Source: Bacilli bacterium
GTDB lineage: Bacteria; Bacillota_I; Bacilli_A; RFN20; CAG-826
Assembly: GCA_017619815.1 (NCBI GenBank)
Contig: JAFZRR010000017.1
Span: 1-64,000, forward strand
Length of the DNA: 64,000 nucleotides
Direction: 5' to 3'
The translations under genes and the position numbers were made by a program. Below the pieces are notes generated by a model. The model was not told where the DNA came from. It saw only the letters and a program-made list of their open reading frames with translations, and ran no database searches. Position 1 is the stretch's first letter; the number at the start of each line of letters is the position of its first letter. Shown here one piece after another: positions 1 through 64,000 of this stretch.

Positions 1-464
1 ACAAATTGAAATCCATTCTTTTGAATAACTTTGTTACTTCCAATATTTGCGACTTCTGCGCGGATAGTTATTTTCTTAAATCCAAGTGTGAATAAATAAT
101 CTTTGAAAGCTGAAAAGACTTCAGTCATGTATCCTTTGTTCCAACATTTATTTGCTATGCAATATCCAACTTCTGGAACACCGTCAATGTATTTTACAAC
201 ATCGATGCCACCGACAAGTTCACCACTATCTTTTAAGGTAATACCAAATCTAATGGTTGTAGGGTCTTTATATTGATTTACCCACATAGTAACAATTTGT
301 CTTGTGACTTCGATATTCTCATGTACTGGCCAAGTTAAATATTTCACTACTTCAGGATCACTTGCCCAGTTAGAAAACATTTCATACTCGTCTCCAAGTT
401 TGAATTCTCTAAGTAATAATCTTTCAGTTTCTATCGTACTTTTCTTGTTCATACTTGATTTCAT
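1..464 (-). CDS. GNAT-family N-acetyltransferase (RimJ/RimL-like); C-terminus cut by the window edge
   Basis: Minus-strand ORF running off the left edge, so absent from the ORF track. Own translation from ATG ending at 464: MKSSMNKKSTIETERLLLREFKLGDEYEMFSNWASDPEVVKYLTWPVHENIEV...IRAEVANIGSNKVIQKNGFQF. This is a RimJ-like GNAT N-terminus with a ...N.S.KV.EK.GF motif. Confidence 0.6.
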   Translation of the reverse strand, partial: MKSSMNKKSTIETERLLLREFKLGDEYEMFSNWASDPEVVKYLTWPVHENIEVTRQIVTMWVNQYKDPTTIRFGITLKDSGELVGGIDVVKYIDGVPEVGYCIANKCWNKGYMTEVFSAFKDYLFTLGFKKITIRAEVANIGSNKVIQKNGFQF

Positions 465-521
465 TATATAAGAAAAGATCCCCACGTTTAATGGGGATCC
501 CTACTTTTAGATTTTATAAGA

Positions 522-2003
522 CTATTGTGCAGCTTTTTTATTGCTGATCACTTTGTCTCCAAAGTATCCAAGTAGTAATGATTTGAGATCAATACCTAAG
601 GTTTTGTTTAAACCTGCGAAGATTTGATCACCGTGTTGTTGAATCTCACTGACGAGTTTGGCTTCATTGCCTTCTCCGTACATTGTAATACCATCAATTT
701 GTGCAAGAGCAGCAGCGATTGGTTCACTATAGGCTCTGACCGTTTCTGGTAAGACATTGGATTCAAGGATGAGTTTGAGTGTAGCGGCATCATTATATGA
801 TTTCATGGCATCCGCTTTTGCTTTGATGGCATCAGCTTCGGCTTGGCCTTTGGCTTCAATGCCTTTGGCTTCTGCTAATGCAGCTTCCTTATTGGCATCC
901 GCTTCCACTCTAACGGCTGTGGCGCCTTCTTCACGTGCTTTTCTTTCCGCTTCTGCGGCCACTCTCTTGATTTCGGCTTTTCTTTGAGCTTCGATGAGTT
1001 CGGCTTCAGCGGCAGCTTTTCTCTTGAAGAGTTCTGCTTCAGCAGCTTTCTCTGCGGCATATTTTTCGGCATCGGCTTTCTTGTTGATTTGAGCCGCTAA
1101 TTTCTTTTCGGCTAATTCGACTTCTTTGTTGCCGAGTTCAACTTCGCGTTCTCTCTTTGAGATTTCCGCATTTGTAGTTGCGACGTTGATTTCTTCTTGT
1201 CTCTTTTGTTCTTGAATCTTATATGCGGCATCAGCATCTGCTTTCGCGGTATCTGTTTGGATCTTTAATGATGCTTCTTTTAAGGCATATTCAGTATTCT
1301 TTTGAACAATGATTGTCTTGGAATTGACTTCGGCTTCATTGGCATCTTGAGCGGCTTTTGCTCTGGCAATGGAGACATCTCTTTCCGCATTTGCTTTAGC
1401 AATCGCGGCTTCTTTAGAGATTTGAGAGATGTTATCAATACCGAGGTTTTCAATAACATTATTTCTATCAGAGAAATTTTGAATGTTGAAGTTCACAAGT
1501 TCGATGCCGAGTTTTCCCATATCTGGGATGACGTTCTCTTGAACTTTTGTGGCAACACCTTTTCTATCTTGCACGAGTTCGCGGATACCGACTGTGCCAA
1601 CGATTTCTCTCATATTGCCTTCAAGAACTTGTTTCACTTGTTCAATGAGATCTTCTTGGCTCATTCCTAATGTAGCTTCAAACGCTCTTTCAAGGAGTTC
1701 TGGGTCGCTGCTGATTTTAAGATTCGCAACACCATCAACATTTATGTTGATAAATTCATGTGTTGGGATTGGTTCGCGAGTCTTGATGTCGACTTGGAAA
1801 ACCTTTAATGATAAACGGTCTTTTCTTTGTAAGAATGGAAGTCGCCAACCAGCTTTGCCTCTTAATATTTTTCTTTTTCCTAATCCAGAAATCATAATTG
1901 CTTCATCTGGACCAGCTTTTGTGTATGAGCAGAGTAAGAAAATAATTAATAAAACTAACACTGCAACACCGATGAGAATCCAAATCCATAAATACTTCAA
2001 CAT
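522..2003 (-). CDS. flotillin-like SPFH/band-7 membrane protein (FloT/YuaG-like)
   Basis: 493 aa with an N-terminal TM helix, an SPFH core (ILRGKAGWRLPFLQ...DVSIARAKA) and a long Ala/Glu/Lys-rich coiled-coil tail. Confidence 0.8.
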   Translation of the reverse strand: MLKYLWIWILIGVAVLVLLIIFLLCSYTKAGPDEAIMISGLGKRKILRGKAGWRLPFLQRKDRLSLKVFQVDIKTREPIPTHEFININVDGVANLKISSDPELLERAFEATLGMSQEDLIEQVKQVLEGNMREIVGTVGIRELVQDRKGVATKVQENVIPDMGKLGIELVNFNIQNFSDRNNVIENLGIDNISQISKEAAIAKANAERDVSIARAKAAQDANEAEVNSKTIIVQKNTEYALKEASLKIQTDTAKADADAAYKIQEQKRQEEINVATTNAEISKREREVELGNKEVELAEKKLAAQINKKADAEKYAAEKAAEAELFKRKAAAEAELIEAQRKAEIKRVAAEAERKAREEGATAVRVEADANKEAALAEAKGIEAKGQAEADAIKAKADAMKSYNDAATLKLILESNVLPETVRAYSEPIAAALAQIDGITMYGEGNEAKLVSEIQQHGDQIFAGLNKTLGIDLKSLLLGYFGDKVISNKKAAQ

Positions 2004-2079
2004 AAACTTTTACCTCCTTCTTTGAAAATTTTACTGTTTGTATTTAGGGGCATTTCTTTAACCCCTTATAGAAATGCTG

Positions 2080-2451
2080 TTACTTTTGTCCCCCTGTAAT
2101 GAGAATTGTTAATACATTCGCCTCAGGATCCCAGCTTGTTTCAAACTGGACAGGGACTTTAGATAAATTGAGTTTGAGAACTTCTCCAATTTGTTTCATA
2201 AGTGTTGTGGAAGAAATTCTCGCAAAGCTTTTGTTTCTCTCTAATTTGAGAAGACAACTTTCATCAAGATCACCAGACTCCACGACTGTTTTGGTAAGTG
2301 GTTGGATAACAATATTTCCGTTATCGTCTAATCCCACTTGAACCTTATATGCATCTTCGAACGGATACATCGCGGTAGTATTAAGTGTGATGTTATTTGC
2401 ATAGAGAGATGCTACGCCATTTTTGGCTTTAACATTGAACCATTTAATCAT
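2080..2451 (-). CDS. hypothetical small protein
   Basis: Start trimmed to MIKWFNVKAK, which has AAAGGAG 9 nt upstream in the mRNA. The track start at 2484 lacks an SD. No recognisable family. Confidence 0.45.
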   Translation of the reverse strand: MIKWFNVKAKNGVASLYANNITLNTTAMYPFEDAYKVQVGLDDNGNIVIQPLTKTVVESGDLDESCLLKLERNKSFARISSTTLMKQIGEVLKLNLSKVPVQFETSWDPEANVLTILITGGQK

Positions 2452-2850
2452 AGGTTTTTTGCTCCTTTCACCATTATTATACATATTTATACATACATCT
2501 ACAAATAAAATCGTAAAAATCGTATTTGCTTATATTTTTCTTGATATAATCGCAAATAATATAATCCTTATTTAAATATATATAATGAAATATTTATTAA
2601 TAATTGTTTCAATATTGAGTAAATATGTTGCTTTTATGTATTAATGTGTATTTGCAAATATTCACCATTTTTTGATAATAAAACGTAAAAGCTCTCAAAG
2701 AGAGTTTTTTAAATATATTTTTATGGTAGAGCATTGTTCTGAGAACAATAAAGAATTCCTTCGTTATTTTACCCTACTGAAATAACCGATAATTTTTGCA
2801 TATTATGAAAAAATTGTATATAATTCACAACAATCCGGCTTATCGGAGAA

Positions 2851-4140
2851 ATGTTTATGTTAATTGGTAAGGGGAAAAAGATATCTGTAATAGGCGCCGC
2901 CATGCTACCAGTAGTGATAGTTGGTGGTCTTTATATTGCTTCAAACAATAATATCAGATTGAGTAAAGCAAGCGCTTTTACTATGTCCCTCAATGCTAAT
3001 AATTCTCCAACACTTTCTAACGGTGCAGGTACCATGGTCGATGAGAAAAACATTACCTGGGAATACTCCAATGCTAGCGATTTAGCTAATGGCCACGTTA
3101 GTCTTAATCATCAAGGTTATTTTGGCATCAGTTCTTCAAGTATTTATGGTTACACAAACATTAGTGAATTAACTGTTAATTTTACCAAAGGCACCAATGG
3201 TGAATTATGGTTATTAACATCAATTAATGGAACAGACTGGAACGAACAAATCAAACTCACTTCCGGTCAATCCACAGATTACGCGAATAACTGGCGATAC
3301 ATTCGTTTCTATTGTTGGGACGCAGACAATAATCCAATTAATGTCACTTCTGTTAACTTTGGTTATGAATGTTCTGGAATCAGTAGCTCTGACGATGTTG
3401 ATTTGGCTTGTTATGATAACATTGTCAACACCTCAAATGTCATCGCGACAAAAGAAACAAGCACAAAATCACCATTAGATGGGAGCACAGAAGCGGTGAG
3501 ACTCACAAAAGATGGAACTGAAAATATATGGTGTGATTTCAGTTTAAGAGAATCTCGCCACGCTCATGATTTACATACTTTTGAAATTGAATTGGATTTC
3601 TATCACAAAAACAACAACACCAAACCTCAGATTGTATTTTTAAATGGAGACAAAAAAGTTGGTACAACTGCCAGTTATTCCGGTACAAAAACAAATTATC
3701 AGGTTAGTAATATAAATAGTGATTGGTGGCACATTACGATCCATATCACTTCTATTATAGTTCCAGCAGTTGAATCTGGTGATAGCGCAACCAGCAATAA
3801 TCCTGTTGACGGAATTAGAGTTATCAGCAGTAACTGTGTTATCGACAACTTAAGAATTGATTGCACCCCCTCGGATGAAAATCATCCATTAGGTCTTTAT
3901 AACAATTGGACTTCTTTTAATCATGGCACTCGCTTTTGGATGAAAGTATCTTGGGCAGGATATTTACATAGTTGCACATTCACTTATGATGTCCCAGATA
4001 TTATCGAGCAAATGCAAGGGACGGCTCATCCATTCTATTTATATGGAAATCAAGCTGGCACTGTTGTCGTTACCGCTCATTTAGTGGTTGGATATGACAG
4101 AAGATCAGTGACCATTACAAAAACAGTTGTAGTCAATTAA
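2851..4140 (+). CDS. secreted/surface protein of unknown function; paralog of 23239-24213 over the C-terminal ~230 aa
   Basis: N-terminal hydrophobic signal/anchor (VIGAAMLPVVIVGGLYIA). Shared C-terminal blocks WWHITIHITSI/WWHLEYFITAL, NLRIDCT/NLKLTNT and PFYLYGNQAGTVVVTAHLVVG/PFYLYGKKAGTIIATATLIVG. SD GGAG sits upstream. Confidence 0.65.
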   Translation: MFMLIGKGKKISVIGAAMLPVVIVGGLYIASNNNIRLSKASAFTMSLNANNSPTLSNGAGTMVDEKNITWEYSNASDLANGHVSLNHQGYFGISSSSIYGYTNISELTVNFTKGTNGELWLLTSINGTDWNEQIKLTSGQSTDYANNWRYIRFYCWDADNNPINVTSVNFGYECSGISSSDDVDLACYDNIVNTSNVIATKETSTKSPLDGSTEAVRLTKDGTENIWCDFSLRESRHAHDLHTFEIELDFYHKNNNTKPQIVFLNGDKKVGTTASYSGTKTNYQVSNINSDWWHITIHITSIIVPAVESGDSATSNNPVDGIRVISSNCVIDNLRIDCTPSDENHPLGLYNNWTSFNHGTRFWMKVSWAGYLHSCTFTYDVPDIIEQMQGTAHPFYLYGNQAGTVVVTAHLVVGYDRRSVTITKTVVVN

Positions 4141-4144
4141 AAAT

Positions 4145-4168
4145 GTCACCAATTAGGTGGCTTTTTTA
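4145..4168 (+). terminator. intrinsic terminator after 2851-4140
   Basis: Hairpin GTCACC-aatta-GGTGGC followed by TTTTTT. Confidence 0.55.
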
Positions 4169-4234
4169 ATACTTATATTTGTTATAAAAGTTTTATTGTA
4201 ATAAAATCAAAATAATTGTTAGGGAGAAATCATT

Positions 4235-6031
4235 ATGAAAATCAAATATTCCATAATCCCACTCGTCTGTTCATTAGTCCTTGTTGGTTGCAAAACCAGT
4301 GGAGTCAAAGCAGATGATAAAATTAAATTCACTTCTAAAGAAATGACTACATATCTTTACACAGATAAAAGCAGTGTCAAAACTGAAGTATTTTTTAGAG
4401 ATGATATTTTAAAAGAGCTTCCATATATTTCTTTGAAGACTTATTACAACTTATTAACAAACCATGAACTAACAATTGTGAAAAGTGAAAATCATGTATA
4501 TACAGTCACAAGCGCGAATGGAGAAGTAGCCACAATCGACACAGCAAATGATACACTTTCTTGTGCGGATTATCAAAACTTCATCAGCACCACTATTTAT
4601 AGACAAGACAATGTTCCAAATGTCTATTTTGATGGGGCACCATTCTTAAGAGTGAAAAATGTCACTTCTGAAAAGCAACCAGTGGCGAAGAATATTGATT
4701 TCAAAAAATACAACATCAACTTAATTGGTAGAGATAATGATATCTATCTCCCATTAGCCACTGCTTCTAACTTATTCATGGGTCCAACCATGATTACATG
4801 TTTCTTTACACCAGATGCTATTTACTTCATTGATCCAAATGATCCAACTTGGGAAACTGGTTCTTTAATGCAACATTCACCATACTTCACTGGTTTAAAC
4901 AAAACATTCAAAAGCAAAGTTAGAACTGAAGATGAAGCAAGATTCTCTTATGGTGAATTATGTTTCTTAATTGATACCTATTATGGTTTGCCTGGAAGAG
5001 AATATCTCCACGCACCACTTAAAGAAACTAGAGATTTAGATAAGACTTTAAATGAATTTAACGATGTTACTAGACAAGCTAGAACATTCTTGAGGTCCAC
5101 AAATTACGCTGAATATTTAGCGGGTATTAAAATGCTTGATGCTTTCCTTTCTGACGCCGGTCACTCAGTTGTTGGTTTAGGAACTTCTTATTATTTAAAT
5201 CACGATTCTTCTTTGAATAAAGATGTGAATAACGTCTTAAAATCAATTAACTTCAATGAATATCAATACAAGGCTGCAAGTAATATTGGCCGTGATTATA
5301 TAAGCGGTCTATATGGCGCTAGACAAAGTGGTCCAAGTGTTTCTAACAATGGTTATGTCTTACAAGGAGACACATTGTTCTATAGATTTGATCAATTTGA
5401 TTTTGATATCAATCTTTGGAACAAATACTATAGCAAAGGTGCAACAGGCAACCTTCCAAAAGATGGTGTCGGTAACTTTAGAAAAATGTTAGAAACATAT
5501 AACGGAAATTCCACAGTTAAAAACGTTGTTGTGGATATCAGTTTGAACCCAGGTGGATTTGGCGATATCGTCTGTGCTTTTATGGGATTAATGAATCAAG
5601 ATACATATCAATGTTCCTATGACACAATTGGTGAAAGATTAATTAAAGTTAATTATGAATTTGATAAGAACTTCGATGGTGTCTTTGATGAACACGATGA
5701 TGAAGTCCACTACGATTTCAACTTTGCTGTTCTCTGTTCTGGATATTCCTTCTCTTGCGGTAACTTATTACCAGCCCAAGCAAAAGAAAGTGGAATTGCC
5801 TTATTAGGTGATAAGTCCGGTGGCGGTTCTTGTGCGGTTATCGATGCCGCTTCTCCAGAAGGTTTATATGTCAGATTATCTTGCCAAGACCATCTTTCCG
5901 GCATTGATGGAACTGATTATGAATTCGGTGTTCCTGTGGATTATACTTTAGTGCAAAATGGAGACTTCTCAAACTTCTTCAACATCAACTTAATGTCAGA
6001 GAAGATTAGTGATTTCTATTCTAGAGGATAA
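4235..6031 (+). CDS. lipoprotein with an S41 (C-terminal processing peptidase)-like catalytic domain
   Basis: Lipobox LVLVGC at the N-terminus. VVVDISLNPGGFGD resembles the S41 DLRxNxGG motif. VLCSGYSFSCGNLLPAQAKESGIALLGDKSGGG resembles the S41 Ser/Lys catalytic block. Confidence 0.55.
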   Translation: MKIKYSIIPLVCSLVLVGCKTSGVKADDKIKFTSKEMTTYLYTDKSSVKTEVFFRDDILKELPYISLKTYYNLLTNHELTIVKSENHVYTVTSANGEVATIDTANDTLSCADYQNFISTTIYRQDNVPNVYFDGAPFLRVKNVTSEKQPVAKNIDFKKYNINLIGRDNDIYLPLATASNLFMGPTMITCFFTPDAIYFIDPNDPTWETGSLMQHSPYFTGLNKTFKSKVRTEDEARFSYGELCFLIDTYYGLPGREYLHAPLKETRDLDKTLNEFNDVTRQARTFLRSTNYAEYLAGIKMLDAFLSDAGHSVVGLGTSYYLNHDSSLNKDVNNVLKSINFNEYQYKAASNIGRDYISGLYGARQSGPSVSNNGYVLQGDTLFYRFDQFDFDINLWNKYYSKGATGNLPKDGVGNFRKMLETYNGNSTVKNVVVDISLNPGGFGDIVCAFMGLMNQDTYQCSYDTIGERLIKVNYEFDKNFDGVFDEHDDEVHYDFNFAVLCSGYSFSCGNLLPAQAKESGIALLGDKSGGGSCAVIDAASPEGLYVRLSCQDHLSGIDGTDYEFGVPVDYTLVQNGDFSNFFNINLMSEKISDFYSRG

Positions 6032-6066
6032 AAAATAAGCATCCTTACTTGGATGCTTTTTCTTTT
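6030..6066. terminator. bidirectional intrinsic terminator between convergent genes
   Basis: AAGCATCC-ttactt-GGATGCTT hairpin flanked by A-run and T-run. Confidence 0.6.
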
Positions 6067-7199
6067 AGAAATTGTTTTAGGAATGAATATTTATTAGAGA
6101 ATGTTTCGTTAAAATAATTCTTATCAATATACATTTTTTCAAAGTCGGAATTTGAAAAAGAAATCATATATCTTGATACATCTGAACCATGGTCTTTATC
6201 ATCTTGATGAATGTATTCAGATTGCATAGCAAGATGGAATCCGATGTTCTGTCTTTTAGATGTGTACATAGTGGCTTTTTCAAAAACGATTTCAGAAATA
6301 TCATTCGCAGGCAAAAATAGTTTTCTAAACTTTTCAATCGAAGCTTGTTTGATTAAAGATAAATAATCTTCCACACTATCGATTTCGCCTTTGGTTAAGA
6401 ACAAGAGTTTTTCTTCCACAGATAGATTGGCAATACCAGATTTCAAATCATTAGCCCTTTCCGCAAATTCACAAAGTGCAAACTTTTGATTTGTCTTATC
6501 GTACACCATCGCCATCTGGCTCACCGCATATTCATTAAGTAATTTGTTATGACCGCTGATATAGACAAGTCTTCTTTTAAATGTATCTAAGTCACAACCG
6601 TAAATACTGATGAATTGTTTCATAAAGACACTGTCATTTATTTCTTCATAAGTCTTTTGTTCATTAATATAATCATCGCTTTCTTTGATTTTATTAATGG
6701 CTTCGCTGATAGCCTCATTAATGGCTTTTAATTCATGTTCATAAACGACTTTTTCGGATTCATCAAATCTAAATAAGATAAAGATTTTATTCGTGGATCC
6801 TAGTTTCCATTTCGTGTCATTGACGGTCTTAAAAGATTGTTCCACTAAAGCGTAGGAGAAAAGAGATATGCATAATGCGGGTGGGTCACCTGCTCGTATA
6901 CCAGAGAATATTTCAAAGACACATTGGTCTAAATCATATAACTTAATGCGTTCGTAAGAAGAGAAAGAGCCATTGTCTTTACTGACCATAATGCAGTCTT
7001 CATAAATGGTAATCGTTTGACTGTTATAGACTTCGTTATAATCGCGATATCCAATAAAAGAAAATTCAAATAGTTTCTTTTTTTGAATTCCACCTTTGAT
7101 ATAGGTACTGTTCTTTTCTTTGTTCCGCGTTAAAAGAATCACCACTAAAACAATGACAGTTAAACCTAAGACACTAAAACCAATTATGTATCCGATCAT
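6045..7199 (-). CDS. membrane-anchored hypothetical protein
   Basis: 384-aa ORF with a single N-terminal TM (IIGFSVLGLTVIVLVVILL). No family recognised. Confidence 0.55.
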   Translation of the reverse strand: MIGYIIGFSVLGLTVIVLVVILLTRNKEKNSTYIKGGIQKKKLFEFSFIGYRDYNEVYNSQTITIYEDCIMVSKDNGSFSSYERIKLYDLDQCVFEIFSGIRAGDPPALCISLFSYALVEQSFKTVNDTKWKLGSTNKIFILFRFDESEKVVYEHELKAINEAISEAINKIKESDDYINEQKTYEEINDSVFMKQFISIYGCDLDTFKRRLVYISGHNKLLNEYAVSQMAMVYDKTNQKFALCEFAERANDLKSGIANLSVEEKLLFLTKGEIDSVEDYLSLIKQASIEKFRKLFLPANDISEIVFEKATMYTSKRQNIGFHLAMQSEYIHQDDKDHGSDVSRYMISFSNSDFEKMYIDKNYFNETFSNKYSFLKQFLKEKASK

Positions 7200-7296
7200 A
7201 CTTCCCCTTTTAGATGATTCTGATTACTTCCAATATAAACTAAAAAATAAAAAACCACCACTAAGGATGGTTATTTTATTTATTTGAAATAGTTAT

Positions 7297-8010
7297 TTAG
7301 ATAAGAAACAAAATGGAGAAGGCGATAACAAATTGAGCGATGTAATAAAACACGGAATATGTCGCCATATAGGCTTTGCTTCTTTGCCCTTCTTTGAAAT
7401 AAGCTCCTGTCAGCATCATGTCGCTTGCGCAGAAGCATATCGCTGCAGGAAGGAACATCACCAATGTGGTTAACGCAAACTTATATAAAATAGCCATGCA
7501 TAATGCAGAAGACACCATTGTGGTTAAACAATACAAATAGAATAGTCCAAAGATTAACATTCCTTTGCCAAAGTTGATTCCAACCTTTTTCGCCACGAGC
7601 ATATAAATACTGATAATGACGACTGGTAATACGAATGGGAGAATAATGAATAAAGTATTTCCTGGAATCCAAAAGTCGATTAATAAGCCCAAAATATAAC
7701 AAATATGGCCGATTGCAAAAGCAAACATACCAAGGAGTATCCAAATCTTCTTTGTCTTTGTGGTTATATATTTAAAACCAAGAAATAAATCACCGAGCAT
7801 TCCAAAGAATAAACCGAGCACTGTGAATAGTTTGAAAATAAAATGTCCTTCTTTATTTAAACAGAAGGCCACAATTCCTAACGCCACAAAGAATAATGAA
7901 GCGATAGTTTTAAAGATGATTGTTTTTAAAGAATAGTTAGTGACTTTGCTCACGATAAAAACAATCGACATAATCGTCCCAAGGACTAAAAGAATTATTG
8001 ATGGAATCAT
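7297..8010 (-). CDS. polytopic integral membrane protein (about 7-8 TM)
   Basis: 237 aa, hydrophobic throughout. Possibly YhhN-like, but not verifiable from sequence alone. Confidence 0.55.
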   Translation of the reverse strand: MIPSIILLVLGTIMSIVFIVSKVTNYSLKTIIFKTIASLFFVALGIVAFCLNKEGHFIFKLFTVLGLFFGMLGDLFLGFKYITTKTKKIWILLGMFAFAIGHICYILGLLIDFWIPGNTLFIILPFVLPVVIISIYMLVAKKVGINFGKGMLIFGLFYLYCLTTMVSSALCMAILYKFALTTLVMFLPAAICFCASDMMLTGAYFKEGQRSKAYMATYSVFYYIAQFVIAFSILFLI

Positions 8011-8083
8011 ACGTTTTTATTATAGCTCACATAAGCTAGTTTGATTATCAAATAATCTAAACAAATATCAAAATTTAATAAAC

Positions 8084-8115
8084 AAAAACGGGGTTCCAAG
8101 TGGTTCCCCGTTTTG
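8084..8115 (-). terminator. intrinsic terminator at the end of the minus-strand SipW/TasA operon
   Basis: AAAACGGGG-loop-CCCCGTTTT hairpin with A/T runs on both sides. Confidence 0.6.
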
Positions 8116-8233
8116 ATTAATAATCTATAATCGGTAGATTAATTCATCCATTTCAAAACATATTTGTTCGCGACGAAAACATCAGTTTTGATTTATATGA
8201 ATGAGCATTATTTGAGTTGTTAATTAACGATAA

Positions 8234-9784
8234 TTACCAAACTAATGATGGTGTGTTTTCACCAGTAAGAAGTTCGCTATCATTAACGTAGATACCAGCA
8301 CCATTTGGTGAACCAGTAGAGTGCATCTTTAATGTAACAAAATCAAATGTTGTTGGATCATCGGCAACGATGTCGATAAATGTTGATAAGGCATTTTGAC
8401 GTGCGACTTTGCAGTTTGTTAATTTTGCAGTTGTGTTGTTAATGACTTCGAGCAATAAACCCTTACCATCGCCTTCTTCGTGGTCGCCGTTTTCTAAGAA
8501 TTTACAATTTGTGAATTCAGCTGGTGAGTAACAACGGATGTAATTAAGTTTTGAATCTACATCACCATATTCGGAAGCTGAGAATGTAACGTTTGTAAAT
8601 TTAGCTGTGCCGGAGTTGTTGAATGTTGTCCAGCCACGAATAACAGAATCTTCAACGATTAAGTCTTTGCAATGTGTATTCAAAGTATACCATTCTGTCA
8701 TAATCATAGAATTCTTCACGATGATATTGTGTTCGTCATCTAAATTAATATTGCCACCATATAAGTTGGCCCAGTAACCGTCAACAACAACACCATCGAA
8801 AACGATGTTTTGAGCAATTCTTGGTTGACCATAGTTATAAACTAAGTATGCGCTTGTGTTACCATTAGCATCAGCGCCATGGAATTCACAATCTTTGAGC
8901 GTGAAGCCGTGTGTAAATGGAACTAATACTGCATAAGTACTTGCATCGGAAGCTTCAACTTCGATGCCTTCAATAACAACATTATCTCCACCTAATTTGA
9001 AGATAAATGGGTTAACTGCTGTAGATCTACCTTCAGCAATGATTTTGTGACCATTACCAATGATGTGTGCACCTGCTGGTAAAACGATAGAATCAGTTGC
9101 AGGAATTTCAATATCGCCTAATAATTCAACAGATGTATCTGCTGCGATAGCATCGATTAATTGACTGTATGACATAACCGCTGCTTCAACTTCCATATTG
9201 GCTTGGACGCCATAGAGTTTGAATTCAACGTTGGATTTCGCGCCTTGATATTCATTACCGGCTTCGACTGGTAATTCAACTGAGACGTGATAGGCTGGCA
9301 TTTCTTCACCAGGACCAATATTTGTCATTGCGGCTGGAGCTGCTTGGCCTTGGGCATCTTTCATAGAAATGACTAATCCGCTTGATAATTTTGCGGTCGC
9401 GTAATCTAAATCACCTTGGCTGGCTTCTTTACCACTTTGTTCATTTTGGAATGAATAGAGTAATTGATATTTTGCTAAGACGTTGGATTGATTGTTAAGT
9501 GTTAAATCGAATTCAACTCTGTCGCCTGGAGTCATTTTTTCAAGAGCAACAGTGGCTTCTTGTAATGTGGCTAAACCACCGTTTTGGAATTGGCCGTTTT
9601 GTTGTTCAACGTCCAATGAATATAATTTGAGGTTTGATGCTTCTAATGACATTCTGACAACACCAGCTTCAATAGACATATTAGCTTTGTTTTCAGATGT
9701 AAAGTAAGCGATTGTGCCACCAACAGCGCCGGCGGCCATTAATGCTGCTGTAACAGCGGCAGTAATAACATATCTTTTTTTCAT
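8234..9784 (-). CDS. secreted TasA/camelysin-family N-domain fused to a right-handed beta-helix domain
   Basis: Start trimmed to MKKRYVITAAVTAALMAAGAVGGTIAYFTSE, a SipW-cognate-type signal. The block MTPGDRVEFDLTLNN matches the TasA NLKPGDK...ENNG block. The C-terminal half carries repetitive N/G/V-rich beta-helix-like turns (NVVIEGIEVEA..., IIVKNSMI..., LIVEDSVIRG...). Confidence 0.65.
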   Translation of the reverse strand: MKKRYVITAAVTAALMAAGAVGGTIAYFTSENKANMSIEAGVVRMSLEASNLKLYSLDVEQQNGQFQNGGLATLQEATVALEKMTPGDRVEFDLTLNNQSNVLAKYQLLYSFQNEQSGKEASQGDLDYATAKLSSGLVISMKDAQGQAAPAAMTNIGPGEEMPAYHVSVELPVEAGNEYQGAKSNVEFKLYGVQANMEVEAAVMSYSQLIDAIAADTSVELLGDIEIPATDSIVLPAGAHIIGNGHKIIAEGRSTAVNPFIFKLGGDNVVIEGIEVEASDASTYAVLVPFTHGFTLKDCEFHGADANGNTSAYLVYNYGQPRIAQNIVFDGVVVDGYWANLYGGNINLDDEHNIIVKNSMIMTEWYTLNTHCKDLIVEDSVIRGWTTFNNSGTAKFTNVTFSASEYGDVDSKLNYIRCYSPAEFTNCKFLENGDHEEGDGKGLLLEVINNTTAKLTNCKVARQNALSTFIDIVADDPTTFDFVTLKMHSTGSPNGAGIYVNDSELLTGENTPSLVW

Positions 9785-9803
9785 AAGATTTTTTTCCTTT
9801 CTT

Positions 9804-11354
9804 TTAGAATGTGTAGTCAACAACAATGGATTTCTTGCCATTAAATGTTGCATCTGTAATTGAGTATTTAGGAGCTGCTTCTCCATATAAATCAGCAGCT
9901 AATAAAGCTCTTCTTTCACCATATAAATAACCAGTAGTATCGGTTAATTGTGTGGTGTTGCTATATTTTGTAGCGTAAACAAGATAATAACCAAGTTCTT
10001 CTGGGTCATCGCCATATTGGACTTCTGCTGAGTATGTTCCAACATAAGCATTTGTCGAACTGTTATATCCTCTAATGAATGTGCTGTAATCTAATGCCTT
10101 TTCGATAGATTCATAGATTTCTGGTTGAGCGGCATTTGGTCTTGTTAATTTATATGTTGTATTAACGGAATTGATGACTGCGCCAGTATCTTGAATCATA
10201 TAGAAAGCTTCCCATTGATCGCCTTGTTGAATGGCTTCAACAACACAATTTTCGAAATTGACATGCACACCTGTTGCGCCAGAATTAATAACAACAACAC
10301 CAAAGGCATTTGAAGAATCACTATGTGGATTTACACCTCTGATTGTAGAATTTTTAACATTGACAACTGTATTTGGTGACCAAATATTGAATGCACCCCA
10401 AGCTTGGACGCTTGAATTTTCAATGTTAATTTCAAGGTTTTCGTTTCCACTTCCAACATTTATGCCATAGTAATCTGATATCTCTACGTCAACATCATTT
10501 AAATTGACAGTACAATTTGTTGTATCAAACATGCCAATAGCATTGGTGTATGTGCCAGTGGAAGGACCTTCAATATCAACACCAGTAATATTAAGAGTGG
10601 CATTTTCAACTTCGTCTAAAATAATTGGTCTTCTCGCACCTTCAGGAGCGGTAATTTTAACATCACCATCACCATAGAGATTAATTTCGGAATTGCTTGG
10701 AACTTCAAGCACTTCGTTTAAGTTGATATCCTCTGCAATATATAAATTCGCTTCTCCACCTTCTGCAGGAATTGCATCGAGTGCAGCTTCAAGACCAGAA
10801 GCATCAGAAACTGTTGGCATATTGAATTGAACTGCTTCAACCACTATTTTAACAACTGCGGATTTATTCAAATAATCAACAGTAGTAGTAAATGGTATTT
10901 CAATTGAGGCATCCAGATTAATAACTGTTGCGTTTTCAGATGGTTCAACTGTTGTCCAGTTAGAAGCGCCTCCGGAAACGTTAGCTTCTAGGGCTGGTGC
11001 TAAATCACCACTTTTGCTAAATTTGACACGGTATTTGATCTTAATATTGTTTTCAAGATTAATACCAACTTTAAATGTGGCTTTATCGCCCGGAGTCATT
11101 CTATCGAGTGTGATAACTTGCGTAGATTGATTTAGTGAAGCGGTTCCACCATTTTCAAATTTACCATCTTCTTGAGCAACATCTAGTGAATATGTTTTTA
11201 ATTCGCTTACAACCGATGTGAGAGCAAAATTACCAGAAGTAATATTAACTTCGGTTTTTGCTTCCTTGGAAAAATAGGCGATTGTTCCGCCGACAGCACC
11301 GGCTGCTAAAAATGCGGCCATGATTGCAGCGGATATGATTGCTCTTTTTCTCAT
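9804..11354 (-). CDS. secreted TasA/camelysin-family N-domain fused to a beta-helix domain (paralog of 8234-9784)
   Basis: MRKRAIISAAIMAAFLAAGAVGGTIAYFSKE signal and the MTPGDKATFKVGINLENN block. The C-terminal region has beta-helix-like repeats (TVNLNDVDVEISD..., NLEINIENSSVQAWG...). Confidence 0.65.
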   Translation of the reverse strand: MRKRAIISAAIMAAFLAAGAVGGTIAYFSKEAKTEVNITSGNFALTSVVSELKTYSLDVAQEDGKFENGGTASLNQSTQVITLDRMTPGDKATFKVGINLENNIKIKYRVKFSKSGDLAPALEANVSGGASNWTTVEPSENATVINLDASIEIPFTTTVDYLNKSAVVKIVVEAVQFNMPTVSDASGLEAALDAIPAEGGEANLYIAEDINLNEVLEVPSNSEINLYGDGDVKITAPEGARRPIILDEVENATLNITGVDIEGPSTGTYTNAIGMFDTTNCTVNLNDVDVEISDYYGINVGSGNENLEINIENSSVQAWGAFNIWSPNTVVNVKNSTIRGVNPHSDSSNAFGVVVINSGATGVHVNFENCVVEAIQQGDQWEAFYMIQDTGAVINSVNTTYKLTRPNAAQPEIYESIEKALDYSTFIRGYNSSTNAYVGTYSAEVQYGDDPEELGYYLVYATKYSNTTQLTDTTGYLYGERRALLAADLYGEAAPKYSITDATFNGKKSIVVDYTF

Positions 11355-11374
11355 ATACTTTTCCTTTCTATAAA

Positions 11375-11998
11375 TTATTCGGTAACTTGTGTGGCAACTA
11401 ATTGAATACCCATGTTAATAGTTAAACCTTGTGCATCGTTACCAGCATTGTCTCCGATTTCTACTTTCATCGTAAATTCTTGTTCCCCATCTTTGATGAG
11501 TTTTGGAAGTTGAAAATCGGAACGGTTTTGGTCGAGTGTATAGCTAACTGCGGTAGCACCAGTAGCTTCAAATGTCACTGTTGTAGCAGCGTAAATTGAA
11601 GAATCTGATGGGGCATTATTATCTTGATCATCTTTAACGGATAATTCAGGAATACTTACCACAGTGGAAAATGCCGTAGCACCAGTATTGGATAACTTGA
11701 ATGTTAATTCATAGGAAGCGCCTGGAACTGCTCCATCTACGTCTAAGGCATCTGCACCATCGTTTGATAAATCAACAACTGTGTTATCGACTGTTTCAGA
11801 AATGGTACCTTGCGCATCTAAAGAATTACTGACTAATTTGGTTCTTGCGAATGAGAAATTCAAATTACCCACTTTAATGTGCGCAGTGGTTGAAACCTGA
11901 CGTGAGAACAAAGCAAATGTTCCGGCGACAACTCCACCTAATGCTAGTGTGGCAATAATCGCGGATGCTATTAACGCTCTTCCGGTTTTAGTGTTCAT
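11375..11998 (-). CDS. TasA/CalY (camelysin)-like secreted fibre protein
   Basis: 207 aa. The signal ALGGVVAGTFALFSRQ resembles the Bacillus TasA/CalY GGGTFA(F)FSD motif. Confidence 0.6.
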   Translation of the reverse strand: MNTKTGRALIASAIIATLALGGVVAGTFALFSRQVSTTAHIKVGNLNFSFARTKLVSNSLDAQGTISETVDNTVVDLSNDGADALDVDGAVPGASYELTFKLSNTGATAFSTVVSIPELSVKDDQDNNAPSDSSIYAATTVTFEATGATAVSYTLDQNRSDFQLPKLIKDGEQEFTMKVEIGDNAGNDAQGLTINMGIQLVATQVTE

Positions 11999-12011
11999 AC
12001 GTTCTCCTTTC

Positions 12012-12242
12012 TTACTTTTTCTTAGCTTCTAAAACTTCGGTTAAGGAACCGGCGAAAAGGACGTCGACATTGTTTTCATTATCATCTTTCAATGTGAATG
12101 ATACTGAAGAAACTTTATAGAGCTCTCTATTTGGATTATGGAAATTTCTTTTTCTTACGACCGCTTCATGAGTTCCCACACCAATAAGTGCGAACGCAAA
12201 AAGCACGACTAATGCAATTAGTAGAATGAAATACCACGGCAT
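12012..12242 (-). CDS. small single-TM protein
   Basis: 76 aa, MPWYFILLIALVVLFAFALIGVG, tightly packed inside the operon. Confidence 0.4.
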   Translation of the reverse strand: MPWYFILLIALVVLFAFALIGVGTHEAVVRKRNFHNPNRELYKVSSVSFTLKDDNENNVDVLFAGSLTEVLEAKKK

Positions 12243-12245
12243 AGA

Positions 12246-13094
12246 TTACTCCTCCTTTTCATCGATTTCTTTATCGACGTTAGTTGCTTCTTCTTGCTCC
12301 TTATTTTGAAGCGCGGCAAGCTGCGCTTTAAGATTTTCAATCTCGGCTTGGTTAGAATCAATTTGCGCTTGAGTTTCACCAGCTTTGATCAATTTCTTTT
12401 CCTTCTTATCTTTATAGACATAGAAGATGATTTTACCTATTTCAAAGAAACATAAGAGCGTGCATGGAATGACGACGAGGAACAAAATTCCATTGCGGGA
12501 TTTTAAGAACGAAACTACTTCTCCCATTGGATGGTTCATCCAAACGACTTTGCCAATCACATAGGAGAATGATTGCTCCGCAGTTATTGGATTGGTGTAG
12601 ACAGTTTGGACTCCACCTGATGCTTGTTCAGCGTCACCCATAAGGGTTAATTTATAACCCTCTAAAGCAGGTGTTTTTTCAATAAGTCTGTGGGTATAGA
12701 CATATTGACCTGTTTTTCCATTGATTGATGTGTAATAAACAAATGTCACCACATCACCGACCTTAAGGTCTTCGTAAAACTTTTCCGCATTCTTTTCTGT
12801 AACTTCTTTAATTCGAATCAAAGAATTAACAGGAAGAGTTTTAATGGAATAGGATTTATAGGTCTCCGGATCAATATGGTTATTCTCTGACATAGAACCA
12901 GTTTCTACGGTTCTAAGTTGGTAACCATTGATGGAGTTGCCATTTTTGTTATTCGATGTCGTATTACGAAAGATAATGGCGACGACCGCGAAGGCCGCAA
13001 AAGAAATGAATAAAGCATCAAGGACAATACTAATAATTTTTCTGACCTTGGATTGTTTATTTTCTTCCTTTTTGACTTCTTGCGCTTCTTCCAT
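12246..13094 (-). CDS. sipW: SipW-type (ER/archaeal-type) signal peptidase I with a C-terminal TM anchor
   Basis: Catalytic-box equivalents TGSMS (SGSMEP-like), YTHRLI (THRI/V) and MGDAEQ (GDN-like). N- and C-terminal TM segments present. Confidence 0.65.
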   Translation of the reverse strand: MEEAQEVKKEENKQSKVRKIISIVLDALFISFAAFAVVAIIFRNTTSNNKNGNSINGYQLRTVETGSMSENNHIDPETYKSYSIKTLPVNSLIRIKEVTEKNAEKFYEDLKVGDVVTFVYYTSINGKTGQYVYTHRLIEKTPALEGYKLTLMGDAEQASGGVQTVYTNPITAEQSFSYVIGKVVWMNHPMGEVVSFLKSRNGILFLVVIPCTLLCFFEIGKIIFYVYKDKKEKKLIKAGETQAQIDSNQAEIENLKAQLAALQNKEQEEATNVDKEIDEKEE

Positions 13095-13105
13095 AAAATT
13101 CCTAA

Positions 13106-13597
13106 CTACATCGTTTTAATGAAAGACATGTGGAAAGTGAACTGCATATCGAGTTCTGGTTCCACGACTTCATTTGATAAATAGAAAGTTAAGGTGAAAT
13201 TCTCACCATCTTCTTTAATGAATGTCTTATCTTTTAAAGCGTTTTCTTTATCAAGATTCTTGATTTCATAAATGTTTGTTCCGTCTTCTTTGACAAATAA
13301 TAATTTGTCATCTTGTCTAGCGGACACACTGACATACTTCGCGGAATATTCATCTACATCTGTAAACCATAAAGAGGTATTCGCATTTGAATACCAATCA
13401 AAATCAACTTCGATATTGAAGTCTTTTTGCTGTCCAGGAAGCATGTCTAAATAGATGTCTTGTTCGACAACTTCGCCATCTTCTGTGGTCATGGTTTGTT
13501 TTTGAGAATTATAGTAATACCCCACAACAACACCAGCACCACCTGTTAATAGAAGACCTGAACAGATGAATAAACCGATGATTGTATGTAGTTTCAT
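13106..13597 (-). CDS. small secreted protein immediately upstream of sipW (TapA-position gene)
   Basis: 163 aa with signal peptide MKLHTIIGLFICSGLLLTGGAGVVVG. Start overlaps the upstream stop as TAATG. Confidence 0.5.
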   Translation of the reverse strand: MKLHTIIGLFICSGLLLTGGAGVVVGYYYNSQKQTMTTEDGEVVEQDIYLDMLPGQQKDFNIEVDFDWYSNANTSLWFTDVDEYSAKYVSVSARQDDKLLFVKEDGTNIYEIKNLDKENALKDKTFIKEDGENFTLTFYLSNEVVEPELDMQFTFHMSFIKTM

Positions 13598-15123
13598 TAT
13601 TTACTCTTTTCTATACCTGCTGCTGCCATCGCGTCATCGATGAGTTTCATCGCGCGCTTCATAGCTAATTCAGATTTCACTCTGAAACATAATGGGAGAT
13701 CTTCAAATGCTTTCTTTGAAGAATCATCTTCCACTGGAATCTTGCTATCTGCGTAAGCTTTTGGATCCAAACGATAATGAATCTTTAAAGTCTTACCTGC
13801 GATTTGTAATTTCACGTATGTCTTACGTTTATAAGATAAGGAATCCGCAGTTGTGCTGACACGTGAAACCAAGGCATATTTTTCAATACCATAATCCTTG
13901 ATTTCCTTGTAAGCGTGACGTGTTTCATTTCTCACTCTTAAAAGTTTTTCGTAGAAAGTACGTGTTTTAATATTTGGGAATCCATCGCCGCCCTCTTCGG
14001 CTTCTGGTTCTTCTTTAACTGGTTCAGGTTTTGGTTCTGGTTTCTTTTCGATAACCACTTTCTTTGGCTCTGGTTTTGGTTTTTCAACCTTTTCTTTTGG
14101 TTCTTCTTCCTCTTGAAGTTTTGCTAATTCTTCTGGGGATAATTTTTGAAGACCCGCTTTGAGCATTGTGTCACCCAATAATTGTTTTGCACGTTTTAAA
14201 CCAAGATTTGACTTAACACGGAACACCAAAGGAATATCAGCGAATAATTTCTTCGCTGAATCATCTTCCACTGGAATTGGGGAGTCTTTATAATCCGCTG
14301 GTTCAAGACGGTAATGGAGTTTTAATGTACGTCCACCGATACCGATCTTGAGGTAATTGATTTTCTTATATGAGTAAGCATCACCATTAGAGGAAACACG
14401 AGATTTCAAACCATAAGATAATGCTTCTTGTTTGAGTTCTTCATAGAAAGAAACTTGTTCTTCAGAAATGAGGTGTAATTTTTCTTCGAATGTTCTTCTA
14501 TTAATATTGATTTCTTTGCCACCTTCTTCAGCTGGTTCTTCACTAGCTTCTTCCACTGGTTCTGGTTGAGGAGCGGATTCTTCTTTAACTGGTTCAGGTT
14601 CTTTTTCTGGTTCTTTTTCCACGACTGGCTCTGGCTCTGGTTGTGGTTCAGATTCTGGTAAAACAATCTTTTCTTCTTTTTGTGGTTGTTCCTTAATTGG
14701 ATCCACAGCAAGAACAAGGACTTGTTTTCCGTTTTTCACCATAAATGTGAATTTTGCAGATAAAAGATATAAACGATAAAATTCTTCAAAATCGTCTCTA
14801 TTTTTGAAGTATGGATCTTTTTTATCTTTCTTATATTGTTCTTCGTTAGCTTTGATGTAGTTATCAAATAGTTCTTTATTAGAAGCGACATATTCGCGTT
14901 CTCTTTTTAGAACTACATCTAAGACAATTTTTCCTAATTCACCACTTTGACTTTTGTTAAAGAGATTCTCGAAGTCATCATCGAAGAGTTCGAATAATGC
15001 ATGCGCGACAATCTTTGTGGCTTTTTCCGCGAGTGGAGATGCAGGTCTACTGACATCCACCAAAATAAGCGAAAAGTCATTTTCACGTTGGAAAACAACT
15101 GGCATAACATTTTTAAGTTCCAT
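13597..15123 (-). CDS. cytoplasmic protein with two tandem ~125-aa repeat domains separated by Pro/Glu/Lys-rich linkers
   Basis: 508 aa. Repeat 1 is NINRRTFEEKLHLISEE...LKLHYRLEPADYKDSPIPVEDDSAKKLFADIPLVFRVKSNLGLKRAKQLL. Repeat 2 is NIKTRTFYEKLLRV...LKIHYRLDPKAYADSKIPVEDDSSKKAFEDLPLCFRVKSELAMKRAMKLI. Linkers are PEPEPVVEKEPEKEPEP stretches. No signal peptide. Confidence 0.6.
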   Translation of the reverse strand: MELKNVMPVVFQRENDFSLILVDVSRPASPLAEKATKIVAHALFELFDDDFENLFNKSQSGELGKIVLDVVLKREREYVASNKELFDNYIKANEEQYKKDKKDPYFKNRDDFEEFYRLYLLSAKFTFMVKNGKQVLVLAVDPIKEQPQKEEKIVLPESEPQPEPEPVVEKEPEKEPEPVKEESAPQPEPVEEASEEPAEEGGKEININRRTFEEKLHLISEEQVSFYEELKQEALSYGLKSRVSSNGDAYSYKKINYLKIGIGGRTLKLHYRLEPADYKDSPIPVEDDSAKKLFADIPLVFRVKSNLGLKRAKQLLGDTMLKAGLQKLSPEELAKLQEEEEPKEKVEKPKPEPKKVVIEKKPEPKPEPVKEEPEAEEGGDGFPNIKTRTFYEKLLRVRNETRHAYKEIKDYGIEKYALVSRVSTTADSLSYKRKTYVKLQIAGKTLKIHYRLDPKAYADSKIPVEDDSSKKAFEDLPLCFRVKSELAMKRAMKLIDDAMAAAGIEKSK

Positions 15124-15348
15124 AAAAGCACCCCTTTTTTACTAAACTCAAATCTACGTATATATGTATGTGTTTATATTTTATATGAGAAAAGTTTTAA
15201 TGACAAACGGTGGAATTATCGAACTTGAAAAAAACAATTTGGGTCCTTTTCAATTTTTTCCTCACTACATCAGTATTTTTTAACAATTTTTGCCAAAAAA
15301 CATTATTTTTCAAATTTTGATAAAAAGTTGCGATATGGCCTTAAAAAA

Positions 15349-15382
15349 GTAAAAGAAAAGCGATCGCTCACACGATCGCGTT
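15349..15382 (-). terminator. minus-strand intrinsic terminator closing the GC-rich non-coding island
   Basis: On the minus strand the sequence reads CGCGATCG-tgtgag-CGATCGC followed by TTTTCTTTT. Confidence 0.5.
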
Positions 15383-15849
15383 AACCGGTTGTTTTGTATC
15401 AGGGACGAGCCCTGACACATAACACAAGTTGAGTTCTTTCTGTCTGGTGGTGCTTCTTGTTGACGATACGTTTTAAATTGATTAGCGTATCGGTGGCCAG
15501 ATTCCTCTAGTTATTAGCTTCGAGGCCTTTTTCCTTTTCGTCGTGTCCGGTACTGGATTTATCCCGTCAAACTCTAACGCGGGGACCAGTGATGCAAGCA
15601 TCAGTGAGGAACGTACCGATCGTTACCTTAATTCAGATAACGCTTTGCTAGTGCAACCATTAACCACTTTTTTTGATTCCATGGAGTTCCTACATCAATT
15701 TGGAGGAGCTGGTTGGCTTATCTAGTCTTGAACTTATTAATCCGTTTCTTCGTGGAGGTATCTCTTTGGAAGTTCTCCACTATTGTCACACGTTTGTTGA
15801 ATTATGTGACTTAGGCTTGCACTGCTTTGATTAGAAGCAGTATTTTGTA

Positions 15850-15920
15850 CCTCTTCGATCGTGTCCGGCGGTGGAATTACGCTGTTAAGTTCTAACTCAG
15901 CGACCACTGTAGCAGGGAGG
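15850..15920. repeat. 71-nt direct repeat copy 1 inside the GC-rich island
   Basis: CCTCTTCGATCGTGTCCGGCGGTGGAATTACGCTGTTAAGTTCTAACTCAGCGACCACTGTAGCAGGGAGG. A degenerate third copy starts near 15527 (CTTTTCGTCGTGTCCGG...). Confidence 0.8.
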
Positions 15921-16147
15921 TAAACCGTTAATCAACCCGAAGATTGATTAGCCGCTTGCGATCATGAACCAGAAGATTTAATCCTGGAACCTTACTATCA
16001 ACGTCGTGTAATGGTTGATCGTCGATTGTGCGGCTGAACTTCATTGCCCCTTTGTTAAGCATGCATTGAGAGGCTTAACTTATTTCACGTTGAATGTTAA
16101 CTTAGCGTGAACGGCAGTGTTATAAGGTATTAATCTCATAACCTTTG

Positions 16148-16219
16148 TCCTCTTCGACTGTGTCGGGCGGTGGGATTACGCTGTTAAGTTCTAACTCAGC
16201 GACCACTGTAGCAGGGAGG
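16148..16219. repeat. 71-nt direct repeat copy 2 (about 298 nt downstream of copy 1; roughly 4-5 mismatches)
   Basis: CCTCTTCGACTGTGTCGGGCGGTGGGATTACGCTGTTAAGTTCTAACTCAGCGACCACTGTAGCAGGGAGG. Confidence 0.8.
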
Positions 16220-16611
16220 ATCGACCTCGATTATTACCGAAGTAACAATCTACTAGTGCAATCATTAATCTGGAACTTTTGAGTTCTAGAACCGTCGTGT
16301 TAACTTCGTTTCCTACGTTGATTGACTTACCTAGATTTGGGTTAGTGAGTAGCTATCGCTACTCATTCCCATCAATTTGGTTTCCCAAGTTGATTGGTAA
16401 TAGTATCTTCTTTTTTATAAATTTGGTCAAGCACTTTTTTTAAAATTTTTTTAACTTTTTTATTTTTCTCGATGGCATCGTATCTTTTTTTGCAAAAAAA
16501 TTTTTAAAAATATTTTGTTTTTTATTTTTTTATTATTTTTTCCCGCTAGTTTTTGGTTTCACGTATAAAAATTATTATTAATTGAACGCATGTGCGCGTA
16601 TATATAGAAAC

Positions 16612-16646
16612 AAAAAACCACCAACGAGGGTGGCTTTTGTTTTTAG
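16612..16646 (-). terminator. intrinsic terminator downstream of 16657-16962
   Basis: CCACC-aacgag-GGTGG hairpin flanked by A6 and T-rich runs. Confidence 0.55.
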
Positions 16647-16656
16647 ATCAAACTGA

Positions 16657-16962
16657 TTATTCAGCTTTTTCTTCTGTTTTTTCTTCTTTAGCTTCAGCAG
16701 CTGGTTGTTCTTTTTCTTTTTTGCCGAATGCTAATGGGACTGGAGCACCTTTGAATGCTGCGATGAGATCGAGAATCCAAGGAACAATAGCGACAAATGG
16801 AATGACGCTAAGAATAAGGAAAATTAAGTGATCCTTATTTTGTGCTTTTTCTTCAATAACGTTGAATAAACGATAGAGGAGATAAATGATGGAAACGAAT
16901 AATGCGAAAACGATTCTTAAGCCTTTTCCAAGTCCATCAACCCATTTCTTATAACCTTCCAT
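16657..16962 (-). CDS. small two-TM membrane protein with an acidic/Lys-rich tail
   Basis: 101-aa ORF, hydrophobic, followed by a terminator. Confidence 0.5.
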   Translation of the reverse strand: MEGYKKWVDGLGKGLRIVFALFVSIIYLLYRLFNVIEEKAQNKDHLIFLILSVIPFVAIVPWILDLIAAFKGAPVPLAFGKKEKEQPAAEAKEEKTEEKAE

Positions 16963-17131
16963 GGTGTAATTCCTTTCTAAACTTATGGTTTATTATATAA
17001 CTATTCTACAAATAATAGTATTTCTATGTAAATATTCCTTTTAAAAAGATAATATTAAAAATTCTTTGATTTAATCGATATTTAATAGAATTAAAGTGTT
17101 TTGATAAAAATTGAAATATATAATATTTTCG

Positions 17132-18379
17132 ATGGCAAAAAACAAAAAGTATCCAGAAATAACACCAGATCTTCCTTTTCAACGTACCTGGTTAATATTT
17201 GAAATCGTTATTTGGATTATTGCTCTAATTAATAAGATTAAAAATAGAGCGAAGATTGTTAAAAGAAACAAAATACCAAAACCACCATATATTTTGATAT
17301 CCACTCATGCATCGATGTTGGATTTTTATATGGCTTTAATGCTCACATTCCCACACAGGGTTTATTGGATATCCACAGTGGAAGAATTCATTCCTCGTTT
17401 CTTTATCTTTAGAAGAATTGGTGTTTTAGCGAAAAGAAAATTCACCAATGATCCAAAAGCGGCGATGAGATATTTAGAAGTTCTTCAAAAGAAGAAGATT
17501 TTAGTCATTTATCCTGAAGCAAGATATTCCTTCATGGGAGAGACAGAAAGATTTGATAAAGGATTAGGCAAAATGGCCAAAATGGCGAACGTTCCAGTGG
17601 TTTTGATAAGAGAACACGGAAACTATTTATATTGCCCTCAGTGGAGCGATCACAAGGTCAGAAAAGTCCGTCCAATTGTTGATGAAGTTGAGACTATCAT
17701 TTCTAGAAATGATTTAGAAGTTATGAACGCGGATGAAATCCAAGCGAAGATTGAAGAGAACTTCGTGAACTCCGAAGAAGATTGGATGAGAAGAAAACAT
17801 ATTCTTATCAAATATAATAACCGCGCGGTCGGTTTAGAAAGAATCCTTTATAAGTGTCCACATTGTGGAACAGAATTTGAAATGAGTTCAAATACTCACT
17901 TTATTAAATGTAATCATTGTGGCGTTACATATGACTATTTAGAAAATGGTCAGTTACAACGCGTTGATGGAGAAAGTAAATTCCATTACCCAAGCGAATG
18001 GTATAAATGGGAAAAAGAATGCGTTAAAGAAGAGGTCCTTAAGGGAACATATCATTTTGAAGATGATGTTCGTGTGGAAAGACTTATGGGTGCGGGTATT
18101 GGCTTTGTTCCTCAAGAGGGCCACTACCACTTAACACATGATATTGATGAGGGCTTTGTGGTTAAAGGAACGGATAATGGTTTTGAATTTAGACGCTCAT
18201 CACTACAAAGTTACGCTCTTCATATTGAATATAACTATTTAGATAGAGGAGCATTCCTTGAATTAGCGGATTTAAAAGATACATACTTTATATATCCACT
18301 CAATAAACCACAGCAATTAACAAAACTTCACTTTGCTGTGGAACACATTTACGATTTCAAAAAGGCTCAAATTAAATAA
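17132..18379 (+). CDS. lysophospholipid acyltransferase (PlsC/LPLAT family) with a C-terminal Cys4 zinc-ribbon domain
   Basis: HX4D motif in ISTHASMLD and a PEARYS block. CPHCG...CNHCG zinc ribbon. The ATG at 17132 is used because the track start at 17111 is a TTG. A TATAAT lies 7 nt upstream of the ATG, so the mRNA is possibly leaderless. Confidence 0.65.
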   Translation: MAKNKKYPEITPDLPFQRTWLIFEIVIWIIALINKIKNRAKIVKRNKIPKPPYILISTHASMLDFYMALMLTFPHRVYWISTVEEFIPRFFIFRRIGVLAKRKFTNDPKAAMRYLEVLQKKKILVIYPEARYSFMGETERFDKGLGKMAKMANVPVVLIREHGNYLYCPQWSDHKVRKVRPIVDEVETIISRNDLEVMNADEIQAKIEENFVNSEEDWMRRKHILIKYNNRAVGLERILYKCPHCGTEFEMSSNTHFIKCNHCGVTYDYLENGQLQRVDGESKFHYPSEWYKWEKECVKEEVLKGTYHFEDDVRVERLMGAGIGFVPQEGHYHLTHDIDEGFVVKGTDNGFEFRRSSLQSYALHIEYNYLDRGAFLELADLKDTYFIYPLNKPQQLTKLHFAVEHIYDFKKAQIK

Positions 18380-18412
18380 ACATATCAATACTTTATAGGG
18401 GGTTATAACGAT

Positions 18413-19309
18413 ATGAAAAAGATGAGAATTCCACTACTAATTGCCTGGGGCGTAGCTATCTTAGGAATTGTTTTAGGATCATTTTTTGATTTAAACATTT
18501 CTAAAGCCATCGCATCCGCGAACAATGGATTCGGTTTAACAGTGTCCGCGATTGGCCCAACAATTGGTTTCAGCGCAGTTGCACTTATGGGTGGTGGCTT
18601 TATTGCCTTAATTGTGAAAGGCAAATATCACATTGCCTTAAAGATTCTCTTTGGTGTTTTAGCAGCGTGCTGTTTAGGTGTTGCTATTTATTATCCAGCT
18701 GGAGAATACTTTGGTATTAATGGTTTCTATGGCAAGGCTCCTGAATGGGCGGGTTATTTAATTGCTATTTGGCCCGCAGTTGGTGCTTTAGTCGGTGGTT
18801 ATTTCTTATTCAAGGATTTCCAAAATAAGAATATTTGGATTGTCTTCTGCATTATTATTGTTCTCTTATTAATTGCTTTATTAGCCATTATTCCAACACT
18901 AAAAGACACAATCCATCGTCCACGCTTTAGAACAATTTCTAGTTATCCAATTGATTTCCATAACTGGTGGGAACCGTGCAAAAATTATAAAGAATTAAAA
19001 GAAGCTTATGGTATTGCTAGTGACAACTTTAAATCTTATCCAAGCGGTCATACCGCTGAAGCAAGTATCTTATTTGTCTTCATTACATTTATGCCACTCA
19101 TTAATAAAAAATTTGAAAAGATTCAATTACCAGTATTCATTGGTTCTGGCGTATTGGTCTTATTAGTTGCTTTCGCTCGTATCTTAGCGGCCGCGCATTT
19201 CTTAAGTGATGTCTCTTGGGGCGCATTCGTCATCTTAACTTTGACAGTGATCGCTAACGAAGTTGTGATGAGAATCAAACCACTTCAAATTCAAGAAGAA
19301 CAAGAATAA
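18413..19309 (+). CDS. PAP2-family membrane phosphatase (PgpB/UppP-type)
   Basis: Motifs HRPRFRT (KX6RP-like), PSGH and ARILAAAHFLSD (SRX5HX3D). Multiple TM segments. SD GGGGG upstream. Confidence 0.75.
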   Translation: MKKMRIPLLIAWGVAILGIVLGSFFDLNISKAIASANNGFGLTVSAIGPTIGFSAVALMGGGFIALIVKGKYHIALKILFGVLAACCLGVAIYYPAGEYFGINGFYGKAPEWAGYLIAIWPAVGALVGGYFLFKDFQNKNIWIVFCIIIVLLLIALLAIIPTLKDTIHRPRFRTISSYPIDFHNWWEPCKNYKELKEAYGIASDNFKSYPSGHTAEASILFVFITFMPLINKKFEKIQLPVFIGSGVLVLLVAFARILAAAHFLSDVSWGAFVILTLTVIANEVVMRIKPLQIQEEQE

Positions 19310-19321
19310 AAATAATCAAAA

Positions 19322-19356
19322 TAAAAAAGGCATCTCGAATGAGATGCTTTTCTTTT
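19322..19356. terminator. bidirectional intrinsic terminator
   Basis: GCATCTC-gaat-GAGATGC hairpin flanked by A-run and T-run, lying between convergent genes. Confidence 0.65.
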
Positions 19357-21478
19357 ATACGTATTCAATTTTGACCGTTGTTTGAGTGGCGCTCATCGCG
19401 GTAAATGTAATCTTATACGGGAATGTTTCACCGTTATTCATCGTGGTTGGAACAGCACTTGTTTTAGTTAAGAAGTGCTTATATTGATTAAACGTGAAGA
19501 CATCACCTTGATGGAATAAATCTGCACCGGATAAGAAGTGTCTCACATTTTGTGAAGTGTTACCGAATGTATCGGTGCCACCTTGTTGAATGATGGCAAG
19601 TTGTTTATAGTCAGCATAGTCTTGATAGTAAGACCATCTGCTATAGTTATAGGCATTGTTATCAACTGGTTTAAAGATATATTCATTCCCAGTAATGTGC
19701 TCATCGAATTCAACAAATGAGCTGCTACCCCAAGTATATAATTGGGCATTAACGTGATATAAACGTACACCATAGTTGCCTAAGTTTTCATATGTTTCAC
19801 TGTAGTAACTCCAAGCACTTCCTTTATATTCACCATTCTTTGGATAATTCACTGCGTTATTTCCATATGGGGAGAATAATTCAATAAGGAAGTATTCATC
19901 AAACGCACTATTACTGAATGTAGTTGGATCAGCAGGAACAACAATACAGTCACCATTGATTGATGCAGCTTGAATTGTAAGTTCTGTTGGACCTGTAACA
20001 ACATATGGAGAAATCCATCCGACGGTAAATTTAGAGAATGAGTTCCAGTCAAAGATGTTATAGGATTGCATATCAGCGTAGCCGATATAATCAACACCAC
20101 TGTCGGAATAATCATAGTAGTCATCTAAACCAAAGATATGTCCTTGTTCATGAATCGCGGTGACACCATCTTTCACGTGGTTAATCGCACTTATGGAATA
20201 GACATTTGCGACAGGTGAAGTCTTTGTGCCGTGGCTACCCGTTTGATATTTATGTGGCCATAAAGGAGTACTCCAAACTTCGTTTCCAGTTTGATTTGCG
20301 TAGGTACTTGTATTGAAATTTGTAATCAAGTGGATGTTATCAATCGCACCATCATCATTCAAATCATAATCATCTAAATTGATTTGAGGATAGTTGGATC
20401 TGATATATTCAACTGCGTTAGAAATTAAAGTGAATAATTTATTCATCGAACTATCCGCTTCAATTAAGTCAGAAGTTAAACTAGTGCTTGTTTCATTGTA
20501 TGGTTCAGTAACTAAACCAGAAACATTCATTTGTCCGAAGGATGCTGTTTCATAATAGGATTTTAAAGATAATTTGTCTTCATCTTCACCAAAGTAATAT
20601 CCATCAATATTAGATAAGCTTTGTGTGGTCCAGTTGTCAGTGTAGTTACCATTTAAATTGATAGGAATGATAAGCATCTTCACATTACCTTTAGATGGAG
20701 AAATATCATCATCAAGATCGGTTTGAATGTTTGTAATATCACTAGCGTTCAAACGATAGTAATTACCACCTACGGTAAATTGATAGGAATAGTTATAACT
20801 TTGATAAGAAAGAATCAATGTGTATGTGGCATCTGCTTCTAATGGGGTTTCAAGATAGTCAGTAAGACCATCTCCTTCTTTTCTAAGAACGAAAGAAATT
20901 CCTAAAGTGTTTGTATTGATGTTGTAGTCATAATATTCATCGCCATGATTCCAATGAATCAATAATGGTAAATTGGTTAAACGATCCTTCACTACTTCAT
21001 CTTGATTGAAGACAAGGGTATTCGCGTATTCAATTGTTTGAAGAACATATCCTTCGGTATCAAAGCCAGAAGCGATATCAACATGGACATCTGTGAAATA
21101 CGATTTACTATCAACACGAATACGATAGGCAACACTATATGCACCCGCTCGATTGAATGGAGTGGTTTTATTCACTTCTTCATTTAATGGAGTAGTTATT
21201 TTACCAACGGTAAGATAATAATCAGTAAGCACTTTTTCAGTGTTATCGTCGTAAGAGGCTGTGACAACAATACCATCAGAACTATAAGTATCACCGATTT
21301 TATAAACTTTATTATCTTCAACAGAAACAGAGGTAATGACCGCTGGAGTGGTTGTGTTGTTATTGTTGTTATTGTTATTGTTGTTATTTTCGCCGTGATT
21401 AAAAATAGCAAGTAAGTCACATCCAGTTAATGCGAACATACTGCTGAAGATCACTAATTTATGTAATAATTTCTTCAT
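19355..21478 (-). CDS. lipoprotein zinc metallopeptidase, M6 (immune inhibitor A/InhA)-like
   Basis: Lipobox FALTGC and a poly-Asn linker. HEQGHIFGLDDYYD matches the M6 HExGHxLGLPDEYD signature. Confidence 0.55.
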   Translation of the reverse strand: MKKLLHKLVIFSSMFALTGCDLLAIFNHGENNNNNNNNNNNTTTPAVITSVSVEDNKVYKIGDTYSSDGIVVTASYDDNTEKVLTDYYLTVGKITTPLNEEVNKTTPFNRAGAYSVAYRIRVDSKSYFTDVHVDIASGFDTEGYVLQTIEYANTLVFNQDEVVKDRLTNLPLLIHWNHGDEYYDYNINTNTLGISFVLRKEGDGLTDYLETPLEADATYTLILSYQSYNYSYQFTVGGNYYRLNASDITNIQTDLDDDISPSKGNVKMLIIPINLNGNYTDNWTTQSLSNIDGYYFGEDEDKLSLKSYYETASFGQMNVSGLVTEPYNETSTSLTSDLIEADSSMNKLFTLISNAVEYIRSNYPQINLDDYDLNDDGAIDNIHLITNFNTSTYANQTGNEVWSTPLWPHKYQTGSHGTKTSPVANVYSISAINHVKDGVTAIHEQGHIFGLDDYYDYSDSGVDYIGYADMQSYNIFDWNSFSKFTVGWISPYVVTGPTELTIQAASINGDCIVVPADPTTFSNSAFDEYFLIELFSPYGNNAVNYPKNGEYKGSAWSYYSETYENLGNYGVRLYHVNAQLYTWGSSSFVEFDEHITGNEYIFKPVDNNAYNYSRWSYYQDYADYKQLAIIQQGGTDTFGNTSQNVRHFLSGADLFHQGDVFTFNQYKHFLTKTSAVPTTMNNGETFPYKITFTAMSATQTTVKIEYV
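21363..21396. repeat. (AAC/AAT)n simple-sequence repeat encoding an N11 tract in the M6-like lipoprotein
   Basis: GTTGTTGTTATTGTTGTTATTGTTATTGTTGTT on the plus strand. In-frame trinucleotide repeat. Confidence 0.8.
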
Positions 21479-21658
21479 ATTTTGGCCTCTTTAATGTTAA
21501 TCCAAATCATAAATTCTAATTTATGTAGAACATATTAACATATATTTATTTGAAGTGGTGCCTATTTTCCCATGTATTAGTGACATATCTTATATTTTTG
21601 AATATTTTTTTCCTTTGATTGGGCCAAGAAAAAACCAAATTTTAATGGTTAAATGCTA

Positions 21659-21687
21659 TTGTATATTCTTAAAATGCTTTATATAAT
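21659..21687 (+). promoter_or_regulatory. sigma-A-type promoter of the second SipW/TasA locus
   Basis: TTGTAT, a 17-nt spacer, then TATAAT. Predicted TSS about 21694-21696. Confidence 0.5.
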
Positions 21688-21695
21688 ATAGAAAA

Positions 21696-21709
21696 CACGA
21701 GTACTCGTG
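21696..21709 (+). promoter_or_regulatory. perfect 14-bp palindrome at the predicted TSS (operator candidate or 5' hairpin)
   Basis: CACGAGTACTCGTG. Confidence 0.4.
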
Positions 21710-21721
21710 AATAACAGAACA

Positions 21722-21826
21722 AAAGGCACACTTAGAGAAATCTAAGGTCGCAAAGCTATAGGGCCCAGAGGGCAGCCAGTTGCTTCTAAGTTTATGCTTA
21801 GAGGTTTTTTATTTTTAGAACCTCAA
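21722..21826 (+). promoter_or_regulatory. c-di-GMP-I (GEMM)-like riboswitch candidate with an intrinsic terminator expression platform
   Basis: AGGCACAC-CTTAGA-GAAA-TCTAAG-GTCGCAAAGC-TATAGGGCC...CAGCCAGTTGC. This resembles the GEMM-I pattern GGCAAACC, a GNRA hairpin, GACGCAAAGC and AGCCRGYURCC. It is followed by the hairpin CTTCTAAG-tttatg-CTTAGAGG and TTTTTTATTTTT. Confidence 0.45.
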
Positions 21827-21851
21827 GTAAGAGAAGAAGGAGATTTGTTCT

Positions 21852-22436
21852 ATGACACTCAAAAACAAAATCGCTGCTATCACAGCAGCCTCAATGGTAG
21901 CATTTGTCGGAATCGGTTTTGCTGCCTGGACATTCAACAACAGCATTGCACAAACAGCACCAGAAAGCGCTTATGCAACATCCGCAATTGAAGCAAACAA
22001 CGTTGCGCTCAGCGGAAACACAGTGGTCTATTTAGTTTTAGATCAATCCAAACCATACTGGTCAACAGCAGTCAACAACGGTTCAAAACCAGTTGAATTA
22101 GCAAATGGTAAAATCACAGTCACACCATCTTACAGTTTGCAAAATCAAAATGATGGCGCGTCTTGGACTTACACATTAACAAGTGCTATTACAGTTGATG
22201 CCGCTATTGCAACATACGTTGATGTTACAGGATTCGACACAGTTGCTAAGACAGGTACAGTTACAGCAGGAGGCGGTGCAAACCAAATCGCAGCGCAAGA
22301 TTATGACTTACCAGCTCTCGCTTACACAGCAAGCAAACCAGCAAACTATACTGATTATCAAACAATGTTAACAGCTATCGGTACCGCTCACATCACATTC
22401 ACATTCAACTGCACATTCGCAGAAGTCGCCGCATAA
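21852..22436 (+). CDS. small TasA/camelysin-like secreted protein with a SipW-cognate-type signal
   Basis: 194 aa. Signal VAFVGIGFAAWTFNN resembles the TasA GGGTWAAFND signal. SD GAAGGAG upstream. Confidence 0.55.
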   Translation: MTLKNKIAAITAASMVAFVGIGFAAWTFNNSIAQTAPESAYATSAIEANNVALSGNTVVYLVLDQSKPYWSTAVNNGSKPVELANGKITVTPSYSLQNQNDGASWTYTLTSAITVDAAIATYVDVTGFDTVAKTGTVTAGGGANQIAAQDYDLPALAYTASKPANYTDYQTMLTAIGTAHITFTFNCTFAEVAA

Positions 22437-22453
22437 CATAATAGGAGCATTAC

Positions 22454-23242
22454 ATGACATCAATTACGATTATCACTATAGTCGTAGTTGTACTCCTTTT
22501 AGGTATCGTCGGTGGATTAAGTTGGTTAGCTTATTATTCTTGTTTAAAAGCATACAAGATAGAAGTTGGCCAAGGTCTTCATGACGAACAAATTACAAAA
22601 GAATTTAATTCAAAATTACAAAAGAAAAATAAGTGGAGTCTACTAGGCACAATAGGTTCTTGGATTGCCTTAGCTGCTTTGTTATCTTTATTTGTCACAG
22701 GTATTGTATATAAGGCAAGCGGGCAAATGTTTTCAGCAAGCAACAATGTTGCTCTTGTTATCAAAACAGGATCTATGTCAGACTTCTACAACGAAGAAGT
22801 AGCGGAAGCAAATAATAATGATAGAAGTCTTCAATTTGATGTTGGCGATATCTGCTTCTTCAATAAAGTATCAAAAGATAGCGAATTAACTATCGGTGAT
22901 GTTTATGGGTATAAATACAAGAACATGATTATCACTCATAGATTAGTTTCCATAAATGGAGACTATTACCAATTTAGAGGCGATAACAATAGTATTTATG
23001 ACACATACATTACTCGTGAGAGTATCATCTACCACTACACCGGAAACAAGGCAAAAGGCATTGGATCCTTTGTTTTGTACGCTCAATCCTATTTCGGAAT
23101 TATGTCTCTAGTAGGTGTTATTGGGATTATGGTTTTATCGGAAGTCATTAATTCCAAGATTGAAACAACGAATAAAACTAGAGCAAAGGAATTAGGTTTT
23201 GATGTTGAAGCCAAGCCAAAAACTAAGGAGAAGAAGAAATGA
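22454..23242 (+). CDS. sipW: SipW-type signal peptidase I (second copy)
   Basis: IKTGSMSDF, ITHRLVS and FRGDNN catalytic boxes. N- and C-terminal TM segments. Confidence 0.65.
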   Translation: MTSITIITIVVVVLLLGIVGGLSWLAYYSCLKAYKIEVGQGLHDEQITKEFNSKLQKKNKWSLLGTIGSWIALAALLSLFVTGIVYKASGQMFSASNNVALVIKTGSMSDFYNEEVAEANNNDRSLQFDVGDICFFNKVSKDSELTIGDVYGYKYKNMIITHRLVSINGDYYQFRGDNNSIYDTYITRESIIYHYTGNKAKGIGSFVLYAQSYFGIMSLVGVIGIMVLSEVINSKIETTNKTRAKELGFDVEAKPKTKEKKK

Positions 23243-24213
23243 GGAAAAGAACTTTAATTCTTATGCCGATTATTGGTTTACTCGCTTCTGCGATGTTTTT
23301 GGGCACGGGTTATGCCGCTTGGACGATGAATGATAGCTCAGTTGATGATACTATCCGTGTTGATATTCAAGATTGGGACTTTGGTGAAATTTCTGATTCA
23401 GCGCATATCGCAAATGTTAGTCAAACATCAAATTTAACTGCTTCGCAAGAAACCGCACTACTCTCTGATTATGCAACTAGTATTGAGGCAATCAGACTTA
23501 CCAATACCGCTGGAACATCAGGTGTTGATCATAGTGTTAATGTCACTTTAGATAAAACCTATACATTAGGTAACATAGCAACTTGGAAAGTTGAATTTGA
23601 TTATTACCACGCTGAAAAGAGATCTCAAGCTGGTAAGGGCTATCCAAAGGTTCAATTACTTTATAATAATTCAGGCAAAGGAAATACCTATGGCGGAGGC
23701 AACACCATTTCTCCAACATCAGTTTATTTATCCACTGATAGTGCTGATGGTAAATGGTGGCATCTAGAATACTTCATCACCGCGTTATGTCCAACAATGT
23801 CAGACCACGGTGATACAGTTCTAAGCCCAAGCCAATTAATTAACGGTGTTAAAATTGTTGATAGTAATATTTATGATTACAGTGGAAACACCGCATTTAT
23901 CATTATTGATAATTTAAAACTCACCAACACTTCATCACAAAGACTAGGTTTATTCAACGCTGGAACATCATTCAAAGTTGGTAAATACTATTGGATGAAA
24001 ATTGCTTGGAGTGGAGAATTACAATATGTGAATATCACATTTATTGATACTTCAGGCAATCCAACTGACGAATACGCAGATTACACACCATCAGATAAGA
24101 GCCCATTCTATCTATATGGTAAAAAGGCAGGAACGATTATTGCTACTGCTACATTGATAGTTGGTGGAGGTCAGCCACTGACAATCTCCAACACTCTGAC
24201 GGTTACTAATTAG
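23239..24213 (+). CDS. secreted protein with SipW-cognate-type signal; C-terminal domain paralogous to 2851-4140
   Basis: Signal LGTGYAAWTMND. Blocks shared with 2851-4140 (see that feature). Overlaps the sipW stop by 4 nt. Confidence 0.6.
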   Translation: MRKRTLILMPIIGLLASAMFLGTGYAAWTMNDSSVDDTIRVDIQDWDFGEISDSAHIANVSQTSNLTASQETALLSDYATSIEAIRLTNTAGTSGVDHSVNVTLDKTYTLGNIATWKVEFDYYHAEKRSQAGKGYPKVQLLYNNSGKGNTYGGGNTISPTSVYLSTDSADGKWWHLEYFITALCPTMSDHGDTVLSPSQLINGVKIVDSNIYDYSGNTAFIIIDNLKLTNTSSQRLGLFNAGTSFKVGKYYWMKIAWSGELQYVNITFIDTSGNPTDEYADYTPSDKSPFYLYGKKAGTIIATATLIVGGGQPLTISNTLTVTN

Positions 24214-24275
24214 CACGATAAAATTAAAAGGAATCTTCTATAAGAAGGTTCTTTTTTTATATAATTAGTTTAGTT

Positions 24276-25274
24276 ATGATCGAAGTTAAATCTCTTACAA
24301 AAGTATTCAAAAAACCTATTCGCGGAAAAGGTGTTTTAGGCATGATTAGAACTTTGTTCTCTCGTAAGTATAAAGAAATACGAGCGGTCGATGATGTCTC
24401 TTTTGATATTAAAGAGGGAGAAATCGTCGGCTATATTGGTTCTAATGGTGCAGGTAAATCCACCACTATCAAAATGATGTGCGGCATATTAACTCCAACA
24501 TCTGGACAAGTATTAATAGACGGCAAAGAGCCATACAAGAAACGCCGCATTGTCGCCAAGGAAATAGGTGTTGTCTTTGGACAAAAAACACAACTTTGGT
24601 GGGATATTCCTTTAATTGAATCATTCAAAGTTTTGAAAGAAATTTATCAAGTTAGTGATGAAGACTATAAAACAAGAATGGAATTCCTTTCTACTGTTTT
24701 AGGTATCGATGAGTTTTTAAGTCAACCAGTAAGGACTCTCTCTTTGGGCCAAAGAATGAGAGCGGATTTAGCAGCTTCCATGCTCCATAATCCAAAGATC
24801 CTATTTTTAGATGAACCAACAATTGGTATGGATGTTCTTGTTAAAGAAAAGATCCGTTTAGCTATTCACGCATTAAACGCTAAATATCACACCACTGTTG
24901 TTTTAACTACTCATGATATGGCGGATATCGAAGATCTTTGTTCCCGCATTATCATGATTGAAAAGGGCAAAATCATTTATGATGGTCCATTAAAAGCAAT
25001 CAAACATCGTTTTGGAAATATTAAAACTTTAACAATAACAGTGCCGGCAAATATCGATCCACTTGAAGTAGCACCGTACTCAAAAGATGTCGATATGAGT
25101 AGTAAGGATGACAAAGTTATGCTTAGATTTGACGCTGATAAAGTCAAACTCGAAGATGTCGTTCAATATGCATTCTCTAGTTACCATGCGATTGATATGA
25201 AAATTACTGACATTTCTATTGAAGATGTCGTAAAGCAAATTCTTGTGCAACAAGAGGAAGCAAAACATGCTTAA
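24276..25274 (+). CDS. ABC transporter ATP-binding protein (ABC-2 type)
   Basis: Walker A GSNGAGKST, signature LSLGQRMR and Walker B ILFLDEPT. Confidence 0.85.
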   Translation: MIEVKSLTKVFKKPIRGKGVLGMIRTLFSRKYKEIRAVDDVSFDIKEGEIVGYIGSNGAGKSTTIKMMCGILTPTSGQVLIDGKEPYKKRRIVAKEIGVVFGQKTQLWWDIPLIESFKVLKEIYQVSDEDYKTRMEFLSTVLGIDEFLSQPVRTLSLGQRMRADLAASMLHNPKILFLDEPTIGMDVLVKEKIRLAIHALNAKYHTTVVLTTHDMADIEDLCSRIIMIEKGKIIYDGPLKAIKHRFGNIKTLTITVPANIDPLEVAPYSKDVDMSSKDDKVMLRFDADKVKLEDVVQYAFSSYHAIDMKITDISIEDVVKQILVQQEEAKHA

Positions 25275-26100
25275 AAAATATAAGCCATTCCTCCGTGCAT
25301 CTGCAATGGATGTTATGGCATATAAATTCAATATCTTAGTTTGGGTTATTGTCACTCTTTTTGAAGTGGCTTGTTTAGTCTTTCTTTGGTTTGCTGTTTA
25401 TCAAAGCAGTGAAGGCGGTATTGATGCTTCAATCAATGGTTTCACTTATAAAGAAATGATTGCCTATGTTGTTTTAACAACAATATTTGGTTTTGTTACT
25501 TTTAACAACGACACTCTTTGGATTATTAATAATGACATCCGAAAAGGAACTATCGGTAATTATTTAATTAAACCTATTTCTTATAGAGGTAAATTCGTAG
25601 CTTCAAACATTGGCGCTTTATTAATTATGACATTAATATTTGGCATACCGCTTTACTCAATAGGTCTAGGTGTATTAATTGGGATTGGTTTTTTACCTAT
25701 TGTTTCTGTGTGGGAATTTATTGCTCATATAGGATTATTCTTAGTCGCTGGTGTCCTTGCATGTTTAATAAATGACACAATTGCATACATATTTGGAATT
25801 CTTTGTTTCTACACAACATCTGCCTGGGGACTTAATTCTTTAAAGACCACTATTATTGCATTCTTGTCTGGTACCTTACTCCCATTAGCATTCTTCCCAC
25901 CAATATTTAGAGATATTGTTGGCTACATGCCATTTGCGGGATTAAGCCAAAATCCAGTTTTAATATTGATGATGAAATATGATTATTTTGAATCAGCGAA
26001 AGTGATTCTTATTGCTTTAGCGTGGTTAGTTATTTTGGAACTTTTTTCAAAATTACTTTTCTGTCACGCAATCAAGAAAGTAACAGTGCAGGGAGGATAA
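25267..26100 (+). CDS. ABC-2 family transporter permease
   Basis: Polytopic membrane protein. Start trimmed to MLKKYKPFL just after the ATPase stop, with an SD-like GAGGAAG upstream. Confidence 0.65.
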   Translation: MLKKYKPFLRASAMDVMAYKFNILVWVIVTLFEVACLVFLWFAVYQSSEGGIDASINGFTYKEMIAYVVLTTIFGFVTFNNDTLWIINNDIRKGTIGNYLIKPISYRGKFVASNIGALLIMTLIFGIPLYSIGLGVLIGIGFLPIVSVWEFIAHIGLFLVAGVLACLINDTIAYIFGILCFYTTSAWGLNSLKTTIIAFLSGTLLPLAFFPPIFRDIVGYMPFAGLSQNPVLILMMKYDYFESAKVILIALAWLVILELFSKLLFCHAIKKVTVQGG

Positions 26101-26101
26101 T

Positions 26102-26893
26102 ATGAGATACATAAAATTATATTTTACCTGCATTAAAAGAAGCATCTTATCGAGATTAGATTACAAGCATGATGCGATCATTTCGATTCTCTCATTCTTG
26201 TTTTCAAATGCTTGTTCTCTCTGTGCTTTGTATTTCATCTTGCAAGCCATTCCAACACTAAAGGGATATTCAATCGCAGAAGTTGGATTCTTCTATGGTT
26301 TTTCCATGCTTCCAATCGCTATAGATCATTTATTCAGCGATGAATTCTGGCTTGTCGCTTATCGTAGAGTACAACTTGGTGATATGGATATGCACTTCCT
26401 AAGACCAGTACCTGTGATATTCCAAATGTTTGCACAAACATTCCAACCAGATGGTTTTGGAGAAGTAATTGTTGGTATCGCAATGATTATTGTATGTGGC
26501 ATTAATTTGCATGTTACTGTTTCCTTTGGAGCAATATTTGTTCTTGTTATTGGCGCAGTGTTTGGAGCGATTATTATCACTTCATTTAAGATTATCTTCT
26601 CAGCGTTAGCATTCATCTTTAAACGCAGCGGACCACTACTTCAAATCATCTATAACTTTACAAGTTACGCTAAATATCCAATCGCCATTTATCCAAAAGT
26701 TATTCGTATTATCTTGATATTTGTTTTACCATTCGGCCTATTTGTTTCATTGCCTGTCGATACATTGCTTTATGGAACATATAATCCATATTTATTGAGC
26801 CTTTGCATCATTGGTGCGGCAATCGTGTTATTTGCGCTTGCCGTCCTTATTTGGACCAGATGCGAAAGACATTATGAATCAACTGGTTCTTAA
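26102..26893 (+). CDS. ABC-2 family transporter permease (second subunit)
   Basis: Polytopic membrane protein adjacent to the first permease. Confidence 0.65.
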   Translation: MRYIKLYFTCIKRSILSRLDYKHDAIISILSFLFSNACSLCALYFILQAIPTLKGYSIAEVGFFYGFSMLPIAIDHLFSDEFWLVAYRRVQLGDMDMHFLRPVPVIFQMFAQTFQPDGFGEVIVGIAMIIVCGINLHVTVSFGAIFVLVIGAVFGAIIITSFKIIFSALAFIFKRSGPLLQIIYNFTSYAKYPIAIYPKVIRIILIFVLPFGLFVSLPVDTLLYGTYNPYLLSLCIIGAAIVLFALAVLIWTRCERHYESTGS

Positions 26894-26931
26894 TAAAAAA
26901 GCCGCCATTACTGACGACTTAACAATCTATT

Positions 26932-27007
26932 TGGTGGATCTAATCGGGATCGAACCGACGACCTCATCGTTGCGAACGATGCGCTCTCCCAACTGAGCTA
27001 CAGACCC
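26932..27007 (-). tRNA. tRNA-Ala (anticodon CGC), CCA encoded
   Basis: GGGTCTGTAGCTCAGTTGGGAGAGCGCATCGTTCGCAACGATGAGGTCGTCGGTTCGATCCCGATTAGATCCACCA. Cloverleaf folds with G3:U70, A73, anticodon loop TTCGCAA and T-loop TTCGATC. Confidence 0.8.
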
Positions 27008-27101
27008 ATGCTTGTATTATCTTATATATCTTTTATAAAAATTTCAAATATTTATCATGTCAATACTGATAATTAAAAAATATTCTTTTTATAATAGTCG
27101 T

Positions 27102-28349
27102 ATGCCGAACAAAACAATTGCTGTTATAGACTTAAAAGCGTTTTACTCATTCGTAGAATGCGTTGACCGTGGGCTCGATGCTTGGACTACTCCTTTAGTT
27201 GTGGCAGATAAGGAGAGAGGAAAGAACACAATTGTTTTAAGCGTGTCTCCATTTTTAAAAGCAAGAGGGGTTCCATCAAGATTAAGAATTAGGGATTTAC
27301 CAAAAGAATATGATTATGTCTACGCAGTTCCAAGGATGGAAAGATATATTGAGAAGTCCGCGGAAGTTGTCAAAATCATGATGGAATTTGTCAGTGAAGA
27401 AGATATACATGTTTATTCAATTGACGAAGCATTCCTTGATATCACTAGTTATCTTAATTATTACAAGATGACACCACTTCAACTAGTGAGTAAGATTATT
27501 CAAACCATTAAAGATAGAACTGGATTACAAGCCACTGCAGGTATTGGTGATAATTTCTTTTTATCTAAAGTGGCGTTAGATATATACGCAAAACACGAAA
27601 GAAATGGCATTGCCACGATGCATCAAAAAGATATCAAAACTAAACTATGGCCAATTTCTCCACTTACAAAAATATGGGGTATTGGCGAAAGAACTGCAGT
27701 GAAATTAAACGCATTAGGAATATATAACGTTGGTGAATTAGCAAACGCTGATAAAGATTTTATTCATAGTCATTTTGGTATTATGGGCGATCAACTCATC
27801 AGTCACGCAAACGGTATTGATGAATCAGATGTTCATGAGGTGTACGTTCCAAAAAGTACAAGCTTATCATTAGGACAAGTTCTCTTTAAGGACTATAACA
27901 AAGATGAAATCACCACTATTATTAGAGAAATGTGTGATGACTTATCTCAGAGATTGAGAAATGAAGGAAAGCAAAGCGAATTAGTTTCTTTATATATTGG
28001 ATACTCTAAAGAAATTATGGGTGGGTTCTCTAGACAGATGTCTTTACTTCATCCCACAGATGACACAGAAGAATTATTTAATGCTTTAATGGAAATCAAA
28101 ACTCGATTTATTCAAGATTTACCAATTCGAAGAATTGGAATCAACTTCGGAAAACTATCGAGAGGTGGTTTCAAACAAATCGATATGTTTGGCGATGCAA
28201 AGAAAGAAAAAGATAACCATGACTTATTTAAAGCAATGGATAAATTAAAAGATAAATATGGAAAGAATATATTATTAAGAGCGAGTGCATTAACTGAAAA
28301 CAGTACCGCTATTGAAAGACACAATCAGATTGGAGGGCATAGGAAATGA
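27102..28349 (+). CDS. Y-family translesion DNA polymerase (DinB/UvrX-like)
   Basis: IAVIDLKAFYSFVE aligns with the DinB N-terminus IIHVDMDCFFAAVE, and SIDEAFLD is present. TATAAT lies just upstream of the ATG with no SD, so the mRNA is possibly leaderless. Confidence 0.8.
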   Translation: MPNKTIAVIDLKAFYSFVECVDRGLDAWTTPLVVADKERGKNTIVLSVSPFLKARGVPSRLRIRDLPKEYDYVYAVPRMERYIEKSAEVVKIMMEFVSEEDIHVYSIDEAFLDITSYLNYYKMTPLQLVSKIIQTIKDRTGLQATAGIGDNFFLSKVALDIYAKHERNGIATMHQKDIKTKLWPISPLTKIWGIGERTAVKLNALGIYNVGELANADKDFIHSHFGIMGDQLISHANGIDESDVHEVYVPKSTSLSLGQVLFKDYNKDEITTIIREMCDDLSQRLRNEGKQSELVSLYIGYSKEIMGGFSRQMSLLHPTDDTEELFNALMEIKTRFIQDLPIRRIGINFGKLSRGGFKQIDMFGDAKKEKDNHDLFKAMDKLKDKYGKNILLRASALTENSTAIERHNQIGGHRK

Positions 28350-28651
28350 GTGATCGCGGAATGAAAAAGTGGGCGCCATATAAAACCCTCGAAGATCAAT
28401 GGACAACATTAGATAGACTTCATGCTAGTGAAGAAAAAGTTGAGAAACCAAAAATCAGTAATGAAGTTGCAGAAGAGATTAATGACAAATTAGTCAATTA
28501 CCAAGGACAAGAATATGAATTCTTCTATTATAAAAATGGAAGAATCTTAAAAGAAAAAAGCACCATTAAGAAGATTGATGCTTTTAACAGAAAGTTGATT
28601 TTAGATAATAATATTATTATCTACTTGAAAGACTTGATTGGTGTAAGATGA
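28346..28651 (+). CDS. YolD-like protein (UmuD-analogous partner of Gram-positive Y-family polymerases)
   Basis: About 100 aa with an MKKWAPYK N-terminus. Overlaps the polymerase stop by 4 nt. Confidence 0.6.
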   Translation: MSDRGMKKWAPYKTLEDQWTTLDRLHASEEKVEKPKISNEVAEEINDKLVNYQGQEYEFFYYKNGRILKEKSTIKKIDAFNRKLILDNNIIIYLKDLIGVR

Positions 28652-29215
28652 TTATTTTTGATCTTTCGCGATGATTTCATTCATCTTCTTAAGATCGTCA
28701 TCATCCACCTCATAAACATAAGGTGTATTTCTTTCTAATTCATAAATATCTAAACCAAAGCCCGCGATGAATTGGTTTTCTTTCATCGTGTATCCAACAA
28801 AGTCGATTGGTACTTCCACTTCTCTTGCTGGAGCTTTATCTATCAATGTACAAACATAGATATTTTTTGCACCATTGAGTTTCATGTGTTCAGTTAAGAA
28901 CTTCATGGAATACCCTGTATCCACGATATCTTCCACGATGATGACTGAACGACCAGTGCAATCAAACGAGATATCTTTTAATAGTCTCACATTGTGAGTT
29001 CTTTTGGTTCCATAGTAAGAAGAAATACGAATATAGTCTGTATAAATGGGGCGCTTAATATATTTCATTAATTCAAACATGAAATTCATCGCGCCTTTCA
29101 TAACACCCACTAAAACAGGGACTCTTTCTTCACCCGCAGTTTTCTCATCAATCTCTTTAGCGATTCTTTGACAAATCTCTGTTATTTGTTGTTCATTCAA
29201 AATAATTCTTTTCAT
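28652..29215 (-). CDS. hpt: hypoxanthine-guanine phosphoribosyltransferase
   Basis: VIIVEDIVDTGYS PRPP-binding motif, about 180 aa. Confidence 0.85.
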   Translation of the reverse strand: MKRIILNEQQITEICQRIAKEIDEKTAGEERVPVLVGVMKGAMNFMFELMKYIKRPIYTDYIRISSYYGTKRTHNVRLLKDISFDCTGRSVIIVEDIVDTGYSMKFLTEHMKLNGAKNIYVCTLIDKAPAREVEVPIDFVGYTMKENQFIAGFGLDIYELERNTPYVYEVDDDDLKKMNEIIAKDQK

Positions 29216-29219
29216 GAGA

Positions 29220-30188
29220 TTATCCTTTCATCACTTCAGAGATAAAGTCTTGGTGAGTTTCATATAAAGATTTTCCTTCATCTAATGAAACAATGATTTT
29301 CGCAAATAAAGGAACTAAAGAAATAACATCGATTTTATCGGTTTTGATTTCTTCTCTAAGTGGAATGGAATCGGTAATAACAAGTTTTTCTAAATGAGAA
29401 TTGTTGATTTTATCAACAGCATCTAAAGATAAGACACCATGTGTCACTGCGGCATAAACTTTCTTAGCACCTAATTCGATTAATTTTTCAACTGCGATAA
29501 CTAAAGTTCCTGCGGTGTCCACAATGTCATCAACGATGATACAGGTCTTATCTTTAACATCGCCAACGATGGATAAGATTTCCGCTTTGTTTGGTTCTGG
29601 ACGACGCTTATCAATAATCGCCAATGGAGCATTAAGTTTTTCCGCTAATTTGCTAGTTCTCACAAGTCCGCCATGGTCTGGAGAAACACAAACAATATCG
29701 CCTTCAATTTTTAAATCTTTGAAATAGCGATAGAAAAGAATGACTGGTGAAACATCATCCACTGGAATATTAAAGAATCCAGAAATTTGAGATGCGTGTA
29801 AGTCGCTAGAAACAATACGGTCAGCACCAGCAGTTTCTAACATATCTGCAACAAGCTTTGCGCTGATAGGTTGTCTTGGTTTAGCTTTACGATCTTGTCT
29901 TGAATAGCCGAAATATGGAATGACACATGTAATTGATTTTGCGCTCGCTCTTTTACAAGCATCAATACAAAGTAATAATTCCATTAATCTTTCGTTAACA
30001 GGTCTACAAGTAGATTGGATAATGTAAACATTATCTCCTCTAAATGATTTCTTTCCAGTAAAGGAAATTTCTCCGTCAGCATAATGGCTAACTTCAGTAG
30101 GAAGAACTTCCACACCAATGGTTTTGGCGATTTCAAGTGCCATATCAACATTGGCAGTTAAAGAAACTATTTTTAATCTTTCGTTCAT
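29220..30188 (-). CDS. prs: ribose-phosphate pyrophosphokinase
   Basis: Start trimmed to MNERLKIVS. Motifs GYSRQDRK and IVDDIVDTAGT. Confidence 0.85.
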   Translation of the reverse strand: MNERLKIVSLTANVDMALEIAKTIGVEVLPTEVSHYADGEISFTGKKSFRGDNVYIIQSTCRPVNERLMELLLCIDACKRASAKSITCVIPYFGYSRQDRKAKPRQPISAKLVADMLETAGADRIVSSDLHASQISGFFNIPVDDVSPVILFYRYFKDLKIEGDIVCVSPDHGGLVRTSKLAEKLNAPLAIIDKRRPEPNKAEILSIVGDVKDKTCIIVDDIVDTAGTLVIAVEKLIELGAKKVYAAVTHGVLSLDAVDKINNSHLEKLVITDSIPLREEIKTDKIDVISLVPLFAKIIVSLDEGKSLYETHQDFISEVMKG

Positions 30189-30190
30189 GA

Positions 30191-30853
30191 TTATTTTGCT
30201 CCTTTCACCGTGCCAAAAATACGATCGCCACAATCACCTAGTCCTGGGCAAATATATGCGTTCTCGTTAAGTTCTCTATCTAAGGCACCAATATAAAGTG
30301 GAATGTCAGGATTCTTTTCGCAGAATGCTTTTACTCCTTCTGGTGCTGCAATAATACAAATAAATGTAATTTTCTTTGCGCCGTGCTTCTTGAGCATATT
30401 AACTGCGTCAATTGCACTGCCACCTGTCGCAAGCATTGGATCGATTAGATAAACATCCATTTCATCGATATCGACAGGAAGTTTGCAATAGTATTCAACT
30501 GGTTCTTTGGTGACTTCATCACGGTACAAACCGATATGTCCGCATGTTGCACCCGGCACTAGTTCTAACATACCATCCGCCATACCAAGACCTGCTCTTA
30601 AGATAGGTACAAAGCATAGCTTCTTACGTGATACTACTGGTTGAAGAGTCTTTTCAATTGGGGTTTCAACTTCCACCAAATGAGTTTCAATATTCCTTAG
30701 GGCTTCATATCCTTCAAGAATAGCGATCTCTTTGACTAATAGTTTGAATTGATTTGTTTTTGTTGATTTGTCTCTTAATTGAGTAATCTTGTGACTCAAT
30801 AATGGGTGATTTAACAAGGTTACATTTTTGTAATCTTTGACATTAAATTCCAT
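30191..30853 (-). CDS. upp: uracil phosphoribosyltransferase
   Basis: Start trimmed to MEFNVK. Motifs ILRAGLGM and YLIDPMLATGGS. Confidence 0.85.
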   Translation of the reverse strand: MEFNVKDYKNVTLLNHPLLSHKITQLRDKSTKTNQFKLLVKEIAILEGYEALRNIETHLVEVETPIEKTLQPVVSRKKLCFVPILRAGLGMADGMLELVPGATCGHIGLYRDEVTKEPVEYYCKLPVDIDEMDVYLIDPMLATGGSAIDAVNMLKKHGAKKITFICIIAAPEGVKAFCEKNPDIPLYIGALDRELNENAYICPGLGDCGDRIFGTVKGAK

Positions 30854-30874
30854 GTTTGTTTTCCTCCTTTTCAA

Positions 30875-31010
30875 CTAGGGTTCTCTTTGAGATTTTCAAA
30901 AACAAAAAACTCGGCAAAATACCGAGTAATTTCTATAAAGACACAGACATGGATTGGTGATTAACGGGCACACTACCTCTATAATTCGAGTCTAATTGGC
31001 GCTTCATTAA
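30875..31010 (-). promoter_or_regulatory. 5' leader of upp-prs-hpt containing an intrinsic terminator (attenuator or riboswitch candidate)
   Basis: Minus-strand RNA carries ACTCGG-tattttg-CCGAGT followed by TTTTTTG about 45 nt upstream of the SD AAAGGAGG, preceded by about 90 nt of more GC-rich structured sequence. Confidence 0.45.
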
Positions 31011-31081
31011 TCTAAACACAACCATAGTTCCGTTCTTAATCATTAATTTATCAAACTCAATTTTGATAAACAACCATTTTA

Positions 31082-32302
31082 TTAAATGGCCCATTCACCA
31101 TCTTTGAATATTTGATGTTTGTTTCCTTTGGCATCAACACCAACGATTGATAAATCTTTGGTTCCCACCATGAAGTCAACATGGATCATGGAATCATTGA
31201 TACCTTTTGCTTTTGCTTCTTCGGTAGAAAGATTTACATCTAATAATTCTTTGAATCCAATACCTAATGCGACATGGCAAGCAGCATTTTCATCATATAA
31301 GGTGTTATAGAACAATAAACCACTTAAATTGATTGGAGATGTATATGGCACTAAAGCAACTTCACCTAATTGTGCCGCACCTTCATCCATAGACACCATG
31401 TGTTCTAATAATTTTTGATTTTTTCTAGCGTGAACTTCGCTAACTTTACCATTTTTGAATGTAATGCTGAAATCTTCAATAAGTTCACCATTATAACTTA
31501 ATGGTTTGGATGCCACTAAGGTGCCTTCACATCTACCAGCCCATGGAGTGGTAAATACTTCTTCAGTTGGAATGTTTGGATTGAATTCACCTTTGTTAGG
31601 AGCGGTTTCCACACCAGCACCCCAGTTGATACCAGGAATCAAATCAACTTCGAAGTCTGTGCCATTGCTGGCCTTGTAATATAACTTACGTAAATCTAAT
31701 GATTTAAGTTTGTTTCTTTGTTGAATTAAGAAAGCATTATGTTCTTCCCAATTCTTGACTGCATCATTACCATCGACACGTGATGTTTTAAGAATGGCTT
31801 CCCATAATTTTTCCACCGCTTCTTCTTCAGAAACATCTGGGAACATTTTCTTCGCCCAAGCTTTTCCAGGAACACCGGCGATACACCATTTGTATTTTCC
31901 ATCTGCGGCTTCGCGATATTTCTTAATTTTTGGGAATCTTTTCGCCATGACTTTAGCGATTTTAGCTTGATTGACGCCCTTTAAACCATCTGGGTCTTCA
32001 GATATAAGATAAATCATTGTTGGTAGCTTCTTAGCCATGTATTTGTATCTAGCTAAGGAGTATGGTGTTAGCTTTGCTAATTCACCAACAGTGGCGTACT
32101 TATAATGAAGTCTTCCTAATTGTTCATAATCGAATCTTACTTCAACAAATTTGGCGCCCGCTTTATAGCATTCTTCAGCGACCATATATACGAATTCAGG
32201 TTGATCTAAATCCGCACTGATCCAAATTTCATCACCTTTATTGACGTGTCCACCAATACGAGCAATTAATCTGGCGTATTCTCTTAATAATTTTTCTTCC
32301 AT
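31082..32302 (-). CDS. M29-family aminopeptidase (AmpS/PepS-like)
   Basis: 406 aa, MEEKLLREYARLIARIGGHVNKGDEIWISADL..., typical aminopeptidase T/PepS. Confidence 0.75.
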   Translation of the reverse strand: MEEKLLREYARLIARIGGHVNKGDEIWISADLDQPEFVYMVAEECYKAGAKFVEVRFDYEQLGRLHYKYATVGELAKLTPYSLARYKYMAKKLPTMIYLISEDPDGLKGVNQAKIAKVMAKRFPKIKKYREAADGKYKWCIAGVPGKAWAKKMFPDVSEEEAVEKLWEAILKTSRVDGNDAVKNWEEHNAFLIQQRNKLKSLDLRKLYYKASNGTDFEVDLIPGINWGAGVETAPNKGEFNPNIPTEEVFTTPWAGRCEGTLVASKPLSYNGELIEDFSITFKNGKVSEVHARKNQKLLEHMVSMDEGAAQLGEVALVPYTSPINLSGLLFYNTLYDENAACHVALGIGFKELLDVNLSTEEAKAKGINDSMIHVDFMVGTKDLSIVGVDAKGNKHQIFKDGEWAI

Positions 32303-32360
32303 AATATTACCTCGTTGCTATTTGCTTTATTTATTTTATAATAACCGCGGGGGATTTGTT

Positions 32361-32942
32361 ATGAATACTGTTATAGAAAAATACAAATGGATTAAATATG
32401 TACTCGGTGGATTCGTCGCTGCGTTAGGAATTTTGATTATTCTTCTCGCATGTTTGAATTTTGGTGCATTAGAAAACGCAATCAACATTGTTGTGGCTTC
32501 TGGTTTATTAATCTTAGGTTTAGCTTCTTTGATTATTACAATCTTCACAGAAACTCATAAAGGATTTTCATTATCACTATTAATTAGCTCCGCAATTATC
32601 ACTGCAGGTATCATCTTATTAATTGCTAGATTTGGTATTGGTTTTACCATCAAAAACGTACTTTTAGTGTATATCTTAGCAGTTTTAACATTAGTGTTCG
32701 GTGTTGCTTCATTATTCAAAGTTGTCTCTTTAATCGTTTATAAAGAAAAGAAGACACTTATTGTCCTCATGGCTTTAGTGGCAGTTGCCGCAATTACCTT
32801 AGGTATCCTTGGTATCGTCTTTGCTCCTAAACTTGGTGAACTCGTTGTCGCAGCATTTGTAATCTTAGGTATCTTAGTGTTAGTAACCGGTATCTTAATG
32901 ATTGTCTTTTCTGTTCTTAGCGACAAAAAGAAATCCGCTTAA
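32361..32942 (+). CDS. polytopic membrane protein (HdeD/DUF308-like)
   Basis: Start trimmed to MNTVIEKYKW to avoid overlapping the divergent aminopeptidase start. About 6 TM segments. Confidence 0.5.
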   Translation: MNTVIEKYKWIKYVLGGFVAALGILIILLACLNFGALENAINIVVASGLLILGLASLIITIFTETHKGFSLSLLISSAIITAGIILLIARFGIGFTIKNVLLVYILAVLTLVFGVASLFKVVSLIVYKEKKTLIVLMALVAVAAITLGILGIVFAPKLGELVVAAFVILGILVLVTGILMIVFSVLSDKKKSA

Positions 32943-33000
32943 TTATTATTTATAATAATAAAAAATGCTCCGATTGTTCGGGGCATTTTTATTTGCTTTA

Positions 33001-33285
33001 TTAGAGCAACATTCTAATGGCTTCTTCAGTAGTTTCCGCTGAGGAAGATCCACTAGTATTTGATACTTGAATGACGATGGCGATTACGAAGAAGATGATT
33101 GCCATTACTAATGTAAGAATGGAAACAACTTTTTCAGCGCCTCTTTCTTTGGTTTTGACGAACACGTTAAGTCCACCACCAGTAATAGCACCGGAAGCAC
33201 CTTCAGATTTACCACCTTGCAATAAGCAAAGAATGATAATGACAATGCCTACGCCCATAAATACCCAGTCGTACCAATTTAACAT
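33001..33285 (-). CDS. secG: preprotein translocase subunit SecG
   Basis: 94 aa, MLNWYDWVFMGVGIVIIILCLLQGGK..., two TM segments. Confidence 0.75.
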   Translation of the reverse strand: MLNWYDWVFMGVGIVIIILCLLQGGKSEGASGAITGGGLNVFVKTKERGAEKVVSILTLVMAIIFFVIAIVIQVSNTSGSSSAETTEEAIRMLL

Positions 33286-33364
33286 GCTTTCAATTTCCTT
33301 TCGTCAATTCGCTTAATAATGTTATACAAAACGGAGAAATAATTCAATAAGAGAATTGAATTGT

Positions 33365-35347
33365 CTATAGTTCCGCTTTCATCTCAAAGATAATATCTCT
33401 AAGTTTAGCCGCGCGTTCAAAATCAAATGTTCGAGCAGCTTCTTTCATTTGTTTTTCTAATTCTTTTATCTTCTTTTGAAGCTCACTACGTGTCGCTTTC
33501 TTAGAAGCACTAATAATATCGGAAATTTCATCCTCTGTATTGTGAATTGGAGGCCTAATTTCTTTAACAACAGTTGTTGGAACAATGCCATTATCGAGAT
33601 TGTATTGATTTTGAATTCTACGACGGCGGTTGGTTTCATCAATTGCGTTCTTCATAGAATCAGTCATTGTATCGGCGTACATAATGACCTTACCATTTGC
33701 ATTTCTCGCAGCACGACCACACACTTGGATGAGTGATCTAGTACTTCTCAAGAAGCCTTCTTTATCAGCATCAAGGATACAAATTAATGAAACTTCTGGA
33801 ATATCTAAACCTTCACGTAATAGGTTAATTCCAACAAGCACATCGTACTTGCCTTTTCTTAACTGATAAATGATCTCTGAACGTTCAAGAGTTTTGGTCT
33901 CGTGATGGAGGTATACAACCTTTATTCCTCTTTCTTTAAGGAAGGTGGTTAAATCCTCCGCCATTCTAATAGTTAAAGTAACGATTAAAGTACGTTCGTT
34001 CATTGAATTTCTTAACTTGATTTCTTGGAGCAAATCATCGACTTGCCCCATGGTTGGTCTCACATCAATTGTTGGATCTAATAAACCAGTAGGACGAATA
34101 ATTTGTTCTGCAATTGGTGCATCAGTTTTTGCGAGCTCATAATCACCTGGTGTGGCGCTTGTGCAAATAACTTGAGGCATAATTTTCTCAAACTCATCAA
34201 AGTTCAAAGGTCTATTATCTAACGCAGATGGTAATCTAAAGCCGTATTCTACAAGGGTTTCTTTACGAGATCTGTCGCCGTTATACATACCTCTAAGTTG
34301 AGGGAAAGTAACGTGAGATTCATCGACGAATAAGAGGAAGTCTTCAGGGAAATAATCGATTAAGCACCAAGGTCTTTCACCTGGTTTTCTCTTATCGATG
34401 TGTCTTGAATAATTCTCAATTCCTGGGCACATTCCAAATTCAAGCATACTTTCAATGTCTTGATTGGTTCTAAGTTCTAATCTTTCTGCTTCAAGAAGTT
34501 TTCCTTCACTCTTAAAATATGCCAATCTTTCTCTTAATTCTTCTTTAATAGTAACAGTGGCTTCTTTTATTCTTTCTCTTGTGGAAGCATGGTCATACGC
34601 AGGGAAGATTGGATATGTATGATATGAGGCTTTAACTTCTCCTGAAAGTAGGTCAATTTGTGAAATCTTTTCTATCTCATCGCCAAAGGTGTCGATTCTA
34701 ATGACATTATTGTTATCCATGTTCGCTGGAATGATTTCAATGATGTCACCATGAACTCTGAAACTACCTGGCGCAGCATCCATATTGTTTCTCACATATT
34801 GAGCATCCACTAAGCGTTTGAATAAAAGATTTCTATCAATTTCTTCACCGACACGGATATTAAAAACTAAGTTTCTATATTCATCAGGATCAGTTAATCC
34901 GTAAATAGAAGCGACAGACGCAACGATGATGGTATCTCTTCTTTCTAAAATTGAATTGATTGCGCTAGTTCTCAACATTTCAATTTCATCATTCATCACT
35001 GCATTCTTATCAATATAAGTATCGCTTTTTGGGATGTATGCTTCTGGTTGATAAAAATCAAAATTTGAAACAAAATATTCAACTCTGTTATTAGGGAATA
35101 GTTCTTGGAATTCTGAATATAATTGACCCGCAAGGGTTTTATTATGAACAAGAACAAGTGTTGGTTTTTGAACTTGTTCAATGATATTGGCCATAGTAAA
35201 GGTTTTTCCAGTACCAGTAGCACCTAGTAACACTTGGAATCTCTTATTGTCTCTAATTCCTTCTACTAACTGCTTAATAGCAGTTGGTTGATCACCGGTA
35301 GGCTTAAAAGGAGAGACTATTTGAAAGCGATGGTCTTTATTTTCCAT
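33365..35347 (-). CDS. uvrB: excinuclease ABC subunit B
   Basis: Start trimmed to [20 protein letters not shown]. Motifs [14 protein letters not shown] and the UvrB C-terminal coiled coil [16 protein letters not shown]. Confidence 0.9.
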
Positions 35348-36332
35348 CCTTCTTTCCTTTCTTTTTGGTTTCGGTAAAAAGATTTGTGTTTGTGTGAGAT
35401 TTAAATCCTTCACCAAATACAGCATTGGTTTGCGTATATGTAACAAATGCGGTTGGATCAATCTTAGCGATATAAGATCTAATCTTTGCATATTCGCGTT
35501 TGTTAAAAACAATTCTTAGAATGACTCTTTCGTCACCATGATATCCGCCTTGTGCATGGATAATTGTGGTTCCACGACCGAGTTCATTTTGCGCATATTG
35601 AGAGATTTCTTCCCATTTTTCAGAAATAATATCCACTTGGTAGCTAGTTTGTGAACCAATGAATATCACTTCGATAATAATTGCGGACATAAATGCGGAG
35701 ATAATACCGGATAAGCAAGGTAGTAAGAAGTCAGATTGCATTGGTAATAAAATACATAAACCCACAGTAATGATTGTTCCATCAATAAGGAACGATGCGA
35801 TTGATTGTCTAATGTGGAGGTATTTTTCAATTAAGAATGTTAAAACATCAACGCCACCCGTGGATCCACCACCGACGAATGTAACAGCAACACCTACGCC
35901 AACAAAGACACCACCAAAAATACCAGACATTAAGTAGTTACCTGCAGTTGGTCCATTGCCAGCATCCTTTAGGATTTCTCCAAATTTGATTAAAACATCA
36001 GATAAGCCCGGACAGGCAGTGAATAACCAGTTAGCTAATGGAAATGCTATTGTGGCCACTAAAGTTTTTAAGGCGAACTCTTTTCCAATAAAAATCAAAC
36101 CTATAACCCATAGTAAGACTGCAGAAGCGTCCACAATGATGTTATAGAGTAATACTTTAGTATTCTCAGCGACAAAATATCTAGCAATAATAGCAACACC
36201 GTTTAATCCACCAGCGTTGATATCAAGAGGAACAAGGAAAGCGATGTTTCCAAAAGCGACAAGGAATGTACCAAATATAACAATTAAGACTTTAAAAATG
36301 GCAATTTTCCATTCTTTTTTGGTTTTAGGCAT
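35337..36332 (-). CDS. YitT-family membrane protein (DUF161 plus C-terminal DUF2179)
   Basis: 331 aa with about 5 TM segments and a C-terminal soluble domain ([20 protein letters not shown]). Confidence 0.65.
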
Positions 36333-37429
36333 TCTTCTTAGCCTCCTCTCTTAAATATGCATAGATAAATCCGTCGATTTCGCCATTCATTACGGCTTGG
36401 ACATCGACTTCTTCATAATTACTGCGGTTATCTTTGACTAATGTATATGGGCAGAAAACATAGGATCTGATTTGACTTCCCCATTCAATGTTTTTCTTTT
36501 CGCCAACAATATCATTAATCTTCTTTTCACGTTTCTCTAATTCGATTAAATAAAGTTTGCCTTTGAGCATATTCATAGCCATTTCTTTATTCAAGAGTTG
36601 GCTTCTTTCTACTTGGCAAGAAACCACGATACCAGTAGGCAAGTGAGTGATTCTAACCGCGGTTTCAACTTTGTTGACATTTTGTCCACCGGCACCACCA
36701 CTACGATATGTATCAACCTTTAAATCAGCTTCATTAATTTGAATATTAATTGAATTCTCTTTGAATTCTGGAATGACGTTCACAGAGGCAAAAGAAGTAT
36801 GTCTTCTCTTATTCGCATCGAAAGGAGAAATTCTTACTAAACGATGAACACCTTTCTCACTTTTAAGTAATCCATATGCATTATGACCGGCAATTTTTAA
36901 TGTAACTGATTTGATACCAGCTTCTTCACCAGGTTCTAATGAAATAAGAGACATTTTGAACTTATGTGCTTCTGCATACAAAACGTACATGCGATAAAGC
37001 ATATCCGCCCAATCTTGTGCTTCTGTGCCACCCGCACCTGGATGTATTTCAATAATCGCAGGCATGTCATCAAACTCGCCTGTGAATAAAATTTCTAATT
37101 CAAAATCCTTTGATTCTTTTTCAAGTTGCTCAAAAGACTCATTTATTTGTTCAAATAAAGATTCATCGCCTAACTCTAAGAGTTCATTAATATCTTTAAA
37201 ATCGTTTTCTAACTTTCGATAAGTCTCAACGATATTCTTACAATAATTCAATCGAGAGATAACTTTTAAAGCCTCGCTATTATTGCTCCAGAAGTTATCT
37301 TCTTCGCTTTTTTTAGTTAAAACTAAAATTTCCTCATCTAATTTAGTGAGGTCAAAGAGAAGACCCGAGTTGGTGGATTCTCTCACCAACAGCACAAAGT
37401 TCTTGGTTAAAAGAAGCAATGTCTTTCAT
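36325..37429 (-). CDS. prfB: peptide chain release factor 2 with programmed +1 ribosomal frameshift
   Basis: ORF0 ATG at 37429 reads [25 protein letters not shown] then in-frame TGA (37352-37354). The slippery CTT TGA C sits at 37351-37357. The +1 frame continues DLTKLDEE... through GGQ ([20 protein letters not shown]) to 36325. Confidence 0.85.
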
Positions 37430-39891
37430 TATTTTTCTTCCTCTTTTTTGGTTTCGCCAACCACTTCACCAGCTTCTTGTTGCTTTGCAGCTTCCGCAGT
37501 TAATCTTTCTTCTTCAGCTTTTCTGGCAGCAGCTTGAGCGGCTTCAACTTGATTAACGAATTTATCAATATTAACGAGGTTTAAAACTGCATCAACAGAT
37601 GCCATTTCTAAGCATTCTCTGAACATATCGTAACCTTCGTTAACGTAGTCTTGTAATGGGTTCACGTTCGCATAACCACGGAGGTGGATACCTTCACGTA
37701 AACGCGCCATCGCATCAATGTGTTTAGTCCAGTTTTGGTCTAAGCAATGTAAAATCAAATCTCTTTCAATGCGGTCACATAATTCTTCTGGTAATTTGCT
37801 TCTCTTGCGCATATATCTACGTAAGATTAATTCGCCTAAGTCTTGACCACAGTTATCCACTAAGTCATCTTCATAAGCATTTGGATTGATACTACCTTCA
37901 GGCAAGAATCTTGGTTCCACTTGTTTGATTAATAATTCAGCAGAAATGAGTTGATCGTTGCTGCCTTGTGGAACAGCTTTCTTTGCTAAGAACATACCAG
38001 TTGTAGCAAACATTTCATCAACAATATCTTTAATCGCACTACCTTCGATAATTCTGTCACGTTTGTCGTAAACATTTTGTCTTTGTTTTGCTAAGACATC
38101 ATCGTAATCTAATAAGCTCTTACGAGTATCGAAGTTCATACCTTCAATTTTCTTTTGTGCGCTTGTAACTGCGTTAGAAACCATCTTGCTTTCAAGAGCT
38201 TCATCACCAAAATTCTTTTCAATGTAATTTCTCATTGCATCTGCAGCGAATCTCACTAATAATGTATCATCAAATGATACATAGAATCTGGAGAAGCCTG
38301 GATCGCCTTGACGTCCAGAACGACCACGTAATTGGTTATCAATACGACGAGATTCATGTCTTTCTGTACCTAAAACACACAAACCACCTAAGGCTCTAAC
38401 TTCGTCATCAATCTTAATATCGGTACCACGACCTGCCATATTTGTGGCGAGTGTGATAGCGCCTTTACGACCTGCAAGTGCGATAATTTCCGCTTCACGT
38501 GCGTGGTTCTTAGCGTTTAACATTTCGTGTGGTAAACCAGCAGCAGTTAATAAATTTGAAATTTCTTCAGAAGATTCAACTGAGACTGTACCAATCAAGA
38601 TTGGCTGTCCTTTTTCGTGTCTTCTCTTAACTTCTTCAATTAAAGCAGCGAGTTTTGGACCTTTATGTGCGTAGATGAAATCTGTCGCATCCTCACGGAT
38701 AACAGGTCTATTTGTAGGCACACAAACGACACGCATGTTATAAATCTTACGGAATTCTTCTTCCTCTGTTTTAGCGGTACCGGTCATACCTGCCATCTTC
38801 TTATAAAGACGGAAGAAGTTTTGATATGTAATTGTCGCCATGGTAACTGTTTCTTGTTTGATGGTGACATTTTCTTTTGCTTGAACAGCTTGGTGTAAAC
38901 CATCGGACCATTCACGACCTGGTAAAACACGGCCTGTAAATTGGTCAATAATTTGCACTTGTCCTTCACCATCGACTAAATAGTCGACATCTCTTTGCAT
39001 GATGAAGTTGGCTTTTAAGGCGTTATGAATTCTATGAACTAAATCAAAGTATTCAGGATCATATAAGTTTCTAATACCAAACATTCTTTCAGCTTTGGTG
39101 TTACCGGAATCAGTTAAATTAACTGTCTTTTCTTTCACATCAACAGTGAAATCAACATCTTTTTTCAAAGCTTTGCAGAATCTGTCAGCAACTGTGTATT
39201 GGCTGGATGATGTTTTCACACCACCAGAAATAATTAATGGGGTACGGGATTCATCAATTAAAATTGAGTCAGCTTCGTCAACGATACAGAAATTCAAACC
39301 ACGAAGAACCCTATGATTCATATCTGTGGCCATATTATCTCTTAAGTAGTCGAAACCTAATTCAGAGTTGGTTGTATATGTAATATCGCATAAATATGCG
39401 GCTTTCTTTTCAGAGGTTGATTTTGCACGTGCGTTAACACCGACAGTTAAACCTAAGAATCTATAGATTTGACCCATCCATTCAGCGTCACGACCAGATA
39501 AGTATTCGTTAACTGTAACAACGTGAACACCTTTACCGGATAAAGCGTTTAAGTATGTTGCCATAGTAGCGGTTAAGGTTTTACCTTCACCTGTCTTCAT
39601 TTCCGCAACATCACCTGCGTGCATAACTAATGAACCGATAACTTGAACTTTGAATGGAAATTCATGAATGGTTCTTTTAGCGGCTTCACGAGCAACCGCG
39701 AAAGCTTCATATTTGATATCATCAAGTGTTTTTCCGTTAGCTAATAAGTCTTTGAAATAATCAGTCTTGGCTCTTAACTCATCATCAGTTAATTCCGCCA
39801 TCTTCTTTTCATAAGCTAAAACTTTATCAGCTTCTCTAGAATATTTTTTAATGGCTCTTCTATCAAAAAATCCCATAGTTTTTACCAACAC
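37429..39891 (-). CDS. secA: preprotein translocase ATPase SecA
   Basis: 820 aa with DEAD-like motor motifs (MKTGEGKTL, VDEADSILID) and the SecA C-terminal region. The stop overlaps the prfB ATG as TAATG. Confidence 0.92.
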   Translation of the reverse strand: MLVKTMGFFDRRAIKKYSREADKVLAYEKKMAELTDDELRAKTDYFKDLLANGKTLDDIKYEAFAVAREAAKRTIHEFPFKVQVIGSLVMHAGDVAEMKTGEGKTLTATMATYLNALSGKGVHVVTVNEYLSGRDAEWMGQIYRFLGLTVGVNARAKSTSEKKAAYLCDITYTTNSELGFDYLRDNMATDMNHRVLRGLNFCIVDEADSILIDESRTPLIISGGVKTSSSQYTVADRFCKALKKDVDFTVDVKEKTVNLTDSGNTKAERMFGIRNLYDPEYFDLVHRIHNALKANFIMQRDVDYLVDGEGQVQIIDQFTGRVLPGREWSDGLHQAVQAKENVTIKQETVTMATITYQNFFRLYKKMAGMTGTAKTEEEEFRKIYNMRVVCVPTNRPVIREDATDFIYAHKGPKLAALIEEVKRRHEKGQPILIGTVSVESSEEISNLLTAAGLPHEMLNAKNHAREAEIIALAGRKGAITLATNMAGRGTDIKIDDEVRALGGLCVLGTERHESRRIDNQLRGRSGRQGDPGFSRFYVSFDDTLLVRFAADAMRNYIEKNFGDEALESKMVSNAVTSAQKKIEGMNFDTRKSLLDYDDVLAKQRQNVYDKRDRIIEGSAIKDIVDEMFATTGMFLAKKAVPQGSNDQLISAELLIKQVEPRFLPEGSINPNAYEDDLVDNCGQDLGELILRRYMRKRSKLPEELCDRIERDLILHCLDQNWTKHIDAMARLREGIHLRGYANVNPLQDYVNEGYDMFRECLEMASVDAVLNLVNIDKFVNQVEAAQAAARKAEEERLTAEAAKQQEAGEVVGETKKEEEK

Positions 39892-40007
39892 AACAACATA
39901 GTTGTGCCTTTCTTTATAAGTATTAGAATGTAAAACATTCGCTTTAATATACTATCGTTTAATATGAACTAGTGTCAAATAGTAAATAAATTACTATTGC
40001 TTTTTAT

Positions 40008-40634
40008 CTAGATATCATCAGTTTTAGCCATTACTAAAACTTCAATCTTTTTGGGGTGTAATTTCTCAATCAAGTGAATACATGCTTTTAGTGTAGATCC
40101 TGTTGTATGAACATCATCAACGAGAAGAATTTTATATTTTGATAAATCAGAATTACCGGTATGTTCCAAGCAGTCTTTAATAGCTTTTCTTCTCTTTGCA
40201 GAACTGGTTGCTTGCTTAATTCTTTTGGTTTTCACAATCATTTTTCTCATTGGTAGATTCAGTATTTTGAACATCTCTTCCACGTGGTTAAATTCCCTAA
40301 TGTCATCGTCCTCTTTATATGAAGGTACGGGCACTAAAACATAGTCTCTATATCTAAGTGATAATTCACGTGAAAAACGTTCAAAAAATATATTCAATAA
40401 TTCAAAATCAAAACAGCCTTTGAACTGATAAAGTAATGCCTGAATTTTCTCATCATATCTATAAATAGATATAGCATTATATCCAAGAACTTTGAATTTG
40501 AAAAAATGTGGTTTGATTTCTTTATAACACCAAGGACAAACATCGACACTTGGATGAGTAAGGTTGAACAGTAAATTATCATCTATTTCTTTAAAGCAAA
40601 GTTTACACACTTTCGTTGGCTTCTTTAATTTCAT
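40008..40634 (-). CDS. comFC: ComFC-like phosphoribosyltransferase-domain competence protein
   Basis: N-terminal Cys clusters (CKLCFK...CPWCYK) and a C-terminal PRTase motif LLVDDVHTTGST. Start trimmed to MKLKKPTKV. Confidence 0.65.
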   Translation of the reverse strand: MKLKKPTKVCKLCFKEIDDNLLFNLTHPSVDVCPWCYKEIKPHFFKFKVLGYNAISIYRYDEKIQALLYQFKGCFDFELLNIFFERFSRELSLRYRDYVLVPVPSYKEDDDIREFNHVEEMFKILNLPMRKMIVKTKRIKQATSSAKRRKAIKDCLEHTGNSDLSKYKILLVDDVHTTGSTLKACIHLIEKLHPKKIEVLVMAKTDDI

Positions 40635-41745
40635 TGACGGCTTCAACCATTTCGTTAGTTTCTCGTCTTGCAATGAACACCACCTCCCCTGTTGGTGCAT
40701 CTTTTTTCCTTCCCACTCTTCCAGATATCTGAATTAAGGCACTGGATGTGTATAGAGGATGGTCCGCGCCAAAAATAATCACTTGTAAATCTTTAACCGT
40801 TACTCCACGTTCAAGCACTGCAGTAGTTACAAGAACTTTGGTCATTCCTTTTCTGAATTTATCAATCCGCTCATTACGATCTACACATTTAGAATGAACA
40901 TAATCGGCATTCTCGAAGAACAGTTTTAGCACCTCATATGTCTGCTCACACGTGTCAATCGTAGGCGTAAAGACAAAAATCGGCTTATTTTGCGCCAAAA
41001 AACGCCGCAATTCCTGGATTAAAAAGTAATAACTGACTAGTTTTGAATGAATGGAAAACCTTGGCACTGGTAAAGGATGGTTGTGAAATCTTTTATTCAG
41101 TTTTAAGACCATCTTCCCCGGTTGATTGAAATCATCAATTTGATTTTTCGATGGTGTTGCAGATAAAAGAATATAATGACCTTTCACTGCTTTATCAAAG
41201 AATGCTTTTAAGACATCATTTCCATTATATGGAAAAGCATCAATTTCATCTAAGATTAGTAGATCAAAATATGATGGGTATCTGAACAATTGATGGGTCG
41301 TTAAACAAATCAAATCGCCTTTTAGAAACTTGGTATGGTCACCATACACTGCAATTACCTTATTGTTAGTAAATATGGCTTTAAAGCGATAATAGAGTTC
41401 TCTAACAACATCTCTTCTCGGAACCGCAAACCCCACTTTTAAATTGTTTTTAATGGCTTGAGATATAACTTCTAATACAATTTCTGTTTTTCCAGAGCCG
41501 CAGACAGCATGAACTAAGCTATCAACACCATTGAAATAGTTTTTCACTAACTGATCAGATAAACGTTTTTGGTCATCAGACAATTCATAGTGAAGACTAT
41601 ATTCTGCATTAGTATTTTGATAATAAATCTCATTAGCTTCTTGTCCTCGAAATGTAATACATCTTCGGCAATAAGTCTTTCCATTTCTTATTCCGAAATA
41701 CTTAGAATCTGTGTTTCCACATATTGGACATTTGAATTCATCCAT
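40603..41745 (-). CDS. comFA: ComFA-like late-competence DNA helicase/translocase
   Basis: Zinc finger CPICG...CRRC, Walker A CGSGKT, DEID box, and helicase C-terminal motifs. Confidence 0.7.
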   Translation of the reverse strand: MDEFKCPICGNTDSKYFGIRNGKTYCRRCITFRGQEANEIYYQNTNAEYSLHYELSDDQKRLSDQLVKNYFNGVDSLVHAVCGSGKTEIVLEVISQAIKNNLKVGFAVPRRDVVRELYYRFKAIFTNNKVIAVYGDHTKFLKGDLICLTTHQLFRYPSYFDLLILDEIDAFPYNGNDVLKAFFDKAVKGHYILLSATPSKNQIDDFNQPGKMVLKLNKRFHNHPLPVPRFSIHSKLVSYYFLIQELRRFLAQNKPIFVFTPTIDTCEQTYEVLKLFFENADYVHSKCVDRNERIDKFRKGMTKVLVTTAVLERGVTVKDLQVIIFGADHPLYTSSALIQISGRVGRKKDAPTGEVVFIARRETNEMVEAVNEIKEANESV

Positions 41746-41790
41746 AAATAAAACCCCCTACTAATTAAATAGGGGGTATTTTAGAATTTT
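41746..41790 (-). terminator. intrinsic terminator after rpiB whose 3' arm contains the comFA Shine-Dalgarno sequence
   Basis: Minus-strand RNA reads ACCCCCT-atttaattagt-AGGGGGT then TTTTATT, followed directly by the comFA ATG. Confidence 0.55.
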
Positions 41791-41798
41791 GTTTCAGA

Positions 41799-42239
41799 TT
41801 ATTTTTCTAAATCGCTAATCATGTCAACACGAGTTTGGTGTCTTCCGCCTTCAAATTCGGTACTTAAGAATATATCTATTCTTCTAATTACATCTTCAGT
41901 GTTCATAAATTTAGCACCAAAGGCGATAACATTTGCATCATTATGTTGTCTCATTAAGCGCGCGACTTCATCGTTATAGGCTAGTCCACAACGAATTCCT
42001 TTGATTTTGTTCGCGGAGATTGCGATGCCTTCACCACTTGTACAAATGACGATGCCAAAGTCGCATTCTTTACGAGCAACAAGCCTTCCAACTTCTGCGC
42101 CATAAACTGGATAATGGCAAGAGTCATGAGAGTTTGTGCCAACATCAGTAACTTGATAACCTTTTGATTTCAAATATTTAACAACTTCATCTTTTTGATC
42201 AACGCCACCGTGATCACTACCAATTGCAATTCTTAACAT
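41799..42239 (-). CDS. rpiB: ribose-5-phosphate isomerase B
   Basis: 146 aa, MLRIAIGSDHGG...CTSGEGIAISANK. Confidence 0.85.
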   Translation of the reverse strand: MLRIAIGSDHGGVDQKDEVVKYLKSKGYQVTDVGTNSHDSCHYPVYGAEVGRLVARKECDFGIVICTSGEGIAISANKIKGIRCGLAYNDEVARLMRQHNDANVIAFGAKFMNTEDVIRRIDIFLSTEFEGGRHQTRVDMISDLEK

Positions 42240-42254
42240 TTTGATTTCTCCAAT

Positions 42255-43082
42255 CTACTTTATTATATAAAGGAAACGAGTCTTATTATAGATGTCCTTA
42301 TGGAAGCGATATGTACATCCAGCAAGATATTTATTCATGAGCTTTATTAACGCTTCTTCCATATCTTCTTCAATTTCAAATGCCATTAAATAATGTTCTT
42401 TCATAACTTGATCGGCATTTTTGAAAATCTCTTCATAGCATTTTGTACCAGGCACAGCAACAAGGGCTAAGTGTGGTTCATACTTCCAAACTTGCTTATC
42501 GATATTATTGATATTTTCAATGTAAGGAGGATTACAAATTAAGACGTCTAATTTTATCCTATTATCAATAAGAGGTTGCAAGAGATTTCCACAAAGCATT
42601 TCGACATTCTTTGTGTTCTTTTTCGCAACCTTTAAAGCATAGCTGGAAATATCAGTTGCATATATTTTTGCATTAGGAATTTCTTTTTCGATTGCACAGG
42701 CAATAGCACCGCTTCCAGTACAGACATCAGCAATAACTGGATATTCATCTGATTTGAATACTTTTTTCAAGTACACGATTGTATCTACGGTGAGTTGCTC
42801 TGTCTCTTGTCGTGGAATTAATACATCCTTATTAACAATGATTTTGTTTCCTAAGAAGTAACTATAGCCTAATACATATTGATAAGGCATTCCCTTTTTA
42901 ATCAATTCTAAGTTTGTATACAAACGTTCTACATCGACAACTTCTCTATCAAAGTTTGCATACAAAACCATACGATCATCAAACTTACTTGCATCAGCTA
43001 ATAAACTAATGATGATGTTCTTATTCAAGTATTTGCTATCATCTGATAATAATTGAAAATAAAGTTCTCGATTTGTTGGCAT
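42255..43082 (-). CDS. prmC: release factor glutamine N5-methyltransferase
   Basis: CTGSGAIA SAM motif and the NPPY motif (LICNPPYI). Lies next to prfA. Confidence 0.85.
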   Translation of the reverse strand: MPTNRELYFQLLSDDSKYLNKNIIISLLADASKFDDRMVLYANFDREVVDVERLYTNLELIKKGMPYQYVLGYSYFLGNKIIVNKDVLIPRQETEQLTVDTIVYLKKVFKSDEYPVIADVCTGSGAIACAIEKEIPNAKIYATDISSYALKVAKKNTKNVEMLCGNLLQPLIDNRIKLDVLICNPPYIENINNIDKQVWKYEPHLALVAVPGTKCYEEIFKNADQVMKEHYLMAFEIEEDMEEALIKLMNKYLAGCTYRFHKDIYNKTRFLYIIK

Positions 43083-43084
43083 GA

Positions 43085-44158
43085 TTATTCTCCCGCCATT
43101 TTCATTGATTGATCATAGTGAATTAAGGCATCAATAATTTCGTCTAATTCGCCTTCAATAACTCTATCTAATTTTTGGATTGTAAATCCGATTCTGTGGT
43201 CGGTCACACGGTTCTGTGGATAGTTATAAGTTCTTACTTTTTCACTTCTTTCGCCAGTGCCAATCTTTAACCTTCTTTCGTTACCAATTTCTTCTTGTTG
43301 TTTTGCAAGTTTATCGGTGTACATTTTGGTTCTTAACATTTGCATTGCCAACTCTTTATTTTGGATTTGTGATTTCTCGGTTTGACATGCAACTACTGTA
43401 CCTGTTGGGATGTGGGTAATACGAACTGCGGATTCTGTCTTGTTAACGTTTTGTCCACCGGCACCTTGAGAATGGTAAGTATCAATTTGTAAATCACTTG
43501 GATTGATTTCGATATCGATTTCTTCAGCTTCAGGCATAACAAGCACAGTCGCAGTGGATGTATGTATACGACCGCTAGCTTCTGTACGTGGAACACGTTG
43601 AACACGATGCGCACCACTTTCAAACTTAAGTTTAGAGAAAACCATTTTTCCACTAATCTTAAATGAAACTAATGCAAAGCCGCCTGATTCAGATGGGCTT
43701 TCGTCTAAGATTTGGATTTTCCAACCTTGTGATTCAGCATATCTTGTGTACATACGGAAAAGATCACCGGCAAAAATGTTTGCTTCGTCTCCACCAACTG
43801 CACCTCTAATTTCAACAATGATGTTTTTATCATCATTAGGATCTTTAGGTAATAAAAGTTCTTTTAATTTGATTTCAAGTTCTTCTTGTTCAGCGGTCAA
43901 TCTTTTAATTTCTTCTTTTCCCATTTCAGAAATTTCTGGATCGGAATCATTGGCCATTTCACGAGCACCAAGAATCTCTTCTTCATTCTTTTTATATTTA
44001 TTATATGTTTCAACTTGTGGGTCTAGATTTGCTCTCTCTTTAGAGATATCGCGAAAATGAGCCAAATCTTTCATGACATTTTCGCTAGTTAATTCCTCAT
44101 CAATTTCTGCGAGTCTTTTAATAGCAACTTCTAAACGTTGTCTCATGCTTTCTTCCAT
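43085..44158 (-). CDS. prfA: peptide chain release factor 1
   Basis: Start trimmed to MEESMRQRLE with a GAGGT SD. GGQ motif [11 protein letters not shown]. Confidence 0.9.
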   Translation of the reverse strand: MEESMRQRLEVAIKRLAEIDEELTSENVMKDLAHFRDISKERANLDPQVETYNKYKKNEEEILGAREMANDSDPEISEMGKEEIKRLTAEQEELEIKLKELLLPKDPNDDKNIIVEIRGAVGGDEANIFAGDLFRMYTRYAESQGWKIQILDESPSESGGFALVSFKISGKMVFSKLKFESGAHRVQRVPRTEASGRIHTSTATVLVMPEAEEIDIEINPSDLQIDTYHSQGAGGQNVNKTESAVRITHIPTGTVVACQTEKSQIQNKELAMQMLRTKMYTDKLAKQQEEIGNERRLKIGTGERSEKVRTYNYPQNRVTDHRIGFTIQKLDRVIEGELDEIIDALIHYDQSMKMAGE

Positions 44159-44299
44159 TGTGTTACCTCGGTTAGCTTGAAAGTATTGTATCACAATATT
44201 GATATTCTTAAAAATAGTTATCGCTTTTGTCTTTAATATTCATATTAATACTTTAATGAAAAGTCGCGTTTGTGTATAATCAAAACAGGTGAATACAAA

Positions 44300-46048
44300 A
44301 TGGCATATAAAGCTCTTTATCGTACGTATCGTCCAACTACTTTTGAAGAAGTGGCAGGACAACAACATATTGTTAAAACAATAAAAAATGCTCTTGCAAC
44401 AGGCAAAATCGCACATGCCTATCTTTTCGCTGGCCCACGTGGTACAGGAAAGACCACAATGGCGAAATTACTCGCAAAAGCACTTAACTGTGAACATGGA
44501 ATTGGCTGCCAATGCAACGAATGCAAGAACTGCCAAGCCATTAATGAAGGAACACATCCTGATGTTTTAGAAATCGACGCCGCTAGTAATAATGGTGTTG
44601 ATGAAATTAGAGACTTAATTGACAAAGTCAAATACGGAACTATCCTCGGCAAATATAAAGTATATATTATCGATGAAGTTCATATGATGACCGCTGGTGC
44701 ATTTAATGCCTTATTAAAGACATTAGAAGAACCACCAGAGCACGTTATCTTTATCTTAGCAACAACAGAACCACACAAGATTTTGCCAACAATTTTATCT
44801 CGTTGTCAAAGATATGACTTTTCTAAAGTCAGCGATAGCGACATAAGAGAAAGAATGAAAACGATTCTTGAAAACGAAAATATTGATTATAACGAAGATG
44901 CGATTAATTTAATCATCTCATTAGCCGATGGCGGTATGAGGGATGCATTGTCCATCCTTGATCAAGTTCTTGCTTATTCTGGTGAAAAACTTAGTGTCCA
45001 AGATGTCCTCGATATCTTTGCTCTAGAATCAACTGAGGAGAAAATCAACTTATTGAATTCAATCGTTGATGGAAACGTTGTCGATATCCTTAATAGACTT
45101 AATGCTTATATTGAAAGAGGAACCGATATTAAGCGTCTAACAAATGACTTATTAGTCATTTTGAAGGATGTTTTGATTTATAGTTCATCCAACAACACTA
45201 AGTATTTACAAGTCTTAAAAGAAGATGAAGTAATCAAACTTTCTGACAAGGTTGATGCTTCAAAAGCCATGGAAATGATTACAGTTCTCATGAACACATT
45301 GAAAGATTATAAGAACGTTACCGCGATTAATCCTTTATTCGAAGTAACATTACTTAAATTAGCGTCAATCAAAGGTCAACCTGCTCCAAAACCAATGCAA
45401 AAACAAGAGGATTTCCGTCCATTGAGATATGAAACCCCTGCAAGTGTGGGTCCAAGTCCAGATCTTCTCAAAAAGCATAAAGAAGAATATAAAGCCGCTG
45501 AACAACCTAAAACAGTTGAACCAGCTCCTGCACCACAACCAGTTATTGAACCAGAAAAACCAAAAGAAACCTTAAGTTTGTTTGATGATGATTCAGTAGC
45601 GTCAGATGAAAATGTTCTTTATATCAATGGTACCGAAGTTGATGACCACTATGAAATTGATGAAAAGACTATGGTGGATATCATGGTTATCAGTAAGAAA
45701 GATATTAAAAATAATCTTTTAGAGAATTGGAAAAACTTAAAGAGATTAACCGCTCATCCAAAACTTGGAAAGATTGCTTCTATGCTTGTTGATGGTCACC
45801 CACTTGTGGTTTCCACAAAGGTTATGGTTCTCGAATATCAATCTGATAACATCGTTGAGAAGATGAATCTGATTTATAATCAGAAAGATATTCAAAATGT
45901 CATTAGAACAGTCTTTGGAAAGAAGATGTTTGTTTACGCAGTAAATAGAAAAGGTTCTATTGACTTACAACAAAAATTTATGAACTTATTACAGCTTAGT
46001 AGACTTCCAAAAGCTGACACAGTAGAAATTGAATTTATTGGAGATTAA
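44300..46048 (+). CDS. dnaX: DNA polymerase III subunit tau/gamma
   Basis: MAYKALYRTYRPTTFEEVAGQQH, Walker A GPRGTGKTT and Zn-module CEHGIGCQCNECKNC. Confidence 0.9.
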   Translation: MAYKALYRTYRPTTFEEVAGQQHIVKTIKNALATGKIAHAYLFAGPRGTGKTTMAKLLAKALNCEHGIGCQCNECKNCQAINEGTHPDVLEIDAASNNGVDEIRDLIDKVKYGTILGKYKVYIIDEVHMMTAGAFNALLKTLEEPPEHVIFILATTEPHKILPTILSRCQRYDFSKVSDSDIRERMKTILENENIDYNEDAINLIISLADGGMRDALSILDQVLAYSGEKLSVQDVLDIFALESTEEKINLLNSIVDGNVVDILNRLNAYIERGTDIKRLTNDLLVILKDVLIYSSSNNTKYLQVLKEDEVIKLSDKVDASKAMEMITVLMNTLKDYKNVTAINPLFEVTLLKLASIKGQPAPKPMQKQEDFRPLRYETPASVGPSPDLLKKHKEEYKAAEQPKTVEPAPAPQPVIEPEKPKETLSLFDDDSVASDENVLYINGTEVDDHYEIDEKTMVDIMVISKKDIKNNLLENWKNLKRLTAHPKLGKIASMLVDGHPLVVSTKVMVLEYQSDNIVEKMNLIYNQKDIQNVIRTVFGKKMFVYAVNRKGSIDLQQKFMNLLQLSRLPKADTVEIEFIGD

Positions 46049-46052
46049 TTTT

Positions 46053-46358
46053 ATGAACATGCAACAAATGATGATTCAAGCTCAAAAAATGCAAAGAGAA
46101 TTAAAGAAAGCATTAGATGAGCTTGCAAAGCAAGAATTCTCAGTTAATAAGAGTGGCGCAGTCACCATTACAATGATGGGTGATGACTCACTTAAATCAA
46201 TTGAAATTGATGATGATGCTTTTGAAAAAGATAACAAAGAAATGATTCAAGATTTAATCGTGATGGGAGTTCAAGAACTCTCCGAAAAAATCGAAGAAGC
46301 AAAAGCGGATGTTAATGAGAGAATCACGGGTTCTCGTTCTGGATTTGGTGGATTTTAA
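46053..46358 (+). CDS. ybaB: nucleoid-associated protein YbaB/EbfC
   Basis: MNMQQMMIQAQKMQRELKKALDEL... Start chosen after the dnaX stop, with a GGAG SD upstream. Confidence 0.85.
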   Translation: MNMQQMMIQAQKMQRELKKALDELAKQEFSVNKSGAVTITMMGDDSLKSIEIDDDAFEKDNKEMIQDLIVMGVQELSEKIEEAKADVNERITGSRSGFGGF

Positions 46359-46954
46359 TGAGCAATCTTAAAGCATTAGTAAGACTTCAAGAATCTTTAG
46401 CAAAGCTCCCAAGCGTCGGAAAGAAAAGCGCTGAGAGAATGGCTTTTGCCATGCTCGACATGGAAGAAGAAGACTTGAATGAGTTTGCTGATGCGATCAA
46501 AGAATTGAAAAGCAAAATTCATCTTTGTCCAATCTGTGGAAATATCACAGAAGATGAAAAATGTGAAATTTGCCAAGATGAAGATAGAGATAGAGAAACC
46601 ATTTTAGTGGTCTCTTCACCTAAAGATGTTATTGCCTTTGAAAACGCCGAAGGATACAGAGGTTTATATCATGTATTAGGTGGAACAATTTCTTTATCCA
46701 AAGGAAAAGGAATTGAAGACTTGAATATTGATTCGTTATTAAAACGAGTTCAACAAGATAATATTAAAGAAGTTATTATCGCTACCAACCCCACTGTTGA
46801 TGGTGAAACCACTGCTTTGTATTTAGCTAAATTATTAGAAAATAAAAACGTCAATGTCACAAGATTAGCCTATGGTTTACCAATGGGCGGAAATCTTGAT
46901 TATGCCGACGCTTTAACTCTTGCAAAAGCCATAGAAGGAAGACGCAAAATCTAG
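46358..46954 (+). CDS. recR: recombination protein RecR
   Basis: HhH N-terminus, Cys4 zinc finger CPICGN...CEIC and Toprim domain. Confidence 0.9.
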   Translation: MSNLKALVRLQESLAKLPSVGKKSAERMAFAMLDMEEEDLNEFADAIKELKSKIHLCPICGNITEDEKCEICQDEDRDRETILVVSSPKDVIAFENAEGYRGLYHVLGGTISLSKGKGIEDLNIDSLLKRVQQDNIKEVIIATNPTVDGETTALYLAKLLENKNVNVTRLAYGLPMGGNLDYADALTLAKAIEGRRKI

Positions 46955-46964
46955 GAGGAACTTT

Positions 46965-47585
46965 ATGTTTATTACACTAGAAGGACCAGAAGGTTCAGGA
47001 AAAACCACTGCTGTAGAAGCTGCAGTTAAAAAACTTGAAGAAATGGGTTATCAAATTGTTCGTACCAGAGAACCTGGTGGAACACCAATCGCTGAACAAA
47101 TCCGCAATGTTATCTTAGATAAAGGTAATACTGCAATGGATGGTAGAACCGAAGCCCTCCTTTATGCTGCGAGTAGAAGACAACACTTAGTGGAAAAAGT
47201 TTGGCCCGCATTAAAAGAAGGTAAAATTGTTATCTGCGATCGTTATTTAGATAGTTCTTTAGCTTATCAAGGTGGCGCTAGAGGATTAGGTATCGATGAA
47301 GTTTTAAATGTTAATTTATTTGCCACAGAAAACACTTGGCCAGATTTAACATTATTATTTGATATCAAACCAGAAATCGGATTAGCAAGAATTAGCGCGA
47401 ATGCTGATAGAGAAGTTAATCGTTTAGATTTAGAAAAAATTGAATTCCACAACAAGGTGAGAGAATCATTCCTTGCTTTAGCAAAAAGATTCCCTGACCG
47501 TTACGTCATTATAGATGCAAGTTTAAGCCGTGATGAAGTAGCAAAAGCAACCATGGAGGCTATTTTGTCCCGCTTATGCAAGTAG
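46965..47585 (+). CDS. tmk: thymidylate kinase
   Basis: MFITLEGPEGSGKTT P-loop and the DRY motif. Confidence 0.9.
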   Translation: MFITLEGPEGSGKTTAVEAAVKKLEEMGYQIVRTREPGGTPIAEQIRNVILDKGNTAMDGRTEALLYAASRRQHLVEKVWPALKEGKIVICDRYLDSSLAYQGGARGLGIDEVLNVNLFATENTWPDLTLLFDIKPEIGLARISANADREVNRLDLEKIEFHNKVRESFLALAKRFPDRYVIIDASLSRDEVAKATMEAILSRLCK

Positions 47586-48571
47586 CCAAATACTTACAAG
47601 AAAAGCAACCAATTATATATCGTACTTTTGTGCGTTCTTTAGAGAACCATCATTTATCTCATGCTTATTTAATAAGCGGAAATCCAGGTACTCCACTACT
47701 CCAAGTTGCTAAACATTTAGCAAAATCGATATTATGTGATAATCCAGATCCTTTAGCGTGTAATAATTGCATTACATGTTTACGTGTGGATGATGAGAAT
47801 TATCCAGATTTTATTGTTCTTGATGGATCCGCTAAAACCATCAAAAAAGAAGAAGTTGGGAACATCGAAGAACAATTTGAAAAAACTGCTTTTGAATCAA
47901 AAGGAATCATGATTTATATTATCCACTTAGTGGAAAATATGGGTGTGGAAGCAATCAACAGCATCTTGAAATTTTTAGAGGAGCCAGGAAGTGAAATTTA
48001 CGCTTTCTTAACCACAAATAATGAGAATAATGTTTTACCCACCATTATCTCTCGTTGCCAATTACTCAGATTAAAACTTGTTAATAGACAAGAAGTTATC
48101 CAAGATGCGATTGATCTTAATGTTCCTCAAGAAGATGCTGAATTACTCTCCTATTTCTACAATGACGGGGAATTAATTTACGATATCGTCAACGATAAGG
48201 ATAAAGTAGACGATTATAAAGATGCAAAAGATGCATTTGTTGATTTCTTAGAGGCTTTAAAAAAGGATGATAAGAGAGAGGCTATTTATTACGCTCAAAC
48301 ATCAATCATCCCATTAGTCAAAACAAAGGAAAGTGCGAGATTCTTCCTTGATATGCTTGTTGAAGGATTTGAAGATATCCTCAACATCCAACAAGGAAAA
48401 TCGCCAATCTTAAAAAGTTATGCTACAATTCTAAAAGAACTTTCAGATAAACTCGCACATGTTGATGAAAGTTTGATTGAAATTTTAAAAGATAGAAACT
48501 TAATAAACTTAAATGTAAATACATCCTTATTGATGGATCATTTGGTTTTTAACATTATTAAGGAGAATTAA
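47576..48571 (+). CDS. holB: DNA polymerase III delta-prime subunit
   Basis: LSHAYLISG...CDNPDPLACNNCITC module, in conserved position after tmk. Confidence 0.8.
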   Translation: MQVAKYLQEKQPIIYRTFVRSLENHHLSHAYLISGNPGTPLLQVAKHLAKSILCDNPDPLACNNCITCLRVDDENYPDFIVLDGSAKTIKKEEVGNIEEQFEKTAFESKGIMIYIIHLVENMGVEAINSILKFLEEPGSEIYAFLTTNNENNVLPTIISRCQLLRLKLVNRQEVIQDAIDLNVPQEDAELLSYFYNDGELIYDIVNDKDKVDDYKDAKDAFVDFLEALKKDDKREAIYYAQTSIIPLVKTKESARFFLDMLVEGFEDILNIQQGKSPILKSYATILKELSDKLAHVDESLIEILKDRNLINLNVNTSLLMDHLVFNIIKEN

Positions 48572-48572
48572 A

Positions 48573-49451
48573 ATGATCGCAAAAGAATTACCTGAAACAA
48601 ATATTGATAATTCAATATATAAAACATTCGTTGGTGTGAAATTCTTCAATACACCAAGAGCTTATTTCTTTGGTGTGGAAACGGATGAAGAATTCAAAAT
48701 TGGAGACAAAGTCATTGTTGAGACAATGCGTGGTTTGGAATTAGGCGAAATCGCCATTGAACAAATCAGCATGGAAAAATACGAAAGCGACTTAGGCTTA
48801 AAACCGATTTTAAGACGCGCAAACGACGTCGATGTAAAAATATACGAGTCCAACCAAAAAGATGCAGGAATTGCGCTAGAAATTAGCAAAAATGAGTCTG
48901 AAAAGCTTGGATTAGATATGAATTTTATTTCTTGCGAATATACATTAGATAAAACAAAAGTAATTTTGTCTTATATCGCCGACGAAAGAGTCGACTTCCG
49001 TGAATTATTAAAAATACTTGCTAGTAGGCTTCATACAAGAATTGAATTAAGACAAATTGGCTCACGTGATAAAGCCAAAATGATTGGTGGTATTGGTATT
49101 TGTGGTTTACCACTTTGCTGTTCCACTTTCTTAAATGAATTTGATGGCATTTCAATTAACCGCGCAAAAAATCAAATGCTCGCAATCAATATTCCTAAGC
49201 TATCAGGACACTGTGGCAAATTAATTTGCTGTCTCAAGTATGAAGATGATGTCTATAGCGAAGAAAGAAAGAAATATCCTGATCTTGGTTCCAAGATTTG
49301 GCTAGATAAAGTCGAATACACTGTAACTGGTGTAAATATCATTTCTAAAGTGGTCAAAATTGAAACAAATGAAGACGTTAAATTCATCCCATTTGAAGAT
49401 TTAAAACGCCAAGCTCGTTGGAAGAGAAATAAAGATAATGAACAGAAGTAA
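48573..49451 (+). CDS. ricT: PSP1-domain protein RicT (YaaT)
   Basis: PSP1 C-terminal domain with Cys cluster GICGLPLCCSTFL...CGKLICCLKYE. Confidence 0.8.
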   Translation: MIAKELPETNIDNSIYKTFVGVKFFNTPRAYFFGVETDEEFKIGDKVIVETMRGLELGEIAIEQISMEKYESDLGLKPILRRANDVDVKIYESNQKDAGIALEISKNESEKLGLDMNFISCEYTLDKTKVILSYIADERVDFRELLKILASRLHTRIELRQIGSRDKAKMIGGIGICGLPLCCSTFLNEFDGISINRAKNQMLAINIPKLSGHCGKLICCLKYEDDVYSEERKKYPDLGSKIWLDKVEYTVTGVNIISKVVKIETNEDVKFIPFEDLKRQARWKRNKDNEQK

Positions 49452-50289
49452 GAGTTTTGATAATAGCAAACCATTGATTTACCTTATTGCTACGCCAATA
49501 GGTAATTTAGGTGAGATGTCTAAACGCGCTTTAGATGTTCTTCAAGATATGGATATCATCGCTGCGGAAGATACCAGAAATACTTTTTCATTACTTTCAA
49601 ATTTCGGAATCAAAAAAGAATTGTTTTCTCTACGAGAACATAATGAAATAGAAGCCTCTGAACACTTGATTAAATTAGCGAAAAGTGGAAAGAAGGTTGC
49701 ATATGTTAGTGATGCTGGATATCCCGGTATCAGCGATCCTGGTTACTTGCTTGTTAAAAAGGCCCGTGAAGAAGATGTGGCAGTCTCCACAATATCTGGT
49801 AGCTGTGCATTTATTAATGCGCTTGTCGCATCCGGACTTCCAACAAATCACTTCTACTTCTATGGTTTTTTATCTAAAAAGGGACAAGAAGCTAAGAAAG
49901 CACTAGAAGAATTGTCTAATAGAAACGAAACATTAATCTTCTATGAGTCTCCTCATCAAATTGAAGAAACAATTAAATTATTAAACTCAGTCCTTGGAGA
50001 TAGAGAATGTGTTATCGCTAGAGAACTCACTAAAATTAATGAAGAGTATATCTCTGGAAAACTATCTGAATTAGTTAACTTAGACTTTAAAACTATTAAG
50101 GGTGAAATGGTAATTATTCTTGAAGGCCAACCAAAATCAGACAATGAAATTTCAGATGAAAAAATTCAAGATAAGATTAGATTCTATTTATCATTAGGAG
50201 TGTCTGAAAAAGCCGCAATCCAAATAGCGGTTGAAGAACTAAAGGTTCCTAAAAACAGGGTATATAAATTAGTTCAAGAAATGAAATAA
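49438..50289 (+). CDS. rsmI: 16S rRNA (cytidine1402-2'-O)-methyltransferase RsmI
   Basis: LIYLIATPIGNLGEMSKRALDVL...AAEDTR tetrapyrrole-methylase fold. Confidence 0.85.
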   Translation: MNRSKSFDNSKPLIYLIATPIGNLGEMSKRALDVLQDMDIIAAEDTRNTFSLLSNFGIKKELFSLREHNEIEASEHLIKLAKSGKKVAYVSDAGYPGISDPGYLLVKKAREEDVAVSTISGSCAFINALVASGLPTNHFYFYGFLSKKGQEAKKALEELSNRNETLIFYESPHQIEETIKLLNSVLGDRECVIARELTKINEEYISGKLSELVNLDFKTIKGEMVIILEGQPKSDNEISDEKIQDKIRFYLSLGVSEKAAIQIAVEELKVPKNRVYKLVQEMK

Positions 50290-50307
50290 TCGGCTTTGCC
50301 GATTTTT

Positions 50308-53300
50308 TTATAATATAAATGAAATTTCTTTCTCTTTTTGCTTCATGTCAATGAACACATAGGAAACAATTGTTGCAAAATATGCAAATACTCCAAATGA
50401 AGAAATCAAAGACGACATTTTCAAATTCGGTGTTTCGAAAACTAGTTCATATGAGCATTCACCAACACCGCTTATAAATGATACAAAACCACCTTGGGCA
50501 TTAAAGACTTCAACATCTTTTTTATTACCTGCAGAATCGGTCATTTTAAGCTTAAATCCATCTTCATAAGCTAAACGTGTTACCACTATTCTTTTTGAGG
50601 CAAAATCACTCTTAAAAGTCCATTTATTTGTAGATGAAGTTACATCAAACACCGTGTTCGCTTTTAAGCTGGCTATTTTTGTTTCATGGTTTGTAAAAGT
50701 ATCAATTGCAATATTGTGTGAGAAATTAACTTTTTTACCACGATTCACAATTATAATCTTTTTAATTTTCGGAGCATCTTTGGTGATGATTAATTCACCA
50801 TTTGAATCTAACTCATATGTTGGCGAGATATAAAACGCTCTTTCCTCTTTTCCAGAACGACCAGCATTTGTGTATTCATCATTATGGTTATCAAAAGTCA
50901 CTATTTTATTATTTGTGTCTACAAAGTAGATGTCCGTACCATATCCTTGATCAAATGAAGCGGTTAAATAATAAATATTTCCTTTAGAATCATAGTTTGG
51001 GAAGTATTCACCTGTCGATTCAATTACTTCAACATATCTTTGTTCACGATCCGCGATAGCAACGCGACTTAGTTTTTCGTATTTTGTAGTAGATGAGTTT
51101 AAGGAAAGATAAACACTTGCATTCACATCCAAATTGTTTTCATTTGCAGTAGCAAAGTCATAATAGGTAAGTAAGGCATCTTGTCCAGAATCTGGATTTC
51201 CATATCTATTTATAGATAAAGAATAATATAAATCATTAATTGTTTTGTTTTGAGCGGGTAGTTCACTAATATCAGTTTGATTTCTAAGTTCATCAACAAT
51301 ACTTTGTTCCCTATAAGAATTTATAATCGCGGTCTTTAAGTACAAATCTTCGTTAAGCAATACTCTTCTGTCATCTTCATAAATACCTTCGTATGGTTTG
51401 TTAGTTGTCGGATTGCCATTGACGACATAAAAGTTATCGAATGTTAAAGCAAAATCAATATAATCCTTGTTTTCAAAAACGAGGAATTCATGATTATCAT
51501 AATCAGAAGAAATATCAAAATAGTTTAGTGGAACATTATATCTAAAATCTTCACTAGAAACGCTTATTCTATTTTGCTTTGCAAAATAATCATCTTCTAC
51601 TAGATAATATTTCACTCCTAAAACAGTGTCCAAATTAATTCTCTTTTGAACGTATGTTCCCATCCAAGATGCTGGCGCTTTTCCATTTGTGATAGAAGAC
51701 CAATTACATAAATCCGCTGTGTTGTAGTTATATACAGAGTGAAATGTGCCAATTCCGTTATAGCCATTTCTCATTCCATCATTTGGAGCTTCAGAACAAG
51801 ATAATGAAGAATAACAACGATAGTAAGCAGGATCTTCTTTACTGATCCGCTCTACTATTGAATGTAAACAATCATTTTTAACATAACCTTTATTGGTTTG
51901 CGAATAATCTTCCACGCCATGTCCATAAATAACTAAGCCACCCATAATAGATATCTCAGCAACAAGGAATCCAGTGAACACCCAATAAAAACTGGGCTTT
52001 TTCTTAGCTTTAATAAGACAAAGCACTGTTGTTAAGATGAGAAGATAAAGGCTTTCTAAACTGACAGCTAGCCATATTGGAACGCGTTCTTTGAACATCG
52101 AATTTTCGGTTGCAATTATGGTTTGAGCAAGTAGTCCACTAATCAAAACCACAATAATCAAGATGGCACAACTTTGGACCAGGACAACATAGTTGTCTTT
52201 TTTGATTTCGTCTAGATATAATCCAGCATATGCCATGATTGAAGTAACCACAAACAGAGTCCAACGACTATAGGCAACTGTAAAGCCATGGAACATGTAA
52301 TAGAAGCAAGGTGTGAACAAAGCGAACAAGAAGAAACCTAGAGCAACTAAAACTGAAAAATGTTTCTTTTTAATCGATGATCTAAACGCTGGGAAAAGTA
52401 ACAACAACATTGGTAAGAAACAATAGAAGGATCCAGCCACGTTATCATATGTATCGCTTCCGTAAATCATTAGTGAAGTTCCGCGGCAAGAAATAACAGG
52501 AAAAACAAACTCCACAAATGGATAAATTGTCCTTGCTTTTTCTAACGCAGAATTGTTCAGAGAAGTCCACGTAATTAATAATTCAAACGCTCTTTTCAAG
52601 TTACCTTTTTTCAATGCTTCAACAAGGTAGTTAAAGAAGCCATTACTGCTAGCTCTTGGAGAAGAAAGAGCATGTAGCAAAGATGGGAATACAGTCATTG
52701 CTGGAAGCATTATTCCCACAACAAAACCAGCAACTATTAATAATAAAATTATTAAATTATCGTTTTTATTTCTTGTTTTTACTGTTTGAATATATCTGAA
52801 TGAAGCGTAAAGAAGAGCACAAAGGACATAGGAATACATGAAGAAAAAGTTTATGAATCCAATCAAACAAATTGCGCTCATTAAGACAGTTGGATTCTTC
52901 TTTTTCAATACGTTTTCAATACCCAAAAGAATCAAAGGAAATGCTACTGCAACACCAGTAAAATGATTAAACCAAAGATACCATGTTATCCACCCTGAAA
53001 ACGCATATGCTACACCTGTGATTTTGCTTGCTCGTCTAGATGCGCCTAAACGCCTCATGTATGCATAAAAAGCTAATCCGCTTAAGGCCATTTTAAAGAT
53101 TGTTAAAATAGCCATTCCTTGGGGCACTAATTGCCTTGGGAAGATAAGAATAGGCATAAAGAACGGATCAAACAAATAATAGAAAGAGTTTGCGCCAATA
53201 TTATCAACACCTAAAAAGGTGTTTGTATCGTATAAAACAAATTCACCTTTTTTGAAAAAATGCCACCAATCATCATAACCATTTGTGTAGAAAGCGTATT

Positions 53301-53496
53301 GTTGGTAGACATAGTCTCCTGTAAAAGGGGTTGTGAAGTTATTAATAAATAAAGAGGTGCTAAAAAACACCACTCCTAAAACAACCAAAAACAAATAGTA
53401 ATAAAACAAAGAATTGATGTTTTTAAATGGGACTAATATCTTACTGATAAAAGACGCACTTTGTTTCAAGTTTATATTTTGTGTATTTGCGGTCAT
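50308..53496 (-). CDS. YfhO-family polytopic membrane protein (glycosyltransferase-like), giant form with a long extracytoplasmic C-terminal region
   Basis: About 1060 aa. The N-terminal half has many TM segments (FYYLFDPFFMPILIFPRQLVPQGMAILTIF...). The start is trimmed to MTANTQNI, leaving about 100 nt of divergent promoter space to typA. Confidence 0.6.
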   Translation of the reverse strand: MTANTQNINLKQSASFISKILVPFKNINSLFYYYLFLVVLGVVFFSTSLFINNFTTPFTGDYVYQQYAFYTNGYDDWWHFFKKGEFVLYDTNTFLGVDNIGANSFYYLFDPFFMPILIFPRQLVPQGMAILTIFKMALSGLAFYAYMRRLGASRRASKITGVAYAFSGWITWYLWFNHFTGVAVAFPLILLGIENVLKKKNPTVLMSAICLIGFINFFFMYSYVLCALLYASFRYIQTVKTRNKNDNLIILLLIVAGFVVGIMLPAMTVFPSLLHALSSPRASSNGFFNYLVEALKKGNLKRAFELLITWTSLNNSALEKARTIYPFVEFVFPVISCRGTSLMIYGSDTYDNVAGSFYCFLPMLLLLFPAFRSSIKKKHFSVLVALGFFLFALFTPCFYYMFHGFTVAYSRWTLFVVTSIMAYAGLYLDEIKKDNYVVLVQSCAILIIVVLISGLLAQTIIATENSMFKERVPIWLAVSLESLYLLILTTVLCLIKAKKKPSFYWVFTGFLVAEISIMGGLVIYGHGVEDYSQTNKGYVKNDCLHSIVERISKEDPAYYRCYSSLSCSEAPNDGMRNGYNGIGTFHSVYNYNTADLCNWSSITNGKAPASWMGTYVQKRINLDTVLGVKYYLVEDDYFAKQNRISVSSEDFRYNVPLNYFDISSDYDNHEFLVFENKDYIDFALTFDNFYVVNGNPTTNKPYEGIYEDDRRVLLNEDLYLKTAIINSYREQSIVDELRNQTDISELPAQNKTINDLYYSLSINRYGNPDSGQDALLTYYDFATANENNLDVNASVYLSLNSSTTKYEKLSRVAIADREQRYVEVIESTGEYFPNYDSKGNIYYLTASFDQGYGTDIYFVDTNNKIVTFDNHNDEYTNAGRSGKEERAFYISPTYELDSNGELIITKDAPKIKKIIIVNRGKKVNFSHNIAIDTFTNHETKIASLKANTVFDVTSSTNKWTFKSDFASKRIVVTRLAYEDGFKLKMTDSAGNKKDVEVFNAQGGFVSFISGVGECSYELVFETPNLKMSSLISSFGVFAYFATIVSYVFIDMKQKEKEISFIL

Positions 53497-53599
53497 ATAC
53501 CCCACTATTATATACACATATATACATGTAATTTTTACTTTTTCTTGCATTTTATTTTTCTCTTTTCTATCATAGAAAAGATTTTTTGGAGGTATTCCT

Positions 53600-55435
53600 A
53601 TGGAAATTCGTAACATTGCAATCATCGCCCACGTAGATCATGGGAAGACCACACTAGTAGACCAATTATTAAAATCCTCTGGTGCTTTTAGAGATAACGA
53701 AGAAGTTGCTAACAGAGTTATGGATAGCAACGACATTGAAAGAGAAAGAGGAATTACTATTTTAGCAAAAACCACATCTTTAATGTTTAATGGTACTAAA
53801 ATTAATATTTTAGATACTCCAGGGCACGCTGACTTCGGCGGCGAAGTTGAAAGAATCATGAACATGGTTGATGGATGTCTTTTATTAGTTGATGCTTTTG
53901 AAGGAACAATGCCTCAAACAAGATTCGTTTTAAAGAAAGCATTAGAAGCTCACATCAAGCCAATTGTGGTCATAAATAAAATCGACAGAGCAAACATCGA
54001 CATCGCAAAAACAATGGATGAAGTATTAACCTTATTTATTGAATTAGGCGCACCTGATGAATTCTTAGATTTTAAAGTTGTTTACACATCCGCATTACAA
54101 GGCACCTCATCAAAGGATCCAGATGTCAGTACACAAAAACCAGGCATGGATGCTGTGTTACAAATGATTGTCGATGAAATTCCTGCTCCAAAAGCAGATA
54201 TTAACAAACCATTGCAATTACAAGTTTCCTTATTGGATTATAATGATTTCGTCGGAAGAATTGGTGTTGGTACCGTTAAAAACGGTAAAATCCGTGTTAA
54301 TGATACTGTAACAGTCGCTAGATTAGATGGTTCTACCAAATCATTTAAAGTCATGAAATTATTTGGTTATCAAGCTACAAGAAGAGTGGAAATTGAAGAA
54401 GCTGTTGCTGGTGAAATTTGTGCAGTTGCAGGTCTTCCAGATATCAACGTTGGTGAGACAATTTGCTATCCAGATCATGTTGAAGCATTGCCAAAGATTC
54501 ACTTAGATGAACCTACACTACAAATGACTTTCGGAACTAACACTTCTCCATTCGCCGGAAGAGAAGGAAAATTACTCACTGCCCGTAAGATTGAAGAGCG
54601 TTTATTTAGAGAAACTCAAAAGGATGTTGCTTTAAAAGTTCAAAGAGTTCCTAACACTGAAACATGGATGGTTTCTGGTAGAGGCGAATTACATTTAGGC
54701 ATTCTTATTGAAAATATGCGTCGTGAAGGATTTGAATTAGAAGTTTCAAAACCAAAAGTCATCATCAAAGAAATTGATGGTGTCAAATATGAACCATATG
54801 AGGATTTAGATATTGATGTCCCAAATGATTTTGTTGGCGATATTATGACTTCTTTAGGTGATAGAGATGCAGAAATGATCAATATGGACGTTAAAGAAGC
54901 TACAACAAAGTTGTCTTATGTTATTCCTTCTAGAGGTTTATTGGGTTATATCACCAATTTTATGACCTTAACAAAGGGCTACGGCATTATTTCTCACGTA
55001 TTCAAGGAATATAGACCTATGGTGGCATTAAGTCTCGGAGAACGTCCATTAGGCGTGCTTGTGGCCACAGAAGCGGGCACAGCCACACCTTACGCAATTG
55101 AACACGTTGAAGAAAGAGGAACTATGTTCATCGAACCTGGTACTGAAGTATATGAAGGTATGATTATCGGTGAAAATAGATATGATATCGATTTAGCAGT
55201 TAACTGCGTCTTGAAAAAAGCTCTCACAAATATGAGAAGCGCGAACAAGGACACCACTGTTGTTCTAAAATCGCCAAGAAGAATGTCTTTGGAAGCATGT
55301 CTTGATTACATTAATTCCGATGAATTAGTGGAAATCACTCCTTCTACATACAGAATGAGAAAGAAGATTCTTAACACTGTTGATAGAAAGAAATACGATG
55401 CTCACCAAAAAGCATTAGAAAAAGGTGAAGAATAA
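53600..55435 (+). CDS. typA: translational GTPase TypA/BipA
   Basis: IRNIAIIAHVDHGKTTLVD G1 motif, DTPGHADF, NKIDR; 611 aa. Confidence 0.92.
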   Translation: MEIRNIAIIAHVDHGKTTLVDQLLKSSGAFRDNEEVANRVMDSNDIERERGITILAKTTSLMFNGTKINILDTPGHADFGGEVERIMNMVDGCLLLVDAFEGTMPQTRFVLKKALEAHIKPIVVINKIDRANIDIAKTMDEVLTLFIELGAPDEFLDFKVVYTSALQGTSSKDPDVSTQKPGMDAVLQMIVDEIPAPKADINKPLQLQVSLLDYNDFVGRIGVGTVKNGKIRVNDTVTVARLDGSTKSFKVMKLFGYQATRRVEIEEAVAGEICAVAGLPDINVGETICYPDHVEALPKIHLDEPTLQMTFGTNTSPFAGREGKLLTARKIEERLFRETQKDVALKVQRVPNTETWMVSGRGELHLGILIENMRREGFELEVSKPKVIIKEIDGVKYEPYEDLDIDVPNDFVGDIMTSLGDRDAEMINMDVKEATTKLSYVIPSRGLLGYITNFMTLTKGYGIISHVFKEYRPMVALSLGERPLGVLVATEAGTATPYAIEHVEERGTMFIEPGTEVYEGMIIGENRYDIDLAVNCVLKKALTNMRSANKDTTVVLKSPRRMSLEACLDYINSDELVEITPSTYRMRKKILNTVDRKKYDAHQKALEKGEE

Positions 55436-55465
55436 AAAAAAGAGGCAATGCCTCTTTTATTTTTG
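55434..55465. terminator. bidirectional intrinsic terminator
   Basis: AGAGGC-aat-GCCTCT hairpin flanked by A8 and a T-rich run. Confidence 0.6.
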
Positions 55466-56470
55466 GCTATTATTGAATAAGTGTTTGATATTTTGATATG
55501 GACCAAAGCATGTGATTCTATCACCATCTTGAATAATTGTGTCTTTATCGGCAAAGAGATATGAATCTTTTCTTTTGATAACCACGATTGTGATGCTATA
55601 GCGATCACTCAAGTGTGCATCTTTTAGTGGGACACCTTCTAATTCCTTTGGAACTTCTTCAGTTTCAATTTCCATCAAGACATTTGCGCCATAGTTATTC
55701 AATAAGTTGATGTCGTTGGTTTTGTTAACAACAAAGGTTTTCTTATTCTTATCAAGGCTATCAATAAATGCCGCTTTAATATCTCTAGTTGATCCATAAA
55801 TAACAAGGATGTCTCTCTTGTTAAACATTGTGTCTTTGGTAACTTCGAGAATTCTTTTGCCTCTCTTAATAGAAAGCACATTGATGAAATATTTCTTAGT
55901 AAGTTCCATTTCGTTCAATGTTTTTTCTTGAGCAAATTCAGGAATATTATTCAAGACAACTTCCGCAATTGCGTTTTTACCATATAGGTCTAAAACTGTA
56001 ATAATATTGGAGTTTTTCTTCTTTGAAGAAGTATTGATAGCAATCTTTTCTAATAAAGCTTGGAAACGACGATTAATAGGTGGAATCTTGATAAATAAAA
56101 CAAGAAGGAATAAACCAAGGGATGCATAGAACACAATGAAGTACCAAAGCTTTGTGCTTAAAACATTTTCGTTGGTTTGGATGGTAGCAATGGAAATTAA
56201 CACGTTGGTTAACAAACCCATAAAGACCACAGAGAAGATATGACCTGTATACATACAGACAATAGCAATTTTTCTTCTTCTTTCATCATCAACGATGATT
56301 TCGCTTTCGTTTGTGGTAAAACCTGATCCAGTAAATAATGACGCAACTTGGAATTTAATTTTATTTGTCGCTAAACCTGTCAACTTAAAGGCCACACAAA
56401 AGGCTTCAATCGTAAATAAATAGACTGAGACGACTGCTAAAATTAAAGCGACAGCAAACCAAATGTTCAT
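55457..56470 (-). CDS. membrane protein with tandem TrkA-C (RCK_C)-like cytoplasmic domains
   Basis: 337 aa with an N-terminal 4-TM block then two soluble repeats. Family assignment is tentative. Confidence 0.5.
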   Translation of the reverse strand: MNIWFAVALILAVVSVYLFTIEAFCVAFKLTGLATNKIKFQVASLFTGSGFTTNESEIIVDDERRRKIAIVCMYTGHIFSVVFMGLLTNVLISIATIQTNENVLSTKLWYFIVFYASLGLFLLVLFIKIPPINRRFQALLEKIAINTSSKKKNSNIITVLDLYGKNAIAEVVLNNIPEFAQEKTLNEMELTKKYFINVLSIKRGKRILEVTKDTMFNKRDILVIYGSTRDIKAAFIDSLDKNKKTFVVNKTNDINLLNNYGANVLMEIETEEVPKELEGVPLKDAHLSDRYSITIVVIKRKDSYLFADKDTIIQDGDRITCFGPYQNIKHLFNNSQK

Positions 56471-56472
56471 AT

Positions 56473-57438
56473 CTACTTCTTAGAAACCTTTCTTTTATTA
56501 TTCTTACATACTGTAAAATTTCCCGCCATACAAGATTCAAATTCTTTTGGCATTGGGGCCTTGAATTTCAATAATTTTCCAGTAAATGGGTGAATTATAT
56601 CAAGCTCATAAGCATGTAAGCCTAGGCGTTTGATCGGGTTGGATGGTTCTCCGTATTTATCATCACCAATGATGAAATGACCAAGATCGCCAAAGTGAAC
56701 ACGGATTTGGTTCTTCCTACCAGTTTTAATATCGACATCCGCCAATGAATATTGGCCATTCTCTTGAATTATTTTGTAGTTAGTAATAGCGAGTTGCCCA
56801 TCGCCTTTCTTCTTTGAAGAATACATCATATTTTGAGAGTTCTTTTTCAAATATGATTTGATTGTTCCCTCTTTGATTTCTAAGGTTCCTTCAACGATGG
56901 CGTAGTAGCCACGTTTTTTAACCAGATTATTCCAATTGTCACCATCAGTAAGTGCTTTTGCTATTCTATCGTTTTTAGCAAACATCAAAACACCAGATGT
57001 ATCTTCATCTAATCTATGAACAATAAATGCTCTATTGTGTTTATCTTTTTGCTGCAAATAATCATTTACCATTCTAAAAGCAGTTGATCCTTTTTCGTTA
57101 TCTGAAGGAACAGATAAAAGCTTACTAGGTTTATTAATAACGATTAAATCGTTATCTTCAAAAATTATAGGTAAGTTTGATCTTGTTTTCTTTCTAATTG
57201 GGCTACTAGAAATAATCACAGTGTCACCAGGGAATAATTTGAAATTGAATTGTGTTACTGGTGCTCCATCAATACTAACTCTATGTGAGCCTAATAAAGA
57301 CTTCACTGAGTTTCTAGATTGATCTTTAAAAGTCATGAGTAAAAACTCAAGTAATTCACATGGGTGTTTAACAACAAATTGCTTGAGGTTCTTATAATCC
57401 TTTGATGGTCTTGTATCACGAGCTTTATTCTTGTTCAT
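56473..57438 (-). CDS. RluA-family 23S rRNA pseudouridine synthase (RluD-like) with S4 domain
   Basis: S4 domain (SRNSVKSLLGSHRVSIDG) and catalytic HRLDEDTSG. Basic C-terminal extension. Confidence 0.8.
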   Translation of the reverse strand: MNKNKARDTRPSKDYKNLKQFVVKHPCELLEFLLMTFKDQSRNSVKSLLGSHRVSIDGAPVTQFNFKLFPGDTVIISSSPIRKKTRSNLPIIFEDNDLIVINKPSKLLSVPSDNEKGSTAFRMVNDYLQQKDKHNRAFIVHRLDEDTSGVLMFAKNDRIAKALTDGDNWNNLVKKRGYYAIVEGTLEIKEGTIKSYLKKNSQNMMYSSKKKGDGQLAITNYKIIQENGQYSLADVDIKTGRKNQIRVHFGDLGHFIIGDDKYGEPSNPIKRLGLHAYELDIIHPFTGKLLKFKAPMPKEFESCMAGNFTVCKNNKRKVSKK

Positions 57439-58306
57439 GTTTCACCTTTTTAATAATCATATCAGCATAAGCTGAAGCAACATTTAATCCAGTGACCTTT
57501 TCAAATTCTTCAAAGAAAGCATTAGAATTGATTTCGCATAAGATTGGATTGTCATCTTCATACACTAATAAATCGATACCAGCGTATTCGATATGTAATT
57601 TATTAGCGATTTCCTGTGCAAATCCTTCATATTTAGCGGGATTTTCAAGCTTTTTGCTACTTGCTTCATCACCAAAATTGCTTCTGAAGTCATATTTGTT
57701 CTTTCTAATGAATGAACCAAATACTTTTCCGTCAATAATAAGTACCCTAATTGATTTACCGAAACTGGTTTTCACATACTCTTGGAAAATAATAGGGTTA
57801 CGAGCAATTTCGGAATATAACTTAACTAGTTCTTCTTTGGTATCAACGAGATACACACCTTCGCCTAAAGAACCATAAACTTTTTTAACCACCATTGGTA
57901 ATCCAAGTTCTTCAACTACACTATCTAAGAAGCGATAATTGGATTCTTGAAGATCTGTATACACAAGTGGCCCTGCAATTGTTTTTGGCATTCTGATTCC
58001 TTCGTTTGCGCAGGCAATAAAGGTTAGCATTTTATCATCACAAAGTTTAATGAAATCAGCTCTATTGAAAAGTCTAAATCCTGCTTTTTCAAGCAATCTT
58101 GCGAGATAGATATCTTTATCAAGATATAAAACAAAATCTGCAGCAGGCAAATTAATCTTGATTTCATTGTTTTTGATTTCAGCTAATGTGCCGTCATTAA
58201 CAAAAACTTCAAGACTAACACCCTTCTTTTGGAATTCGGTTTTAAATCTTTCAATCTTGTATTGGTTGTGTCCAATGGTTTGGTTAACAATAATAATTCC
58301 ATTCAT
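57425..58306 (-). CDS. RimK-family ATP-grasp ligase
   Basis: 293 aa with ATP-grasp fold blocks (KKVYGSLGEGV..., IFQEYV..., IDLLVYEDDNPILCEINSN). Confidence 0.6.
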   Translation of the reverse strand: MNGIIIVNQTIGHNQYKIERFKTEFQKKGVSLEVFVNDGTLAEIKNNEIKINLPAADFVLYLDKDIYLARLLEKAGFRLFNRADFIKLCDDKMLTFIACANEGIRMPKTIAGPLVYTDLQESNYRFLDSVVEELGLPMVVKKVYGSLGEGVYLVDTKEELVKLYSEIARNPIIFQEYVKTSFGKSIRVLIIDGKVFGSFIRKNKYDFRSNFGDEASSKKLENPAKYEGFAQEIANKLHIEYAGIDLLVYEDDNPILCEINSNAFFEEFEKVTGLNVASAYADMIIKKVKHEQE

Positions 58307-58351
58307 ACCTAATTATCATAAAAAGAATATAGTGGAATTACCACTATTAAA

Positions 58352-58396
58352 ATAATAAAAAGGAGCAATTATATTTTTGCTCCTTGTCTTTTTTTA
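58352..58396 (-). terminator. intrinsic terminator downstream of the DegV gene
   Basis: AGGAGCAA-loop-TTGCTCCT hairpin with T-runs on the minus strand. Confidence 0.55.
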
Positions 58397-59290
58397 TTTT
58401 CCGTCGCCTTCGTAACGGGTGACTTCTTTACCTAAACAATAGACAGCAATGACGCCTGGGCCACATGTTGTTCCAACAATAGGACCAATCCAAGTAATTC
58501 TTGGTTCGATGTCCAATTCTGCTTTAAGTTTTTCTGCAATGAATTCAGCTCGTTCTTGTGCCATGCCTTGGCCAATAATAACTTCAGCACCTTTTTCTTT
58601 TATGTAGGCATCTTTGATTCCTGAAATTAATTCCTCTAATGAATTCTTTGTGCCTTTTGCTTTCTTAATAACAAAGTTATTACCTAAAGCATCACTAATG
58701 AAGATTGGTTTAACACCCATAATATTTCCAAAGAAAGCTTTAGCGCCTTTAATACGGCCCGCATTCTTTAGGTATGTGAGCGTGTCAACTGTTGCGAAGA
58801 AGTTGAAACAAAGTTTATTTTCTTCAACCCAATTTGCCACTTCATCAACGCTCTTACCTGCTTTTCTCATCTTTGCAGCTTCCATAGCAATTAAGCCTTC
58901 GCTGCAACTAGCATTTAAGCTATCAATTGCATAGATTTTGCGATCAGGGAATTCTTCAAGTAATTGTGGTTTGACTAATGTTTCACATGTACTTACTGAA
59001 CCTGATAATTTGCTTGAACAAGCAATGTAGATAATATCGTAACCATCTTTTAATGCTGGACGGAATTTCTCAAGAAATTCAGGAACGGAAACTTGTGTTG
59101 TTTTAACATGTCTTCCTTCTTTTAACCATCCATAGAATTCTTCTGGTTTATAATCAACCCAGTCTAAATCTGCACGTTTTTCTTCTCCATCCACTACAAC
59201 CCCCATGTAGACATATTCAATGTCATATTGTTTGCGGATTTCTGTGCTTAAGTCACTGCATGAATCAGTGAATATTTTAAATTTCGCCAT
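58394..59290 (-). CDS. DegV-family fatty-acid-binding protein
   Basis: MAKFKIFTDSCSDL...IYIACSSKLSGS, typical DegV/EDD fold. Confidence 0.85.
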   Translation of the reverse strand: MAKFKIFTDSCSDLSTEIRKQYDIEYVYMGVVVDGEEKRADLDWVDYKPEEFYGWLKEGRHVKTTQVSVPEFLEKFRPALKDGYDIIYIACSSKLSGSVSTCETLVKPQLLEEFPDRKIYAIDSLNASCSEGLIAMEAAKMRKAGKSVDEVANWVEENKLCFNFFATVDTLTYLKNAGRIKGAKAFFGNIMGVKPIFISDALGNNFVIKKAKGTKNSLEELISGIKDAYIKEKGAEVIIGQGMAQERAEFIAEKLKAELDIEPRITWIGPIVGTTCGPGVIAVYCLGKEVTRYEGDGK

Positions 59291-59398
59291 GAGTAATACT
59301 CCTTATCTGCACTTATCATCCTTAAAATAGGACGATAATGCTATATATTTTATAGTTTTTGTTACAGTTGTAAACAATTGTTTATAAATAAAAGATGG

Positions 59399-59542
59399 TT
59401 ATGCACCATCTATATGTCTATCGCAAATTGGAACATAATCTTTCTTGCGATTTTCGTGTTCTCTTTCATGGAACATATCGATATCTTCACCAGTTAATCG
59501 TCTGTGTCTGCGTTTTCTACGCTTTTTTAACTCTTCATCCAT
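59399..59542 (-). CDS. small highly basic ORF (47 aa), translationally coupled to the upstream ATP-grasp gene
   Basis: Own translation: MDEELKKRRKRRHRRLTGEDIDMFHEREHENRKKDYVPICDRHIDGA. Its ATG overlaps the upstream stop as TAATG. It is below the 60-aa track cutoff. Confidence 0.3.
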   Translation of the reverse strand: MDEELKKRRKRRHRRLTGEDIDMFHEREHENRKKDYVPICDRHIDGA

Positions 59543-60738
59543 TATTTTCTGGCCTCTGAATATTCTCTAAATTCTTCTACTTCTTCTAAGGTTTTAAACT
59601 TTGCCATGAAGTAGCGATCTCCCATAGCATCAGAAAAGATTTTTGCGTATCTACCGTGGTTGCAAATTTGATTTTTATATTTTGCTAATAATTCTTCATC
59701 GCTGTGAAGATATTCAAATTCATCTCTACGAGATGCAACAGGTGCATAGAAGTGTTCAAACTCATCTTTTTGTCTATTTTCATCAAATGCCATGACGTCT
59801 GCATAGATTTGATAAACGTCGCTTGAATTTGCAAAGTTGATTAGGTCTGGAGTATATCCACCACCAGGTCTCATATTGGTTTCTAGCGCCACAATATCAC
59901 CTATTTCTCCTAATCCTTTTGCGGGCTTGGTTAATCTAAAAAATTCAAGGTGGAAGAATCTTTGCTTAACACCAAAAGCTTTAATGACTTTTCTGCCAAT
60001 TTCTTCTAAGTCTTTAGCAGGACGAGGGAAAGTGTAATAGAACATGTCTTTCTTCTCATGAACAATATCCGCTACTGAAGGTGGGAAATAGTTTGAAGCG
60101 CAGAAAACAACTTCTGATTTGGAGTTGCAAATTCCGTCAAAGGAAACAATATCTCCACAAATAAATTGTTCGCAAATATAGTGAATATTTTTATCACAAT
60201 TATTGAAGAAAAAGTCGATGTCTGCAGGATTTTCTATCTTATATGTGCCTTCAGCGCCAACACCATGATCTGGTTTAATAAACACTGGATAATCCACTTC
60301 TTCTATGAATTTTTCAAGGTTCTCTCTATCAGAAATTAAAGTATATTTAGCTACTTTTGCTCCTGCTTTAAGATAGCCAATTTTCATAAGTGATTTATGA
60401 TTGTAAAAATCAATTTCTCCACCCATTGGACCAGTAATAATGCCAAACATTTCTCTTAATTTGGCATCTTTATCTAACCAATACTCATTGTTACTTTCTA
60501 AGTAATCAATGTGACCATATTTATCTTCAAAGTATTTAACTGCTTTAACTTCGTTATCAAAATTATCCATGTTGTAACAAACATAGTATTCAGTTAGAGC
60601 TTCTTTAAGTTCTGGTCTTAAGTTCTCGTATGGGTCATCGCCAATACCAAGCACTCTAAAACCATTCTTTTTAAGCGCGACTACAAAACGATAAAAAGAG
60701 TCTGGAAAATGTGGAGAGATAAAAACAAAGTTTTTCAT
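59542..60738 (-). CDS. ATP-grasp domain carboxylate-amine ligase of unknown specificity
   Basis: About 400 aa. ATP-grasp blocks VFIKPDHGVGAEGTYKI, ICEQFICGDIVSFDG and ALETNMRPGGG. Start trimmed to MKNFVFISPHF after the kinase stop. Confidence 0.6.
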   Translation of the reverse strand: MKNFVFISPHFPDSFYRFVVALKKNGFRVLGIGDDPYENLRPELKEALTEYYVCYNMDNFDNEVKAVKYFEDKYGHIDYLESNNEYWLDKDAKLREMFGIITGPMGGEIDFYNHKSLMKIGYLKAGAKVAKYTLISDRENLEKFIEEVDYPVFIKPDHGVGAEGTYKIENPADIDFFFNNCDKNIHYICEQFICGDIVSFDGICNSKSEVVFCASNYFPPSVADIVHEKKDMFYYTFPRPAKDLEEIGRKVIKAFGVKQRFFHLEFFRLTKPAKGLGEIGDIVALETNMRPGGGYTPDLINFANSSDVYQIYADVMAFDENRQKDEFEHFYAPVASRRDEFEYLHSDEELLAKYKNQICNHGRYAKIFSDAMGDRYFMAKFKTLEEVEEFREYSEARK

Positions 60739-60739
60739 A

Positions 60740-62296
60740 TTAGAATTCTTTTTTATCAAATTTCTTGATGTCTTTATAAACATCTTTTAGTTGTGGGAAC
60801 ATCTTTAAATAGACTTTTCTATAAAGATAATTGTATTGCTTGTGAGCAACTTGATTTGGTTGGAATGTAGAGGTTACTCTACTCATTTTTGACATAGCCT
60901 CTTCTATGGAAGAGAAGTGACCAGCAGCAACGAATGTTGAGATGGCAGCGCCTAATGATGTGGTTTCAAATGTTTGTACTCTTGAAACTGGTAAACCAAA
61001 TACATCAGATGTAATTTGGCAAATAACATCACTTTGAGATCCACCACCGGAAATCATAAGACTCTTTACTTTATGCTTTTGAGATTTTTCAATTCCTTCT
61101 AAACCTTCTCTTAATGCATAGGCAATACCTTCGATAATTGCGCGGTATAAATGTTCCATCGTATGTACATCTGAGAAACCAATAATTGCACCTTTTGCTA
61201 ATGGTCTAGAGAGACCTGGACCCCAATATGGTTGTAGGACAAGTCCATCACTTCCTGGTGGGATGGTCCAGAGCTTACTATTCAAAAGCTCTTCAACTGC
61301 CATTTCTTGAATTTTAGCTTCATTAACTAATTCAGGAGCAAACTCTCTACTAAACCATGTTAACATCCAATAACCACGATAGATTTGGACATCCATGTTA
61401 TACCAATTTGGTACAGCTGCTGGATATGCAGGTAAGAACTTTTCTGGTTCGTGATATTTTTGATTTGATACTTCAATTGTGGATGCTGTGCCATAAGAAA
61501 TAGCACCAATATCTTTAGATAAAGCACCAAGACCAACTGTTTCACACGCTTTATCGGAGCCAGTCGCATATACTTTGATTCCGTGTGGCAAACCACATTG
61601 ATCAGCAATTTCATCTTTGATTTCGCCTAAGCATTCACCTGGTTGTTTTAATTCAGGAAGCATTCTGCTTGGAATTCCGAAAATTCTTCCTTTCAAAGCG
61701 CCTTCTTTGTACCATGCTCTCTTCTTGAAATTAATTGGATAATGACCAGTAACAGATGCTGCACTATCAACTAGATTTCCAGTCAATAAGTAAGTTAAAT
61801 ATGTTGAGATGTTTACATACTTAAAAGTCTTATCCCAAGTTTCTGGTTCGTTTTCTTTTAACCAGTGCGCGATTGTTCTTTTTCTATTTAATTCAATAGT
61901 GTTTGTCATGCCCACTAATCGGAAAGCAAAACGATGCAAAAGTGGAAGTTTTTCTTTTGCTAATGCCATTCTTTGATCTAACCATAAAACACATGGTCTT
62001 AATGGTTTGAGATTCTTGTCTAATTGGACAGATGTATCTCTAAATGTTGTGATTGTACAACCAACAATATTTGGGAGTAATGCTTTGGCTTTTTCCGCTA
62101 ATTCTTTTAAGCATTTTAAAGCTAAATCCCAATAGAAATTAGGCTCTTGTTCAGCATAGCCTTTTTCTTTAGAAAAATATGCTGGTTCATAATGTGCTTT
62201 AACAATTTCTTTAATGGTTCCGGTATTATCGATCAATGCTGTTCTAAGTGATTGTGTACCAAAATCTAATGTAAGTACTAATGGATTCATTTTCAT
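60740..62296 (-). CDS. FGGY-family carbohydrate kinase
   Basis: LTLDFGTQSLRTAL N-terminal ATPase motif and C-terminal GGGSQSDVICQITSDVFGLPV motif; 518 aa. Confidence 0.75.
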   Translation of the reverse strand: MKMNPLVLTLDFGTQSLRTALIDNTGTIKEIVKAHYEPAYFSKEKGYAEQEPNFYWDLALKCLKELAEKAKALLPNIVGCTITTFRDTSVQLDKNLKPLRPCVLWLDQRMALAKEKLPLLHRFAFRLVGMTNTIELNRKRTIAHWLKENEPETWDKTFKYVNISTYLTYLLTGNLVDSAASVTGHYPINFKKRAWYKEGALKGRIFGIPSRMLPELKQPGECLGEIKDEIADQCGLPHGIKVYATGSDKACETVGLGALSKDIGAISYGTASTIEVSNQKYHEPEKFLPAYPAAVPNWYNMDVQIYRGYWMLTWFSREFAPELVNEAKIQEMAVEELLNSKLWTIPPGSDGLVLQPYWGPGLSRPLAKGAIIGFSDVHTMEHLYRAIIEGIAYALREGLEGIEKSQKHKVKSLMISGGGSQSDVICQITSDVFGLPVSRVQTFETTSLGAAISTFVAAGHFSSIEEAMSKMSRVTSTFQPNQVAHKQYNYLYRKVYLKMFPQLKDVYKDIKKFDKKEF

Positions 62297-62437
62297 AATT
62301 TTTACCGCCGACTATATTGTATAACATTTCATTTTTTGTGAAAAACAATACAACTCAATTAACGCGTGTGCTACGATTATTATGCAAGTGTGAGCGATAT
62401 ATGTGCTCTACACAACATGCCTATTAGGAGGAAATAT

Positions 62438-64000
62438 ATGGCTGAACAAAAAAGATACGTTTACCCCTTTGATGAAGCTTATGGCTTAGGCAAAGAAATC
62501 TTAGGTGGTAAAGGTGCTGGCTTAGCGGAAATGACACACATCGGTGTCCCAGTCCCAGAAGGTTTCACAATCTCAACAGAAGCTTGCACACTCTATTATC
62601 AAAGTGGAAAAGTCATCCCAGAATTTGTCCAAAAACAAATTTTTGACGCAATCGCACGCGTTGAAAAACAAACAGGCAAAACATTCGGTGGTGAACACAA
62701 TCCATTATTAGTTTCCGTCCGTTCCGGTGCACGCGTTAGTATGCCTGGTATGATGGATACAATCTTAAACTTAGGTTTAAACGAAGTTACTGCTGCTGCT
62801 TTAGCAAAAGAAACAGGTAACGAAAGATTCGCAATGGACTCTTATCGTCGTTTCATTCTTATGTTTACAAACATCGCCAAAGGTCATCCAAGAGATGCTA
62901 TGGACAAGATGCTTGAAAAAATCAAAGAAGAAAACGGTTACAAACTCGATACAGAAGTTACAGTCGATCAATTAAAAGACTTAGTTAAACGTTATAAAGA
63001 ATATTACAAGAACACCTTTGGTGAAGAATTCCCAACTGATCCAAAAGTTCAATTAATGGAAGCTGTTGCCGCAGTCTTTAGAAGCTGGGACAACCCACGT
63101 GCTAATATTTATCGTATGCAATATTCCATTCCTTATGAATGGGGTACCGCAGTTAACGTTCAATCCATGGCCTTTGGTAACAAGGGTGAAACATCTGGTA
63201 CAGGTGTTGCGTTCTCACGTAACGCTGCTACAGGTGAAAAAGTCATCTCTGCTGAATATTTACCAAACGCACAAGGTGAAGACGTCGTCGCAGGTATTCG
63301 TACACCATTACACATTGATGAATTAAAGAGAAGAATGCCTGATGTTTATGACCAATTCGTCAAAACAATCAAAAACATGGAACTCCACTATCGCGATATG
63401 CAAGATATGGAATTCACAGTCGAAGAAGGAAAACTCTACTTCTTACAAACACGTAGTGGTAAGAGAACCCCAGCCGCAGCCTTAAAGATGGCATGTGACA
63501 TGGTCGATGAAGAATTAATTACTAAAGAAGAAGCCGTTTTAAGAATTGATCCAGTCTCCTTCGATAAATTATTATTACCAAACTTTGACAGAGACGATTT
63601 AGCTGCTGCTAAAGATCGTTTAATCGCTCAAGGTAACCCAGCCGGCCCAGGTGCTGGTACAGGTAAATTAGCCTTCACAGCTGAAGAAGCTGAAAGAAGA
63701 CACAAAGCCGGTGAAAAAGTTGTCTTAGTCCGTGCTGAAACATCTCCAGAAGACTTAATCGGTATGATTGCTTCCGAAGGTATTCTCACAATGCGCGGTG
63801 GTATGACATCACACGCAGCCGTCGTTGCTCGTGGTATGGGTAAATGCTGTATTACAGGTTGCGCAGCCGCATTAATCGACGAAGAAAAAGAAACATTAAC
63901 AATCAATGGTAAAGTTTATGGTGTCAACGACACATTATCATTAGATGGTTCAACCGGCAACGTTTACGTTGGCGACATTAAGAAAGTTGCACCAGACCTC
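62438..64000 (+). CDS. ppdK: pyruvate, phosphate dikinase (5' partial; runs off the right edge)
   Basis: AGGAGG SD then MAEQKRYVYPFDEAYGLGKEILGGKGAGLAEM. Catalytic His region GGMTSHAAVVARGMGKCCITGC. Unterminated, hence absent from the ORF track. Confidence 0.88.
   Translation, partial: MAEQKRYVYPFDEAYGLGKEILGGKGAGLAEMTHIGVPVPEGFTISTEACTLYYQSGKVIPEFVQKQIFDAIARVEKQTGKTFGGEHNPLLVSVRSGARVSMPGMMDTILNLGLNEVTAAALAKETGNERFAMDSYRRFILMFTNIAKGHPRDAMDKMLEKIKEENGYKLDTEVTVDQLKDLVKRYKEYYKNTFGEEFPTDPKVQLMEAVAAVFRSWDNPRANIYRMQYSIPYEWGTAVNVQSMAFGNKGETSGTGVAFSRNAATGEKVISAEYLPNAQGEDVVAGIRTPLHIDELKRRMPDVYDQFVKTIKNMELHYRDMQDMEFTVEEGKLYFLQTRSGKRTPAAALKMACDMVDEELITKEEAVLRIDPVSFDKLLLPNFDRDDLAAAKDRLIAQGNPAGPGAGTGKLAFTAEEAERRHKAGEKVVLVRAETSPEDLIGMIASEGILTMRGGMTSHAAVVARGMGKCCITGCAAALIDEEKETLTINGKVYGVNDTLSLDGSTGNVYVGDIKKVAPDL

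Follow-up and report, generated by a model that had tools for sequence, protein, structure and literature searches.

Seven tightly packed minus-strand genes (g1–g7, positions 8234–15123) in an uncultured 'Bacilli' MAG form an operon, in our reading one for a SipW-dependent TasA-superfamily surface fibre whose modular heads are adhesive. We regard this reading as moderately probable; polymerisation, cleavage by g3, the division into shaft and heads, adhesion and the roles of g2 and g4 are all inferred parts of it. The sequences come from ruminant gut metagenomes, and the window is the whole 64,000-nucleotide stretch that was analysed. The operon and its signals, in order of transcription, are as follows.

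15178–15206, minus strand: promoter-like site TTGTCA-17-TAAAAT (10 of 12 matches; consensus match only).
13597–15123, minus strand: g1, 508 aa, with a conserved N-terminal domain of ~145 aa, Pro/Glu-rich linkers and a duplicated module.
13106–13597, minus strand: g2, 163 aa, one hydrophobic helix at the N-terminus (…LLLTGGAGVVVGYYYNSQ), then an acidic, beta-rich domain.
12246–13094, minus strand: g3, 282 aa, divergent SipW/ER-type (S26B) signal peptidase I, by profile matches and motifs.
12012–12242, minus strand: g4, 76 aa, single-pass membrane protein (TM 1–19, then RKR and a conserved LYKVSS…VDVLFAG).
11375–11998, minus strand: g5, 207 aa, stand-alone TasA-superfamily protein, by PF12389 and the N-domain profile.
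9804–11354, minus strand: g6, 516 aa, signal, TasA-like domain, beta-helix and cap.
8234–9784, minus strand: g7, 516 aa, laid out as g6 with a different beta-helix head.
8080–8114, minus strand: strong intrinsic terminator after g7, recognised from sequence (AAAACGGGGAACCACTTGGAACCCCGTTTTTGTTT).

The spacers from g1 to g7 are −1, 11, 3, 13, 20 and 19 nt, and a Shine-Dalgarno-like AGGA or GGAG lies ahead of every start codon. The promoter-like site (15206–15178) is ~55 nt upstream of the g1 ATG and downstream of a terminator (15379–15360) that closes the preceding non-coding unit. Beyond the operon terminator, the YhhN gene (7297–8010) has a separate promoter-like site and lies outside the synteny seen in the relatives. 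Judged from this sequence layout, g1–g7 are one transcription unit. A preliminary description of this DNA had announced eight genes lying 0–20 nt apart or overlapping; there are seven, the number to which its own list of products also sums, and the row is indeed tight, with g1 and g2 (1 nt) as the sole overlapping pair. It had also given the two large proteins as ~520–550 aa. Both fusions are present, and the last is most likely 516 aa, the 550-aa ORF to 9886 being an over-extension: a ribosome-binding site precedes the ATG at 9784 and none precedes the upstream ATG. The product is 516 aa at NCBI and in one metagenome gene call, and 539 aa in two other calls. With the start at 9784, an 83-nt overlap between g6 and g7 vanishes.

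The arrangement is repeated elsewhere. Six related metagenome loci (L065, L068 and L070–L073) keep the g1–g5 core, followed by two to four large TasA-N proteins with varying C-terminal heads. Protein identity across the six is 56–89%, their flanking contexts differ, and heads are swapped between loci. A looser version, with a SipW-like gene, a short TasA-like gene and one to four TasA-N/beta-helix fusions, occurs in 16 Clostridia-type loci of other gut Firmicutes MAGs; in these, too, short g5-like genes accompany the SipW-like gene. Such loci are common in gut Firmicutes MAGs, so the design is not confined to this lineage, for which a new assembly system had initially been suggested.

The g3 protein has N- and C-terminal transmembrane (TM) segments (TM-like windows at residues 17–35 and 199–217) and a charged, coiled-coil-like tail of ~60 aa. 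Its residues 21–237 match positions 4–180 of the 189 in NF046067, an equivalog model for Bacillus SipW, at E = 9e-9. The score of 35.2 bits is far under the curated cutoff of 190 bits, and g3 therefore does not qualify, strictly speaking, as a SipW orthologue. A match to TIGR02228 (E = 3e-4, 20.8 bits) is likewise far under its cutoff of 51.85. Pfam S24/S26 was not matched, and PDB searches, including one with a profile query, were empty. Closer relatives were found among the neighbours of TasA-like genes. The peptidase of one metagenome locus (L048), whose gene adjoins a TasA-like gene, is 33% identical to g3 (E = 3e-29) and passes TIGR02228 with 93.6 bits (cutoff 51.85). A peptidase profile search recovered peptidases of ~230–355 aa adjoining TasA-N genes (E = 1e-36 to 1e-51), which score 50–121 bits on NF046067. 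Three motifs of g3, S67-M68 (TGSM), T134-H135-R136 (THR) and G153-D154-A155 (GDA), do not vary among 14 homologues and are paired, in the alignment with the L048 enzyme, with its LTGSM, THRI and GDAND. As in SipW and Sec11, they would hold the S26B catalytic Ser, His (not Lys) and Asp. Through these intermediates and invariant motifs g3 is a member of the SipW/ER-type family and a putative peptidase. The original designation of a SipW-type peptidase is upheld by the near-full-model match to NF046067, the motifs and the link through L048.

Three products fall in the TasA superfamily: g5, and g6 and g7 with their N-terminal ~190 aa. In g6, a SipW-type signal (residues 1–26, …GAVGGTIA|YFS) precedes a TasA-like domain (~40–180), a linker helix (185–193), a beta-helix (~200–415) and a cap (417–516); in g7, the signal (…GAVGGTIA|YFT) is followed by a TasA-like domain (~45–195) and a beta-helix (~218–507). 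On Pfam PF12389, g5 (30.7 bits) and g7 (28.0 bits) exceed the gathering score of 22.5, and g6 alone falls under it (15.7 bits). The N-domain HMM finds g6 at E = 4e-73 and, aligned with hhalign, matches g5 over its full length (96.8%, E = 2e-10); by these profile comparisons g6 is placed in the superfamily as well. Against the PDB, the N-domain profile found only TasA and AbpX at E < 1e-3 (5of1, 8aur and 9sj2, ~6e-5), with AbpX as the best sequence match (5.4e-5) and another AbpX entry, 9rhp, next at 2e-3. The C-terminal motif NEYQG…VQAN corresponds to NKYQG…ATQWN of TasA.

The signals that had been quoted at the outset are in place: GGTIAYFS in g6 and GGTIAYFT in g7, together with RMTPGDK/KMTPGDR. 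Residues G22, T24, A26 and F28 and the P-G-D triplet are invariant across homologues. On the TIGR04088 model of the SipW-cognate signal (cutoff 19), g7 scores 19.5 bits and g6 18.3, or 0.7 short; the search with g5 was empty, although a similar …LGGVVAGTFALFS is present. Residues 27–38, past the predicted cut, are unstructured and of low pLDDT in both the g6 and g7 models, as would be expected of a free donor strand, and the post-cut segment aligns with the N-terminus of the solved AbpX chain (9sj2_C, residue 3 onward). TasA was absent from the top 50–60 structural matches; the larger beta-helix dominates whole-chain searches. The fold of the N-domain is thus assigned from sequence profiles and an all-beta prediction.

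In predicted structures compared with Foldseek, the C-terminal domains of g6 and g7 are right-handed parallel beta-helices of the pectin-lyase-like fold. Each head is ~320 aa long, and that of g7 is ~30% identical to that of g6. The fold is common to many polysaccharide lyases and hydrolases. The AF2 model of g7 (pLDDT 80.5) matched GH87 and the binding region of the Lactobacillus reuteri SRRP with Foldseek probability 1.0, and adhesins among the structural matches of the heads include SRRP, PfbA, pertactin, UpaB and Vag8. At the sequence level, the g7 orthologue P0038 matches PF13229 (Beta_helix), and sister paralogues match PF20585, the 'pectate lyase-like adhesive domain', and GLUG. The N-domains are better conserved than the heads. 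TasA/camelysin matches, ER-type signal peptidase matches and a beta-helix fold of the C-terminal halves were all found; the preliminary description had named the lack of any of these as counting against it.

The remaining three genes are less readily classified. The duplication and Pro/Glu-rich composition ascribed to g1 are evident: a module of ~120 aa occurs twice (about residues 205–330 and 385–508), and there are Pro/Glu-rich linkers. The module is found in more than 2000 representative proteins, and relatives were absent from Pfam, PDB and PHROG searches. No signal peptide or TM segment was found in the g1 sequence. Orthologues of 769–776 aa carry four DUF1508 domains each, and g1 is syntenic in all six related loci. 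The g2 protein, with a TM-like window at residues 3–21, is 62–81% conserved among orthologues and does sit where TapA would be expected, as had been pointed out, but homology to TapA was not found: Pfam and NCBIfam searches, TapA models (TIGR04087-type) included, were empty. With the TasA-N profile, hhalign gives a weak match (29.7%, E = 6e-4) that pairs the signal regions, and MLPGQQKDF with MTPGDKxxF. In two loci (L012 and L026) a similar ORF precedes the SipW-like gene, and in another (L061) one precedes the short TasA-like gene. We consider g2 a candidate membrane anchor or fibre-end subunit. The small TM protein noted earlier is g4, which is 66–77% conserved across loci, holds a constant position between g3 and g5 and has no family matches in Pfam, NCBIfam or other profile searches. 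We regard it, on the model of TafG and of accessory proteins of signal peptidases (PMC12337348; bioRxiv 10.64898/2026.01.04.697558), as a candidate peptidase-accessory or anchoring subunit. The positive-inside rule makes its tail probably cytoplasmic, which speaks against a donor-strand role for g4.

We propose that g5, g6 and g7 would be exported via Sec (a SecA gene is present elsewhere in the window) and that their shared signal, …G-G-T-x-A | Y/L-F-S/T, would be cut by the dedicated S26B peptidase g3, possibly with the assistance of g4. The cut would free an N-terminal strand for donor-strand exchange with the adjacent subunit, whose jelly-roll it would enter in the manner of TasA, BsaA, AbpA/AbpX and Tafi. 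The 207-aa g5, the most conserved secreted product (78–89% identity across related loci), is the candidate major subunit and would build the shaft. Sharing its polymerisation domain, g6 and g7 would place their heads as adhesins at the tip or along the fibre, with glycans as the most likely ligands. Neither an LPXTG motif nor a C-terminal TM segment was found in the sequences of g5–g7, so retention at the cell would need an anchor subunit; for a membrane-proximal anchor or fibre-end subunit, g2, with one TM helix and a small beta domain, would be the best candidate. The g1 product would be cytoplasmic.

Other explanations differ in what they make of the heads, of the TasA-like domain or of the row itself. 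The heads could belong to secreted enzymes that degrade polysaccharides as pectinases, alginate lyases or glucanases do, with the TasA-like domain serving only for SipW-dependent export or as a tether to a g5 scaffold, the whole forming an apparatus that degrades plant fibre or matrix in the rumen. The best structural matches include GH87, PL6, pectin methylesterases, pectate lyases, RbmB and phage depolymerases, and the g7 family profile matches endopolygalacturonase (1k5c, 1.3e-5), GH110 (3e-4) and pectate lyase (5olp, 9e-3) alongside TasA (8aur, 3.8e-3); the ruminant gut origin would also suit such an apparatus. Among orthologues, the invariant residues of the heads are for the most part Asn, Gly, aromatics and aliphatics. 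No acidic cluster was found by orthologue conservation, which left no invariant Asp and one or two invariant Glu, and the GH28 motifs NTD, DD and GHG of 1k5c have no counterpart in the g7 profile alignment. Without conserved catalytic acids, the predicted heads resemble beta-solenoid adhesins, and we think enzyme display quite improbable. That unrelated genes came to lie together by chance, or that the row is an artefact of annotation, is far less credible still. The g1 gene has no recognisable link to secretion, but seven co-directional genes no more than 20 nt apart share one promoter-like site and one terminator, and the recurrence of the order g1–g5 plus large TasA-N genes in six independent, diverged loci with different flanks contradicts chance.

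The TasA-like domain might instead be a stalk or membrane-associating module, with g5–g7 as SipW-processed monomers or short oligomers and no long fibre. Camelysin (CalY) was first described as a monomer. TasA and CalY occur as soluble monomers, and BsaB as dimers only, according to one report (PMC11580942); a set of independent adhesins would likewise account for several paralogues that differ in their heads. Against this, no secreted component is better conserved than the head-less g5, and every related locus has it alongside the fusions. That pattern would be puzzling if g5 were not a shared partner or the shaft, and g5–g7 have no other anchoring device. Moreover, all TasA-superfamily members with a solved assembled structure polymerise, and do so by donor-strand complementation (PMC9674648, PMC9245690, PMC12337348; AbpX preprint). 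We judge this alternative unlikely and favour the fibre.

Known systems share parts of this design. As here, B. subtilis tapA-sipW-tasA and B. cereus sipW-tasA-calY place an S26B peptidase gene beside TasA-family substrates with GGT-x-A-x-F-type signals, and the Bacillus operons also have an accessory gene upstream of the peptidase and more than one TasA-like paralogue (cf. TasA and CalY). However, g3 is very divergent from Bacillus SipW (35 bits), with an insertion of ~28 aa between the Ser and His motifs and the coiled-coil-like tail; g2 lacks TapA homology, g1 and g4 are extra, and two of the three TasA-like proteins bear the ~320-aa beta-helix domains. In C. perfringens (PMC11580942), the sipW-bsaA-bsaB-bsaC operon likewise encodes SipW together with two TasA-like proteins and a large protein that has a binding-type domain, BsaA oligomers are membrane-anchored, and the available text mentions TasA-like homology for BsaA and BsaB alone; the large protein there is described as a separate vWA-domain protein, whereas here the heads are beta-helices fused directly to the TasA-like module. 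In Tafi loci, genes for a major pilin and a two-domain tip protein occur with those for anchors of the TM-plus-jelly-roll type and for a signal peptidase and its accessory protein (PMC12337348). The haloarchaeal Tat-fimbriae (Tafi) and the archaeal bundling pili AbpA/AbpB and AbpX follow the same locus logic, with a TasA-superfamily major pilin, a multi-domain tip, a TM-plus-beta-domain anchor and a peptidase with a small accessory. They are archaeal, Tafi is exported by Tat rather than through a Sec/SipW-type signal, and their tip proteins are not beta-helix fusions to a pilin domain; here each operon has several head-bearing subunits. The L. reuteri SRRP binding region, S. pneumoniae PfbA and PF20585 represent beta-solenoid adhesins of Gram-positive bacteria that are LPXTG-anchored, SRRP being exported by SecA2, whereas the heads described here sit on a putative TasA-type polymerisation domain with no sortase signal. 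The chaperone-usher tip adhesins FimH and PapG are alike in concept, fusing a receptor-binding domain to a donor-strand-complemented pilin domain, but they are unrelated, Gram-negative and dependent on chaperone and usher, and their order (adhesin N-terminal, pilin C-terminal) is the reverse of that in g6 and g7.

Probable TasA-type fibres with beta-helix heads are a design so far unstudied, yet recurrent in gut Firmicutes genomes. A broader possibility, which we put forward tentatively and with some doubt, is that these loci represent a widespread, undescribed class of gut Firmicutes pili. In this class, the TasA jelly-roll would be a universal, chaperone-free polymerisation handle freed by a private S26B peptidase, and interchangeable heads, beta-helical and other, would be fused to it in tandem genes. 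If true, sortase pili and type IV pili would be joined, in functional terms, by a third kind of adhesive fibre in Gram-positive bacteria, and specificity for host or substrate would be set by the swapping of heads between strains.

The minus-strand operon at 8234–15123 encodes seven genes, named g1 to g7 in order of transcription. The preliminary description counted eight and read the last as a 550-aa protein. An ORF listing of the minus strand gives seven; the start at 9886 used in the longer reading lacks a ribosome-binding site, and the NCBI product is 516 aa. Metagenome gene calls give g7 as 516 aa in one case and 539 aa in two. The genes and the signals around them are as follows.

15206–15178, minus strand, promoter-like site TTGTCA-17-TAAAAT upstream of g1
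13597–15123, minus strand, g1, 508 aa
13106–13597, minus strand, g2, 163 aa
12246–13094, minus strand, g3, 282 aa
12012–12242, minus strand, g4, 76 aa
11375–11998, minus strand, g5, 207 aa
9804–11354, minus strand, g6, 516 aa
8234–9784, minus strand, g7, 516 aa
8114–8080, minus strand, strong stem-loop, then a T-run, downstream of g7

The genes are as tightly spaced as first described, with spacers of −1, 11, 3, 13, 20 and 19 nt, and an AGGA/GGAG-type ribosome-binding site lies upstream of every start. The window is chromosomal, with UvrB, SecA, DnaX, TypA and DinB nearby, and its contig comes from a ruminant-gut metagenome-assembled genome (MAG; locus tags J5511_01300 and J5511_01305). In the public records examined, all seven products are either ‘hypothetical’ or without annotation. 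No other TasA-like or SipW-signal genes occur elsewhere within the 64-kb window.

Known TasA-type fibres serve Bacillus and Clostridium as biofilm scaffolds and archaea as bundling pili, and their subunits consist of one domain. Profile searches bear out the TasA-like domain attributed to g5 and to the N-terminal ∼190 aa of g6 and g7 (the N-domain, or TasA-N). Both g5 and g7 score above the Pfam PF12389 gathering threshold, and g6 on its own falls below it; g7 also reaches the cutoff of TIGR04088 (SipW-cognate signal), of which g6 falls 0.7 bit short. By hhalign, g5 aligns along its full length with the profile built from the N-domains of the large proteins (96.8% probability); as a single sequence searched against the PDB it returned only noise. 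An N-domain profile of 28 sequences, compared with the whole PDB, matches only TasA (5of1, 8aur) and AbpX (9sj2, 9rhp), with E-values of ∼6e-5 for 5of1, 8aur and 9sj2 and 2e-3 for 9rhp; the next match stands at 0.34. The N-domain and TasA have a last-strand motif in common (NEYQG…VQAN vs NKYQG…ATQWN). The segment after the predicted cut (…GGTIA/YFT…) aligns with the N-terminus of the AbpX chain (9sj2_C, residue 3 onward) and is unstructured in the AF2 models of g6 and g7. Both features would be expected of a donor strand and are not proof of one.

The C-terminal halves, or heads, of g6 and g7 had been proposed to be beta-helices. Confident AF2 models of g6 (pLDDT 86.9, pTM 0.81) and g7 (pLDDT 80.5, pTM 0.80) agree, each placing a beta-sandwich before a short linker helix and a long parallel beta-helix. 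The main functional rival to an adhesive role is enzyme display, with the heads as the enzymes. Their structural matches include GH87, PL6, pectin methylesterases, pectate lyases, RbmB and phage depolymerases, and an endopolygalacturonase comes up at 1.3e-5 with the g7 family profile; however, the GH28 catalytic motifs are unmatched in that alignment. Among orthologues, the invariant positions of the heads are occupied chiefly by Asn, Gly and aromatic or aliphatic residues; Glu accounts for just one or two of them and Arg for one, and Asp is absent. Moreover, the heads of sister paralogues match PF20585, a ‘pectate lyase-like adhesive domain’, and the GLUG motif. The unmatched GH28 motifs, the lack of an invariant Asp and these paralogue matches make binding heads more likely than catalytic ones.

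On sequence evidence, g3 belongs, as a divergent member, to the SipW/ER-type class of signal peptidases, and the earlier label of SipW-type peptidase holds in that sense, not in that of strict SipW orthology. It matches the NCBIfam SipW model at E = 9e-9 (residues 21–237 against positions 4–180 of 189) and, at E = 3e-4, the model for archaeal/ER-type signal peptidases; in both cases the curated cutoff is far higher than the score. It has no Pfam match, and PDB searches gave no match by single sequence (noise) or family profile. S67-M68 (TGSM), T134-H135-R136 and G153-D154-A155 are invariant among 14 g3 homologues; we take the TGSM, THR and GDA motifs to be the Ser, His and Asp boxes of S26B enzymes (cf. 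SipW, Sec11). Hydrophobic segments (17–35 and 199–217) lie on either side of the catalytic domain, and the second is followed by a charged, heptad-like C-terminal tail. A word-indexed search, which returned 21 proteins, made g3 look like a tiny isolated family, a view overturned by an HMM search of fetched loci: the g3-family HMM finds ∼230–355-aa relatives (E = 1e-36 to 1e-51) adjoining TasA-like genes in 16 loci of other gut MAGs. These relatives score 50–121 bits on the SipW model. The enzyme of one locus (L048) passes TIGR02228 and is 33% identical to g3 (E = 3e-29), with the three motifs in register. A genome-contig scan with the g3 alignment, using search patterns that came from TM segments, gave no match. 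A g3 paralogue, P0074 (40% identical; locus L066, 10001–10849, also L067), adjoins an AAA_14/DUF4143 ATPase, with no TasA-like gene in the 10 kb upstream that could be examined; g3-type peptidases are thus not always linked to TasA-like substrates.

Comparison of gene neighbourhoods, as the preliminary description had suggested, finds the order g1-g2-g3-g4-g5 and the large TasA-N genes kept in six further metagenome loci (L065, L068, L070–L073), at identities of 44–59% for g1, 62–81% for g2, 68–84% for g3, 66–77% for g4 and 78–89% for g5. Such synteny across related loci excludes a chance juxtaposition of g1–g7. Two to four large genes follow the g1–g5 core; their first ∼185–255 residues match g6/g7, and the remainder differs or matches only one of the two. 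The flanks vary among loci (toxin-antitoxin pairs, AbiEii, STAND NTPase), so the cassette travels, or is kept, as a whole. In relatives we observe PhdYeFM/PIN_3, AbiEii and STAND/AAA ATPases (L065 11569–12245; L068 1738–2405, 4882–5115 and 14688–18884), and in the window YhhN and a Peptidase_S41 lipoprotein, differences that point to variable, island-like surroundings.

A g6-family scan of species-representative genomes gave 60 loci, many within the same MAGs, and a SipW-like gene is present in 16 of them. Their common layout is an optional g2-like gene, the SipW-like gene, in some cases a 180–270-aa ORF without assignment, a short g5-like gene and one to four TasA-N proteins of 430–1044 aa, several of which carry Beta_helix (43 bits), Pectate_lyase_5 (31.8 bits), GLUG or DUF3737 domains. 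The architecture thus recurs among MAGs of gut Firmicutes and is not peculiar to this lineage. Among L005–L064, single MAGs hold as many as ten TasA-N loci (CAVJMJ) or six (CAVIFU and CAVJPU). Several of these records bear names of taxa in which a Firmicutes-type system would be unlikely (Parasutterella, Bacteroidaceae, Slackia, Alistipes), which points to mislabelled or chimeric bins; record organism names were not relied on as evidence.

The best-supported reading is that g5–g7 would form a SipW-dependent donor-strand fibre, in which g5, the head-less TasA-like protein, would be the shaft and g6 and g7 would be subunits presenting beta-helix adhesin heads. Its main structural rival takes g5–g7 for non-polymerising surface proteins. 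None of the three carries an LPXTG motif or a C-terminal anchor, so retention of the predicted fibre at the cell would need an anchor subunit.

Tafi loci encode TM-plus-jelly-roll anchors (TafF), a signal peptidase (TafD) and an accessory protein (TafG) (PMC12337348). By analogy, g2 would be the strongest candidate for an anchor, and g4 might partner the peptidase. g2 has a single N-terminal hydrophobic helix ending in GGAGVVVGYYY, then an acidic beta-rich domain; an NCBIfam search found no TapA signature, and the one relationship seen is with the TasA-N profile, by a weak hhalign match in which MLPGQQKDF pairs with MTPGDKxxF. g4 is a conserved single-pass protein with a basic RKR cluster directly after the TM helix, which predicts a cytoplasmic tail. 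We rejected its conserved LYKVSS…FTL segment as an extracellular donor strand because of this predicted topology; hhalign also finds it unrelated to g2 and the N-domain.

g1 has neither a signal peptide nor a TM segment and is, as first described, a Pro/Glu-rich protein with a duplicated domain: a ∼120-aa module occurs at about residues 205–330 and 385–508. Its consensus is …F.EKL…Y.EIK.E.L.YGLKSRVS..GDTF…GKTLK..FALDP.DY.DSTIPVED.S.KK.YAD.PLLFKVKS.LS.RRAK.LI.D.M. The module recurs in >2000 cluster representatives. It often comes after Pro/Glu-rich linkers and forms the C-terminal end of proteins, 240 to about 2800 aa long, that are multi-TM or carry a signal. Searches of Pfam, NCBIfam, PHROGs and PDB profiles found no annotated or solved relative, and the module looks like an undescribed, widespread domain. 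Matches of g1 to TonB, PARP and PspA were discarded as reflecting Pro/Glu-rich low complexity. g1 orthologues of more distant operons are 769–776 aa long (L068 5400–7730, L072 7179–9488, L073 409–2739), and in them four DUF1508 (YegP-like) domains separate the conserved N-terminal domain from the C-terminal module (97 bits); P0121, an unrelated member of the module family, also joins DUF1508 to the module.

Upstream of the operon, a 1.5-kb non-coding gap holds three tandem ∼300-nt units (15394–16310, minus strand), each with a cow-rumen-1 RNA motif (Rfam RF02946; 73–86 bits against a gathering score of 53).

15533–15592, minus strand, cow-rumen-1 motif
15850–15910, minus strand, cow-rumen-1 motif
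16149–16209, minus strand, cow-rumen-1 motif

The units are alike beyond the 61-nt motif, so the actual RNA may exceed the Rfam model. The array has its own promoter-like site (16430–16402) and terminator (15379–15360). We considered these RNAs as operon regulators and rejected the idea, given the terminator and the separate promoter-like site before g1. As the array is also missing upstream of orthologous operons, it is probably a non-coding RNA gene in its own right and not an operon leader. Elsewhere in the window, a c-di-GMP-I riboswitch (21715–21787, plus strand, 54.7 bits) precedes genes at 21852–26893, namely ORFs of 194, 262 and 324 aa, which have no family match, then an ABC-2 type transporter (ATPase and two permeases). 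That c-di-GMP might control an uncharacterised export system at a distance of 6.5 kb from the putative fibre operon may merit attention.

Judged by sequence, the components come from known families (the TasA superfamily, S26B peptidases and the pectin-lyase-like fold), and the logic of the locus matches that of tapA-sipW-tasA, sipW-bsaABC and the archaeal Tafi/ABP loci. It differs from all three in the direct fusion of a TasA module to large, variable beta-helix heads, the placing of such fusions in tandem after a head-less paralogue, the highly divergent peptidase g3 with its extra tail, and the accessory genes g1, g2 and g4. Searches of open-access full texts, whose coverage is incomplete, turned up no account of such fusions or of such an operon, in keeping with the earlier view of the architecture as undescribed. 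A polymerisation domain fused to variable heads and accompanied by its own peptidase is found here and in many uncultured gut Firmicutes. If assembled as predicted, these proteins would make modular adhesive fibres, which could account for the attachment of wall-poor or uncultured bacteria of gut and rumen to plant fibre, mucus or other cells and would also offer a simple, chaperone-free scaffold for domain display.

Follow-up and report, generated by a model that had tools for sequence, protein, structure and literature searches.

Ribosomal RNAs, group II introns, RNase P and, more recently, OLE, GOLLD and ROOL have each opened new biology, and to our knowledge very few bacterial non-coding RNAs reach the size and structural complexity of the element described here. 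ROOL was first found in the rumen, as was this element. Repetition of a unit is known from CsrB/RsmZ, trans-acting sequestering RNAs carrying a repeated binding unit whose number varies between homologues. Additionally, tandem sRNA paralogues occur in bacteria and tandem aptamers exist in other systems. In ROOL, GOLLD and OLE, kissing loops are reported to build homo-oligomers (10.1101/2024.12.08.627333). The cow-rumen-1 motif (RF02946), typed by Rfam as 'Gene; sRNA' with a length of 61 nt, comes from Weinberg et al. 2017 (PMC5737381), where its description is confined to the supplement; our literature search on cow-rumen-1/RF02946 found no paper text beyond this supplement.

Here we analyse an element in the window, the whole 64,000-nt stretch of DNA from a Bacilli bacterium under study. 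Since only 61 bases of each of its modules had been catalogued before, it is apparently a new RNA of the large structured kind, from uncultured rumen bacteria.

Results

Gene boundaries and coding capacity

The minus strand between 16395 and 15351 is well supported as a free-standing non-coding RNA gene of about 1,045 nt with three related folded modules (Table 1). It matches positions 3-1060 of the 1061-position family profile (nhmmer, E 7.9e-272), and the ends of the homologue profile agree with the limits of the roughly 1-kb minus-strand structured RNA that an earlier note, made from the letters alone, had proposed. That note also described a G+C-rich island of about 45% in a genome of about 30%; the first figure stands (0.434 for 15349-16395) while the second was slightly low, since the whole window has 0.356. 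The intergenic DNA flanking the element has 0.258 and 0.245.

The promoter-like site found in the AT-rich region where the note had expected one predicts a transcription start at about 16395, and aligns with TTGCAA/TTGACG ... CATACT, conserved in 27 homologues, in all of which three bases of the -10 hexamer (A, A and T) stay the same. At the opposite end, the anticipated minus-strand intrinsic terminator is present as a hairpin at 15379-15360 (GCGATCGTGTGAGCGATCGC) followed by TTTTCTTTT, and a hairpin plus T-run lies at the equivalent place in 27/27 aligned homologues, with a different sequence. The transcript is predicted from promoter, terminator and conservation. In 19 of 26 short metagenome contigs, both ends lie no more than 70 nt from those of the element, a suggestive but ambiguous pattern: the contigs may be assembled transcripts, or the assembly may have broken at the conserved element.

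Coding capacity was rejected by a six-frame ORF listing and stop counts, in line with the lack of a credible ORF noticed earlier: there are 15-27 stops in every frame, none of the six frames stays open for more than 79 codons and the longest ORF listed has 60 aa. ORFs apparently inside homologous elements are neighbouring genes overlapping the flanks taken around the elements. It is extremely unlikely that the element is a decayed gene with three repeated domains, or that it encodes small peptides translated after the Shine-Dalgarno-like GAAGAGG. This sequence does resemble a ribosome-binding site, and in the window an ATG 9 nt past the first copy opens a 19-codon frame, but the ATG is absent from most homologues, substitutions compensate each other across helices and show no codon pattern (a linker hairpin changes from CAC..GUG to CAG..CUG) and the GAGG itself pairs with an upstream CCUC (helices 12, 24 and 35).

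Table 1. Predicted features of the element in the window.
Feature	Position	Strand	Basis or detail
Predicted transcript, ~1,045 nt, non-coding	15351..16395	-	family profile match, no ORF, G+C 0.434
Sigma-70-like promoter, -35 TTGACC, 17-nt spacer, -10 GATACT	16402..16430	-	consensus scan
Intrinsic terminator, 8-bp G+C-rich hairpin then UUUUCUUUU	15351..15381	-	hairpin plus T-run at this place in 27/27 aligned homologues
5' leader, two hairpins	16337..16394	-	helices 1-5, 13 pairs changed on both sides
Leader hairpin 1	16393-16390/16375-16372 with 16386-16385/16380-16379	-	
Leader hairpin 2	16370-16368/16341-16339 with 16364-16358/16353-16347	-	
Module 1 core junction	16252..16336	-	helices 6-8 and 10 of curated structure
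Module 1 outer helix CUAG/CUAG	16334-16331/16256-16253	-	
Module 1 inner helix	16324-16319/16264-16259	-	
Module 1 core hairpin	16317-16315/16295-16293	-	AGUUAAC in loop
Module 1 core second hairpin	16290-16285/16274-16269	-	UUAAA-type loop
Module 1 pseudoknot domain	16148..16229	-	cow-rumen-1 copy 1, Rfam 16209-16149, 79.8 bits
Module 1 pseudoknot stem	16227-16224/16168-16165	-	
Module 1 closing helix CCU/AGG	16220-16217/16151-16148	-	
Module 1 domain hairpin	16206-16197/16183-16170	-	loop GAACUU 16191-16186 pairs AAGUUC 16041-16036
Linker 1	16042..16147	-	hairpin 16110-16106/16089-16085, then variable hairpin
Linker 1 loop GUUAAC(A)	16101-16095	-	kisses module 1 core loop 16305-16299
Module 2 core junction	15950..16041	-	helices 18-20 and 22; receptor 16041-16036 (module 1 loop) comes first
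Module 2 outer helix	16035-16031/15954-15950	-	
Module 2 inner helix	16021-16016/15964-15959	-	
Module 2 core GUUGA loop	16002-15998	-	
Module 2 core GAUUAAA hairpin	15987-15982/15974-15969	-	
Module 2 pseudoknot domain	15849..15927	-	cow-rumen-1 copy 2, Rfam 15910-15850, 85.5 bits
Module 2 pseudoknot stem CGGU/GCCG	15927-15924/15869-15866	-	helix 23; 99.1% paired, 2 compensatory pairs
Module 2 hairpin loop GAACUU	15892-15887	-	pairs AAGUUC 15735-15730; helix 28, 98.8% paired, 2 compensatory pairs
Linker 2	15736..15848	-	hairpin directly 3' of tail; helices 29-30
Linker 2 hairpin	15809-15804/15791-15786	-	UCAAC loop 15800-15796 complementary to module 2 GUUGA loop
Linker 2 further hairpin	15779-15775/15757-15753	-	
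Module 3 core junction	15648..15735	-	helices 31-32; receptor 15735-15730 (module 2 loop) comes first; AAUUGA in core loop
Module 3 outer helix CUAG/CUAG	15725-15722/15651-15648	-	
Module 3 inner helix	15715-15710/15659-15654	-	
Module 3 pseudoknot domain	15531..15620	-	cow-rumen-1 copy 3, Rfam 15592-15533, 72.8 bits; helices 34-39
Module 3 pseudoknot stem CGGU/ACCG	15618-15615/15551-15548	-	
Module 3 closing helix	15611-15607/15535-15531	-	
Module 3 hairpin loop GAGUUU	15574-15569	-	pairs GAACUC 15436-15431
3' cap domain	15382..15530	-	helices 40-42 and 39
3' cap hairpin	15525-15522/15507-15504	-	
3' cap helix CUGG/CCAG	15501-15497/15447-15443	-	
3' cap hairpin inside CUGG/CCAG	15492-15486/15470-15464	-	loop UCAAUU complementary to module 3 core loop
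3' cap receptor for module 3 hairpin loop	15436-15431	-	
3' cap hairpin CAGGGACGAGCCCUG	15414-15400		+ strand coordinates

Homologues and module number

The three ~300-nt repeats reported in the earlier note are real: 71-nt copies at 15850-15920 and 16149-16219 are 94% identical with starts 299 nt apart, and a third at 15532-15602, 318 nt away, is 63% identical. A degenerate 33-nt motif pattern gave three matches in the window, where 100 shuffles predict 0.00. The RNA is conserved across many rumen Bacilli genomes. In 135 loci from ruminant MAGs and metagenomes the family profile identified 82 three-module elements of full length; these 82 are conserved from end to end, share the promoter and the terminator, and have positionally orthologous modules in a conserved order. 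Removal of near-duplicates left 59 sequences with a mean pairwise identity of 65%, and modules 1 and 2 carry an identical loop in 22 of these 59 RNAs. In addition, there are variants with five modules (~1.67-1.70 kb) and with seven or more (at least 2.07 kb), paralogues that share a genome have 62-79% identity, and at some loci (L044, L103, L104, L125) two full copies lie in tandem.

Structure and covariation

The curated structure comprises 192 pairs in 42 helices and was derived from sequences overlapping the 27 used for testing it, in which 96.4% of the pairs are formed, compared with 86.1% in shuffles and 28-43% when partners were slid. Compensatory changes affect 109 of the 192 pairs (62.6±3.5 in shuffles and 17-32 with slid partners), which gives the fold extensive support. 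The same structure is 96.3% paired, with 121 compensatory pairs, in 25 metagenome sequences that are less than 90% identical to the genome set. Furthermore, of the 169 pairs that RNAalifold predicted, 94 show compensatory changes, and long-range helices were also recovered by an unbiased mutual-information scan. The thermodynamic signal of a single module is modest (z = -2.5). With 1,045 nt, no ORF, multi-stem junctions and pseudoknots with compensatory changes, the element has the features of a large structured non-coding RNA.

In this well-supported fold, each ~300-nt module begins with a junction of several helices, after which comes a pseudoknotted domain with a cow-rumen-1 core. The modules interlock through the cow-rumen-1 hairpin loop, which pairs with six bases ~150 nt downstream, just before the next junction or, for the last module, in the 3' cap domain; the junction loop of each module is predicted to kiss a hairpin loop ~200 nt downstream. 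In the hairpin-loop helices the covarying positions are canonical in 59/59 sequences. For module 1 (helix 16) they show AU<->GC swaps and the pairing was confirmed in the window by direct reading, and for module 3 the 59 sequences divide into 34 with CG and 25 with UA at the single pair of match columns 859/875. Eight long-range helices were tested on the alignment and six have compensatory pairs, among them kissing loop 1 (helix 9; 97.9% paired, 3 compensatory pairs). Pseudoknot stem 3 and kissing loop 2 (helix 21) were uninformative because they are invariant, kissing loop 2 being complementary. A ninth helix, kissing loop 3, was assessed by sequence complementarity alone (6.76 versus 6.32±0.11 for permuted partners).

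Two candidate features were discarded: a 5'-3' closing helix (AACC/GGUU), complementary yet invariant and clashing with a covarying leader hairpin, and a hammerhead-like CUGA...GAA in module 3, whose UGA lies within a covarying stem and which matched no ribozyme model.

Relation to cow-rumen-1

A cmscan search against Rfam, suggested in the earlier note, identified the repeat core as cow-rumen-1: each module holds a full-length match (model positions 1-61, minus strand) above the RF02946 gathering score of 53.4 bits, with spacings of 299 and 318 nt. ROOL, GOLLD, OLE, raiA and HEARO, which that note had listed for comparison, gave no match: a permissive cmscan (E<=10) of 15300-16450 returned cow-rumen-1 only, plus one chance hit at 14.7 bits.

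Each module keeps the hairpin with the GUUAGA-type loop and the 3' strand CCGGACAYGAUCGAAGAGG of cow-rumen-1, and both come from ruminant gut metagenomes. The outer and middle stems of the Rfam model covary in all three modules (helices 14-15, 26-27 and 37-38). However, Rfam models an independent sRNA of 61 nt whose 3' tail is unpaired, whereas here the motif is a sub-domain occurring three times, or at least five times, per transcript. Its tail corresponds here to two pseudoknot strands, with an upstream GGC and CCUC as partners, and its loop has its partner ~150 nt downstream, a pairing incompatible with the top three pairs in the hairpin drawn by Rfam. These apical pairs, which close the UAGA loop, show mostly wobble changes and in module 3 are formed in 3/59 sequences, whereas their loop bases covary with the downstream receptor (59/59 canonical).

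Three tandem cow-rumen-1 sRNA genes, with their own short transcripts or cut from a precursor and acting separately, would account for the Rfam classification and for three individually complete copies. We regard this as unlikely, since the minus strand has a single promoter-like and a single terminator-like site, both outside the element and neither repeated between copies, the ~240-nt spacers equal the motifs themselves in conservation and structure, covarying helices cross the supposed gene borders (~150 and ~200 nt downstream) and module order is conserved. Cleavage of the long RNA into three smaller ones after transcription may nevertheless occur. Reading the element as one RNA also means re-reading an existing Rfam family: the 61-nt 'sRNA' would be a fragment of a far larger fold, with its tail and loop, taken as unpaired, acting as pseudoknot strands.

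Genomic context

The next gene on the minus strand encodes an unannotated 508-aa protein (15123-13597), separated from the element by a 226-nt AT-rich spacer with a promoter-like site of its own (15206-15178). A SipW/TasA operon had been proposed directly downstream on the same strand, and this holds in part: the 508-aa gene intervenes, a 282-aa protein two genes further on has a weak SipW likeness (NF046067, E 9e-9, 35 bits where the cut-off is 190), and TasA found no support from Pfam or NCBIfam in the window operon. The link to this operon is unsupported because neighbours differ between homologous loci, where downstream ORF families vary and lie on either strand; all-against-all clustering of flanking ORFs found no family common to the RNA family. 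PlsC-type acyltransferases flank the element in two clades, F10 in the window (Pfam) and F2 in the L001 clade, the latter called from its HxxxxD motif alone; they belong to different families and have different orientations.

The position of the element upstream of the operon, on the same strand and ending in a terminator hairpin, would also be expected of a long cis-acting leader in which, for example, tandem riboswitch-like sensors use the terminator to control the genes for the SipW-like peptidase and the 508-aa protein. This is very improbable, as downstream genes are unrelated between loci and often on the opposite strand, the terminator follows the 3' cap domain with no conserved anti-terminator pairing seen, the spacer with its promoter-like site precedes the next gene, and some loci hold two full tandem copies.

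Multiple diverged copies in some genomes, variable module number and variable context could also point to a mobile or defence element, namely a phage or satellite RNA, as at many GOLLD and ROOL loci, or a repeat-array antitoxin. We find this quite unlikely, because none of 2.9 million viral contigs contained the motif pattern (a shorter pattern gave four hits, rejected as they did not match the profile), blastn against phage and plasmid records gave no match, 49 loci contained no tRNA gene, and no integrase, transposase, toxin or terminal repeats were seen beside the element, whose flanking genes appear to be ordinary ones for membrane and metabolic functions.

Discussion

On balance, the element is probably a single modular RNA gene of about 1,045 nt, organized as an A-B-A' chain, acting in trans as a scaffold and belonging to a new class. 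The scaffold role is one that we infer only by analogy with other large bacterial RNAs: the RNA could act as a multivalent structural scaffold in which each module would present a near-invariant junction strand (CCGGACAYGA-CGAAGAGG) and its loops to a partner, the candidates being a protein, a ligand or other copies of the RNA, and the number of modules (3, 5 or more) would determine the valency. Different modules often carry the same loop-receptor and kissing-loop sequences, so that such contacts could also form between molecules; if so, filaments, cages or a scaffold with tunable valency could result. More tentatively, and rather doubtfully at this point, the family may represent giant modular RNAs of a new class, with a ~300-nt pseudoknotted fold concatenated in one chain, the covalent counterpart of the ROOL, GOLLD and OLE homo-oligomers. 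We know of no other such RNA whose single chain combines three complex domains that are homologous and held together by covarying long-range pairings, and it would rank among the longest of the large bacterial non-coding RNAs. The alignment and helices open it to chemical probing, mass photometry and cryo-EM, for which the host need not be cultured.

As in ROOL, GOLLD, OLE and raiA, this is a long, free-standing non-coding gene with multi-stem junctions, pseudoknots and kissing loops that show covariation. Unlike ROOL, GOLLD and OLE, it is longer (1,045 nt here, ~1.7 kb and at least 2.07 kb in its variants), and its repetition is internal and covalent, whereas in those RNAs identical separate chains come together; ROOL and GOLLD also have tRNA or prophage neighbourhoods, neither of which accompanies this family. 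With CsrB/RsmZ it shares a repeated unit and a variable number of units, and would share trans action. In CsrB/RsmZ, however, the repeats are GGA hairpins of ~20 nt, whereas here the units are pseudoknotted domains of ~300 nt with positional identity A, B and A'.

Gene, repeats and homologues

The element is discrete, conserved, non-coding and highly structured, its interlocked modules being bracketed by a promoter and a terminator, and we hold both the gene and its fold with high confidence. The features from which the earlier note had proposed a large structured RNA were recovered: the island at 15349-16395 has a G+C content of 0.434, compared with 0.356 in the whole window and 0.25 in the intergenic DNA on either side, a minus-strand terminator closes it, and a repeat finder returned 71-nt copies at 15850-15920 and 16149-16219 (94% identical, 299 nt apart) with a degenerate third at 15532-15602 (63% identical, 318 nt away). 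Bearing on the possibility of a decayed coding sequence, the longest open stretch is 79 codons, so that the claim of no credible ORF stands, each frame carries 15-27 stops, and the element contains no ORF at any of the loci.

Positions of the main features (window coordinates unless a homologous locus, L, is named)
Feature	Position	Strand	Remarks
RNA promoter	16430-16402	-	TTGACC-17-GATACT; element starts after it
cow-rumen-1 copy	16209-16149	-	79.8 bits
cow-rumen-1 copy	15910-15850	-	85.5 bits
cow-rumen-1 copy	15592-15533	-	72.8 bits
Terminator	15379-15351	-	hairpin GCGATCGTGTGAGCGATCGC and UUUUCUUUU
508-aa protein	13597-15123	-	no Pfam or NCBIfam family
Five-module homologue, L020	1064-2746
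Five-module homologue, L023	2502-4204
Five-module homologues, L073, L081, L084 and others
At least seven modules, L061	3-2071		at least 2,069 nt; truncated contig

Scanning the whole window against Rfam identified the repeats as three full-length minus-strand matches to cow-rumen-1 (RF02946, 61 positions; gathering score 53.4 bits), and a permissive scan of the region gave this family only, with no ROOL, GOLLD, OLE, raiA, HEARO, T-box or ribozyme match. The element passes the score threshold of cow-rumen-1 but is not the stand-alone 61-nt sRNA that the family implies; the cow-rumen-1 motif is a fragment of a much larger RNA.

A degenerate 33-nt pattern taken from the cow-rumen-1 hairpin retrieved 42 loci in one-genome-per-species bacterial contigs and 93 in metagenomes. 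The genome loci were all MAGs of fore-stomach origin (cattle, goat, buffalo, deer or reindeer) that carry the labels Bacilli, Bacillales or Erysipelotrichaceae, and their motif copies came nearly always in threes, with a first spacing of about 300-320 nt and a second of about 318-335 nt. Twenty-seven complete elements aligned with end-to-end conservation (68% mean column identity), all closely flanked by a promoter on the upstream side and by a hairpin with a T-run on the downstream side, and their profile matched window 16395-15351 over positions 3-1060 of 1061. The family profile found 82 full-length elements, reduced by dereplication at 95% to 59 sequences (65% mean pairwise identity). Modules are positionally orthologous, same-numbered modules being more alike across species than neighbours within one element, which indicates that the triplication is old. 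The outer helix is CUAG/CUAG in modules 1 and 3 and AGCC/GGCU in module 2, giving an A-B-A' arrangement. The nearest relatives of the window's contig (loci L090, L059 and L004) are 85-88% identical over several kilobases, which makes the source a separate, though related, species of these rumen Bacilli.

Fold and covariation

RNAalifold predicted 169 pairs from 27 sequences, 94 of them with compensatory changes, and when every column pair of the 59-sequence alignment was scored for mutual information, with average-product correction, the local helices were recovered together with several long-range ones that RNAalifold had not proposed. Each module contains a variable hairpin and a junction whose outer and inner helices enclose two hairpins, one with (A)AGUUGA or a variant in its loop and the other with a GAUUAAA-type loop. 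In the pseudoknotted domain of each module, the Rfam 'tail' supplies GCCx as partner to a strand xGGy and, at its end, (G)AGG as partner to a CCU(C) strand; the Rfam hairpin and a second, small hairpin lie between these pairings. The Rfam hairpin loop (GAACUU, GAGCUU, AAGUUU etc.) in turn finds its partner in six bases 143-168 nt downstream, directly 5' of the next module's junction or, for module 3, in the 3' cap domain before the terminator, and a junction loop kisses a linker hairpin loop about 200 nt downstream. Read directly in the window, GAACUU (16191-16186) pairs perfectly with AAGUUC (16041-16036).

The curated structure (192 pairs in 42 helices, pseudoknots included), counted on a MAFFT alignment of 27 sequences that overlap the data from which it was derived and in which the variable hairpins are poorly aligned, had 96.4% of cells paired, compared with 86.1% in shuffled alignments and 28-43% when partners were slid by 1-3 columns. 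Both sides changed in 109 pairs (62.6±3.5 shuffled, with 0 of 500 shuffles reaching 109; 17-32 slid), and the covariation score was 0.362 (0.165 shuffled; 0.06-0.08 slid). In 25 metagenome sequences, each less than 90% identical to any genome-derived sequence, the structure reached 96.3% pairing (28-41% with slid partners) and 121 compensatory pairs. The long-range helices were each 97.5-99.4% paired with 2-3 compensatory pairs, and pseudoknot stem 2 was 99.1% paired with two; pseudoknot stem 3 and kissing loop 2 are invariant and therefore uninformative either way. Covarying loop-receptor positions were canonical in 59 of 59 sequences, with AU/GC and CG/UA swaps, and the pseudoknot stem covaries between modules (GGGY/GCCC, CGGC/GCCG and CGGU/ACCG in modules 1, 2 and 3). 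The folding-energy z-score of a single module was only -2.5.

At its apex, the Rfam hairpin has three pairs that share loop bases with the long-range helix. Their changes are mostly wobble, they fail in module 3 (paired in 3/59 sequences), and the same bases are better supported in the long-range pairing. The competing pairs lie at window 16186-16196, 15887-15897 and 15569-15579 (minus strand), about positions 13-23 of RF02946. Probably the Rfam model needs revision or both pairings alternate; the element would revise the drawn structure of the family.

Variants and paralogues

A five-module form of 1.67-1.70 kb occurs at about 18 loci; in it, profile positions 2-698 are followed directly by 62-1059 (A-B-A-B-A'). 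Two of these loci, L020 and L023, lie in MAG contigs with normal flanks. The five-module and at least seven-module forms arose via A-B pair duplication through the homologous junction region, and one locus (L063) shows a different duplication register. Two full elements stand in tandem in L044 (4865-7280), L103, L104 (163-2389) and L125 (6579-8806), and some MAGs have two or three loci, such as JAZQVN (L008, L016, L028). Identity between paralogues of one genome or contig is only 62-79%, yet all of them retain the full fold, which makes them old duplicates preserved intact.

Among contigs shorter than 1.3 kb, 19 of 26 end within 70 nt of both element ends (metagenome loci such as L050, L053, L056, L072, L101, L105, L130 and L132), and contigs of about 1.6 kb likewise end near both ends of five-module forms. 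These could be assembled transcripts, or assembly breaks where the conserved element meets variable flanks.

Genomic context

The proposed position directly upstream of a SipW/TasA operon held only in part: the gene immediately downstream, which encodes a 508-aa protein without annotation, has a promoter-like site of its own, the SipW label is weak (282-aa protein, 12246-13094, minus strand; NF046067, E 9e-9, 35 bits against a cut-off of 190), and the TasA label has no support, the 163-aa protein at 13106-13597 (minus strand) lacking a family match. Across the RNA family, flanking ORF families differ and so does the strand of the downstream gene, a context that tells against a cis-acting leader. 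The neighbours inspected resemble ordinary membrane, signalling and metabolic proteins, as judged by a family-library search in the window and from sequence at other loci. As regards a mobile or defence RNA, none of 2.9 million viral contigs contains the motif, phage and plasmid records gave no blastn match, and 49 loci held no tRNA gene. Four viral matches to a shorter pattern were chance, none of the four matching the profile.

The 508-aa protein has two clearly homologous C-terminal-type domains of about 120 aa (...RTFEEKL...HYRLEPADYKDSPIPVEDDSAKK... and ...RTFYEKL...HYRLDPKAYADSKIPVEDDSSKK...), each preceded by a Pro/Glu/Lys-rich linker. Just upstream of the RNA promoter, a hairpin with T-runs on both sides (16613-16638, both strands) probably terminates a 101-aa membrane-protein gene (16962-16657, minus strand) and would thereby shield the RNA gene from read-through. 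Acyltransferase genes adjoin the RNA in two different clades: in the window upstream and divergent (17111-18379, plus strand; PF01553), and in L001, L009, L012, L033, L038 and L041 as the co-directional downstream ORF, called from its HxxxxD motif only. The two belong to different families, and the adjacency is possibly coincidence. Elsewhere in the window, a c-di-GMP-I riboswitch aptamer (RF01051, 21715-21787, plus strand; 54.7 bits, gathering score 35) lies 65 nt upstream of six plus-strand ORFs starting at 21852, probably an operon, and a lone tRNA-Ala (anticodon CGC; 26932-27007, minus strand) is the sole tRNA of the 64 kb.

Proposed mechanism and comparison with known RNAs

The variable neighbours, the conserved terminator and the existence of tandem copies lead us to infer that the element acts in trans. 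The likeliest mechanism, advanced here tentatively, would be that of a multivalent structural or scaffold RNA: the junction strand and loops on display hardly vary from module to module, module number changes in A-B-pair steps with the linking logic retained, and the 3' cap domain gives the last module a 'next-module-like' receptor. A scaffold fits the cross-module helices and variable context better than the alternatives do, which are small RNAs made separately or processed from a precursor, a leader acting in cis, an RNA of a mobile or defence element, and coding sequence in decay. Loop and receptor sequences are often alike in modules 1 and 2 (22 of 59), so pairing between RNA molecules may be possible.

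Cow-rumen-1 is absent from the main-text discussion of the 2017 paper that introduced the motif and goes unmentioned in the other papers of the literature searched. The full RNA of about 1 kb is undescribed in the literature and databases searched, though the 2017 supplement may record the tandem arrangement; the element is of high interest for RNA structural biology. Kissing loops have been reported to build homo-oligomers in other large bacterial RNAs (10.1101/2024.12.08.627333), whereas in the element the equivalent repetition is covalent. It would work much like the large 'ornate' RNAs, yet it belongs to none of their families.
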